Shown: positions 1 to 64,000 of the stretch, piece after piece
How positions within the stretch are numbered: the stretch's first letter is position 1
Layout: every line of letters starts with the position of its first letter
From: Pristiophorus japonicus
Lineage: Eukaryota
Direction: 5' to 3'
Length of the DNA stretch: 64,000 nt
NCBI RefSeq assembly: GCF_044704955.1
Contig: NC_091987.1
Location: 109,368,001-109,432,000 of the forward strand
The notes under the pieces: model-generated
Databases searched by the model: none
The model's input: the letters and a program-made list of their open reading frames with translations, nothing else
What the model was told of the DNA's origin: nothing
Translations under genes and position numbers: made by a program

Positions 1-19
1 CATGCATTGCTCCAGACAA

Positions 20-780
20 AGGCCCGGATTTTATGGGGCATAATACGGCATATGGGTGTACACCATTGTAAGAGTCCCACAAGTTCGCATGAGCGAAAAC
101 CCGGAACTTGCAATCTGTTAAGTTTCTCCTTGATAGATCATCCGCATGCGCTGGAAATTCATATCCGTTGGCGCAGAGTTGGGTTTTTGCCCAACTACTG
201 CCCAGCAAATACCCACCAAACCCTTATGCCTGGTAAAAGCAGGTTTAAGGCCTTCTTTTACCAGCGTATGGGTTTAAATAAATGTTAAAAAAAAAAATTT
301 TTATAAATGATTTAAATATTCACTTACATTTAAAATTAGTTTAGGTCAATTTTTTTCCCAGTTGAAAATGTTTACGTTTATTTTTCAAAATATTTAATTT
401 TTATTTTAAATGTTTAATTGATGGTATTGAATGGTATTTTAATTAATTTTGAACCTGTGATTTATTATTTTTATTTCAGATTTGTGAAATGTTATTTATT
501 AGGTGATTTCTATTATGCTTATGGGGATTCTGCATGTAAATGGAATCCCCGTAAGCTTAATAGGAATCCCTCTTTGTCATTGGTTGGCCTGGCCCACGTG
601 ATCCCAGCGACACTTACGAACTGCGTGCACCCCTGGGATGCGTGGGCCTTCACGCAGGCCTATGCCTGCAGGCCCAGGACTGCAAGAGTCTGAAGCTCTT
701 AAGGCAGATAAGTGCGGAGTTTTCTTGCGGTTCAGAGACGTATGCGGGTGGCAAGCCTCCGACTGCAATTTCCAGGCCAA
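20..780. mobile_element. Non-autonomous DNA transposon (MITE-like) with internal hairpin
   Basis: Imperfect terminal inverted repeats (ggcccggatttt ... aatttccaggcc), AT-rich core, 26-bp-arm hairpin at 506-567; homologous to an inverted copy at ~43650-44840. Confidence 0.55.
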
Positions 781-859
781 GAGCTGTTCCATAACTGAGC
801 CATCACTGCTGCCTGGTTATGAGGAAACACAAATATGAAGACAGACTCAAACAATTGAA

Positions 860-1205
860 GTTATTTTCTTAGAATAGAGTAGTGATTTTATTGGTGTGTT
901 TAAAATTATGAAGGAATGCGACAGAATCGACAGAAACAGATTATTTACAGTGATAGACGAGACTAGAGAGTGAGGGGACATAGATGTAAGATTACATGCA
1001 AGAGATTTAGGACAGAAAGCAGGAGAATGTTTTAAACCTATTTTTAAGAATAGGTAAAATAGGTGATTGAAGGAAAGGGAAATAATGTGGGCACAGAGTG
1101 AACACATGGGATTAGGACTACTGATCATTTGGAGGATAAAACACCAAGATGGATTGAGTGGGCTGAACGACCCATTTCTTTGATATAATGTCTCTGTAAT
1201 TCTTA
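860..1205 (+). mobile_element. Degenerate CR1 LINE 3' fragment
   Basis: Decayed similarity to the 3' ends of the other CR1 copies in this window. Confidence 0.55.
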
Positions 1206-2716
1206 GACTGAGTTAGGAGGGCCACAAGATGTTTATACATAACCAGAATTTAAACACCATGAACAATATTAATGCTTCAGATTCAGCGATAACTGTGGGA
1301 CACAATGTTTTTGCCAATTATTTTTCCATATTAGCATAACAATTATAAATAAAAAATAAGTTTCAAAAAAGAAAATGCAAACAATTTATACTTATATAGT
1401 ATAATAATTATTACTTTAAAGTAATAAAACATTAAACATAAAGCAAAAATTAATTTGCAACAGATCACTCACTTTACTGTGAAGTTCAGTGTGACATGAG
1501 GTTATGATCATTACTCCATCAATTGTGGCATTCACATTTACCTTTCAAACCACACGTTATCCATGATGGTCAAGTTCTCTCTTGTGCAATTGTGTGTTGT
1601 GTGAAATACTGGGCAGAATACATCTCTACAAAGTAAAAATAAGCTAGAGCCTAAAGGGGAATCTTGACAATGTTTGTAGGTCAGTAATACAGCAAAAAAA
1701 TTATTGGTTTTGAGAGAGTGGGTAAATTCAGAGAGCAAGAAACCTGATCCAATTTCATATACCTACAGTAGAGACTAGCTGTGACACCCTCAGTTGAAAA
1801 ATGTTGGGTGAGGACCTGGCTAAGGGAGGGAATGCTAGGGTGTGGATATGTGGCAGGGGCTAATCAGGATGGCTGGAGAAAATCCAGGTTCATGTATAAC
1901 TTGATAGTTACAAGTAATCATAAGAGTTCAGTAACATTTGTGGAGTAGAGAATGATGAGAGAGGTCAAGCTGTGTGTTGTCATACATAAAGAAGCTGACT
2001 CCATGCTTGCCGATGATGTTACTGATGGGTGATATATAGACAAAGAAAAGGGGGGGGGAAACACAGACAAAACTTTGGAGCACACTGGAGGTGACCATGC
2101 AGACTTGGGAGGAGAAGTCATTGCAGCAAATTTGCTTACTATATTTGAACGAGTCAAAGTGGTCAGTCACAAGTAGGGTTGTTGATAAATTTGACCAGGA
2201 GCCTCGGTGCTGTCGGCAGGACGGAATCCAGCCAGAAGAAATTCAAATGTTGGGAGAGGCAAGCACCGAGTTGGGAGACAACTCTGTATTCAAGGATCTT
2301 AGAGAAGAAGCGAGGTTAGGAAGTGGAAAGGAGGGGAAAGAGGGGTTGACAAAGTATTTTTGAAGAGGGGTGATGACAGCAGTACTAAAGAGAGAACAAT
2401 GCCTGGGAGCTATCTCGAATGTTGCAGTACTGGGCAAAGAAATGTAGTTTGGGAGGGCATCATGTTAACAGGATGTGAATCTTCTGGAGAATGTGAGGTG
2501 GGAGGGAGGCGGAGGAAGAAGATGGGCGAATAGATACTGACTAATGTGGGATCAGGCTAAGATTAGCAGAAGCGGTATGGAATTGGGGAGGGGGAGAAGA
2601 TGATGTCTGAAGCATCTAGGGTTATAGCTTAATTTTAGAGTCAAGAAATCATGAGTTCTTCACAGATGGTGTCAGTAAAGTATGGCATTTATACAGTTAG
2701 CACCCTTATTTGACTA

Positions 2717-2890
<174 letters not shown>

Positions 2891-3004
2891 TCATGTCAAA
2901 AATATCAGAAATTGGAGAAGGTACAGGGTAGTGCAGGGCTTGAAACTTGTGGTTTCAATCTGCCTGCATGGAGGAGATAAACATCTCCATTCTATGATCC
3001 CCGC

Positions 3005-3955
3005 AGGGATCTGTGTTGGGACCTCAACTATTCATTGTATTTATTAACTACTTAAATGATGGGATAGAGAGCCACAAATCCAAGTTTGCCGATGACACCA
3101 AGATAGGTGGCATTGTAAGCAGAGTAGATGGAAGCACAAAATTACAAAAAGAGATATTAATAGATTAAGTCAATGGGCAATACTGTGGCAAATGGATTAC
3201 AATATATGCAAGTGTGAGGTCCACTTTGGCCCTAAAAAGGATACATTAGAGTACTTTCTAAATGATGAAAAGCTAGAAACAGTGGAGGGCCAAAGAGACT
3301 TAAAGGTCCATGTATATAGATCATTAAAATGTCATGGACAGGTCCAAAAATAATCAAAAAATCTAATGGAATGTTGGCCTTTATACTAGAGGACTAGAAT
3401 ACAAGGGGTTACAAGTCATTCTACAATTATACAAAGCCCTGGTTAGAGCACACCTGGAGTACTGTGTTCAGTTCTGGCCACGACACCTTACGAGGGATAC
3501 ATTGGCCTTGGAGAGAGTGCAGCATAGATTTACTAGAATTATACCGAGGAGATATTCCTGGAATTTAGAAGATTAAGGAGTGATTTGATCAAATTTTTCA
3601 AGATATTAAGGGGAACTGATAGGGTAGAGAGAGAGAGAGAGAGAGAAACTATTTCTGCTGGTTGGGGAATCGAGGACTAGGACATGACCTAAAAATTAGA
3701 GCCAGGCCTTTCAGGAGTGAAGTTAGGAAACACTTCTCCATGCAAAGGGTGATAGAAGTTTGGAACTCTCTTCCACAAATGGCAGTTGATGCTGGGCCAA
3801 TTGTTAATTTTAAATCTGAGAGTGATAGATTCCTGTTAACCAAAGGTATTAAAGCATATGGGGAAAAGGTGGATATATGGAGTTAGATCACAGATCAGCC
3901 ATATTGAATGGCTGAACAAGCTCAAGGGGCTAAATGGCCTACTCATGTTCCTGTC
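3005..3955 (+). mobile_element. Older 5'-truncated CR1 LINE
   Basis: KFADDTK motif, C-terminal RGHDLKIRARPFR...VWNSLP, stops and frameshifts, internal (GA)n. Confidence 0.85.
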
Positions 3956-3956
3956 A

Positions 3957-5385
3957 GGGAGGGAGAGAGAAAACAGGGAATTATAGACTGGTCAGCCTGA
4001 CCTCAGTAGTGGGTAAAATGATGGAATCAATTATTAAGAATGTCATAGCAGTGCATCTGGAAAATGGTGACATGATAGGTCCAAGTCAGCATGGATTTGT
4101 GAAAGGGAAATCATGCTTGACAAATCTTCTGGAATTTTTTGAGGATGTTTCCAGTAAAGTGGACAAAGGAGAACCAGTTGATGTGGTATATTTGGACTTT
4201 CAGAAGGCTTTCGACAAGGTCCCACACAAGAGATTAATGTGCAAAGTTAAAGCACATGGGATTGGGGGTAGTGTGCTGACGTGGATTGAGAACTGGTTGT
4301 CAGACAGGAAGCAAAGAGTAGGAGTAAACGGGTACTTTTCAGAATGGCAGGCAGTGACTAGTGGGGTGCCGCAAGGCTCTGTGCTGGGGCCCCAGCTGTT
4401 TACATTGTACATTAATGATTTAGACGAGGGGATTAAATACAGTATCTCCAAATTTGCGGATGACACTAAGTTGGGTGGCAGTGTGAGCTGCGAGGAGGAT
4501 GCTATGAGGCTGCAGAGTGACTTGGATAGGTTAGGTGAGTGGGCAAATGCATGGCAGATGAAGTATAATGTGGATAAATGTGAGGTTATCCACTTTGGTG
4601 GTAAAAACAGAGAGACAGACTATTATCTGAATGGTGACAGATTAGGAAAAGGGAAGGTGCAACGAGACCTGGGTGTCATGGTACATCAGTCATTGAAGGT
4701 TAGCATGCAGGTACAGCAGGCGGTTAAGAAAGCAAATGGCACGTTGGCCTTCATAGCGAGGGGATTTGAATACAGGGGCAGGGAGGTGTTGCTACAGTTG
4801 TACAGGGCCTTGGTGAGGCCACACCTGGAGTATTGTGTACAGTTTTGGTCTCCTAACTTGAGGAAGGACATTCTTGCTATTGAGGGAGTGCAGCGAAGGT
4901 TCACCAGACTGATTCCCGGGATGGCGGGACTGACCTATCAAGAAAGACTGGATCAACTGGGCTTGTATTCACTGGAGTTCAGAAGAATGAGAGGGGACCT
5001 CATAGAAACGTTTAAAATTCTGACGGGTTTAGACAGGTTAGATGCAGGAAGAATGTTCCCAATGTTGGGGAAGTCCAGAACCAGGGGTCACAGTCTGAGG
5101 ATAAGGGGTAAGCCATTTAGGACCGAGATGAGGAGAAACTTCTTCACCCAGAGAGTGGTGAACCTGTGGAATTCTCTACCACAGAAAGTAGTTGAGGCCA
5201 ATTCACTAAATATATTCAAAAGGGAGTTCGATGAAGTCCTTACTACTCGGGGGATCAAGGGTTATGGCGAAAAAGCAGGAAGGGGGTACTGAAGTTTCAT
5301 GTTCAGCCATGAACTCATTGAATGGCGGTGCAGGCTAGAAGGGCTGAATGGCCTGCTCCTGCACCTATTTTCTATGTTTCTATCT
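3957..5385 (+). mobile_element. Young 5'-truncated CR1 LINE with uninterrupted RT region
   Basis: ORF 3934-5292 has YLDFQKAFDKV, GVPQGSVLGP and KFADD; CR1 3' UTR with ctatgttt tail. Confidence 0.95.
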
Positions 5386-6262
5386 ATAAGCATTAGTCAA
5401 AATTAATCTAATCCCCAGTCAACATCGGTCCATAGCATAAAGCTATTCTCAGAGTTGATGCAGTTGGCATTAATTCAACTGCCAACAGAAACAAGATACA
5501 AGGAGGGAGGAGATTCAATTGGTAATTCCATGACCCTGCACTCCCAGTGGGAGCTACACTCAGGAAGCATAAGTGGGAGACTAGGTTACAATACAGCTGG
5601 AAGCATGGAACAGCAGAATTACCCCTTTTGGGTGAAGCTAATAACTATACAGAAAAGTTAGTGAAAAGTGGGGAAAAATTAGACAAAGGTTGCATACTCG
5701 AGGATAGATTCCACAACCTGCTGAATTTAGAACTGTACTTCAGTGCACTGCTGGCTTCTCAGCTTTGCTTTGTTGCTACTTTGGGTCCTATAGAAATCTG
5801 CTTTTTCCATGTCTCTGCTGGCTTCTGGGCTTTATTGTAACCTCCAGCTTTGTTGTTGTTTTCTACTAAGACTATTCTCTGCTGGACTGCTTCTATTCCA
5901 GCACCTGGCCTGCTTCTCCGACCATAGTTTTCTACTCCATGCTGGGATTTTACACCTTACCTTGAGCTAGCTCTGATTCATTAGTGCTGAGTCTTATGCT
6001 CTGGATTCTGCTCCCCTATTCCTGAATGATCTCTTCTTCCCATGCTCATCCCACTACTGCTGAAGCTCTTCAAACCCCATGCTCAACATCTCCAAAAGCA
6101 CTTCTTGCTGCAACTCATGTAGAACACTGTATACTGATTTTGAATCTTTGTCCTCCTTTACAATTTGCCCCGTGCCATTTTTTATCCTACCACCAACCTT
6201 GTTGCAGCTCACACCCTTCACTCCGGAGTCTGGACGATGTATGTCTCCCTTCCCTTCCCTCA

Positions 6263-6720
6263 GCTGTGGCTCAGTGGGTAGCACTCTCGCCTTTTAGTTG
6301 TGGGTTCAAGTCCCACTCCAGGGACAAGAGCATAAAAAATCTAGGCTGACACTCCAGTGCAGTGCTGAGGGAGTGCTGCACAGTAGGAGGTGTCGCCTTT
6401 CGGATGAGACATTAAACCGAGGCCCTCGCTGCTCTCTCAAGTGGATGTAAAAGATCCCATGGCACTATTTCGAAGAGCAGGGGAGTTATCCCTGGTGTCC
6501 TGGCCAATATTTATCCCTCAATCGGCATAACAAAATACAGATTATCTGATCATTATCACATTACTGTTTGTGGGAGCTTGCTCGTGCGCAAATTGGCTGC
6601 CACGTTTCCTACATTACAACAGTGACTACACTCCAAAAGTACTTCATCGGCTGTAAAGCGCTTTGAGACATCCGGTAGTCGTGAAAGGTGCTATATAAAT
6701 CCAAGTCTTTCATTCTTTCT
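6263..6720 (+). mobile_element. tRNA-headed DeuSINE-like SINE (SacSINE1-like) inserted in an L2 remnant
   Basis: A box tggctcagtggg, B box ggttcaagtcc, core gatgagacattaaaccgaggccc, L2-like tail; several copies in the window. Confidence 0.8.
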
Positions 6721-7142
6721 TTTCCCCCACCATTTAGTTGCAGTACTTCCAAGTATCACAACCCTACACTCTGGAATTATTTTCCCAACTACTCTGCCTC
6801 ACTATAGCTCACCACTTCAAAAGCCTCCTTCAAACCTACCACTAGACCATGCCTCGAGTCACCTTCCCTACTTCATCTCCTAATTCTTGCACGGTGTCCA
6901 ATTTCCCCCCTCAGGACGTTTCACCATGTTAAAATGTAGTATATAAATGAAAATTGTTAGTATTAATGATCACTGATTTAATTTTTGTATCGTATACATT
7001 TCAACTGATACTCACGAGTAATTAGTACTCTATAATTGATTCCAGATATATCTCTCGGGGAAAAACAATTACTTGTTTGTTACTAAATGAGTGTTAGCTC
7101 ATTTACAATTTCTTCTTATCTATGGAGAAAAGTAGCACTAAC

Positions 7143-7496
7143 CTCTGGTTGGGCTGTTGCTGGTGCGTGATCAATCCTGACAGCAGAGGTGAAATAATCT
7201 ATATAGTGCTTACTCGAAGGCGTGAAGAATCGTTCTGCATTGCCAATATCCTCAAAACTCGGAGCAAACATTTGAAAGTTCATTTTATTCACATTCTTGG
7301 CTAAGTACCTTTCCAAGTCTTTGAACGGAAAAATAATGCTGTTTAGTTTCTTCTCGCTAAGTTTGGATATTTCCTGGATAGAAGCTAATTTGTGAGAGTT
7401 CCTATACACCAAACAGGCTGAAGTGGTTCTCTCTTGCATCATGTTTGCTTTCAACGCTTGTGACAAGCACAGTAAACTTGTTCGTACTGTGAACAT
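7143..7496 (-). CDS. GTPBP8: GTPBP8 first coding exon (118 codons; exon extends to acceptor at 7535)
   Basis: MFTVRTSLLCLSQ...FFTPSSKHYIDYFTSAVRIDHAPATAQPE|gttagt; joins in frame to [12 protein letters not shown]; recalled GTPBP8 motif IDYVSSAVRIDHAP..PEV; acceptor ttcttcag. Start ATG inferred. Confidence 0.88.
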
Positions 7497-8624
7497 TCTT
7501 CCAATCTCTTGCTGTATTATAATTGCAAAATAAATCTGAAGAAGAAACATGTAAATGGCAATAAAAAGAAACAGGCAGCATCTAATAGGGTAAACATTTA
7601 ATGGCAAGGTTCACAAAGTGTTGATTTAAATCATGTAGACTGACGTAACTTTTACCTCAACCTAAGTACGCACCAGAAGCTGAATCTGGAAGTACTTCAG
7701 AGACAGAACGGAGCAGTGATTATTTTTTCTACAATATCTTACTATGACTCATCACTTAGAATTGTAAATGTATCAAAAAAGATGCAGTCAGGTAGGGTAA
7801 ATGAGTGTGTGTGTGTGTGTAATGTGCGTATGAGTGCGCGTCTGAGTGTTTTCTTCCTCCCCCTTTTTCTGCTATGTTCCTTATTAAATACTGTTCATCT
7901 GTAATATATTTTGGTTCTGAGGAAAGGTTTTATACCCAAAATATCAACTCTCAGATTTTCTTGACAGATTCTGCCTGACCCGTTCGAGCATTTTCTGTTT
8001 TTGTTTCAGATTTGCGACATCTTCAGTATTTTGCTTTTTGTTCAGGGCAAATATCAGCATCTAAGGAAATAAATAATTGACTAAAGAACCAGTAAAAGGT
8101 AAATAGCTAAACACCATAGTCTTGAGGGGCTGAAAGGCCTACTTCTGTTGCTATGTTCCACCGCATTTTAATAGGGCTACATTTTTTTTTAAAAAGAGAT
8201 GTGTTATTGACAGTGAAGCACCACTTCACCTTATTTTAAGTGTGCATTGTTGACAGTTGTCTCGCAACCTCTGCCAGAGATGAGGCCGAGGCCACGCTCC
8301 TCCCCACGTGGAGGAATGGGGGAATGTCAGAAGGGTGGTAGAAGTTTAGAACTCTCTACTGCAAATGGCAATTGATGCTAGATCAATTGTTAATTTTAAA
8401 TCGGAGATGGACAGATTTTTGTTAACCAAAGGGATAAAGGGATATAGAGCAAAGGTGGAGTCGCAGATCCAAGGGGCTTAAATGGCCTCCTCCTGTAATA
8501 TACGTAGCAAGAGGAACACAGATTGCAAGCTCATCTATTTTCTGTGAAGGACAGCGATATCCAATTAAGGTCCCAACTCTCCAGGACTATCCTGGAGTGA
8601 CCAGGAGTTAAAGATTAATCTCAG

Positions 8625-10027
8625 GAAAACAGGAAACTAGACCAGTTAGCCTAACATCTGTCGTTGGGAAAATGCTAGAGTCCATTATTAAGGAAGCAGT
8701 AGCTGGACATTTGGAAAAGCCATAATTCAATCAAGTAGAATCAACATGGTTTTATGAAAAGGAAATAGTGTTTGACAAATTTACTGGAGTTCTTTGAGGA
8801 TGTAACGAACGAGCAGGGTGGATAAGGGGGAAATCGGTGGATGTGGTGTATTTGGATTTCCAGAAAACATTCGATAAGGTGCCACATAAAAGGCACAAGA
8901 TAAAAGTTCACAAGGTTGGGGGTAATACATTAGCATGGATTAAGGATTGGCTAACTAACCGAAAACAGAGAGTCAGGATAAATGGGTAATTTTCCAGTTG
9001 GCAAACAGTAGCTAGTGGGGTGCCGCAGAGATCAGTGCTGGGGCCTCAACTATTTACAATCTATATTTTGATGAAGGGTCCGAGTGTAAGGTAGCCAAGT
9101 TTGCTGATGATACCAAGATGGGTGGGAAAGCAAATTGTGAAGAGGCCACAAACAATCTGCAAAGGGATATAGACAGTCTAAGTGAGTGGACAAAAATTTG
9201 GCAGATGGAGTATAATGTGGGAAAATGTGAGGTTGGCAGAAAAAAATAGAAAAGCAAATTATAATTTAAATGGGAGAAAAATTACCAAAGTGCTGCTTTA
9301 CAGAGGGATCTGGAGGTCCTTGTGCATGGAACACAAAAAGTTAGTATGCAGGTACAGCAAGTAATCAGGAAAGCAAATGGAATGTTGGCCTTTTTTGCAA
9401 GGGGGAGAGAGTATAAATGCAGAGAAGTCCTGCTACAACTGTACAGGGTATTGGTGAGGCCACACCTAGAGTACTGCATACAGTTTTGGTCTCCGTATTT
9501 AAGGAAGGATATACTTATATTGGAGGCTGTTGAGAGAAGGCTCACTAGATTGATTCCGGAGATGAGGGGGTTGACTGATGAAGATAGGTTGAGTAAGTTG
9601 GGCCTATACTCATTGGAGTTCAGAAGAATGAGAGGTGATCTTATTGAAATATATAAGATAATGAGGAGGCTCGACAAGGTGGATGCAGGCAGAGAGGATA
9701 TTTCCACTCATAGAGGAAACTAAAACTAGGGGGCATAGTCTCATAATAAGGGGCTGCCCATTTAAAACTGAGATGAGGAGGAATTTCTTCTCTGAGGATT
9801 GTAAATCTGTGGAATTCTCTGCCCCAGAGAGCTGTGGAGGCTGGGTAATTGAATATATTTAAGGTGGAGATAGACAAAATTTTGAGCAATAAGGGAATAA
9901 AGGATGATGGGGAGCGAGCAGTGAAGTGGAGCTGAGTCCATGATCAGATCAGCCATGATCTTATTAAATGGCAGAGCCGGCTCGAGGGGCCAAATGGCCT
10001 ATTCCTGCTCCTATTTCTTATGTTCTT
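8625..10027 (+). mobile_element. Degenerate 5'-truncated CR1 LINE
   Basis: RT motifs with frameshifts, ORF 9322-9723, tail tttcttatgttctt. Confidence 0.9.
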
Positions 10028-10389
10028 GGACACTGCTGTGAGCAACATGGGAGAATAAAAATCATTATGGCATTAAAAGAGATGCGTGTATTTTTCATTT
10101 TCTTATAACACTTTCGTTTATTATTTATAAAAATATTGGAGATGGAGGAAGAGGGCTATTTGACCAGGCGGGCCGTGATAAAACCTCCAGGAATACATCC
10201 ATCCAGAGTTGACAACCCGATATCCCAATCAGGTCACATTTGAACGCACTTTTGTGGGACTAACTGAGTGACATTTGTGCTCTGCGGACAGTCAGTTACT
10301 GGCTCCTTTAACGTGTCAAACACCCGTAGGATGTACATCTAAAATTACACTTCCCTCACCCTGCAACTCATTTCGAAAGTACGACTCAC

Positions 10390-10640
10390 CTTCAGCGATC
10401 CTTTCAGGCCCCCGTCGTTTGTCCCGTCCTCTCCAGGGAGTGTGTCCGGGTCACGGCTCCGCAGCCTCGGCTCCGGCTCCGGCTCTCGGTGTATATGAGC
10501 TGGGCAGTGCGCGGTCAGCAGCGCCGGCTGACGGTCCGAAGCCCGGCCGCTCTCCCGTTACCCCGGGTAACGGCGCTCCGCGTCCCACCCCTCATTGTCC
10601 TCCCCAGGAAACAGCGTGAGCGAATAAAAGGCCCGGAGAA
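10390..10640 (-). promoter_or_regulatory. GTPBP8: CpG-island promoter and probable non-coding exon 1 of GTPBP8
   Basis: Local CpG/GC enrichment; minus-strand donor GAAG|GTGAGT at 10389; no ATG in the candidate exon; X-box-like palindrome at 10557-10571. Confidence 0.65.
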
Positions 10641-12475
10641 ACCCTTCCCCAATACAGTTCTGGAAACATAAACAGGTCATAGATTTAAACCAAAGGACGG
10701 GAGTAGTGCTCCGTCTGAGTAAGTGAGAATAGAGAGCTGAAGTTGTTGTATGCTATGGTGCTAGTTTTCAAATTTATTTACAGTAAACTCTTTTGTTAAA
10801 TGCTGTGCAATAAAATCGACTTTATGTTTAAACTAATTTTACTTGTAAAATAGATGAGTACAATTTTGCCAAATATATACTCAACACAAAGAAGATCATT
10901 ATTCTTAAAGCAATGTAGAATATTGTTCTTTAATTTTTATTCCCTTTTCATGCATCTCACACATGCACCATCTCCAGCAGCAGAATGGATAGGAACAGGA
11001 GTAGGCCATTCATCCCCTCCAGCCTGTTCCGCCATTGAATGAGATCATGACTGATCTGTATCCTAACTCCATCTACCCATCTTGGCTTCATACCCTTGTA
11101 TAGCAAAAATCAAACCTAGTATAATCTGTTCTTAGATCTTTAGTCAGTGTTGCTGACTAATTGTTATCAATGTGTCGAATTTGACCTGTGAAAACAAGTA
11201 ACTACACTGAAAGTGCAGTGGGACACAAAATGTTACCTTAGCTGCAGGTAAACACAACATACCTTCACTTGCACTGGAAAGGGGAAAACATAAATGCAAG
11301 AAAGCCTGAAGGGAGACATTTTCTAGGGGGAGGTGGTCTATGTTAAATTTTGACATTTTAGTAGGTACATTTTTCAGTATTTCTACAGAATCTACAATGA
11401 ACATAGCGCATTTTTTCATATATAAAGAAAGCAATATTTGTTCAATTTAACTGAAAATTATTCTTAATTTACTATTTTCGGAATTAACTTATATGACAAA
11501 AGATTCTTCATAATTTAAAGACTTCTTTCTCCTTGTAGCAATAGATAATCTATTATGCCGAGAATAATGTCGTGATAGATTTTTTTTAATTGCCTACTAG
11601 CAAAATGTAGATTCATACCTATACTTATTGACCAGTGAATCATTCAATCAGGGCTGCAGCCAACAAATTTAGAATAACAGTCTTTCCAAATGCTGAGCCC
11701 TACTCCACCTTCCCTGGACCTGATCAAGTGCTGGTGCATTTCTGGGAACAGAGTGAAACTGGGTGCGTGCCAACCCCCTGCCCACTCCGACCGCCCTCCA
11801 CTCTGAAAAATGTTGAATGTTTGCATTAAAAATGTAGCATTGTGATTCATTTTAAAAACTTTCAGACTTCATAATTGATATATTTTTAATCCTAAAAACA
11901 AAAGTACAAAGTGACATTTGGATTTTCAACAGACTAACCAGAGCCATCGTCCTCTAAAGTTACCTCAACAGTTACGCTATCCTCCAAAGCCCACCATCCC
12001 ACCCTACAATTCACAGAGGCACTCTTCCCCTTTCAGACCCAGTTGTCAGACAGTTTATCTCCCTCCAACTCTTCCAGGTCATGCTTTCACTCTATTCCTT
12101 CAGTTCAAACTGGCCTTCCTCTCCCATATTTAAGTTCAAGTAGTCATTTTTCTCCCCCTCTAAGCTCCTTTGTTTAAGCTATTTTCTTCCTTCTTCTCAA
12201 TGAATGCTAACACTTTCCTTCCCTTTACGCCTTCAGTTATTGCTGGCATTCTCCTTCCTTCACGTCACAAAATCAGTTAATACTGCAACTCGCCTCGCCA
12301 ATAAACACTACTTTCAGCTTCCAGGCCCTGAAAATTGCTGCTCCCAGTTTCTCCTATCTCTTCCCCCTCCAAAGCACTGCTCGCGGTTATCGCCACCTGT
12401 AAAGAATCCTTCTGGCTTCTCCAATCTCCTCCCCAAAGCACAATTCCTGGCCTCCCCAAAAAATGTGAACATCGA

Positions 12476-13015
12476 AACATAGAAAATAGGTGCAGGAGTA
12501 GGCCATTCAGCCCTTCGAGCCTGCACCACCATTCAATAAGATCATGGCTGATCATTCACCTCAGTACCCCTTTCCTACTTTCTCTCCATACCCCTTGATC
12601 CCTTTAGCCGTAAGGGCCATATCTAACTCCCTCTTGAATATATCCAATGAATTGGCATCAACAACTCTCTGCAGTAGAGAATTCCACAGGTTAACAACTC
12701 TCTGAGTGAAGAAGTTTCTCCTCATCTCAGTCCCAAATGGTCCACCCACCCATCCTTAGACTATGTCCCCTGGTTCTGGACTTCCCCAACATTGGGAACA
12801 TTTTTTCTGCATCTATCCTGTCCAGTCCCATCGGGATTTTATATGTTTCTATGATATTCTAAACTCCAGTGAATACAGGCCCAGTCGATCCAGTCTCTCC
12901 TCATGTGTCAGTCCTGCCATCCCGGGAATCAGTCTGGTGAACCTTCGCTGCACTCCCTCAGTAGCAAGAACGTCCTTCCTCAGATTAGGAGACCAAAACT
13001 GAACACAATATTCCA
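12476..13015 (-). mobile_element. CR1 3' fragment
   Basis: Reverse complement of the 3' part of the 3957-5385 copy. Confidence 0.9.
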
Positions 13016-13657
13016 AGGCAAATGGCATGTTGGCCTTAATTGCAAGGGGTTTGGAGTATTAAAGTAAGGAAGTCTTACTACAATTGTACAGGGCCTTGGT
13101 GAGACCTCACCTGGAGTACTGTGTACAATTTTGGTCTCCTTATCTAAGGAAGGGTATATTTGCCTTAGAGGGGGTGCAATGAAGGTTCACTAGATTGATT
13201 CCTGGGATTAGAGGGTTGACCTATGAGGAGAAATTAAGTAGATTAGGCCTGTACTCTTTGAAGTTTAAAAGAATGAGAGGTGATCTCATTGAAACATATA
13301 AGATTCTGAGGGGTATTGACAGGTAGATGCTGAGAGGCTGTTTCCCCTGGCTGGAGAGTCGAGAACTAGAGGGCAGGATAAGGGGTCGGCCTTTTAAGCC
13401 TGAGACGAGGAAGAATTTCTTCACTCAGGGTTGTGATCTTTGGATTTCTTTGCCACAAAGGGCTGTTGATTCTCAGTCATTGAGTATATTCAAGGCTGAG
13501 ATAGATAGATTTTTGGACTCGAGAGGAATCAAGGGATATAGGGATCGGCTGGGAAAGTGGAGTTGAGGTCGAAGATCAGCCGTGATCTTATTGAATGGCG
13601 GAGCAGGCTCAAGAGACCCTATGCCCTACTCCTGCTCCTAATTGTTTTGATCTTATG
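13016..13657 (+). mobile_element. CR1 3' fragment (different subfamily)
   Basis: ANGMLA...[13 protein letters not shown] region through the 3' UTR. Confidence 0.9.
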
Positions 13658-15730
13658 TACATCCAACACCCTTTAGGCATCACTCTTCAAAGTGTCAAAA
13701 ATATTAACAAAAGAGAAAGAAAAGCAGTTATATCATGCTGTTTTTTTCTGACCTGGAGTTAGAAATTTAGAAGAAATTACCAATCTTCAAACTTCATTCA
13801 CCAACATAATTCACCTCTAATTGACTTCAGGATATTTCTATTTCGGCCTCTTTGCCAAATAGATGTACCCGGACAGGTTAAATACAGTTACATGGTTTAA
13901 TGCCATTGTAAAACAGAAAATCCTCTGACTTACAGTTAACAATAGTAATTTTTTTATATATATGTATATATACTCAGCCTCCGGAACAAAATAAATAAGG
14001 ATAAAAATTTAAATAATTTCTGCTGGAGGTTGTCATCCCCATACCTTCTTTGTGGTATCATGATTTACCAATAATCCTAAAAGAAATAGGCATAAGAAGT
14101 TGGCAGCATTATGGAAGGTATGACAGCTGTTAGACAACTGTAATCTAAAATAATTTGCAACTATCTGAGGAATCTTGCCAGGTGAGAACACAATGCTTTT
14201 AATTCCTACAAGTATGCCACCTATCGAACACAATGCTTTTGGTTCCTATAAGTATGCAACCTTACATCATAAGTAATGAATGTTACATTCGACGATCCTG
14301 CTAAACTCCTGGCAGCATTTATTAACCAAGGGGTAATAGCAGATGATCAAATCCCAGTGGTATGTTTGATATAGTGTTACAGTTCAATACAAGTTTACTG
14401 AGGCTAACCTGGAAGAGTGATTTAGGGAATGTTGCAGGGGTTCAGATTTGAGATTCTGTTTAGATCTGAGTCCCTAGTGACAACCTGCACCCACTTTAAG
14501 AAATATGTTTCAATATTTTAACAGACTGAACCACATAAGTAAATCCCATTCAACTTACTTTTTAGTTTCTGTGACTTTTATTGAGCATCACATAGAATGC
14601 AGAGTTCCAGTACACCGTACATACTTAGAGTGACACACATCATATTTATTGTCACAAGGGTCATATTTTCATACACTCAATATATGTACAGAAATGGGTC
14701 AGTCTTGAGAGTGGTGTGCATGTGCTTGCAATATGTCCTCTCCACATACAACCCTGATCCATCCACAGCTGTAACTGGCTTGTATTCTGATGTATCATTA
14801 TTAGATAACAAGTCTTTCTAGCTTCATAACCATAATGTTGATAGTGTTGTATATAGAATACTGAAGAATTAGAACTCTGATAATATGCCACAAATGAGAC
14901 AATAAGTTAATAAATTCCTGCAATTACTAAAATAACCTAGATTGCAACTTTCAGAATTCAATAACTGGATTATCTTCAGAGAAACTTCAATAAGAAGGAT
15001 GTGTTACTATGAGTCAAAGTGTAAACTCCCATTAAAATAGGTGGCAATTTGAAGATCTGCCCAACTTTGTCTTTGAAGAAGTAAAAAAAGATTTTCATTG
15101 CATCATGAAGGGCATGGAGGATTCAAAGTGCAGCTATTTAAGCTTTTCTGTTTTCCGGGCGATAGCGGCAGCGGGACGGGAAAATTAGTATGCAAGTTTG
15201 AGCATCTGGGCCCTGCGTGAGGGGGCGCAGCACTAAGGGAGGCATTCTATACCTCTCGTGGCGCAAGGATGGGAAACTCCCGAGCTAAAGAGCCGGGCCG
15301 TGAGAGCTCCAAGAGAGGCCTGGGGGTGGGGGGGGCGGAGAGGGGAGGAACCTAAAAAAAACCACAAAAACATTCCTAAACCACCGCAACACAAATCGCA
15401 CAACATTTATTTTTAAAAACACTCGCACTTTTGTAGTACTTTACCTTCCTCTCACCGCCAGCATGGCTGGACCCCTCTGATTTCCCAGGCAGTTATTGCG
15501 GGCGCACTTCCGGGCAGACAGGTCGGGCAGAAGCTCAAACTCGCGCCAGTGTCGCAACCAGGGGCGTTGTACACCCGGCGCAGCTCTTCACGGCAGTGCT
15601 GCTCAGCGCCGCCACAAAACTCAACCGGAGAATCACGTCGGGACACTGGGGACCTCACCGCTACCTTTCACGCTGCTCCGGGGCACAAAGGACTGGAAAA
15701 TTCTGCCCTACAGGTTGCGCACAATGAGGG

Positions 15731-16155
15731 TAACATAGAAACATAAAAAATAGGTGCAGGATTAGGCCATTCAGCCCTTCGAGCTTGCACCACCATTCAA
15801 TAAGATCACGGCTGATCATTCACCTCAGTACCCCTTTCCTGCTTTCTCTCCATACCCCTTGATCCCTTTAGCCGTAAGGGCCATATCTAACTCCCTCTTG
15901 AATATATCCAGTGAACTGGCATCAACAACTCACTGCGATAGAGAATTCCACAGGTTAACAACTCTCTGAGTGAAGAAGTTTCTCCTCATCTCAGTCCTAA
16001 ATGGCTTACCCCTTATCCTTAGACTATGTCCCCTGGTTCTGTTCTTCCCCAACATCGGGAACGTTCTTCCCGCATCTAACTTGTCCAATCCCGTCAGAAT
16101 TTTATATGTTTCTATGAGATCCCCTCTCATTCTTCTGAACTCCAGTGAATACAGG
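15731..16155 (-). mobile_element. CR1 3' fragment
   Basis: ORF 15930-16205 YSLEFRRMRGDLIETYK; CR1 tail. Confidence 0.9.
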
Positions 16156-17109
16156 GTATGCAATCTTGAAGGATGTTGACAAATGTAGAGTGGAATCATC
16201 AACAAAGCAGGATTAGGGTTTGATGATAAGTGAAAGATATTATTGATTATTACAGCACAGTTAGAGTGATTTATGAAAAACTATCTTTGAGGATAGCTTT
16301 GTTGGGAGGTCATACCAGGGTTAACCTGTTTAGAAACCTTTCAAGAAGTCCAAGATAATGACAGATAATTCACCAAAGTATTCAAGAGCAAAGTTCCACT
16401 GTTGCATAACATAGGCAACAAGATCACCAATAAAACACGCATGCCAAAAACCGTCACTTGTAAGCTGATGGATAATTTGAAAGTGTCTTGAGGCTTGGAG
16501 ATGCTACAATAAAGAATTATTGCATTTAGAAAAATGCTGGCAGTGGTAACAGAAGCGATTGGCTGATGTTCCCTCCAATTAAATTTCACCTTATGTTTAA
16601 GAATTCATGCCATTTTGTTAGCAGGTCATAAATAATGTTTTTTTAAAAAGGGTTATTAAATAATGATAAAATGACAAAGAAATATGGCTCTCTGTGTCAG
16701 TATTCATGAGATGGCATGTACTAGTGAGCGTGTGGGTGAAAACAGACATTGTTATTCTGTCATTGTTACACAATTGGTTTCTGACCTGTAAATTCCTTGG
16801 AAATGTTGAACATCCCATCTTCCAGAACCTCTTTCCTTGTTATTTCTCTCTGCTTTTGAGCACCAATAGTGAATGCCCAGTCACAAGAAACATTGCAGAA
16901 CTAACTAATATGGCTGACGGAGAGATTTAACACCACTCACTGTAGACCCTTTTCCAAATCATTGATACACATAGAGAACAGAAGTGGCCCCAAAACAGAA
17001 CCCTGTGCCTCACCACCACTTCTCTTGACCCCTCTGTGGTCTCTAAATTTAAAATAAAAATGTTTTTATTAGTTCATGGGATGTGGGCGTCGCTAGCAAG
17101 GCCAACATT

Positions 17110-17990
17110 TATTGTCAGACTGCTTGTCCGACATCCAGTACTGGATGAGCAGAAATTTTCTCCAGTTAAATATTGTGAAGACCGAAGCCATTGTCTTTGG
17201 TTTCTGCCACAAACTGCATTCCCTAGCCACCGACTCCATCCCTCTCCCTAGCATCTATCTGAGGCTGAACCAGACTGTTCGTAACCTAAGTGTCATATTT
17301 GACCCTGAAATTAACTTCAGGCCACATATCTATGGCATAACTAAAACAGCCTATTTCCACCTGTGTAACATCGCCCATCTCCACCCCTGCCTCAGCTCAT
17401 CTGCTGCTGAAACCCTCAGCCTTTGTTACCTTTAGACTTGTCTACTCCAAAGCACTCCTGGCTGGCCTCCCACATTCTACCCTACATAAACTTTAGGTCA
17501 TCCAAAACTCGGCAGCCCGTGTCCTAACTCGCACCAAATCCTGCTCACCCATCACCCCTGTGCTCGCCAACCTACGTTGGCTCCCAGTTAAGCAATGCCT
17601 CGATTTCAAAATTCTACCGTCCTTGTTTAGGAATCCCTCCATGGCCTTGCCCCTCCCTATTTATGTAATCTCCTTCAGCCTCACAACCCACTGAGATGTC
17701 TGCACTCCTCAAATTCTGCCCTCTTGAGCATCTCTGATTATAACTGCTCAACCACTGGTGGCCATGCCTTCAGCTGCCTCGGCCCCAAGTTCTGGAACTT
17801 CCTCCCTAAACCTCTCCACCTCACTTTCTTCCTTTAAGACACTCCTTAAAACCTACCTCTTTGACCAAGCTTTTGGTCATCTGCCGTAATTTCTTCTTAG
17901 GTGTTTTGTCTTAAAATACTCCTGTGAAGCACCTTGGGATGTCTTACTACATTAAATATGCTATATAAATACAAGTTGTTGTTGTTGTGC
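17110..17990 (+). mobile_element. L2-clade LINE 3' fragment
   Basis: ORF 17112-17435 CLSDIQYWMSRNFLQLNIVKTEAIVF; L2-type 3' end with (ttg)n tail. Confidence 0.85.
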
Positions 17991-18689
17991 AACACCACTA
18001 CTCTGAAAAATTGCCCTTAACTCCTACTCGTTGTTTTTTCCCTTCAAAACAATTTTTAATCCAGTTTTGTATCCTACCGCTAATTCTATTCCCCTTTAAT
18101 TTTCTCTAATAATCCCCCATTTGGTACCTTGTCTAGGCTTTCCTAAAGTCCTTGTACACTACATCCATTGAATTGCCCATATCTGTTTCCACCTCAAAGA
18201 ATTCTATGAGGTTGGAAGGACAATTATCGTTTTTCAAATCCATGCTGGTTACTTCTAACCATTTTCTCCTCATCTAGATACATGATAACTTCATTATGAA
18301 TTAAATTCCCCACCACAGATGCTACACTAACTGGCCTGTAATTACCCAGATTATCTCTGTCTCCCTTTTTTAAACTGGGTACTACGTTGGTCACTCTCCA
18401 GTTCTCCAGCACACTTCCACATTCAATGGATGTTTTCTCTGTCGCAATTCAGATGCATTTTTTTGTTTGAGAATTTTTGTATTGTTGCATTGGATATCTT
18501 TCACATTGTATGAAAGCCCCATTTCCAGACATTATTTTGCTGAATTGGTTATTCCTGCCAGAAACATGTGCTTGCAGTGTTGGGTGTTACTCCAGCCAAC
18601 AAAATGGCAGGATGGGAATCCCTTTGCAGAATCTAATCACCTAACCTAAATTAAAAGGACAAATTATTGAGGACATGTGCCCCTTCAGA

Positions 18690-19130
18690 TTGAAGAGCAC
18701 CTCAGGCACTATGTACACTTTCACCAGAGACAGTGACTGAGCTGTTCCACTTCGTACAGGCTAGTCATCAGATGGCCTCCAGGAATACCACAGCACTGCT
18801 TGTAGTTGAGATGGTGACAATGGCTTTCACTTTTCATAGCACAGGATCCTTTCAGGCCACAGCAGGAAACATCAGCTAAATCAGCTACTCAGCTGTACAC
18901 AAATGTATAAAGCAAGTGACAGACATATTTGCTGGGGCAGCACCTTCATAACTTTCCAAGTACCAAGAGATCCCATCTGCTCGAGAGGGCACAGAACTTT
19001 TTCAGGGTGGCAGGCTTTTTACGAATTAAGGGCATCATGAATGGAATGCATGGGGACATCAGCACTCCACATGAGAACTCCAACATTTTCTGAACAGGAA
19101 GGGCTTCCACCCCATAAATGTGTAAGTGAT
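18690..19130 (+). mobile_element. Degenerate PIF/Harbinger (HARBI1-like) transposase remnant
   Basis: Broken frames give TALLVVEMVTMAFTFHSTGSFQATAGNIS, SAVHKCIKQVTD and FLNRKGFHPINV, resembling Harbinger transposase motifs. Confidence 0.7.
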
Positions 19131-20559
19131 AGATATTATCCTACGTGTCAACGATAGCTTCCCAATGGGCAGCCTTGACTCTTTTATTCTGCAGATTTCT
19201 GGCATGATAAAACTATTTGACAGCTTGGGTTGATGGTTTTTGGGAGACAACAACTTGTATTTGTTGTGTTTAGAAGAACTTCACGAGGCTGAGTACTGTG
19301 AGCTAAACTTAGTGTGACCTTAGTCTTTATTACAACTCCAGAGTGCCTAAACAACATGGCAGCCAATCGTTTATGCTGGTCCTGCACGTGTGTGCAGGTG
19401 ACCATTAGGACTCCAACAGTCACGCCCTCTGGTGGCAAGTAATACATAGTTACATACATAACATCACTCCCCCCCCAAAGTCTTCAGTACAAGTTATTTA
19501 CAAGTTGAGACGATCCGGAGCCCTTCGCTCCCTGGTTGATCGACTAAGTTCAAACCCTGGCGTGTGTGAGTTGGCCGGACCATTGCTGCACTGCACCGCG
19601 GATGGTCTGACCGGACTTTCAGGAATGGTGGGTTCATCCTCGTGATTGACAGCGAGGTCGATTGCTGGTTGGGTGTGTGTTGGTGGATCGTCAATGGTGA
19701 TGTCCTCTTCAGGTCGTTCCTGGTTATCAGTAAATCGCAATTTGGTCTGATCTAAATGCTTTCTGCACATTTGGCCATTTAACAGCTTGATTATAAACAA
19801 CCTATTCCCTTCCTTGGTCAAAACAGTGCCAGCAATCCACTTGGGACCATGACCATAATTCAGGAAAAACACAGGGTCGTTAACATCAATGTCACGTGAA
19901 ACACCTGCGCAATTGTGGTACATGTTCTGCCGGTGTCGCCGGGTTTCCACGTGATCATTAAGATCCGGGTGGACTAGGGAGAGCCTGGTTTTGAGGGCTC
20001 TCTTCATTAACAATTCCGCCGGGGAACCCCGATGAGCGAGTGGGGTCGTGTCCGGTAACTGAGCAGAATGCGAGACAAGCGAGTCTGCAGGGAGCCCTCC
20101 GTCAGGCGTTTCATGTTCTGCTTGATTGTTTGGACTGCCCGCTACACTTGACCGTTAGATGTGGGCTTAAACGGAGCAGACCTGACCTGCTTGATGCCAT
20201 TGCGGGTCATAAACTCGTTGAATTCCGAGCTGGTGAAACATAGTCCATTGTCGCTGACAAGGATGTCGGGCAAGCCATGGGTGGCGAACATGGCCCGGAG
20301 GCTTTCAATGGTGGCTGTGAATGTGCTGGATGACATGATTATGCATTCAATCCATTTGGAGTAAGCATCCACAACTACTAAAAACATCTTTCCTAGTAAG
20401 GGGCCGGCAAAATCTATGTGGATCCTGGACCACGGTTTGTTGGGCCATGACCACAGACTCAGTGGAGCCTCCCTTGGTGCATTGCTCAGTTGCGAGTAAG
20501 TGTTGCACTGCTGCACGCATGACTCCAAGTCCGAGTCAACGCCTGGCCACCAAACATGC

Positions 20560-23504
20560 TGTTGTGTATTGCTCCAGTACATTAAATGTATAATAAGTAC
20601 AATGGTGCACCACAGAGGGCGCTATGGTGGGAGACCTGAAAGTATCTGCATGAGCCAGTATAAAAGGCTGCCCACCACACCTGTGGAGCACTCTGGAGCT
20701 GTTCAATAAAGGACTAATGTCACAGCAGTACGATCAACACCAGACCATGTGGGGTCAGTGATTTGTGTGCTACATACATGACAGTGGTGACGAGGAAGCG
20801 GACGAAATCCACGCAACTATGGCTACTCTGGGTTTGCTAAAGGATTTTACCATGGGCAATGATTGGGAGGCCTTTATGGAAAGGCTCGAGTACAACTTCA
20901 CAGCAAACGACCTGACGGGGAGCACGGACGCAATGAGAGAGAAGCGTAAGGCGATATTGCTTTCCAGTTGTGGCGATGAGGTTTATTGTCTCGTCAGGGA
21001 TTTGTCCCGCGAGCGCCAGGGACAAGTCATATGAGGAGCTGGTCGCACTCATTCGTGACCAGTTGAAACCGAAGGAGAGCATCCTCATGGCCAGATACAA
21101 ATTTTACCATCACTGCAGACCCAAGGGCCAGGATGTCACCAAATATGCCGCGGACCTCAGGAGACTCGCGGTGCCGTGTGATTTTGGCGCACACCTTGAC
21201 GAGGCATTGCAGGACGTTTTCGTCATGGGGATCAGCTATGAGGGACTCCTTCATAAGCTGCTAGCCACGGAACCCACAGTCATCCTGACAAAGGCCATCA
21301 CCATCAGCCGGGCATATATGACCTCGACTTGCAGCACCAAGCAAATGATCCACACAGTCTCCAACCCGGCAGGCACTGTCCACAGGATAGCGCCCACCAT
21401 GGACAAAACTGCAGAACGTGGCTCTGCCCGGGGCAGAGAGCACGGACCTCGGGGTCCTGGAACTCAGAGTCCGCTGAGGGGGGCCAATCAAGCAGCACCA
21501 TGCTGGTGCTGCGGAGGAAGCCATGGGACTCACTGGTGCAGGTTTGCGGCGTGTACATGCAATACCTGCCACCTGAAAGGCCACCTTCAGCGTATGTATA
21601 AAAGAAATCGGACTCACCATGTGGCTGAAGAGACGGGGGATGATCCACTGTTCAGTGAGGAGCAGGCAGAAGAAGATGAGGGGTTGGGACTGTATACGTG
21701 CACTGACGATTCGCCCCCAGTGATAATGGAAGTAAAAATTGACGGAGTCCCAGTGAGTATGGCAGTGGATACGGGATCGGGTCTGTCGTTGATGAGTCAG
21801 AGAACTTTTGAGAAACTGTGGGGTAACCCGGCTGCACGACCCAAGCTGGTCCCAGTCATAGCAAAGCTGCGTACCTACACCAGGAAACTGATACCTGTTC
21901 TCGGCAGAGCGGATGTGCAAGTATCTCACGGGGGCGAGACGCACGGTTTACCCTTATGGGTCATTGTAGGCGATGGGCCAACGCTCCTCGGCAGAAGATG
22001 GATGGGAAAGGTCCGTGGGAGCTGGGAAGACTTCTTCATTCCTCCACAGACTGCTGCTCCCCGGGTTCCCAAAGAGCAGCGCCAACCGAGCTGGAGCTGC
22101 AGCCTAAATCTACACACAGGCGACAGCAGCCCAGAACTCCTGACCCCAAGCAATCGTGCAGCCTCAGCCTCCACAGACGAGCAGACCCTGGAAGAACAGG
22201 TTTGCAGGTCAGCCTCCACAGATGAGCAGACCCTGGAAGAACAAAGTTGCAGGTGCGGGCCTATTGCTGGGGTGCAGGCCGGTGGGGCGCTGCGGGCGAG
22301 AAGCGGGAGGCCCATCGATGGCCGGTGGATCCGGGGGGCCCACGCAGCGGAGCAGTCGGGCGGCGGCAGCGGCCGCGATGGTGGCGGCCACGGCGGCTGC
22401 AGGAGAGACGGTCACGGTGGGAGCGGAGGCTGCAGCGGCGGCCGCGACTCGGAGGGACGTGAGGCAGAGCAGCGGATGCAGCAGCAAGCACGGAGCGACT
22501 CACTGCGACTGATCGAGTCCAGGGAGCCACTGCTGCAAGAGGGATCGATCTGGGCCGTTTTGCTTTTATACTATTTGCAGGTCCAATCAACTCCCTCCAG
22601 TATGCTATAGCTCGATCTCTGGCAATAACCATGGCAATAGTTGGTCCAGAACTCATGAATGCTGTTACCCGGATCGGAGAACGATCTCTTCGATTTCCTC
22701 CACGTTGTCGATGGCATCGGGTTTGATCAGGGCCAGCGTCCTCTCCACGTACACCTCTGCTGCACACTGTGCTTTCTCCATAACTCACTCACATCCGCTG
22801 GAAATACCGCACCTTTCCTAAAAACACTGTAAAATTCCCTTTCCCTCCTTCCTTGTTTCTTCTTCTTTCTAGGCCAGCAGAACACCTAAGATGGCGGCGC
22901 CCACCGAAGCCTCGTGGGAGCCACAAGATGGCGTCTTAAAAGGGAAATGCTCCCGGGAGTCTTAAAAGGGCCTCACACCACTGCGGTCCCCACATAAAGA
23001 CTTTTGGACTTTCGTAGGGCCAGAGCGAGTCTAAGTGTGCTATGTGAATGTAGGATGATGGATTCATGACAAGAAATAATATTTTAATGCTGGGTGGTCA
23101 CTGTGTTTAAAATAATGGACATGAATTGCGAATTACGACAAGAGTTAATATTTCAATGCTGAATGGTCACTGTGTTTAAATTCAGGGACGTGGATCTGTG
23201 ACCAACATTACCAATGTGCTAATGCGTTTTTTGATTTAGGGGATTCAAGCAATGGCTTTTTGAACTGGGGGAGGAAGTGATGTTGTGTATTGCTCTGGTA
23301 CATTAAATGTATGATAAGTACAATGGTGCACCACAGAGGGTGCTGAAGTGGGAGACCTGAAAGTACCTGCACGAGGCAGTATAAAAGGCTGCCCACCACA
23401 CCTGTGGAGCACTCTGGAGCTGTTAAATAAAGGACTAAGGTCACAGCAGTAAGATCAACACCAGACCATGTAGAGTCAGTGATTTGCGTGCTACATACAC
23501 GACA
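20560..23504 (+). mobile_element. Nested non-autonomous Gypsy LTR element (gag-protease plus cargo)
   Basis: 224-bp LTRs 20560-20783 and 23281-23504; 5-bp TSD CATGC; PBS TGGTGACGAG; PPT ggggggaggaa-like tract before the 3' LTR; gag ATG at 20819 with a frameshift near 21005; zinc knuckles; protease VDTGS; no RT/RH/IN; splits the outer integrase H2C2 motif (HPGIVMMKAIARL|HVWWPG). Confidence 0.95.
22558..22781 (-). pseudogene. NME5: Captured, internally deleted NME5 (NDP kinase homolog 5) fragment
   Basis: 22781-22668 = MEKAQCAAEVYVERTLALIKPDAIDNVEEIEEIVLRSG then TAA; 22665-22558 = TAFMSSGPTIAMVIARDRAIAYWRELIGPANSIKAK; both resemble recalled NME5 (YVEKTLAIIKPD...LRSG; TAYMSSGP..AMILAR..AI.YW.EL.GP.NS..AK). 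Confidence 0.88.
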
Positions 23505-26500
23505 CATGCAACCTGGCAATTGCCTTCATCATGACAATGCCTGGGTGGGTACTGTGTAGATCGCATATAAATGTTTCCCTGCCTTTTTTTGGCAAAACCA
23601 CGTGATTATCCCAGAAGAGACAATCCGATTGGATGGACATTTCATCTTTGCGTCAGTGAAACTGCTTAATTTCATCTTGCATTTCCCCTGGAACGGCCGA
23701 CCAGTTCCCACTTAGGACGCAACTCTTTACTAATAATAGCACAGGATCCTGGCTGGTCCAGGTCCTGATCTGGCGAGCTGTAATGGGTGACCCCTCGCTC
23801 TCAAAAGCATCCATGGATAGCAAGTCTGCGGGCTGCACCATTTCAACCCCAGTGGTGGGTAATGGTAGCCGGCTGAGAGCATCGGCACAGTTTTCAGTGC
23901 CTGGTCTGTGGCGGATAACATAGTCATAAGCGGATAATGTTAGTGCCCATCTTTGGATGCGGGACGAAGCATTGGTATTTATATATTTGCTCTCTGAAAA
24001 CAGCAAAATGAGTGACTTGTGGTCAGTTTCAAGCTCAAACTGAAGTCCAAATAGGTATTGGTGAATTTTCCTAACCCCATATACACATGCTAATGCCTCT
24101 TTCTTGACCATACTATAGGCTCTCTCAGCTTTAGACAGACTTCTAGACACATATGCAACAGGTTGGAGGTTGCCTGATACATTGGCTTGCTGTAACACAC
24201 AGCCAACCCCGTACGATGAAGCGTCACAAGCTAGCAATGTTTACTTGGGTCATAGTGTATCAGTAACTTATTTGAACATAGCAGGTTCCTGGCCTTCTCA
24301 AAGGCTGTGTCTTGAGATTTTCCCCAAACTCAGTCATCACCCTTACGTAGCAACATGTACAAAGGCTCTAACAACATGCTCAACCCAGGTAGAAAGTTAC
24401 TGAAATAGTTGAGGAGTCCCAGGAACGAACGCAGCTCCGTCACATTCTGTGGGCTGGGTGCATTCTTGATGACCTCTGTCTTTGAGTCCGTGGGCCTGAT
24501 GCCGTCTGCTGCAATTTTTCTCCCCCAAAATTCGACTTCTGGCGCCAGGAAAACACACTTGGAGTGTTTCAGCCTGAGTCCCACTCTGTCTAGGCGACTT
24601 AGAACCTCTTCCAGGTTGTGTAGATGTTCGATGGTGTCACGACCAGTGATCAGGATGTCGTGTTGAAACACAACGATGTGCAGAACAGATTTCAGCAAAC
24701 TCTCCATGTTTCTCTGGAAAATGGCTGCAGCCAAGCGAATCCTGAAAGGGCACCTGTGGTATATAAACAACTCTTTGTGTGTGTTGACGCACATCAGTCT
24801 TTACAAAGATTCAGCCAGCTCCTGTGTCATGTAGGCGGAGGTTAGGTCCAACTTGGTGAAAGACATCCCTCCCCCCGCTAACGTTGCGAACAGGTCATCC
24901 GCCTTAGGCAGCAGGTACTGGTTCTGTAGTGAGACTCGGTTAATCGTTACCTTGTAGTCTCCGCAGATTCTGACCATGCCATCGCTTTTCAACACCGGAA
25001 CAATTGGACTGGCCCACTCGTTGAACTCGACTGGCGATATGATTCCTTCATGTTGGAGTCTGTCCAGTTCGATCTCAACTGTCCGAGCCTTGTGATGGAC
25101 AGGCCGTGCATTGGGGCCTAGATGGATCTGTACCTTGCTGCCTGTGAAGTTGCCGATGCCTGGTTCGAATAGCGAGGGAAACTTGCTCAGCACTTGAGCA
25201 CACGAGGCATCATCCACTGAAGGTAGTGCTTTGATGTCGTTCCAATTCTGTCTAATCTTTTCTAGCCAGCTTCTGCCGAACAGTGTTGGGCCATTGCCTG
25301 GAACAATCCACAAAGATTGCACAGCTCCATCATAAGATACCTTCACTGCCACACTTCCAATGACTGGTATGAGCTCTTTGGTGTAGGTACACAGCTTTGC
25401 ATTAATCAGGCTCAGTTTGGGCCTTTGTGTTTTATTGCTCCACAGTTTCTCGAAAGCCTTCTGGCTCATTATTGATTGACTCGCACCCGTGTCCAACTCC
25501 ATGGATACTGGATCTCCAGACTTCTTCCTCGGGTTGAGTTGCTGTGCTGCATGATCTGCGCCAGATCGATCATCCTCTGCCATGTGGTATGTCACAGCAC
25601 GTTTGCACATTCGCTGGCGGTGCCCCATTGTTGCACAGCCTTTGCACACATAGTGCTTGAATCGACATTGATGGGCCCGATGTTTACCCCTGCAGCACCA
25701 ACACGGTGCACGGTGCTTATGGATTCACATTCACCCCCGATGGCGGACTCTGAGTCATCACAGGTCTTGCAGCCGCAGATGTATAGGCCCTGCCATATGC
25801 AGTTTGGCATGCTAGCGATGTCATTTTATGCACAGTACTTGCCGGTGAGCTTCGATGTTGAGAAGATATCTGTTTTGTGTTATCATCCGTGGCCATGAAT
25901 GCCTGGGCGAACGCGATGGCCCTACTCAGGTCTAGGGTTTTGGCAGCCAGCAGCTTTTGAAGAATGACCTTGTGGCTGATGCCCAGCACGAAAAAGTCCC
26001 GCAGCATTTGCCCCAATGCAGCTCCAAACGCAAGGTCCCGCGAGGCGTCTCAGGTCGGCGACATAATCCACCACGTCCTGGCCGCCGGAGCGATGGTGCG
26101 TGTAAAAATGCTATCTGGCCATCAGGAAACTCTCCTTCGCCTTGAGGTGGTCCCGAACTAGCATGCACAACTCTGTACATTCCTCTTCTTTGATTTTGTC
26201 TGTGCGAGCAGATTCTTGATGAGGCCGTATATTTTAGGCCCACAGATGGTGTGGAGAACTGCCCTGCGTTTGGCCGCGTTTGTGCCTCCTTCCAGCTCAT
26301 TGGCCATGAAGTACTGGTCGAGACGCTCGACGAAGGCTTCCCAATCATCACCCTCTATGAATCTCTCTAATATTCCAATGGCAGCCATGGTTGTGTGAAG
26401 GTTCGTATTCTGTTACTCATCGCCAATTGTTGTGTATAGAAGAACTCCACGAGGCTGAATACTGTGAGCTAAACTTAGTGTGACCTTAGTCTTCTTTATT

Positions 26501-26879
26501 ACAACTCCAGAGTGCCTAAACAACATGGCAGCCAACCTTTTATACTGGCCCTGCACATGTGTGCAGGTGACCATTAGGACTCCAACAGTCACGCCCTCTG
26601 GTGGCAAGTAATACATAGTTACATACATAACAGTATTTATATACTGTTTTTATTGTAGTAAAACATCCCAAGGTGCTTCACAGGAGCAGTATCAAACAAA
26701 AACACTGAGCCACATAAGAGGCCTGTGGAGGAGCAGTGAACGACAGACCTCAGCCTCAGGATTATCGCGTTAGGCTGCCCATGAGCTAAATCCTGAAGTT
26801 TCGGTCAGTTTCAAAGGTAAAATGACGGCGAACGTTGCTAATTTATTGTCATCAGGACCACAGGTTCTGGGCCAACAAA

Positions 26880-27155
26880 AAGATCACCTGTTTTAGTGAT
26901 GTTGGGAGGACATCAGGGAGAACTCCCCTGTTCTTCTTCAAAATACTGCAATGGAATCTTTCACATCCACCTGAGAGAACAGACGGGGCCTTGCTTTAAA
27001 GTCTCATGCAAAAGACAGCAGCTCCAACAGTGCCGCATTCCCTCAGTACTGCACTCATGTGTTAGTCTACATTATTTGCTCACGTCTCTGGAGTGGGACT
27101 TGAACCCACAATGTTCTGACTCAGGCGCCACTGCTATCACTGAGCCACGGCTGGC
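26880..27155 (-). mobile_element. DeuSINE-like SINE fragment
   Basis: Reverse-complement similarity to 6263-6720. Confidence 0.7.
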
Positions 27156-28634
27156 ACCAGTGTTAATATGCATTATTAACTCCCACTTTTGTTTTTACGA
27201 CCCTCTGTCTCAGGCACTGAGCCAAGGCTGACAAGTGCTGAAAGAAGATTAAAAAAGAACCAGCGACTGCAGAGAGAGAGGGGTTCAGCTCTGGATTATA
27301 GGACAGGAAGAAGGAAGATTATTCTCTTTAATTTAAGTATGATGACATGCTAGAGCGTGGGTAGTGTTGCATGTTCTTTATTTTGTATCACTACACAAAT
27401 ATAAGTTAAACCAATTTAACAAAGTGACTCTGATCATACCAATCGCTAGGGCCCTAAGTTAGAAAGTTCAGCCAGGCCAGCCTCCCTCACTCCATGCTCT
27501 GGTGCATATGCACCATGGATTGGCATAGCTGTGATCTTCAAAAATGACTATAAAAAATGTATATTCTCATGAGCAGTAAATATGCAGCCACATTACCACA
27601 AGTTGACCCTAGTCAAGGTCCTAAATCGCTGGATCATTTCCACTTGGAAACATTCTGGCAGTAGCATGTTAATTATTTGGGTAGGTAACTAAATAAATAA
27701 ATCTAATTGCTATTTTTACTTTCCAAAAATAATAGTCTGGAGATGACTAGTAATTACTTTTGATGAATAGAGTCAAGGTATGAATTAACATCTATATTGA
27801 TTGGGGATTAAAGGCACTCTCAACCATCAGTCTCCAATCAGTGAATATGTGGATTCACATTCTAAATTGCATTCGGCAAAAGTAATTACTTGTCATCTGC
27901 AAATAGTAATTTTTAGAAATAATACATGAAAACAAAGTTATTTATTCAGTCATTTACGTTTTGATTCTGAGATGTTGGTTCATGGTCTTATATTAGAATG
28001 GGATATCATCATTTGGTTATTAAGTATAAATAACAGCTGTATAACTGTGACGATCTAGTAAACCTGATACCTGGATCAAATGATGTGATATGTTCAATAA
28101 TTGGGTGTCTTTCACTCAAATAAACATAGGTAGCACTTACAGGTTCAAGTAGTTCTGGTTCCAACCAGGCAGCACCCTGTTTATGTTACATGGCTATGGC
28201 CGAGTTGGAATTTTAACTGTCCAGTTTAGCAGAGAGCTCTGGGCCTGCCTGGATACATGCATGGATAGAGCTGTCTCCCACAAATTTGAAAATGTTTAGA
28301 GAATGTAAAAGATAGAAGTTATTCTCTCTAAACATTTAAATTGTTGCTCAGTGTACTAGACTGAGATCAATAAAAGCAGAATGGCATACAATAGATCTTC
28401 TGATGGATCAATCATTAAATGCACAACCCAATGTGATACTGAGCAATACAGATTGGGAAAGTGCCAGGTATAATCCCTGTGCTGAGTTAACTGCTCCCAG
28501 CTGGGCAGCAATTTATGCACCACAATTAGACTCAGTGGTCTTGGGCTAGGGAGGGCAAAAGTCAGGCAGCAGTTTGTGCTTCTGATCACGATCCACTGGG
28601 TTGCCAGCCCTCCAGATTGTCCTGGAGTCTCCAT

Positions 28635-29415
28635 GAATGGGGAAGGCTAACAATGCAATGAAATACACAATAAATGGAAGGATACTGAGAAATATAGAGG
28701 ACTAGAGAGACCTTGGAGTGCATGTCCATAGATACCTGAAGGTAGCAGGACAGGTAGATCAGGCACTTAAGAAGGCGTATGGGATACTTTCCTTTATTAG
28801 CCGAGGCATAGAATATAAGAGCAGAGAGGTTATGCTAGAATGCTATAAAATACTCGTTAGACCACAGCTAGAGTACTGCGCACAGTTCTGGTCTACACTA
28901 GATTACAGGGAAGATGTGACTGCACTAGAGAGGGTACAGAGGAGATTTACGAGGATGTTGTCAGGACTGAAGAATTTTAGCTATGAGGAAAGATTGGATA
29001 GGCTGGGGTTGTTTACTTTGGAACAGAGGAGGCTGAGGGGAGACTTAATTGAGGTGTATAAAATTATGAGGGGCCTAGCTAGAGTGCTTAGGAAGGACCT
29101 ATTTCCCTTAACCGAGAGGTTAATAAGCAGGAGGAAATAGATTTAAAGTAATTGGAAGAAGGATTAAAGGGGATTTGTGGAGAATCTTTTTCACCCAGAG
29201 GGTGGTGGGGGTCTGGAACTCACTGCCTGAAAGAATGGTAGAGGCATAAACCCTCATCACATTTAAAAAGTACTTGGCTATGTACTTGAAGTGCCATAAC
29301 CTACAAGGCTACGGAGCAAAGCTGGAATGTGGGATTAGGCTGGATAGCTTTTTTTGGACGGCGTAGACATGATGGGCTGAATGGCCTCCTTCTGTGCTGT
29401 AAATTTCTATGATTT
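28635..29415 (+). mobile_element. CR1 3' fragment
   Basis: ORF 28718-29140 LVRPQLEYCAQFW; ttctatgatt tail. Confidence 0.9.
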
Positions 29416-29884
29416 TATGAACAAATGTTACTTGGGTTACTGTAGTGGAGGAGCTGCCAGTGTGTAAGGAACTGTTCCCCAACTGGTGTCATTGACTTCA
29501 GTACAGGAGGGTAGAACAGGTTGGAAGAAAAGAGAATGCAGAGAATATCCTGTTCTGTAAAATTTCACAAAATTGACTGGCTACTGTATTGGATGTAAAT
29601 CCTTGGGCAGACTCCGATTTCCACCTGAAACATTCATCAGACTTTTCTGTTGGGTTGCAAATATCCTAATGTGTATTTCCAGAATTTTCTGTTTTTATTT
29701 CAGATTTTCAACATCTTTTTCATAACGATAAAACTGTCCGAGCTATGGGGCCTGCCCCAACAGTATTTCACCATCCAACTTCCAAGTGCAACCATTCCCA
29801 CTGACCTCCATTAGAAAATGTGCACTTCTTCCTAGCTGACCTCTTCTTAGGGGTTAGTTTAAGCTGCGTTCATTCCATGCCATA

Positions 29885-30730
29885 ACAAACAACAACTTGT
29901 ATTTGTATAGTAGCTTTAAGAACATAAGAAATAGGAGCAGGAGTAGGCCATTTGGCCCCTTGAGCCTGCTCCGCCATTCAATAAGATCATGGCTGATCTT
30001 CTACCTCAACTCCACTTTCCCTTAATATTCAAAAATCTATCGATCTCTGACTTGAATATACTCAACGACTGAGCATCCACAGGCTTCTGGGGTAGAGAAT
30101 TCCAAAGATTCACCACCCTCTGAGTGAAGAAATTTCTTCTCATCTCAGTCCTAATTTAACATAGTAAAATAACCCAAGGCGCGTCGCAGGAACATAATCA
30201 AACAAAATTTGATACTGAGCCAAAGAATGGGATATTAGGACAGGTGAATAAAAGCCTGGTCAAAGAGGTAGGTTTAAAAGAGCGTCATAAAGGAGAGAGA
30301 GAGGTAGAGAGCAGAGAGGTTTAGGGAAGGAATTCAAAGCTTAAAGCCGTGGCAGCTGAAGCCACCGCCGCCAATGGTGGGGTGGAGGAAATCAGTGGAG
30401 CGCAAGAGGCCAGAATTGAAGGGACGCAGAGATCTCGGATGATTGTAAGCAATGTTTCCTTTAAGCTGCGCGACTGCGCGGTGCACTTAAGCTCCTGCGC
30501 AGCTGGCTCACTGTCTTTTAAATGGGAAAAAACACGCATGCGCAGTATTTTGAATGAACCACGCACTAAACCCCCCCCCCCACCCCCAAAAAATTTTTTT
30601 TTTAAGGGAATACTGGTTGTAGGGCTGGAGGAAGTTACAGAGATAGGGAGGAGGGAGGCATGGGGGAATTTGAACAAAAGGATGAGAATTTTAAGTTCGA
30701 GGCATAGCTGGACGGCTGCCAATGTAGGTC
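29885..30730 (-). mobile_element. L2 3' fragment interrupted by a short CR1 (~29920-30155) and a hAT-like MITE
   Basis: Similarity to the 17110-17990 L2 3' end; nested CR1 tail. Confidence 0.7.
30450..30615. mobile_element. hAT-like MITE
   Basis: TIRs caatgtttcctttaa / ttaagggaatactg; imperfect 8-bp TSD attgtaag / gttgtagg. Confidence 0.6.
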
Positions 30731-31454
30731 AGCAAGCACAGGGCCAGTCTGAAAGGAAACATTTTATCAAAAGGGAATGGACACCTCTCCAGTAAGGCGT
30801 GCAGTAAAAAGACGAGAGTACATTAATCGAGGGTTGTGTTCCTTTTTCAGCAACAACAGATCGCCGAATTCCCTGCAGATGTGTAGTTGACTCCAATATA
30901 ATGTAACAGCTGATAGTCAGATTTGTGTTATAAATGTGTCACTACACTGAGAGTGCGCTGTCCCTTTCCAACTTCCATTTAACACAGGTAACCTTGACAT
31001 TGGGTCAGAACAATGGTGTAATGCTGAAAGTTATCTCAAACATTCAAGTACTTTGATTATTCGTCTGTGTTTGTTACAGACTTGATCACCAATCTTTACC
31101 ATTCCTTGTTCTCATTTTCTTATTTACCAATATTACAGACTGAAAATGCCTCCGTATATTTATAATGAAACGCCAGGAATAGTTAAACAGGAATCCGGTG
31201 TTCTTTCTGGGTAACTGCGGTTGACCAAAGTATTCCTGGTAAGGGCCGGTGCGAAACAAGGCAACCTTGGAGCGAGCTGGATTCCAATGTTAAGGACGTT
31301 TTATAGAATAACTGGCGTTAAATGGGCGAGGTTTGATAATATGATGCCCCCCTGGCGCGGCCCAGTTCAGGAGGGTCCAATCCATTGACATTTGACCCTT
31401 CCAGTTAAAAGGGCAAATACTAACATGGAAAAAGCAGCCTCTGCCTATCAGGCG

Positions 31455-31705
31455 CTATTTTTAGTTGCAACAACTGTCAGCAACGTCAGGAATCTCTTCA
31501 CAAGCTGCCTCCAAACTAAACTGATGCACTGCCCCAGATATCTTCTCCGATCGACTTCTGCCCCGTCCCCAAACACCTCAGTCATTTCAACACTCAACTG
31601 CACCAATACCGGGAAATAACACCCAACATCCCACCTGTTGGTTTGGGATAACAAACAGAGGAAAAACACCCTCTCAGCAGACACAAAGGCGCCCGCCAGT
31701 TACAG
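31455..31705 (+). promoter_or_regulatory. SMPX: Probable SMPX promoter (MEF2 site) and non-coding exon 1
   Basis: Perfect MEF2 consensus CTATTTTTAG at 31455-31464; E-box CACCTG nearby; donor CAG|GTACGT at 31706; repeat-free region upstream of the first coding exon. Confidence 0.55.
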
Positions 31706-32896
31706 GTACGTTTCTGGAAAGTTTGGAGTATATTCTTGTGTTGTTTATCGGTGTGGGCTCGGGCCGAGTGGCATGTTTTCGAAGGAAAGTGGAAGGGCAT
31801 CTGGCTGGATTATTGTCCCACTGGTTGGGCAAGAGAGTGAAAGCAGGTGCCTCAAACAACACAAGGACAAAATGACCAAAAGCCCACTTTAACTGGGGAG
31901 ATGGTTGTGGAAAGTCGACCCTCTCTCCCTCTGGCTAGCTCTGGCCGCGTGTGTCTTTGTCGGACTGATTTATCTCTCAGAGTTGGGCACGGGGTCGGTG
32001 ACAATGACAGCGCCAGGTCCAGTCCTGTGGCTGTGACGTGACTGTCCCGAGAAAGCGACATCGACCTTTCTGCAGCCTGAGCCGCCGCCAGAGCCTGTCA
32101 GACTACAGTAACTTCCAAACATTGATGCCGTGAGTCATCCAGCTGCAATCCGCTGTATACTTCAATGCTTATTCTTAGGGCATGATTCTCCTGTTGCTAA
32201 TACCGCGAGCATCAACCAGTCCAGTTCCTCTGCTCTGTTTTAGGCAGTGTAGCTCGAAGTGTTTCAGGATGTTGACACCAGGATATTTAATACTGCACAT
32301 TGTTTAGTCAAAGTTACCTGTGGGGTTGTCTGTGACAGAAAACGTTGTTTTGAATTACACACTTCTATGTTTCAAAAATAAAAATAATTTCAGTAAATGT
32401 CCAAGCATATTTCCTCACCTGCCTGAGAGTCGGGTAGGAACACACCACGGATCGCTGGTTGCCAACTCTAGAAATAAAACGCAATCCTCTGTTTAAAGGA
32501 ACCAGCAGGAATGCCCAATGTATTTGAGTATTTGTTAGTTGGTGTGGATGTTTGAAATAAAGGGAAACTTTCTTTAAAATGTTTTCAGATCTGCATTCCT
32601 TCTATACTTTCCGTGGCGAGATACAGACAGCATTGAGAATGTCATTGCGGTGTTTATTAAAGATTCACTCGGGTTTGAGCGAACAGAGGCTCAAGTGTTC
32701 ATGTTCTGTGTCCCTGTAAGAGGTATCTAGGCAACATTGAAATGGACACTGAAAGATTATCTGTAGCGCGGCCACTAACAATGTTTAAGCAACAGAGTTC
32801 GTTCCAGCTCTCCACCGTACGGCTTCCATATTCTGAATGTTTGGATTTAATTGTCTTTTCTCGTTTCTAGCGGGAAATCAAACTTCCCTCTACAAA

Positions 32897-32932
32897 ATGT
32901 CCAAACGAAGCTCCAATGTCAAATCTATTCAG
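32897..32932 (+). CDS. SMPX: SMPX coding exon 1 (exon starts at 32871)
   Basis: tttctag acceptor; MSKRSSNVKSIQ|gtgaga. Confidence 0.9.
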
Positions 32933-33098
32933 GTGAGATGGATACTCCGTAAAACTTTGCAATTAGTAAATTCTCGGATGTTCCGTGTCAAGAAAAAAGA
33001 AGTGTGACTTTGTGACCACCTAACCCGAATCTATTATTGTAGACTGTCATGATTGCGAGTGGATGCGTAACAGATTGTTTTGTCTGATGCAATTGCAG

Positions 33099-33185
33099 GC
33101 CAACATAAACATCCCAATGGGCGCCTTTCTGCCTGGAGCGGGACATCCCAGCAAAAGAAAAGAATGTACCTCAGAGCCTGATGAG
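33099..33185 (+). CDS. SMPX: SMPX coding exon 2
   Basis: ttgcag|[29 protein letters not shown]|gtgaga; 87 nt; hallmark SMPX/Chisel motif. Confidence 0.95.
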
Positions 33186-33214
33186 GTGAGAGAGAAAGTG
33201 AATAATAGTAATAA

Positions 33215-33650
33215 AATAAATAATTTGCATTTATATAGCGCCTTTCATGACGCCCCAAAGTGCTTTACAGCCAATGGAATACTTTGTTTTGAAGTGCAGT
33301 CATTGTTGTAATGTAGGAAACTCAGTAGCCAACGTACATACAGCATGAATCCACAAACAGCAATGTGATAATGACAAGATTTCTGTTATAGTGATGTTGG
33401 TTGAGGGATAAATATTAGCCAGACACTGGGGAGAACTCCCTCGGTCTTTCTCAAATAGATCCATGGGATCCTTTACATCCATCTGAGAGGACAGATGGGG
33501 CCTCGGTTTAATGTTTCTTCCGAAAGATGGCACCTCCAACAGTGCAGCACTTCCCCAGTACTGCACTGAAGTGTTATTCGTGTTCCAAATCCAAAACCCA
33601 CAACCTTCTGACTCAGAGGCGAAAGTGCTACCAGTAAGCCATACCGACAC
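33215..33650 (-). mobile_element. DeuSINE-like SINE in an SMPX intron
   Basis: Reverse-complement similarity to 6263-6720. Confidence 0.8.
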
Positions 33651-34127
33651 CTAAATGGTAATGGTGGAACTATACCAGTAGCTAGAAAGTTGTGAAAGAA
33701 TTGGTGCTAACTGTGGTGTGTGTCGGAATTGGCCAAGGCTGCTGAAACAATGCCAAGAAATAAAATATAAAGGAAGGTTTTACCTTGCTCTATTATTTCC
33801 CAGTGTTAAAGAAATTTGAACCCCTCTCCTGTCTCCACACCTGGATTATGTGGATTTCGCTCTTTAATGTTTTGTTTAACCTGACTGGGGTGGGGATAGG
33901 AAAGCCTTATCCCTTTGCTAAATATCATCCTTCTAGTACAGAGGTACTTGTGCACTAGAATGGTAAAGAAAGACTTGCAATTATATAGCACCCTTCATGA
34001 CATCAGGACTTCCCAAAGCTTTTTACAGCCAATGAAGTACTTTTAAAGTGTAGTCACTATTTTAATGTAGGAAACATGGCAGGCAATTTGCTCACAGCAA
34101 GTTCCCACAAACAGCAATCAGATAATA

Positions 34128-34995
34128 TAGAAACAAAGAAACATAGAAAATAGGAGGAGTAGGCCATTCGGCCCTTCGAGCCTGCACCACTATTCAATAT
34201 GATCATGGCTGATCATGCAACTTCAGTACGCCATTCCTGCTTTCTCTCCATACCCCTTGATCCCTTTAGCCATAAGGGCCACATTTAACTCCCTTTTGAA
34301 TATAATCTAATGAACTGGCGTAGAGAATTCCACAGGTTTACAATTCTCTGAATGAAGAAGTTTCTCCTCATCTCGGTCCTAAATGGCTAATCCCTTATCC
34401 TTAGACTGTGACCACTGGTTCTGGACTTCCCCAACATTGGGAACATTCTTCCTGCATCTAACCTGTCCAATCCCGTCAGAATTGTATATGTTTCTAAGAG
34501 ATCCCCTCTCATTCTTCTAAATTCCAGTGAATATAAGCCTAGTCGATCCAGTCTTTCTTCATATGTCAGTCCTGCCATCCCGGGAATCAGTCTGGTGAAC
34601 CTTTGCTGCACTCCCTCAATAGCAAGAACGTGCTTCCTCAGATTAGGAGACCAAAACTGTACACAATATTCAAGGTGTGGCCTCACCAAGGCCCTGTACA
34701 ACTGCAGTAAGACGTCCCTGCTCCTATACTCAAATCCTCTCGCTATGAAGGCCAACATGCCATTTGCCTTCTTCACCGCCTGCAGTACCTACATGCAAAC
34801 TTTCAATGACTGATGTACCATGACACCCAGGTCCCATTGCACCACCCCTTTTCCTAATCTGTCACCATTCAGATGATATTCCACCTCCTATTTTTGCCAC
34901 CAAAGTGGATAACCTTACATTTATCTACATTATACTGCATCTGCCATGCATTTGCCCACTCATCTAACCTGTCCAAGTCACCCTGCAGCCTCTTT
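34128..34995 (-). mobile_element. CR1 3' fragment inserted into a SINE (~33970-35260)
   Basis: ORF 34387-34776; SINE halves on both sides. Confidence 0.9.
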
Positions 34996-35423
34996 TTTAG
35001 TGTTTTGGTGATGTTGGTTAAGTGATAAATATTGGCCAAGACACTGGTGAGAACACCCCTGCTTTTCTTTGAAATCGTGCTGTGGGATCTTGCCTTATCC
35101 GGAGGGCCGCACCTCTGACATTGCAGGACTCCCTCAGTACTGTACTGGAGTGTCAGCCTAAATTTTGTGCTCAGATTTTGTGCCTCTGGAGTGGCACTTG
35201 AACCCACAACTTTCTGACTCAGAGGCGAGAGTGCTAGCCACTGAGTCAGGGCTCACACTACTCCAGGAAGCCAAGACTCAAACCCACACCTTTTGACTCA
35301 ATGATGAGAGCGCAAGTAGGATTGTAAGCAACTTTTACAGATTGACATTTAGACTAGAAGAAGGGTTGTGAGTTAAAGATGATGTTTTTTTCTGAAGTTT
35401 GGTAACGGTTCCATCTGATACAG

Positions 35424-35552
35424 GGGGCGTGCAGTAAATCAGAGGAAAAGAAAGAGCTGCCTGGAGCAGTGAAGTTACCAGGACCGGCTGTCAACCTCAA
35501 GCAGCTCCAGGATGCCAAGAGTGAGCTCAAATTCGTCCCCAAGGTCGAGTAA
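35424..35552 (+). CDS. SMPX: SMPX coding exon 3 with stop (83 aa total)
   Basis: atacag|[42 protein letters not shown]; AATAAA at 35671-35676. Confidence 0.95.
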
Positions 35553-36504
35553 AAGAGACGCAGGCTTGGCTTCCCATTGACTGTCACTTTGAGCTGCCTC
35601 TGCCCGTGCGGACCGGCAAGGGGCAACTTACATGGCCCAAGATTTTATACAGCTCTCCAGGCTTCGATAGAATAAACCAGTGATTCGTACAAAACGCATC
35701 CTTTGCTACGGTTACCTCCAATACTGTAAAATCGCAGTGTTCGCCCGCTACTCTGACTGTTTTCTTAAGAATATAATTATAAAATATATTAGAAAAGAAT
35801 TAGAATTTATTAAACCAGAAGTCTTGTTAAATGTGAAACTTTACTCTTTGATAAATCACGTTTTATTAGAACACGTGGGTGTTAAATAAGTGAATGTTTT
35901 AATTAAGGACATTTAAACATTGCACTATCATCTCCTTATGTAGTTATAACATGCAGTGTTCGAATATACTAACATGTTGTCTATTTTGGTCTGATTCCTC
36001 GTCCACTACTAGTTTATCTGATGAAAACCTACTGAATGACGGCACAGCAATAAACACTGTCCCCAAAGCCCAACTCCTGGTTACATTTCCACTTGTTTGT
36101 TGTCCAATGCGCTGAGTGCGGACACAGCTCACATTGCAAGACATCCCAGCCCCTCGGACTCAACCGCTCAATGTCAACAAGGCAGTTATTGGGATTTATT
36201 TCATATAACGATGACTGTAACATCTATTTAAAGGCAGTAACTGCTGCACTAATTGTAAAATAAGCAGCCCAGACCCACAGGACATTAGTAACACAGAACC
36301 ATGGGCTTTCCAACCTATGTTGGAGACCATAGGGCTGATTTTTAACTCGGCTTGCCCTGACGAAACTGGGCAGTATCAGAATTAAAATAGCGATGGTAAT
36401 TGTACCACCCTGTTCTATTCCACCTCAAATGCTGGACTTCAAATTGGACTTCAAATCCTGACTGGTATAATCTGTCGTTTTCCTTTCAACTGAAATGAAT
36501 GGTA

Positions 36505-36800
36505 GATGAGAGGGGTTTGAGAGGAGGGGGTAAGTGTGGTCCATGCAGTAGAGCTGGTCTCCAGTCGTCTTGGGTAATCCTTGCCACTGGACCAAGACCT
36601 AGCTCTGTCAAGCCTGTGTGGTGGCTGGTGTGCAACGGCCATCACACGTTAAAAAAATCTACTCACAGGCATTTTCCACCCTTCAAGATGTAGTTCGGGA
36701 TTTGGAATATTAGGTCCTTCATTCAAACACCTGTGAACTCTTCCCTTTTCGGCATGGAAGCAAGTCATCCCCGTTTCGAGGGACTGCCTATGATGATGAC
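36505..36800 (+). mobile_element. Short non-autonomous RTE-tailed element
   Basis: Ends with the RTE 3' terminus ggaagcaagtcatcc...gagggactgcct(atg)n but has a non-coding body. Confidence 0.55.
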
Positions 36801-38014
36801 ACCACCTCACTATTTACTGTGGCCTTCCCTGGGTGGTCCTGGTGCTGGCCTGGGACCCACATTACTCTCGGCAAGTGGCACCCTGATGCAACTTTGTGGG
36901 ACAACTAGGTAGAGTGTGGGCAGTGCATGTTTCACCCAGTTGTACCTGGCTCAAGAGGCGGTGGCTCCAAAAAAGGTAAGTGAGAAATTAGTTTTGTGGA
37001 GCTTGGAGGAGCAAGAATCGGGAAAATCGGCGAGGTGTATAACTGGTTGCTATTTTGCTAGTGCTCGTTTTGCGACCCACTGAAATTGAATGTTAATCCC
37101 AGCATGTACAAATGGGAGCCTATATTTCAAGGCACCTTGATAAATATTCACTGATGTTTACATAGCACAGGCCACAGTGGCTACTTTTGTAAAGACGAGA
37201 GGCCAGAGCATTCAAGAGGCAGCTTGAGGGTGCTGTGATTTGCGGGGATTGTAAGTTTCTATGGAGAGGTGAAGGTGAAATGCGTTCCTTCATGTGTACT
37301 TATCTTAGTGATATTTTGCACCCAACCAGTTAATAGGCAAAAGACAATGCCTGAAAATCGTAACTCTTGTGAACATCTCACATACAATTTGTAACAGGAA
37401 ATTAAATGAAACACAGCAGCAATACATCTAGGAGCTTATTTATCTGCCACCACCCAAGTGACGAAAGTTTGAGTTTATTAAATAATTTTCAATAACATTT
37501 TTATTTGATGAAGGCAAACTATGAAATTAATAAAATTATCATAAAAAGAACTTGAAATAGAGACTTTTCTTGTGGGCTATTTTCCAGAATGCTGATAGGG
37601 AACTTAGTTTTCTCGCCCTCTCTGATTCAGTTTGGAAAGCACTGCACTAATCTTATTTGGTGGGAACAGCTTTTCTCATTAAAAACAATCTATGAGGTTA
37701 CTTTTGGTGTTTTGGGGCATCTGCCTCTCAGATGCCCTATTGTGAATGTAACACGTTTAAAACATTTGTTCAATTGAAATGAAAAATACTTGCATTTATT
37801 TAAAGATGCAGTTATTTGCACTGTAAAAGTGCTCTGATTGGCTTTCCATTATCACATGACCTGATTATTGGAGGATAAGTCACACCCAGAAGTTTCTCTG
37901 GAATGCGTAATTGGAATCACCCAGCCCAAGTTCTGAGTGACTTTGCAAACTATAATTCGAGCCAATCTGACTTCAGAACAGAGAGGATGGAGCGCCCTAA
38001 CCCAGCAAAAATCT

Positions 38015-38170
38015 TCCCCAGCCGAAGTTCCTGACCCCATCCCAACCTAAGTTCATGCCTCCCCAGCACAAGTTCCTGACCCAGCACAAGTTCCTGACCC
38101 CATCCCAAGTTCATGACTCCCCTGCCCAATTTCATGACCTCATCCCAGCCCAAGTTCCTGACCTTAGCCC
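38015..38170. repeat. Degenerate ~18-20 bp minisatellite (caagttcctgacccca)
   Basis: Visible tandem units. Confidence 0.8.
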
Positions 38171-38281
38171 GCCCTGCCATAGATGGGGCATTGTGTGTGG
38201 GTCACAGATTGTTAACAGGTTTATTGGATATGAAGTGAATAGTGACAGTGTTGTGACTTCCGGATTTCATTCATTCCAATT

Positions 38282-38899
38282 CATCATCATCACAGGCAGT
38301 CCCTTGGAGTCGAGGATGACTTGCTTCCACTCTCAAAGTGAGTTCTTCGGTGACTAAGGAGTCCAATGTGGGACCGACAGTCTCTGTCACAGATGGGAAA
38401 GACAGTGGTTGAAGGAAAGGGTGGTCGGGGAGCCTGGGTTGACACATGCTCCTTCCACTGTCTATGCTTGGTTTCTGCTTGTTCTCGGCGATGGGACTTG
38501 AGGTGCTCAGCACCCAGCCGGATGCTCTTCCCCCACTTTGGGCAGTCGTGGGCCAGGGATTCCCATGAGTCGGTGGGGATGTTGCACTTTATCAAGGAGG
38601 CTTTGAGGATGTCCTTGAAGCGTTTCCTCTGCCCACCTGGGGCTCACTTGGACTGTAAGACAAAGGTCCTCTACCAACCTGATCCCACCGTACAGCACTG
38701 CCCGCTGATTATCAAAATCCACGACGAGGCCATGGACAATGTGGACCATTTTCCATACCTCGGGAGCCTACTGTCATCAAGAGCAGACATTGATGATGAG
38801 GTCCAACACCGCCTTCAGTGTGTCAGTGCAGCTTTTGGTTGCCTGAGGAAGAGAGTGTTTGAAGACCAGGTCCTCAAATCCGGCACCAAGCTCATGGTC
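38282..38899 (-). mobile_element. RTE LINE with 5' inversion
   Basis: 3' part on minus (38282-~38648), upstream part on plus (~38650-38899, TKVLYQP...FPYLGS); TSD cattccaatt / cactccaatt. Confidence 0.85.
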
Positions 38900-39004
38900 C
38901 ACTCCAATTATGTTTCTCGTAACACACGTACCAAACTTTCCGAGAAATCGAGTGTGGTTGTAAAGGAGGTGAGGTTGGAAGAACGTGATCCATCTTCCGT
39001 GAGT

Positions 39005-39057
39005 TCCCTCTCTCCCCTCCAATCCCCTCTGCTGCTTCCCCTCTCTCCACCCCCATG

Positions 39058-39093
<36 letters not shown>

Positions 39094-39262
39094 CCAGCCT
39101 CCATGTCTCTCTCTCTCTCTCCCTCCCTCATGTTTCTCTCTCTCCCCTTCGCTTGTCTCTCTCTCTCTCTCCTCCCCGTGTCTCTCGCTCTCTGCCCTGG
39201 TTTTTCCCCCCCCCCCGTGTCTCTCTCTCTCTCCCCCCCCCCCCCCCCACACACACACACTC
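39005..39262. repeat. (CT)n/poly-C low-complexity tract
   Basis: Direct observation. Confidence 0.95.
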
Positions 39263-39414
39263 CATGTGTGCTAAATAGAAGCCAGAGGGAATTAAATATT
39301 TTTACCCATGGACTTTTAAAATATTTTTGACTTGCCATCTGCCCCCTGAAGCAGTGACTCCTTACTGAGGTACAGTTTGATAAATGATGATCACCGTGTT
39401 AGTTATGACAATGG

Positions 39415-39790
39415 CATAATTCCTTCATGGCAAACAAGCCAAAGGTGGGCAGCGGAAATGTTACAAGGACACCCTCAAAGCCTCCCTGATAAAGTGCAAC
39501 ATCCCCACTGATGCCTGGGAGTCCCTGGCCAAAGACCACCCTAAGTGGAGGAAGTGCATTGGGAGGGTGCTGAGCACCTCGAGAGCATGCAGAAATCAAG
39601 CGCAGGCAACGGAAAGAGCATGCGGCAAACCAGTTCCACCCACCCCTTCCCTCAACGACTATCTGTCCCACCTGTGACAGAGACAGTGGTTCTCGTATTG
39701 GATTGTACAGCTACCTAAGAACTCATGTTAAGAGTGGTAGCAAGTCTTCCTCGATTCCAAGGGACTGCCTATGATGATGATGATGATGAC
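39415..39790 (+). mobile_element. RTE LINE 3' fragment
   Basis: KDTLKASLIKCNI region; (atg)n tail. Confidence 0.85.
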
Positions 39791-42700
39791 GACAATGGGC
39801 GTCAGCAGGCTATTCAATTTGGGGTAGACATCACATGCATGGCAGCTCGTGTTGTTATTTAATGCCTGCATAGGTGTTCTCCCAGCAGGAATCATTAGAT
39901 AACAATCAAGAAAGGAACTCAGCACAGACTGTGAGTGAACCATGGGATTTCCCTGGTCTGCAGAGTCTCATGATTCACTAGGTAAACTTACTGGTGTATA
40001 AATTTGTTCTGGGCAGCAGTACAAAATGGGTTATTGTGAATCAGCATCAGATTTTACACTCCAATCAATTTTTTTCCATTGAAGTCGACGAAGATTGCAA
40101 AATTAGCTGCTGATTCCCTATCACTCTGTGCAATCACCCAAGCTGAATTTATATCCCGTTAATGAACTTCGGGGAACTTTAGATTGACATAAGTACAACC
40201 TCATTACATTGGTCTGCAATTATCAGTTCAATTAATATATTTTTATAATTAACTTCTCTTGTCCATATATTTTCTATGAATAAACCAAAATATTTTTTTT
40301 TACCTTGAAATATAAAAAGTTTGGGAAAATCATGTATCCTTTGAAATTATATTATAATGGCATTTTCTTAATTTTTATAATTATGCAGTTAATCACATTA
40401 CAATTATGAATTCTAAATGATCTCTCATGTCACTACTCAGGATTAAAATGTTCAGGTTTATAAATTAATAAATTGAAACAGAAATGCCATTGTTAATTGC
40501 AATGTGGAACTCATTATTTCTAAAATACAGCTAATATAGGGACTTTTAAATGTATGAATAATTTAATTAAATAAATCAGTAACATAATGATTAAATGTAA
40601 TAAATAGCTTCATAAATAAATGTAATCACTAAATTAATTATGACATTTAATGAGTGAATAATGAGATCCGAGTTGAAATTTTGCTGTGATTCACTGTTGC
40701 AGGTTTCCCAGGACACCGATTTGAAAAAACATATTTTACAATTGGCAGCTCTTCCCTCTGGGCTTGCACTGTTTTAGGTCTCCCTTGAGTAATGTGATCC
40801 TTAAACCTTGCCAGGATCACAACTGCACTCAGTGGAGAGACGGTGTGCAGGTGTTAGGTAACGATAGCAGGGAGGTTGGCCATGAGAAGCTAAATGTTTA
40901 CAATCAGGCCAGAAAGATATGAAGAAAAACTGGCACTAACAGGTATAATGTTACATGCATAGGTATAGGCAAAATTTGCATTAAAGGACAAGGAGCTTGA
41001 CTCAGCACAGACTGGAGAATCAAACCTGGGTTATTTTATTTCTGTGTGGATCAGTACCACACCAGGCTGAGCATTTACCTACTGAGCCATCACAGGAATT
41101 CAAAACCGGAGTTAACATCAGAGGACTGGATTAAACCCAGGTTCAGAGATTACAGACCAGTGTCCGACACCGTACACCACTGATGCCTCTCTGTTGGAAC
41201 TGGACGAGAATATTAGCTGCGGTTAGATTACATTTATGAAGAATCCTTTCTTCTATGAACCACAAAATTGGCAGAGTGCTGAAGGTGGCTGGGTTTTCTG
41301 ATAAGGGTGCAGGTTAGACACAAATTATTAGAATTAAGTTTTAGACAGATTCAATTGGAAGTGTACTGTTTGCACCCAATTTTCTAAGGTGAGCTCAGAG
41401 CATAACTCCAGCTGTAGTTTTGGACAGATGTAGGGAGCACACTATTAGTTGGAGCAGAAAACTGCATCAATTAAATTTAAAGGCGATGGGATAATTTAAG
41501 GGGTGTTGGAGAATACGGTGACAAAAATTGGAAAAATTTAAAGGAACCTGAGCCCATCAGCAGCCTTTAGCAAGACTGAAGAAGTGAAGGTCTAAGAATT
41601 AACAGCCAAAATGAAGGGAAAAAATGTGAAGTGCAGGAATGAGTCTGCAGCCAAAAGATGGAGCAGCCCAGTCCTCAGCCCCTTGTTTGAGGACTGTTGC
41701 AGTGTGGAGGATGCTGCATGAGATGGTTGTTAGGAAGATGGTCCTCAATGCCACTCCATTGCATCACCGCATAAAAGGAGGTGGAAGCAAGCTGGAGGTC
41801 ATAACTGACTGGTACTGTGACTGGCTGTGCCAGAAATATGCTGGATGATAGCTGCAGGTGTCTGAGCATTAAACACAGATCTGCTGAGCTGGACATTTCA
41901 CCATGGCCGTCTCCAGATAGATGCAACATGATAAGGTTGATGGCATCTTGGTGGTTGTCACCAATCAGGCTATGTTGATTGCTGATCACCCTGGCATGCC
42001 TTTTTCCATGCAGTACCACTGAAACCATGACATCATGTGATCGAGGTGCTCCCAGGGAAGTAGTACAGTGATTTTGACATTTGCCTATCTTAGTGGTGCC
42101 ATCAGATCTGCTGGTCCAGTTTTTTGGGGGAATAGAAGTCTTTGCCTACATTAATCACTTTCCAAAGTGACATGTATTCACCTCTCTGCACACAGAGCAC
42201 CTCTTATATATTCTGACCTGTCTGGCATTCCTCTATTGGTTCTCCTCTTCTTCTTCTGAACACATTAGATACAAGGATTCCCAATGGGAAAGTCATTGGT
42301 CATAATGCTGGGGACAAAAAAAATCAGAACAATTGACACAAGGGAGAACCTAAATTCTAGCAAAAAAGGAAGAACATAATCAAGAAATTACTAATGGAAA
42401 TTTACTTTAACATTAATGTGTCCTTTAAATGACTTTCTGTATATAGCCACTGTGAAGTAACCCTGGCTCAGCTCACATGGGCATAATTAAGAGCTGATGC
42501 ACTGCATCACGTGCAGCCTCCTCAAATTAAACTATGACTAGTGTCACTCCAACAGTCACTTAAACTAATGATATTCCTGTTTAGAACCTGTTCAAGATAT
42601 CTCTCAGTACCAGGGTTGGGTTGGTTTGTCTGGCAAAAGTGAAGCAGGAGGTGATTCTGCTACTACAGGCATTCACATTTATTTATTTCATGATCCTCAA

Positions 42701-42834
42701 AATTCCCTTTCTTACACAGCAGTTCAAAACATTGCATTAAATAATCATAAAAGAATGGAATCTACGGTTGTTCACTTGCTCATTTTTTATTACAAATTAA
42801 TTTCTTGAACTCATGATGAATTTACTGTTAAGAA

Positions 42835-43260
42835 CTTGTATTTACATAGCACCTTATTATGTCCTCAAGGTAACTAATCTACTTCACATCCAATTAATTA
42901 GTTTTGAAGTGTCATCACTATTATGCAGGCAACACAACAGCAAATATGTGCACAGCAAGATCCCACAAACAGCAAATTAGATGAATGACCAGTTAATCTG
43001 TCTATGGCTTTGTTGATTGAGGGAGAAGTACTCGCCAAACTATCCGTTCGTCTTTGAATAGTGCAATGGGATCTTTAATGCCCAACTTGCACAGGCAGAC
43101 AGGGTTCACTGCTTAACATCTCACTTCAAAGCTTTAATCTCTGACTACACAGGAGCTCACTGAAGTACCAGCTGACATTATGTGCTCAAGTCCTAGAGTG
43201 GGGCTTGAATCCACAATCTTCTGGCTCAGAGGCTAGAATGTTGCAAACTGGGCCAAGCTC
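42835..43260 (-). mobile_element. Old DeuSINE-like SINE
   Basis: Diverged reverse-complement similarity to 6263-6720. Confidence 0.65.
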
Positions 43261-43649
43261 ACAATTAGTTACATTAAAATTGGAGTTACAAACCTTTGAA
43301 TAATATTTTAGGCTTCAATATTCAATTTGGCATTATAAGACCACTCCACTGAACTTTTTTCTCCTGTTGCGCAATCTTGCGGTGAAGTGGGGGTACAGAC
43401 AGTGGAATTCTACTTCTGGGAAGCTGAGAGCAGGCCCCTCGTGTCACTTAGAGGTATCTGGATTACACATGTACAAAGGCCCAAAGATACTGGTACCCAG
43501 CTAAAGAATCCAAGCTCTGGGAATTGAGCAGGAGGCAATCCCGAGACTCATCTGAAAGAAAGTTGTTGGAGGAGTTTGAAGATTTGATGCGTATGTTTCT
43601 AGGTATGCTTTGTGCTTTGGTCACAGTTGTTGAATATTGTATGGGGAAT

Positions 43650-44840
43650 AATGGGGGAAAAATTTCGATTGGAAGCTTCCATCGCACGAATGCATCCTAC
43701 CCGAAAAAAATCTATGAAACTACCTGGAGAAATGTAGGATTTTGGTCTGAGGCCTTCATTCGTTGTGCAGCGTTAGGGGATCTGTCTTTCAGGTACGGAC
43801 GTCTATGTCAGGTACGGACGTCCATGTGGGCTTGGACCACCAATCACTGTGTAGTATTCTCATTGATAATAATGGGAACTCCGTTTGTACGAGTTCCCAT
43901 TACTATCAATGAGAATAACCCCCTAAAACACCAAACCACAGCACAATAAATAAAAAAAACCTCACATATTTAAAATTAATTGAAATTAAATATAATTAAA
44001 TGTTTTAGAAAAAAAAAATATTTTTTGGAATTTTTTTAATGTGTTTTAATAGGGTTAAAAATCATCATCATCATCATAGGCAGTCCCTCGAAATCGCGGA
44101 AGACTTGCTTTCATTTCAAAAGTGAGTTTCTCAGGTGACTGAACAGTGCAATACGGGAATTACAGTCTCTGTCGCAGGTGGCACAGTTAGTTGTTGGAGG
44201 AAAGGGTGGGTGGGGAGTCTGGTTTGTCGCACACTCATTCTGCTGCAAGTGCGTGTTTTCTGCATGCTCTCGGTGACGAGACTTGAGGTGCTCAGTGCCC
44301 TCCAGATGCTCTTCCTCTACTTAGGGTAGTCTTTGACCAGGGACTTCCAGGTGTCGGTGGGGATGTTGCACTTTATCAACGAGGCTTTGAGGGGTCCTTG
44401 AAACGTTTCCTCTGCCCACCTGGGGCTCGCTTGCCGTGTAGGACTTCTGAGTAGAGCACTTGCTTTGGGAGTCTTGTGTATGGCATGCAGACAATGTGGC
44501 CCGCCCAACGGAGCTGGTCGAGTGTGGTCAGTACCTCGATATAGTTACACTCACCTTAATGGACAGGGTTTTTAAACATAAAAATGAATGATTAAATTAA
44601 AATTTTCTATGTTTTAAAAGTGTTACACAGGTAAAAGTAAGCTACGCACCTGCTTTCACCAGATGTAAAAGTTTGAAGGACATTTGCTGGGCATGAGTTG
44701 GGCAAATAGCCCAATCTCTCCCGCACTTTTGTCCTTCTCCTGGGGATGCGTTTGACCTGAAGAAATTTTGATAGATCGACAAAAGTTTTTGGCACATTCA
44801 CCTCATGCCCCGAGAACTGGCTTTTGCGAGGCCTTCCCGG
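43650..44840. mobile_element. MITE-like element (inverted relative of 20-780) containing an RTE insertion (~44061-44540)
   Basis: Shared blocks (tttgcccaact..tgcccagcaaat; ctggt.aaagcaggt); hairpin at 43856-43916. Confidence 0.6.
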
Positions 44841-45461
44841 GTTCGTGTGCTTGTTTTCTGCATGCTATCGGCGACGAGACTCGAGGTGCTCAGTGCCCTC
44901 CTGGATGCTCTTCCTCCACTTAGGGTGGTCTTTTGCCAGGGACACCCAGGTGTCAGTATGGATGTTGCACTTTATCAAGGAGGCTTTGAGGGTGTCCTTG
45001 AAACGTTTCCTCTTCCCACCTGGGGTTCGCTTGCCGTTTAGGAGTTCCGAGTAGAACACTTGCTTTGGGAGTTTTGGCGAGGCTGCAATTTTCGGTACTA
45101 TGTTTTTCGTTTTATTTTCGAGGTATGTAGTGTGGACTTGTCAAGATCACTCAGATGACTGTTACATTTTTTGTTGAAGGATTTGATTGGTTACTTTTTA
45201 GTGAATGGGATTTCATTTTACAGTTAGCAAAAGACAATGCTTAAATTAGCTTAAATTTTCCATTCATTAAAAATTAACTCAGCAACATGCTTCATGACCT
45301 ATAGGCACTAGAGGCACTTTCCTCCGGCTTAGTAGCAAGTTGGTAGCCCCAGACATATTAGCTTTAATTAAATAGATTGCATAGTTTAGCATGCAATTTT
45401 CTACAAGATTTCAACAAAACTCAGATTTGCGATCGTTTGCACCTTTAATTCTATTATAAAA

Positions 45462-46088
45462 TGCACTCCCCTGCCCTTTCCCCATAGCCCTGCAATGTTT
45501 TTCCTCCAGGTAACTTATCCAATTCCCTTTTGAAAGCTATGATTGAATCTGCCTCCACCACTCTTTCAGGCAGTGCATTCCAGATCATAACCACTTGCTG
45601 CGTAAAAGGTTTTTCCTCACGTCGCATGTAGTTCTGTCAATCACCTTAAATCTGTGTCCTCTGGTTCTCGACGCTCCCGCCAATAGGAACAGTTTCTATT
45701 TTCTCTGTCTAGACCTATGATTTTCAATACCACTATCAATTACCTCTCAAATTTCTCTGCTCTAAGAACAACCCCAGCTTCTCCAGTCTATCCACATAAC
45801 TGAAGTCCCTCATCCCTGGAATGATTCTTGTAAATCTTTTCTGCACCTGCAGGGTGTTTGTTTTTCACTCTGATTCTTAGACCTCGGAACTTATAGTGGG
45901 AAAGGACAACACGTGGCACAAAATTTAGGCTTAATCCAGTGTCAGTTTTATTATGCAAAAAATGACTAAAACTACAGGACTAAACTTCTGAGAGGAATCA
46001 ACTGAAAACATACAATCACCCTTGCTGGCTGTAGCTATTGTAGGTTTGTGGTCATTGGTTCCTTGACCGGTTAGTTCTTCTTCTAGCC
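45462..46088 (-). repeat. Left arm of ~627-bp inverted duplication (partner 48688-49313)
   Basis: Near-identical reverse complement, including the same LTR/CR1 junction. Confidence 0.9.
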
Positions 46089-46104
46089 TGTGGCTAGTTC
46101 TGGA

Positions 46105-48245
46105 ATTGGCTAGAATAGACTGGCAAAGGATACTTAAAGGGTTGACACTGGATAAGCAATGGCAAACATTTAAAGATCACATGGATGAACTTCAGCAATT
46201 GTACATCCCTGTCTGGAGTAAAAATAAAACGGGGAAGGTGGCTCAACCATGGCTAACAAGGGAAATTAAGGATCGTGTTAAAGCCAAGGGAGAGGCTTAT
46301 AAATTAGCTAGAAAAAGCAACAAACCTGAGGACTGGGAGAAATTTAGAATTCAACAGAGGAGGACTAAGGGTTTAATTAAGAGGGGGAAAATAGAGTACG
46401 CGAGGAAGCTTGCAGGGAACATAAAAACTAACTGCAAAAGCTTCTATAAATATATGAAGAAAAAAAGATTAGTGAAGAGAAACGTAGGTCCCTTGCAGTC
46501 GGATTCAGGTGAATTTATAATGGGGAACAAAGAAATGGCAGACCAATTGAACAAATACTTTGGTTCTGTCTTCACAAAGGAAGACACAAATAACCTTCTG
46601 AATGTACTAGGGGACAGTGGGTCAATTGAGAAGAAGGAACTGAAGGATATCCTTGTTAGGCGGGAAATTGATGGGATTGAAGGCTGATAAATCCCCAGGG
46701 CCTGATCGTCTGCATCCCAGAGTCCTTAAGGAAGTGGCCCTAGAAATAGTGGATGCATTGGTGATCATTTTCCAATAGTCTATCGACTCTGGATCAGTTC
46801 CTATGGACTGGAGGGTAGCTAATGTAACACTACTTTTTAAAAAAGGAGGCAGAGAGAAAATGGGGAATTATAGACCGGTTAGCCTGACATCAGTAGTGGG
46901 GAAAATGTTGGAATCAATCATTAAGGATGAAATAGCAGCGCATTTGGAAAGCAGTGACAGGATAGGACCAAGTCAGCATGGATTTATGAAAGGGAAATCA
47001 TGCTTGATGAATCTTCTGGAATTTTTTGAGGATGTAACTAGCAGAGTGGACAAGGGAGAACCAGTGGATGTGGTGTATTTGGACTTTCAAAAGGCTTTTG
47101 ACAAGGTCCAGCACAAGAGATTGGTGTGCAAAATCAAAGCGCATGGTATTGGGGGTAATGTACTGACGTGGTTAGAGAACTGGTTGGCAGACAGGAAGCA
47201 GAGAGTCGGGATAAACAGGTCCTTTTCAGAATGGCAGGCAGTGATGAGTGGAGTGCCGCAGGGCTCAGTGCCGGGACCCCAGCTCTTTACAATATACATT
47301 AACGATTTAGATGAAGGAATTGAGTGTAATATCTCCAAACTGGGTGGTGGTGTGAGCTGTGAGGAGGATGCCAATAGGCTGCCGGGTGACTTGGACAGGT
47401 TAGATGAATGGACAAATGCATGGCAGAAGCAGTATAATGTGGATAAATGTGAGGTTTGCATTTTGGGGGCAAAAACATGAAGGCAGAATATTATTTGAAT
47501 GGCGGCAGATTAGGAAAAGGGGAGGTGCAACGTGACCTGGGTGTCATGGTTCATCGGTCACTTAAAGTGGGCATGCAGATACAGCAGGCAGTGAAGAAGG
47601 CAAATGGTATGTTGGCTTTCATAGCTAGGGGATTTGAGTATAGGAGCAGGGAGGTCTGACTGCAGTTGTACAGGTCCTTAGTGAGGCCTCACCTGGAATA
47701 TTGTGTTCAGTTTTGGTCTCCTAATCTGAGGAAGGACGTTCTTGCTATTGAGGGAGTGCAGCGAAGGTTCACCAGACTGATTCCAGGGATGGCTGGACTG
47801 TCATGAGGAGAGACTGGATCAACTGGACCTTTATTCATTGGAGTTTAGAAGGATGAGAGGGGATCTCATAGAAACGTATAAGATTCTGACAGGACTGGAC
47901 AGGTTAGATGCGGGAAGAATGCTCCTGATGTTGGGGAAGTTCAGAACCAGGGGACATAGTCTTAGGATAAGGGGTAGACCATTTAGGACTGAGATGAGGA
48001 GAGACTTCTTCACTCAGAGAGTTGTTAACCTATGGAATTCCCTGCCGCAGAGTTGTTGATGCCAGTTCATTTGATATATTCAAGAGGGCGATAGGTACGG
48101 CCCTTACGGCTAAGGGGATCAAGAGGTATGGAGAGAAAGCAGGAAAGGGGTATTGAGTGGAATGATCAGCCATGATCTTATTGAATGGCGGTGCAGGCTC
48201 GAAGGGCCGAATGGCCTACTCCTGCACCTATTTTCTATTTTTCAT
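46105..48245 (+). mobile_element. 5'-truncated CR1 LINE (2.1 kb)
   Basis: ORFs 46106-46687 and 46803-47480; CR1 tail. Confidence 0.95.
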
Positions 48246-48259
48246 AACATCAATGGAGT

Positions 48260-48928
48260 TGTTACGTGAGGCCCTGAACTTAATTGACTAGAGTGGGGAA
48301 AAACAAACCCACTGGAGACACCAAGTCTGTAAAAAGACTGGACAACAAAGGAACCACACCAGGTGCACATTTTTTGGGAATGAAGTGTTAAGATGGGAAA
48401 TCAACTTGAGCATTGGAGATTCAGTGTGCAAATGGGAAAACAGACGGGTCCATTATTGCAGTCAATCAACCAAGGGGACCACAAAACAATGTATCGATGC
48501 AAACACTTTATCAGAAACTGCAGTGGCGGGAGATCAGTCAAAACCTGGATATAAATATGCGAGCTAGAAGCAGCTTAGCAGAAGTAGGATGTGTACAGAT
48601 GGACACAGGTCAAAAGAACGAACAGACGATCGGACGGAAGGACATGTAGTATGGAACGTACACGAAAGGAACAGCACTGCAGAGAATGGCTAGAAGAAGA
48701 ACTAACCGGTCACGGAACCAATGGCCATGAACCTACAATAGCTACAGCCAGCAAGGGTGATTGTATGTTTTCAGTTGATTCCTCTCAGAAGTTTAGTCCT
48801 GTAGTTTTAGTCGTTTTTTGCACAATAAAACTGACACTAGGTTAAGCCTAAATTTTGTGCCACGTGTTGTCCTTTCCCACTATAAGTTCCGAGGTCTAAG
48901 AATCAGAGTGAAAAACAAACACCCTGCA
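48260..48928 (+). mobile_element. Solo-LTR-like element
   Basis: TGTTAC...CTGCA termini; TATAAATA at ~48549; AATAAA at ~48824; partial relatives at 45850-46088, 50362-50645 and 50867-51030. Confidence 0.6.
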
Positions 48929-49313
48929 GGTGCAGAAAAGATTTACAAGAATCATTCCAAGGATGAGGGATATCAGTTATGTGGATAGACTGGAGAAGCT
49001 GGGGTTGGTCTTAGAGCAGAGAAGTTTGAGAGATAATTGATAGTGGTATTGAAAATCATAGGTTTAGACAGAGAAAATAGAAACTGTTCCCATTGGCGGG
49101 AGCGTCGAGAACCAGAGGACACAGATTTAAGGTGATTGACAGAACTACATGCAACGTGAGGAAAAACCTTTTATGCAGCAAGTGGTTATGATCTGGAATG
49201 CACTGCCTGAAAGAGTGGTGGAGGCAGATTCAATCATAGCTTTCAAAAGGGAATTGGATAAGTACCTGGAGGAAAAACATTGCAAGGCTATGGGGAAAGG
49301 GCAGGGGAGTGCA

Positions 49314-50020
49314 CTTAATGACAAAAAGTATGATAGAACAAAGCAAATGGAGATGGTAATGGAACAAGTAAAGAAACAAAGGATGAGTCTAGAAGAGGTG
49401 TAAATGGGAATGGAAGATGCCATCATCAGAACAGATGTGACGGAGAAACTGGGAGAATGGAATGGATTCCTTACAGGAAGTGAGATGGGAGGAAGTGTAG
49501 TCCAGGTAGCTGTGAGAGTCAGTGGGCTTATAGTGGATGTGGATGAAGGGTGGAAATTGGAAACAAAATGAATGAAATTTTCTAGTTCAGGTGAAGAGCA
49601 GCAAACGGCATCGATACAGTCATCAACACACCGGAGAAAGAGATGAGGGAAGGGACCAGAGTAGGAGTGGAACAAATAATGTTTTGCATATCCCACAAAA
49701 AGGCAGGCATAGCTAAGACCCATGCGGGTTCCCGTAGCAGCACCTTTAATTTGGAGGAAGAGAATGGAGTCAAAAGATAAGTTGTTCAATGTGAGAACAC
49801 GTTCAGCCAGGCAGAGGAGGGTGGTGGTGGATGGGGACTGGTTGAGTCTCTGTTCAAGGAAGAAGCGGAGCACCCTCAGGCCATCCTAGTGTGGGATGGA
49901 GGTGTAGAGGGATTGGACATCCATCGAGATAAGGAGACGGTTGGGGCCAGGAAACTGGAAACTTAAAGTGGCAGAGGGCGTTGGAAGAATCGCAGATGTA
50001 GGTGGGAAGAGACAGCGCAA
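49314..50020 (-). mobile_element. Penelope-like element RT remnant
   Basis: ORF 49145-49873 LTLNNLSFD..FLQIKGAATGTRMGLSYACLFVG...RCVDD resembles Penelope RT; related terminal sequence at 51023-51310. Confidence 0.75.
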
Positions 50021-50059
50021 GGGACTTTACAAAATAGAGGCATAAAATACAAGTATACT

Positions 50060-50866
50060 ACAGTGGTGTTCCCCAGGGGTCAGTACAAGGACCACTGCTT
50101 TTCTTAACATATATTAATGACTTGGACTTGGGTGTACAGGGCACAATTTCAAAATTTGCAGATGAGACAAAACTTGGAAGTATAGTGAACAGTGAGGATA
50201 GTGATAGACTTCAAGAGGACTTAGACAGGCTGGTGGAATGGGCAGACAAGTAGCAGATGAAATTTAACACAGATAAGTGCAAAGTGATATATTTTGGTAG
50301 GAAGAATGAGGGGAGGCAATATAAATTAAAGGGTACAATTCGAATGGGGGCAGGGACAGAGCAAAACCGCAAAAAACGACTAAAACTACAGGACTAGACT
50401 TCTGAGAGAAATCAACTGAAAACATACAATCACCCTTCCTGGCTGTAGCTATTGTTCGTGGTCATTGGTTCCATGACTGGTTGGTTCTTCTTCTGGCCAT
50501 CCTCTGCAGTGCTGTTCCTTTCGTGTACGTTCAGTACTACATGTCCTTCCGTCTGTTCGTTCTTTCGACCTGTGTCCATCTGTACACGTGTCCTTCTACT
50601 TCTTCTGTGTGCTTCTTCTTCCATCTGTTCCTGTCCTCCTTCTGTCTGGGGGTATATGTGCACAAATCATTGAAGGTAGCAGGGCAGGTTGAGAAAGCAA
50701 TTTAAAAAGGCACACTGGAACCTGGGTTTTATAAATAGAGGTGTAGAGTGCAAAAGCAAGGAAGTGATGATGAAACTTTATAAAACATTGATTTTGGCAT
50801 CAGCTGGAGAATTGTGTCCATTTCTGAGCACCGCATTTTAGAAAGGATGTAAAACCAGAGAGGGTG
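50060..50866 (+). mobile_element. CR1 fragment whose continuation lies upstream at 48929-49313
   Basis: GVPQGS / KFADETK motifs; ends gagagGGTG; the 48929 piece begins GGTGcagaaaagatttac. Confidence 0.8.
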
Positions 50867-51382
50867 TGTAACGTTACTAATCTTCAGAAAAGCAGAGAAG
50901 GAGACCATGACCTATAAATACAAGCTTTTGGAATTAAGCTGGACAATTAAGGTCATTCTGTGGTCAGGAATCAAAACTGACTTCATGCCATAATAAAACT
51001 GACACTGGGTTAAGCCTAAATTTTGTTCCATTACCATCTCCTTTTGCTTTGTATTGTCATACTTTTTGTCATTTAATCACTCCTGCCTTCCACCCTATCA
51101 CAGACCTTCCCTTTTGTTCTTCCCTCCCTTCGGCCCTTTCCATGCCTCTATACTTGTTTAAAATCTGTTACATCTCTAACTTTTTCCAGTTCGGACGAAA
51201 GGGCGTCCACTTGAAACATTAACTCCGTTTCTCTGTCCACAGATGCTGCCTGACTTGCTGAGTAGGTCCAGCATTTTCATTTTTATTTCAGATTTCCAGC
51301 AAGCACAGTATTTTGTTTTTGTACCACTGTATACCTTCTTCCTGTCAGGCAGGATTTCCAATCTGGCACAGCTCCAAAAGTT

Positions 51383-52420
51383 TACATAAGAAATAGGAGC
51401 AGGAGTAGGCCATTTGGCCCCTTGAGCCTGCTCCGAAATTTAATATCATAGCTGATCTGATCATGGACTCAGCTCCACTTACCTGCCTGCTCACCATAAC
51501 CTTTATTCCCTTATCGCTCAAATATCTGTCTATCTCTGCCTTAAATATATTCAATGACCCAGCCTCCACAGCTCTCTAGGGCAGAGAATTCCACAGATTT
51601 ACAACCCCGAGAGAAATTCTTCATCTCAGTTTTAAATGGACGGCCCCTTATTCTGAGACTCTGCCCCCTAGTGATAATATCACCCATGAGTGGAAATATC
51701 TTCTCTGCATCCACCCTGTCGAGACCCTTCATCTTATATGTTTCGATAGGGCCACCTCTCATTCTTCTGAATTCCAATGAATATAGACCCAACCTACTCA
51801 ACGTACCTTCATAAGTCAATCCCCTCATCTCCAGAATCAATCTAGTGAACCTTCTCTGAACTGTCTCCAATGCAAGTATATCCTTCCTTAAATATGGAGA
51901 CCAAAACTTTACAGTACTCTAGGTGTGGCCTCACCAATACTCTGCACAGTTGTAGCAGGACTTCTCTGCTTTTATACTATCTCCCCCTTGCAATAAAGGC
52001 CAACATTCCATTTGCCTTCCTGATTACTTGCTGTACCTGCATTCTAACTTTTTGTGTTTCATGCACAAGGACCCCCAGGTCCCTCTGTAGTGCAGCACTT
52101 TGCAATTTTTCACCATTTAAATTATATTTTCTATTTTTTCTGCCAAAGTGGATAACTTCACACTTTCCCACATTTTACTCCATCTGCCAAATTTTTGCCC
52201 ACTCACTTAGCCTGTTTATACTCTTTGCAGATTTGTGTCCTCACAATTTGCTCTCCCTTTGTATCTTTGTACCATCAGCAAACTTAGCTACATTACACTC
52301 AGTCCCTTCATCCAGGTCATTAATATAGATTATAAATAGTTGAGGCCCCAGCACCTATCCCTGCGGCACCCCACTAGTTACTGTTCGCCAACCGGAAAAT
52401 GACCCATTTATCCCTGCTCT
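51383..52420 (-). mobile_element. CR1 3' fragment
   Basis: ORFs 51541-51870 and 51977-52171. Confidence 0.9.
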
Positions 52421-54264
52421 CACCTATTGTACTACCCAGGCCGGATTCATGTCCCAAGAACTTTAAAAAAAAAAATCCTATTTGTCCCGTGTTGTTTTTT
52501 TTCCCCTTCTCTCATCTCATAGAATGTTTTCCCCAGTCTAAAAACAGTAATGCCCGATAAGTACAGCCTCAATAGGGATTCACCCGTAACGCGGATATCC
52601 ACAGAAACAGTCAAAAGTCAGAGCCGAGGAGTTGACATTCTTAAAATATGTTTGCTGGCAAAATAGCCTTTTATCTGCTGGGAGTTTTACTAACTTGAAA
52701 AGCTGGTCCAGCACAAAACGGATCCCATGTAAAGTTAGGTCTGGTTCACGGATAATGGATCCAAAATCAGGAAGTTATTCTTACCTCGCTCTCAGTTCAG
52801 CTACTGCCGAACCTTCTTCACTACCCGAAAAATAGAAGCCACAATTTCACTGCGCTATTTTAAAGTAATATGTCATTTTACGACATCCACTTCACTTTTT
52901 AAAGTTTCTACATGTAGCCATTACACGTTGAGTAAACAAAGTTAAACTGTGAAAATAAAATAAAAACGTTTACATTTCCCCTTGTTAAACTGGCTACATT
53001 TTAAGTTTGATTCTAAAATGTTATTACAAACGTGCTGGAGACTGGGAGGAGTAGAAATGATTTTATTTAGTATTCTATCCTAAACTTTTCAGTTTCGTGG
53101 GGAAAGTCTGTGTATTAAACACCATACTCGTGGCGATACTCGCAATTATCGGCGAAGATTCCTCTCTGCGCTAAGCACAGTGATATCCTAAACCAGTTCT
53201 TCATAACTGGGGTTTCCGATTTCACTGTACAATGCGCTGAGGAAACCTTTCTCCGATAATGGGAGATTCTTGATTTGGTCTTATATATTTGCGTAATAAT
53301 CCTTCAGAAATCAATTTAAAAAATAGCAACTTTTCTCACAGAAATTATCTGGATTACTCAAGGACATTATGTGTTGTGGTAGAGGGCTTGTTTATTCAGT
53401 TAGGATGATACAAATTAGCACCCTCTCATTGGCTCCATGTTTGTGCCAACGAGAAAGTTCCACATCCACGGGTAGAGTTACATGGAAGGACATAGAATGC
53501 AGAGCACAGAAACAAGTTATTGGGTCCAACAAGCCCATGCTGGTGTTTATGCTCCACACGAGCCTCCTCCATCAACAGATCCTTCTCGGTCTCCCTGACA
53601 GCCTCAGCAGCGAGCAAAACAGAGGGCAGGTCAGAGCAAAACATCCCGACCGCAGACTTCACAAACTACACACTAGCTTGTTGTGTTTGTTGTTTCTATT
53701 CTGGTCACGGCGACCTCCATTAATATATATCGAGGGGTCACCGGCATGTCAAGCCGATTGTGAGCCACGACTGGCCAAGTTTTGCTGTAGGTGAGTCCAG
53801 GAAAGTGGCGATGTCACGCTGTGGGAATGATCTGATGCTCCCAGCGGGACACTGCAAAGGACAGCAGTAATTCCGTCTTGCCCAGAGGCCCCGACCTTTG
53901 GATTCAATATCAAACAGCACGATTTCACAAACTAGTTGCAACTCTGCAGACCGAGACTTACACTTTTAATGTATTGGGACACGCAGCCAGTCACACTCTC
54001 CCAGGATGGTCTTTTTGGATAGTTATGATGAGGGGTTTTGGACAGTTCATCCACCTATGATGAGGGGAAACAATCTTGCCGGCTCATCTCGCATCTGTTT
54101 CATTTAAAGGGAATGCGACCTTTAGCTTAAAAAAGGTGAGACACGATTTGCTCCACCTTTTTGGGGTTTAAAAAAAATAAAACGTGTGCTGTGGGCGGCC
54201 GTTTCTAACTTGCAGCCAGACTTGTTGGTGTGCGAGCAGTGTGGTGCCGACGCGAGGGCGCAGC

Positions 54265-56097
54265 ATGAGCTACTTTGTGGCGCTGTCCCGCAGCCACGGG
54301 GAGACGGTGCTGTCGCAGTACCAGGCGCTCCGCAGTGACAGGCTGCTGTGCGATGTGGTGCTGGTGGCCGAGGGCACCGAGTTCAACGCCCACCGCTCGC
54401 TCCTGGCCTGCGCCAGCGACTACTTCAAGTCCATGTTCAAGGGGCACACCCGCGAGTCGCGGCAGAGCGTGGTGCACCTGCACGCCGTGTCGGCCGGCGG
54501 CCTGCGCCACGTCCTGGACTTCATCTACAACGCGTGCCTGTGGCTGTCGCCCGAGAGCCTGCCGCAGACGCTGGAGACGGCCAGCTACCTGCAGGTGCTG
54601 GAGGCCGTGCGCCTGTGCTCCCGCTACCTGCTCGGCAGCCTGAGCCCGGCCAGTTGCTGCCAGGCGGCCAACATCGCCGCCCGCTTCGCGCTGGCCGACG
54701 CGCGGGCCGGGGCCGAGGCCTACATCGCCGCCAATCTGTGGCGGCTGCTGGAGCTGGGCGCCGAGGAGGCGGGCCTACTGGAGCTCAACCCCGAGTCGCT
54801 GGGCGCCGTGCTGGAGTCGGAGCAGGTGCCGCGCCTGAGGGAGGCGGCGCTGCTGTCGCTGGCCCTGGCCTGGCTGGGCCGGGAGCCGGGGCGGCGGCAG
54901 CGGCTGCCTCACGCCGGCCCGCTGCTGTCGCGCATCCGCTACGGCCTGCTGTCCGGGGCCGAGCTGGAGGCGCTGTGCTCGGGGGCGGGGGCAGGAGGAG
55001 AGCCGCTGCTGCAGGCGGCCGGGCCGCGGGAGCTGATCGCCCAGGCCTTGGACTACCACTCGGTCGAGAGCCGCCAGCCGCTGGCGCAGAGCAGCCAGAG
55101 CCGCCTGCGGGTGCTGGACGGGCAGCTGGTGGCGGTGGGCGGCGGCCGGCTGCACCAGGCCAGCCTGGGCCTCGTGTGGGCGCTGGAGCCGCGCACCAAG
55201 CGCTGGCGGCCCGTCACCCGCTGCGAGCCGCTCCTCCACCACTGCGTGTGCGTGCTGGCCAACTTCTTGTTCGTGCTGGGCGGCGAGGCCGAGGAGGCCG
55301 GGCCCAAGCAGCCGCCGCCGCACCAGCGCCGGCCGCCGGCCGCTGTCAGCGACCGGGTGCACCGCTACGACCCGCGGCTCGACCGCTGGAGCCGGCTGGC
55401 CAGCATGCGGAGCGGCCGGGCGCAGTTCTCGTGCTGCGTGCTGGGCGGCCGCATCTACGCGCTGGGCGGTCGCTGCGGGCCCGAGGTCCAGGGCCCAGCC
55501 GGCGCCTCGCTGCCCACCGTCGAGGCCTACGACTTCGCGGCCGGCCGCTGGGAGGCCGTCGCTGCCCGTCTGCCGCACCCGCTGCACGGCCACGCCAGCG
55601 CCGTCCACGGCCGCACCATCTACGTCTCGGGCGGCAGGTACGCCGAGCAGGCGGAGGCCAGCAAGGACATGCACTCGCTGCAGCCGCTGGACGGGGAGGG
55701 CCGCTGGGCCGCCTGCCCGCCCATGGCCATCGCCCGCTTCGGCCATCAGATGGCCACGGTGGGCGAGCGCGTCTTCGCCTTCGTCGGTATGTACGAGCCC
55801 TTTTGCGACATCGAGTACTACGACCCGGCGCTGCGCCACTGGCAGCGGCTGCGGCCCCTGCTCCTGGACCGCTCGTGCTACGGCCTGGCGGTGATGGACG
55901 CCCGCGTCTACCTGGTGGGCGGCAAGAAGTGGCACAACGCGCAGGAGGTGGCCGCGCAGAGCGCCGTCGTCTACGACACCGCCAGCGACACCTGGAGAGA
56001 AGTCTGTAAGCTGCCCCTGCCCCTGTGCGGCACCCAGTGCGGGGTGCTGCAGCTCCTGGACCTGCCCGAGGCCGAGGGCAAGCTCGGTATGGAGTAG
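54265..56097 (+). CDS. KLHL34: Kelch-like protein 34 (BTB-BACK-Kelch), 610 aa, uninterrupted CDS
   Basis: MSYFVALSRSHGETVLSQYQALRSDRLLCDV...AHRSLLACASDYF matches the recalled KLHL34 N-terminus; Kelch repeats with GG motifs; downstream of SMPX on the same strand, as in human. Confidence 0.93.
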   Translation: MSYFVALSRSHGETVLSQYQALRSDRLLCDVVLVAEGTEFNAHRSLLACASDYFKSMFKGHTRESRQSVVHLHAVSAGGLRHVLDFIYNACLWLSPESLPQTLETASYLQVLEAVRLCSRYLLGSLSPASCCQAANIAARFALADARAGAEAYIAANLWRLLELGAEEAGLLELNPESLGAVLESEQVPRLREAALLSLALAWLGREPGRRQRLPHAGPLLSRIRYGLLSGAELEALCSGAGAGGEPLLQAAGPRELIAQALDYHSVESRQPLAQSSQSRLRVLDGQLVAVGGGRLHQASLGLVWALEPRTKRWRPVTRCEPLLHHCVCVLANFLFVLGGEAEEAGPKQPPPHQRRPPAAVSDRVHRYDPRLDRWSRLASMRSGRAQFSCCVLGGRIYALGGRCGPEVQGPAGASLPTVEAYDFAAGRWEAVAARLPHPLHGHASAVHGRTIYVSGGRYAEQAEASKDMHSLQPLDGEGRWAACPPMAIARFGHQMATVGERVFAFVGMYEPFCDIEYYDPALRHWQRLRPLLLDRSCYGLAVMDARVYLVGGKKWHNAQEVAAQSAVVYDTASDTWREVCKLPLPLCGTQCGVLQLLDLPEAEGKLGME

Positions 56098-56429
56098 CGC
56101 AACCCCAGCCATTGCTCCCCTCACACAGCACAGGGATGTTGGAGGAGCGCATGGTCTTTCCGCACTCTTGTCCCTTACCACTGCAACCTTGAAGTGGACA
56201 AAGCACGACTGGATATATTCACGCAATGGAGTAAATTGTCATTACTACAAACCCACCAGTCTATTTTGTTGGCCATAGAGCGACAGGTGTCACATTTTGC
56301 TGTAGCTGAAATTACTAAACATCTTAGTAAACTGATTTTTTTTTAAAAGCTCGCATGGAAATGTCGTTATCCAGCCCTCCCCTTGCCCCTGCCCCCTCCC
56401 AAATTTTGACTGATCGCTTACTTTTGAGA

Positions 56430-56880
56430 GGGTGCAGAGATTTACCAGGGATAAGATACTTTGGTTATGTGGAGAGACTAGCAAAGTTGAGATTAACCTT
56501 CTCTTCTTTAAAAAGAGAACAAAGAAAGATTTAATAGAGGTGTTCAAAAGTATACAGGGTTTTGATAGTGGAAACAGTTTCTCCCTACCTACTCTATCAG
56601 GAGGGCCAGTAACTGGAGGACACAGATATAAGATAATTGGCAAAAGAACCAGGAGCCTTGAGAATTTTTTTATACAATGAGTTGTTGCAATTTGGAATGC
56701 CCTACCTTAAAGAGTGTTGGAAGCAGATTGAATAGTACTTTCAGAAGGGAAGTGGATATATACTTAAAGGGAACATTTGCTGGGCTATGAGCAGGGCGGT
56801 GGGACTAATTGGATAGCTCTTTCAACGAGCCAGCACAGGCAAGATGGACTGAATGGCCTCCTGTGCTGTATGATTCTATG
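56430..56880 (+). mobile_element. Old CR1 3' fragment
   Basis: DLIEVFK...GHRYKIIGKR; tgattctatga tail. Confidence 0.8.
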
Positions 56881-58646
56881 ATCTCTCTGAACAAGGCTTC
56901 CACAATCCTGTCTTCAGGTTTATGTGAATCTAATCGAAGGGTGCTGAAGCCTATAAATCCATATTACGCTCCCTGGTTACAGGGGGTCTCTGTGGTGCTC
57001 AGCTATCTTTTAATATGAGAAGGCCTCCACTTTTTTTTTACATTAACATGTTTCCAGCAGGTCCATTGGATGCTCGGGCAATTTAAAACAGGTCTTATTT
57101 GGATTGACATGACTCCAAAAGTTCAATACCGCTTTTTCATCCATCCACTTTGTAAACCACGTCCCAACATGATGGTAGAGCATGGTGAAAGAGTTAGTGG
57201 GGCACCAGAACAAACAATGCACGTGGTTAGAATCATTTGGTATAAATAGGATTCTGCAAATGACAAGCCTCCAAAATTCACAAGTAGCTTATGAAACTCA
57301 ATCAAGAGTTGCAATTTAATAATGGGGAGAAGGAAATATTAGTCAGCAGCATTATGTATTGCATTGTACAGTTCTATCTGTTCCCAATGGTATGTGCATT
57401 GTCAGGTTAGTGATATGGATCATATTTTATTTCAAAGGACGTAGTCCGATTTCAAGCATGACAAAGACAAATGTCACATGAGCTAACTTCAATGTTGCAG
57501 GCGGTGAAACCCAACAGCACTGCCTGTAGGAATGTTGTCGGGATTGACTGATCATTACAGTAATTTTCCAGTATTTTATGGCAATATTGAGATTAATTTT
57601 GCAGGATAGTCCCGATTCCACGGAATCTGCAGCCTGCAAGATTAGTACACCAGTTAGTTAGTTGCGATACTTGTTTTTTCACTTCTGTATTGGATAAAAC
57701 ACTAACTTGGGTCACTGAATCTTGGACCCTCGGACAAATGACAAAATAAAGTATTAATGTTTGAAAACAAGAATGTGGCATATGTGTATTGGAAATAAAC
57801 TACTTTCACAAAATGATTTAAACTCCCGACTATGAAAGAAAGATGTCCTAAAGCGTTACACAGCCAATTAATTAGTTTGAACTGTAGTCACTGTTAAGTA
57901 GACAAATGCAATAGCCAATCGTACACAAACAGCAATGAGATAAATAACCAGTTCATCTGTTTTGATGGTTTTGGTTGAGGAATCACTGGTGGCCAGGACA
58001 CTGAGAGCACCCTGGTTCTTTGCACCACCTGAGCAGACAGGGGGGACCCTGGGTTAAAGTCTCATCTGAAAGATGGCGTGGTAAAAGTTTGGCTGCATCC
58101 GTTTTCAGTTCCAAAATTGGTGCTGCGCAGGCAGTGCTTGCCCCAACCAGGCTTTGTTTTAATAAAGTTTAGTGAGCTGCTAGCGCCTATCACACCTCCG
58201 CAGGCAGGTCGCCCATCTTGCAAAGTTAATTTTGGGCTGCTTGCCTCACGGTTGACCCACAGGTTACCGGGGAAGGGGACAGCATGAATTGGATGATCGG
58301 GACTGGCAGAGGTTATTTAGGAGTGCTATGGAGCTTTACGTCTAGAAAACCTGAGTAGAGCAGACCCAACGCTTGGCAGAGAAGTTCTAAAACAGACGTT
58401 AGTTCTCATTAGCATATGCGAGGAGCCTAATGCCTGTTTTAGACGACCATCCTGGACATCTGAAAAATGGCCTGACCTAATTTCAGGTCACATGTTTTTG
58501 AAGCCTCCTTGGGTCATAGGACATTGGTCCCCAAAATTTGGTTGCACAAGAATTTCTATCCCAGCATCTCCGACAATGCAGCACATCCTCTACTGCTCTA
58601 AAATGTTAGCCTAGGTTATGAGCTTAAGTGCAATGGCGCTTGAACA

Positions 58647-59459
58647 TCATCATCATCATCATAGGCAGTCCCTCAAAATCGAGGAAAACTTACTTCCGCT
58701 CCAATAGTGAGTTCTCAGGTGGCTGTACCATCCAATATGGGAATTACAGTCTCTGTCACAGGTTGGACAGACATTAGTTAAAGGAAAGGGTGGGTGGGGA
58801 GTCTGGTTTGCTGCATGCTCCTTCTGCTGTCTGTGCTTTGTTTCTGCATGCTCTCGGCGACGAGACTCGAGGTGCTCACCGCCCTCCCAGATGCTCTTCC
58901 TCCAATTAAGGTAGTCTTGGGCCAGGGATTCCCAGGTGCCAGTGGGAGTGTTGCACTTAATCAAGGAGGCTTTGAGGGTGTCCTTAAAACGTTTCCTCTG
59001 CCCATCTGGGGCTTGCTTGTCATGTAGGAGTTCAGAGTACAGCGCTTGCTTTGGGAGTCTCGTGTCGGGCATGTGGACGATATGGCCCGCCCAACGGAGC
59101 TGTTCAAGTGTGGTCAGTGCTTCAATGCTGGGGATGTTAGCCTGATTGAGAACACCGACGTTGGTGCGTCTATCCTCCCAGTGGATTTGCAGGATCTTGC
59201 AGAGGCAGCGCTGGTGGTATTTCTCCAGCGCTTTGAGGTGTCTACTATATATGGTCCATGGCGTGGCCTTAGACAACGTGTTCCATTTTCCATATCAGTA
59301 AGGACAGACATCGACAACGAGGTCCAACACCGCCTCCAGTGTACCAGTGCAGCCTTCGGTCGCCCGAGGAAGAGTGTTTGAAGATCAGGACCTCAAATCT
59401 GGCACCAAGCTTAAGGTCTATAGGGCAGTAGTGATACCTGCCCTCCTATATGGCTGAAA
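58647..59459 (-). mobile_element. RTE LINE with 5' inversion, inserted in a SINE
   Basis: ORF 58659-59276 on minus; plus-strand upstream piece ~59270-59455; 10-bp TSD cgcttgaaca at 58637 and 59460. Confidence 0.88.
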
Positions 59460-60679
59460 CGCTTGAACAAATGACCTTATAACTCATGAGAGTGTTATCA
59501 CTGAACTGAGCTCACATTTGAGACTAGCCCAATGTGAAAAAAATCTCCTTCATACATCATTCCATATACAGAATCCTCCATGTACCATCCTACTATATTG
59601 AACTTTGAGTCATCCAACGTCTATGTATCATCTGAGCAATGCAATAAAGCTTAGCACCTTCACTGTGCAAGATTTCTTATTAAAGTAATACTATAGTGAA
59701 ATCTGTTATGTTTGCATCTACTTTTGCTGTGGTGTAAAATAATTCATAATAAAGAACAGGTTATAGATTATTCCATCTCTGAATAGGCTTCTGAACTCAC
59801 TGGTGACCTTGTTTATTCTAAGTGTTCAGTTATTCTCAACCTCCTGTTTTTACACTATGATTTTGACCTGGTCGCATCACTCTTGGGGCAAAAGCAGAAC
59901 TAGCATGCACACCCAAATATGTGCCGAGAGCTCTGCTCACTGATGGTGAAAGTTTTAATGTTAGTGTTACCAGCCTTAGATATTCTCTTGGGTATAGCAG
60001 TGCTGGTCACTTCTAAGTGTTGTGAATGTCTTTCATTTGAGGGTGTAGCTTTACTGCCCGCTATCCAATTACATGATGCTGTAACCCAGCAGTGTAACAA
60101 TAAGATCCCTCTGTGACCGGAATTGGATATTGCATCTTTCGCATGTGCGTTCACATGCCTTTCTCCAATCTCTGAAGGTAGACCGAAAAACGCTCCATTG
60201 AGATCAGGCCAGATACAAATTGTTAAGCTCCTTTATTGCAAGTGATCAAGTAACAGTCAAAGCAAATTCCACTTGCTTAGCTCAATCTCACTTCTCTCCT
60301 TGAAAACATGGGGAAGAAATAATAAACCACTCTGTGAGCTGATGTACTTTTTCTTGGTGGTACTTTTTCTTGGTGATACTTTTCTTTCAAGACTACTCAC
60401 TGCAAGAAATAACCTGCATTTTTAATATTGTGGGACAATCTAATGGAATAGATAGATTTATGGAACTAGTGCAAAAACTAGTTCTTAACTTAATGTTTAA
60501 AACAAAGAACCAGAGCAGAATATTAATGCTGAAGTTTAGATAGCTGGAAACCTAGCAAAGAGGGAGAATTTAGTATAAATGGCATCCAATTTGATATGGT
60601 GGTATGGAAAAGAACAAAAAAATGAACATCTCATTAACTGTCTAATGGGCTTTCAGGACTGTCCTAAATCAAGATTTAG

Positions 60680-60848
60680 GCATGCAGGGAGCAAGCGCAG
60701 GCAGCGGAAGGAGCATGTGGCAGACAGGACTCCTCACCCACCCTTTTCTTCAACCACTGTCTGCCCCACCTGTGACGGAGACTGTAATTCCCGTATTGGA
60801 CTGTTCAGTCACCTAAGAACTCACTTTTAGAGTGACTGCCTATGATGA
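60680..60848 (+). mobile_element. Short RTE 3' fragment
   Basis: CPTCDGDCNSRIGLFSHLRTH C2H2 end; gactgcctatgatga tail. Confidence 0.8.
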
Positions 60849-62339
60849 AATCAAGGTTGAAAGAATTGAAGCTTAGTTTTTGGGTGAGGCTAGAGCTTTA
60901 TGTAGTCTGGTTTAGTCTAAAAATGAAGGCATTACCAGAATACAGGACAGATATTGGGTCATCTTCACTGGTTGTGCAGATTAGAAAATTGGGACGTCTT
61001 GGTAATGTTGAGCATTTGATTCCTTCTGCCTATAATTTCCATCTGGCTGCATTTTGTGTGTGAGAATGCTTACACATATTTTGTGTCATAGCCTCATCAA
61101 GGTCCCAGAATACATATTTTTTTTTAATGAATACCTCTCACAAAATTTATGGCTTTTGTGCTGGGATTACATATTTTCCCTACAAAGTCCATTTTGAATG
61201 CGATGGAGTTGTTAAAGGGGAGCAGGTCTTGGATTTTTTTGTTTCAATATCTACAGTTTTTTTGGGGGGAGCAATTTTTACTCATTCGTTACATTAAGTT
61301 TGGTTTTAAACATCTCCCAAAGAAAGTTCTGTGTTGCCAACTAAGGCATGGGAAAGCAGACAGTACACCATTCATTTAGAGAACTTCAGCTGAACAGGGA
61401 CGGGTTTAAAAAAAACAAGCACATGAAAAGTGAATTTTCCACTATCCATTTTCATGGGAGCTCAGTGAGCCTCAAGGTATAAACTGCAGAATCCCATGGC
61501 GGGTACTAAATGAGGTAAAGTTTATGTTGGTGGTTGGTTTTGAGGTACCCAAAGTACAGTATTTCATGGGGGAAGTATGACTGAAGGCATGTGAGAGGGG
61601 TAAGTGGACACCTAATCCACACTGGCTGCACTTGACATTGTGTCACATCTGTACCTGCCGGTCTTGTAAAACTTGCTTGACAACACTCCATAGGGAGCCA
61701 GTTCCAGGGCTTTGCTGTCTACTGCAAAGACTCCTACAAAAGTTATCTGCAGCAGAAATTTCACTCTGACTTTTCAAATTATTTACAAATACAATTCAGA
61801 AAAGATTCCTTTAAATAAAATGTGATACAGATCTTCACGTCCCGATTTGTTCTGTAGAGAAAAGTTTTAATTTGTAAATTGCAGTCTTTGAGAGTTTAGT
61901 CGACTGCGAGTTTAGGAGTTGTTTTTTTTTAAAAAAGCTCCTTTTGCTCCATTATGATTTTATCCCCCCTTCATCATGCACCATTTCCTGACTTAAAGGT
62001 CAGACAGGGAACCTTTGCCAAACCCACTGCTACTCTTGATCTAGTTGCCAGGAATTTCTTCAGACACTCAAAGATGACTCCCCAATGTTTTTACCTACCC
62101 TGTAGGGAGTGTCTAGCTTACTAATCACAGCTCCCACTGCTGGCACTCCTTGCACTCAACAATATAGCACGTTCCAGTTGTAAAGTATACAATTGGCTGA
62201 ATTAGGATAAAAATTGGTCATCTTCTAAAACTACCATGGATTTCCACAGAATTTTTCAGATAACAAACTTTTCCATAACTGCTAACTGAGTGTATATTAT
62301 GCACATATGGATTTGATGAAAAATAAAAAAATATAATAT

Positions 62340-64000
62340 AAAAATTTCAAGAACTTTATTTGACTATAGATTACCATATTCATAATTATCTTTGCTTTTA
62401 AGCTGGTAACAATAAAATATACACAACAAATAACATACATTGTTGTCGAAAGATTCATGTTTGTATCACAAGAAAGACTACGTTATAACTCCATGCTACA
62501 CTTGCCACTTAGAAATAATGCAGTCTTTGAGAAACTTTCAAAATTTAAAACATTGAATGCAGTTCTTTACTAAGTAAAGTGCAAACCATAAAGCTGTTGC
62601 ACAGCAACAGATCTTATTCTTCAAAACAAGGTTATAACTACATCATCTTTAAAGCCTGTAAACTACACTCAAAGTAGAAATAATTTTCCTAATATCAATA
62701 CACTTAGTTTTTGGTCCATTACAAAAAAATCTGTCACAATGTACAGTACAACAGAGGCATAATGCTTGGTATAAGTGCCACAACTTGATATCCTTACTCA
62801 AGTATTTTTCTTTGAAATAATGACATTATATAAAACTTCACAATTCATTTGTCAGTACCCATGCAGTACATATATTTTTAGTTTTTACAAATGTCTCAGA
62901 TTTCATTCTTGATTTGGAATCCATCCAAACCAAGGGGTATTATTGTTTGCCTGTCTTTCATAGACTGAATTCATATCACATGTTCTGAAAGAAGGCCACT
63001 TTCCTGTTAACTTCCAGTGGACAGTGTTAGGAAAATGTTCAGCGTTTGTAATTTTAGAATATAATCTGGTTCAAAAAACAAACTTTTGAAATATTCTATT
63101 TTATAAAGTTCCTCCCTCCCATTCACGGTTGCAGATATAGCCTTTAAAACAAGCTTGTTGCACGCACAAAAAAGTATATAATCCTTCCGCTTATGATGCA
63201 TTTTTTTGTGTTTTTTTGTTTGTTGCTTAAAGCATTAGATTCCTGCACACATACACAAGTAACTGATCAATACAATGTGCGAAAAGGCCTGTTAGCATAT
63301 GTAGTCATTTGAGTACATAATTTACTTTTTCAGCGGCAGTGCAGGAATAATACCACACAATGCTCAAGTATAAACTACAGGCTTGCAGCAGCAATAGCAG
63401 CAACAGCAGAGCTTGTGATCATGAATACACTTAGCTGTTATTTGACATTAGGTTAAATAACCTGCAGAGACAACCTAGTTTCACTGCCTTCGGCCCAAGT
63501 TTAATTTTTTTTGAAAGCCAGACGAAAGTGTTATCGTTGGTCAAGATACTAAAACTAACTTGCTTTATACTGTATTAGGATTACATATTTTGGTTAATAT
63601 CTTGATAAGTCTTTTCCAAGACCCACTTTCCTTTTTAATCAGCAGTGATATAGCATAATCATTTGGGTTACATACAATTGTTCTGTTCATCCCAAATCAA
63701 TTACTTACTGTACTGCACAATTCTAAAGGTTATTTCCAATAATGCATTAAGTGCATGTATGTGTTGCATGTAATTTTATTTGAGGTTTTCTTCTTAAAAA
63801 AAAAGAAAATGTTCCCCAGTTCTAGCCTTTGTGAGATTGGATCAATGTAAATACGCAGAAAGTGCAATTTTTGTTTTTGTCCTTTGGTATATTATTTATA
63901 CTTTTTATTATCATGTGCAAAGAACTTCATTGTAACAATAGTTTTGTGTGGCAATAGTCATATTTTGATTTTTTTGCCGTTTGTGGATTTTCATGGTCTT
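62340..64000 (-). other. Probable 3' UTR of a convergent gene (CNKSR2 expected from human synteny)
   Basis: Repeat-free AT-rich tract with minus-strand AATAAA at 62355-62360; no coding sequence seen; identity is inference only. Confidence 0.4.

Follow-up and report, generated by a model that had tools for sequence, protein, structure and literature searches.

An antisense NME5 fragment inside a decayed, pol-less Ty3/Gypsy element in shark DNA

The window that we analysed (the whole stretch of DNA, 64,000 nt) contains one Ty3/Gypsy element nested in another, and the inner of the two holds a short antisense piece of NME5, a host gene of the sperm tail (Table 1). The preliminary description had given the inner element paired LTRs, a target-site duplication (TSD) CATGC, a primer-binding site (PBS), a polypurine tract (PPT), gag and protease, and all of these were borne out, the PBS as a PBS-like sequence. 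Its features are those of Ty3/Gypsy LTR elements: paired LTRs with TG...CA ends, a TSD within the 4-6 bp range, PBS and PPT. The two LTRs differ by 17 mismatches (12 transitions; K2P 0.081), six of which are of the CpG type, and both keep a TATA-like site and AATAAA. We take the putative primer to be a tRNA-Ser. The LTR pattern had no match in prokaryotic genomes, as expected, and no structured RNA (no Rfam match; folding z of 0.07 and +2.29) or tRNA was found.

Table 1. Features of the inner and outer elements, in coordinates of the window.
Feature	Position	Strand	Remarks
Outer Ty3/Gypsy element, gag-PR-RT-RH-IN, frame changed and stopped at several points	19262..26632	-	broken copy
Outer LTRs	26428-26632 and 19262-19463	-	8 mismatches and a 3-nt indel; TSD GTATT
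5' TSD CATGC	20555..20559	.	sequence
Inner element, non-autonomous Ty3/Gypsy derivative	20560..23504	+	2945 nt
5' LTR, 224 nt	20560..20783	+	TATA-like site 20659, AATAAA 20705
PBS-like sequence, just past 5' LTR	20785..20796	+	
gag with zinc knuckle	20819..21728	+	decayed copy; frameshift near 21004, private changes at knuckle residues
Aspartic protease, same frame as gag	21729..22030	+	Pfam PF13650; alignment to relatives
Family-derived post-protease tail with internal duplications	22031..22292	+	45-nt tandem 22164-22254; position of the RT linker in autonomous relatives
GC-rich, CpG-rich segment, open in gag-protease frame, putative element tail	22293..22557	+	
NME5 codons 70(part)-106, host-derived	22558..22667	-	third positions AT-rich
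NME5 codons 1-38 from ATG, host-derived	22668..22781	-	CpG-rich; 94-nt frameshifting gap to the other half
91 nt upstream of NME5 ATG, possible NME5 5' UTR	22782..22872	.	
3' region, presumed element 3' UTR	22873..23266	+	diverged duplication at 69-nt spacing
PPT, ahead of 3' LTR	23267..23277	+	
3' LTR, 224 nt	23281..23504	+	92.4% identity to 5' LTR
3' TSD CATGC	23505..23509	.	sequence

The gag-protease region of the inner element can be aligned to relatives with the order protease, reverse transcriptase, RNase H, integrase (PR-RT-RH-IN), which is also the order seen in the outer element and in the full-length relatives. The match of the inner protease to Pfam PF13650 (E=1.4e-4) is short of the curated cut-off; the protease of the related protein P0009 clears it. 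No Pfam pol domain was found in the inner element, which itself lacks RT, RNase H and integrase, and a search of 22061-23280 for a pol remnant with 20 full-length gag-pol relatives (those of 1250-1450 aa among the 158 proteins fetched) gave no match at E<0.01. The inner copy, whose gag is broken, is a decayed non-autonomous Gag-protease element, in agreement with the earlier claim that it is non-autonomous. An element with only Gag and protease requires the RT and integrase of an autonomous helper. We presume that this one belongs to a Mag-like lineage, a label applied here to an element without RT.

The inner element is nested in the zinc-binding region of the outer integrase, and the flanks translate as consecutive parts, which indicates a clean insertion. 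The inner LTRs are more diverged than the outer ones (17/224 against 8/202) even though the inner element is the nested one, a difference that is not significant (P=0.15). The outer family had been proposed as a related autonomous family that mobilises the inner element in trans, on the grounds of similar LTRs, PBS and gag. The likeness stands only loosely: the LTR termini and PBS are alike (LTR identity is 76-78%, over 72-84 nt only), and the segment from zinc knuckle to protease shares 51% amino acid identity. The two elements also fall on separate branches of the tree described below, and judged by these comparisons the outer element belongs to a sister lineage, of a different family from the inner one. 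The outer copy is itself broken as well, and a reading of the outer family as the close parent is not supported. At the same time, mobilisation in trans is possible without LTR homology (PMC10886601), and, with LTR ends and PBS similar, the outer lineage is a possible helper. The window also contains many LINE-type RT fragments.

NME5 is the best PDB match of both halves of the antisense piece (E 1.3e-11 and E 3.4e-8), with NME7 weaker, and all seven matches in a protein search were full-length shark NME5, so that NME7 or another NDK was rejected as the source. Codons 1-38 (22781-22668) are identical to Pristiophorus japonicus NME5 (P0001) at 37 of 38 residues and codons 71-106 (22665-22558) at 34 of 36, or 71 of 74 for the two combined, which points to that sawshark or a close relative as the host. 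The arrangement given in the preliminary description, an antisense NME5 sequence that starts from its ATG and is interrupted by a deletion, was confirmed, with 38 codons followed by a gap of 31 codons plus one base (94 nt, frame-shifting) and then 36 codons. Using tblastn with the seven shark NME5 proteins, we found only these two adjoining pieces in the window, codons 107-210 being absent from it, and therefore rejected a native NME5 locus, whole or as an in-place fragment. The piece lies on the minus strand, while gag, PBS and PPT lie on the plus strand, which makes the cargo antisense relative to the element. The piece has no poly(A) or TSD of its own: no run of six or more A residues occurs near it, and flanking direct repeats reach at most 9 nt (22522/22916), a length matched in 18 of 300 shuffles, which is chance level.

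The two halves differ in composition, as expected of two different exons, with GC3 of 27/38 in codons 1-38 against 10/36 in codons 71-106 (P=0.0004) and CpG observed/expected of 1.04 against 0.22. We assume that the exon junction near codon 43 of mammalian NME5 holds here, which would place it inside the 94-nt gap. The exon structure of Nme5 is described as conserved among chordates (PMC2777172, PMC2978717). All three located breakpoints are within coding sequence and no intron sequence is left at the gap, and the piece probably derives from a spliced mRNA. The gap itself cannot be a canonical splice event, because no GT/GC-AG intron fits it on either strand for any choice of synonymous codons.

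These same observations bear on a genomic source, in which a family member would have sat antisense inside the NME5 gene and a read-through transcript with antisense genomic NME5 sequence would have been packaged, its intron lost by a large deletion. Such an origin explains the orientation directly, and the 91 nt upstream of the ATG could be intronic, as acceptor-like AG sites occur within them on the NME5 strand. A strong acceptor-like polypyrimidine-AG on the plus strand (24 of 25 pyrimidines) also closes 22782-22872, at 22872; counting both strands, the window has only two sites of this kind. On the other hand, the gap holds no intron sequence and cannot be an intron of the GT/GC-AG kind, and three breakpoints in coding sequence would be unlikely for a template that is mostly intronic. 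We consider a read-through origin improbable.

The cargo had been described as about 1.2 kb of unrelated sequence. It is much smaller: only 224 nt are demonstrably host-derived, and about 315 nt at most if the 91-nt possible 5' UTR is counted. Ahead of the NME5 piece, 22031 to about 22125 is common to the inner element and the related proteins P0008 and P0009, and 22036-22104 aligns to 22209-22280 (P=0.004), so that 22036-22280 appears to be made of diverged duplications of the family's own tail. A weaker match to P0008 at 22254-22292 has P=0.003 for a 13-residue trim picked after seeing the data and P=0.05 for a 15-residue version. Sequence of the family can be followed as far as about 22125-22292. 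Further on, 22255-22550 is GC-rich and CpG-rich (GC 0.73; CpG observed/expected 0.96). The gag-protease frame meets no stop codon for 190 codons, up to 22607 and so into the NME5 piece (P=0.005 by block shuffling), and in the GC-rich segment it has the best codon-usage signal of the six frames (z=3.3, the others at most 2.1), a weak indication from a model trained on one ORF. These hints make a C-terminal extension of the element more likely than a second host cargo. A second host gene keeps some lesser probability; no homologue of the segment was found in Pfam (three frames and the gag-protease frame), the PDB (two frames) or the protein search, and the best Atlas scores of 0.81 and 0.75 are leads only. 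The region on the other side of the NME5 piece, 22873-23266, has no match elsewhere in the window.

The relatives of the inner element allowed us to place the loss of pol relative to the arrival of NME5. Two Pristiophorus japonicus proteins, P0008 (77%) and P0009 (86%), have the inner post-protease junction. Reading the top 23 relatives by eye, we found two with this junction, 11 that continue into the RT linker (one of them in a shifted frame) and ten that were uninformative, either ending too early or lacking the motif. Alignment also brings out how the outer element differs from the inner one at this junction. In a tree of 20 rows (inner element, outer element and 18 relatives), built from the zinc knuckle to the end of the protease and with a midpoint root only, the inner element groups with P0008 and P0009 (99/98), and a second branch, also supported at 99/98, includes the outer element. 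The loss of pol thus looks like a family trait older than the arrival of NME5, as judged from two relatives known as proteins only.

At the same time, the NME5 piece is little changed. Its three changes in 74 residues compare with 6.3 expected in a neutral simulation at d=0.04, the LTR-based divergence (P of three or fewer = 0.115), if the host is Pristiophorus japonicus or very close to it, as this age test assumes. At d=0.06 the simulation expects 9.2 changes (P=0.013) and at d=0.08 it expects 12.2 (P=0.001). Private changes in gag-protease number 18 of 244, which fits decay at about d=0.04, and the difference from NME5 (3/74) is not significant (Fisher P=0.43). The piece has too little divergence to be as old as the split of the pol-less junction, which supports an arrival at about the time of the inner insertion or later, not at the loss of pol.

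These results weigh on the model of the preliminary description, in which NME5 replaced pol and founded an amplified family of cargo carriers, antisense to NME5 and mobilised by the outer family. The replacement itself is not supported, as the pol-less junction is also present in relatives 77-86% identical and the NME5 piece is too young for that split. The structure of the inner copy would be compatible with such a family, LTR elements with cargo are documented to have amplified secondarily (PMC5131818, sections 5 and 10), and the inner and outer elements have similar LTR termini and PBS, with no LTR homology needed in trans (PMC10886601). But the divergence of the junction-bearing relatives exceeds that of the NME5 piece, the outer element has its separate branch at 51% identity, and the cargo frame occurred in none of 2734 candidate proteins of 306-975 aa, a weak test of the number of DNA copies. 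No second cargo-bearing copy appeared among proteins, where an NME5 query returned only the seven full-length NME5, again a weak test of copy number. We hold an amplified cargo family to be unlikely, with cargo-bearing copies probably numbering one to a few.

How the NME5 piece entered is a matter of its ends, orientation and age. Host sequences are known between LTRs from fly, mosquito, zebrafish, chicken and mouse and, in human, from FAM8A1 in HERV-K (Tan et al. 2016, PMC5131818; PMC13320880 gives general retrocopy context). The template-switch model in section 10 of Tan et al. has RT switch from the element RNA to an mRNA packaged alongside it and then back. As the mRNA is then copied in place of element RNA, the cargo should be in sense orientation, which is our own deduction and not among the criteria listed there. 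The 'Orientation' column of Table S8 in that paper appears to give the genomic strand and would then be silent on how frequent antisense cargo is. Since the cargo here is antisense, the ordinary template switching suggested in the preliminary description does not account for it, and neither does the usual minus-strand jump onto mRNA.

We nevertheless regard capture during reverse transcription inside a particle as the best reading, at roughly even chances. In its favour, the piece is anchored at the 5' end, truncated at the 3' end and free of poly(A) and TSD, it occupies a dispensable part of the element, and its age agrees with that of the insertion. The intact cis-signals and TSD and the lack of a pol remnant also speak for it. 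A shark Ty3/Gypsy lineage would have lost pol earlier, keeping gag and protease, as is seen in the inner copy and as the two relatives suggest for the family. About when the inner copy was made, an age that the changes support, a 5'-anchored piece of what was presumably spliced NME5 mRNA would have come to lie between protease and PPT, where sequence is dispensable. Its antisense orientation could have come from a switch during plus-strand synthesis, or from a switch onto cDNA or antisense RNA. The product would then have integrated, with a clean 5-bp TSD, into the integrase of another element and decayed neutrally. Counting against this capture, antisense cargo does not follow from the published model, the presumed exon junction lies in the deleted part, and NME5 has somewhat fewer changes than gag-protease, which would also fit a later insertion.

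A later insertion is in fact the main alternative, though the less likely one. The piece would have entered the inner copy after integration, either as cDNA at a double-strand break or as a LINE retrocopy later trimmed, and would never have been mobile. Both orientations are then natural, and repair of breaks is described as yielding inserts that are partial and reverse-oriented and lack introns and poly(A) (PMC4516963). The presence of an own TSD or poly(A), by which the preliminary description would have recognised a later insertion, is an incomplete criterion, because a break-repair cDNA insertion leaves neither (PMC4516963). Cartilaginous fishes are rich in retrocopies, with 14,081 in one survey (10.64898/2026.06.26.734816), and LINE-type RT fragments are plentiful in the window. 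The gag-protease frame that is open up to and into the NME5 piece resembles an interrupted tail, and the three changes where the LTRs predict 6.3 are in the right direction, but that shortfall is not significant (P=0.115). A later insertion also needs a chance landing in the 1.2 kb that is dispensable in an element of 2.9 kb. The LINE route in particular produces 3'-anchored copies, yet here the 3' half of NME5 is missing and there is no poly(A) or TSD; the piece thus lacks the marks of a LINE (TPRT) processed pseudogene (codons 107-210, poly(A) and TSD all absent), with the proviso that a later deletion could have removed them.

Whichever way the piece arrived, the inner copy can make no NME5 protein, as the fragment is antisense, frameshifted and truncated. 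Given the TATA-like and AATAAA sites in the LTRs, an antisense transcript from the inner element is possible, and regulation of NME5 by such antisense or small RNA is a possibility only. Zebrafish, human and mouse express NME5 predominantly in the testis (PMC2777172), and siRNAs derived from retrocopies are known in mouse (PMC5470649). One can picture a sawshark pol-less Gypsy family that, through a plus-strand switch, took up the 5' end of NME5 mRNA in reverse and multiplied, its germline antisense RNA feeding piRNAs or endo-siRNAs that tune NME5. We think this very improbable; if true, a gene for host fertility would have a mobile antisense regulator carried by an LTR element, and antisense capture by such an element would have a natural example. 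The find would gain greater weight only if the cargo existed in several copies and gave rise to small RNAs against NME5 in the germline. That LTR elements capture host genes is known across animals, and a decayed shark case adds a lineage, not a principle. The case is unusual mainly in orientation and, if the piece moved with the element, would exemplify a non-canonical switch in nature.

In its general structure the inner element resembles the LTR-mediated retrocopies described in PMC5131818: a partial host coding sequence lies between LTRs in place of internal ORFs, is 3'-truncated, has no poly(A) or TSD of its own and sits in a non-autonomous element. Retention of the NME5 5' end with loss of codons 107-210 agrees with the 3'-truncation bias of such retrocopies (section 5). 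Unlike them, the inner cargo is antisense, is frameshifted by an internal deletion and apparently entered an element already without pol. The RT-product inserts at repaired double-strand breaks (Ono et al. 2015, PMC4516963) are similar in being partial, intron-less mRNA copies, possibly reverse-oriented, with no poly(A) or TSD; those came from induced breaks in mouse zygotes.

The relatives point to a non-autonomous, Gag-protease-only Gypsy lineage in sawsharks. In the open-access literature we found no paper on such a lineage or on such a cargo element in sharks; repeat databases may have it. A structural parallel is the plant TR-GAG group (PMC4350172), also under 4 kb (2945 nt here) with LTRs, PBS, PPT and a 5-bp TSD, and with gag kept and RT, RNase H and integrase absent. 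TR-GAG asks for at least two copies, and here two related proteins, P0008 and P0009, have the inner junction, known as proteins only. Its selection as described bars similarity to an aspartic protease, however, and we rejected the assignment because the inner element keeps a recognisable protease; its vertebrate origin and its host fragment also set it apart. Maize Bs1 (PMC5131818, section 10) is alike in being an LTR element of low copy number with fragments of host exons. According to that account, Bs1 carries pieces of three genes, in one to five copies with common switch points, whereas the inner element carries a piece of one proven gene, antisense and non-coding.

Beyond the protease, the gag-protease frame of the nested, pol-less Ty3/Gypsy element continues for 190 codons without a stop (P=0.005), and this open stretch contains an in-frame duplication of 45 nt. 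It is possibly a Gag-PR-X extension in the pol-less family to which the element belongs. Further downstream, a short way upstream of the opposite-strand ATG of the NME5 piece, lies a very strong polypyrimidine-AG site, one of only two of this strength within the window. It may serve the element itself as a splice acceptor, or it may instead reflect a purine-rich NME5 5' UTR. Shortly 3' of this acceptor-like site, the motif AAGATGGCG occurs twice; we take it to be a YY1 site.

Sequence of this family also appears in P0013, a P. japonicus gene model named hyaluronan-binding protein 2-like, whose first 75 residues are 85% identical to the family's zinc-knuckle/protease region and are joined to EGF and trypsin domains. 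Either another family member adjoins, or is spliced into, a host gene, or the model is an annotation artefact. The LTRs of the nested element are more diverged than those of the host element that it interrupts (7.6% vs 4.0%), a difference that is not significant (P=0.15).

Elsewhere in the window, a LINE-type RT frame, presumably CR1, is open over 452 codons (RVT_1 E=5.7e-33), with many shorter relatives throughout. An inverted repeat of 576 nt, its arms 97% complementary and spaced 2.6 kb apart, has a LINE-type RT fragment between the arms. A GC-rich, uninterrupted frame of 638 codons encodes a BTB-BACK-Kelch protein, which we assume to be KLHL34-like, and is probably a single-exon host KLHL gene.

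Window-relative positions of the features discussed
Feature	Position	Strand
LINE-type RT frame	3934-5292	+
Host element	19262-26632	-
Nested element	20560-23504	+
Region matched by P0013	21558-21779	
Open post-protease stretch	22038-22607	+
Polypyrimidine-AG site	22830-22872	+
AAGATGGCG motifs	22885-22935	+
Inverted-repeat arms	45513-46088, 48688-49263	
BTB-BACK-Kelch frame	54181-56094	+
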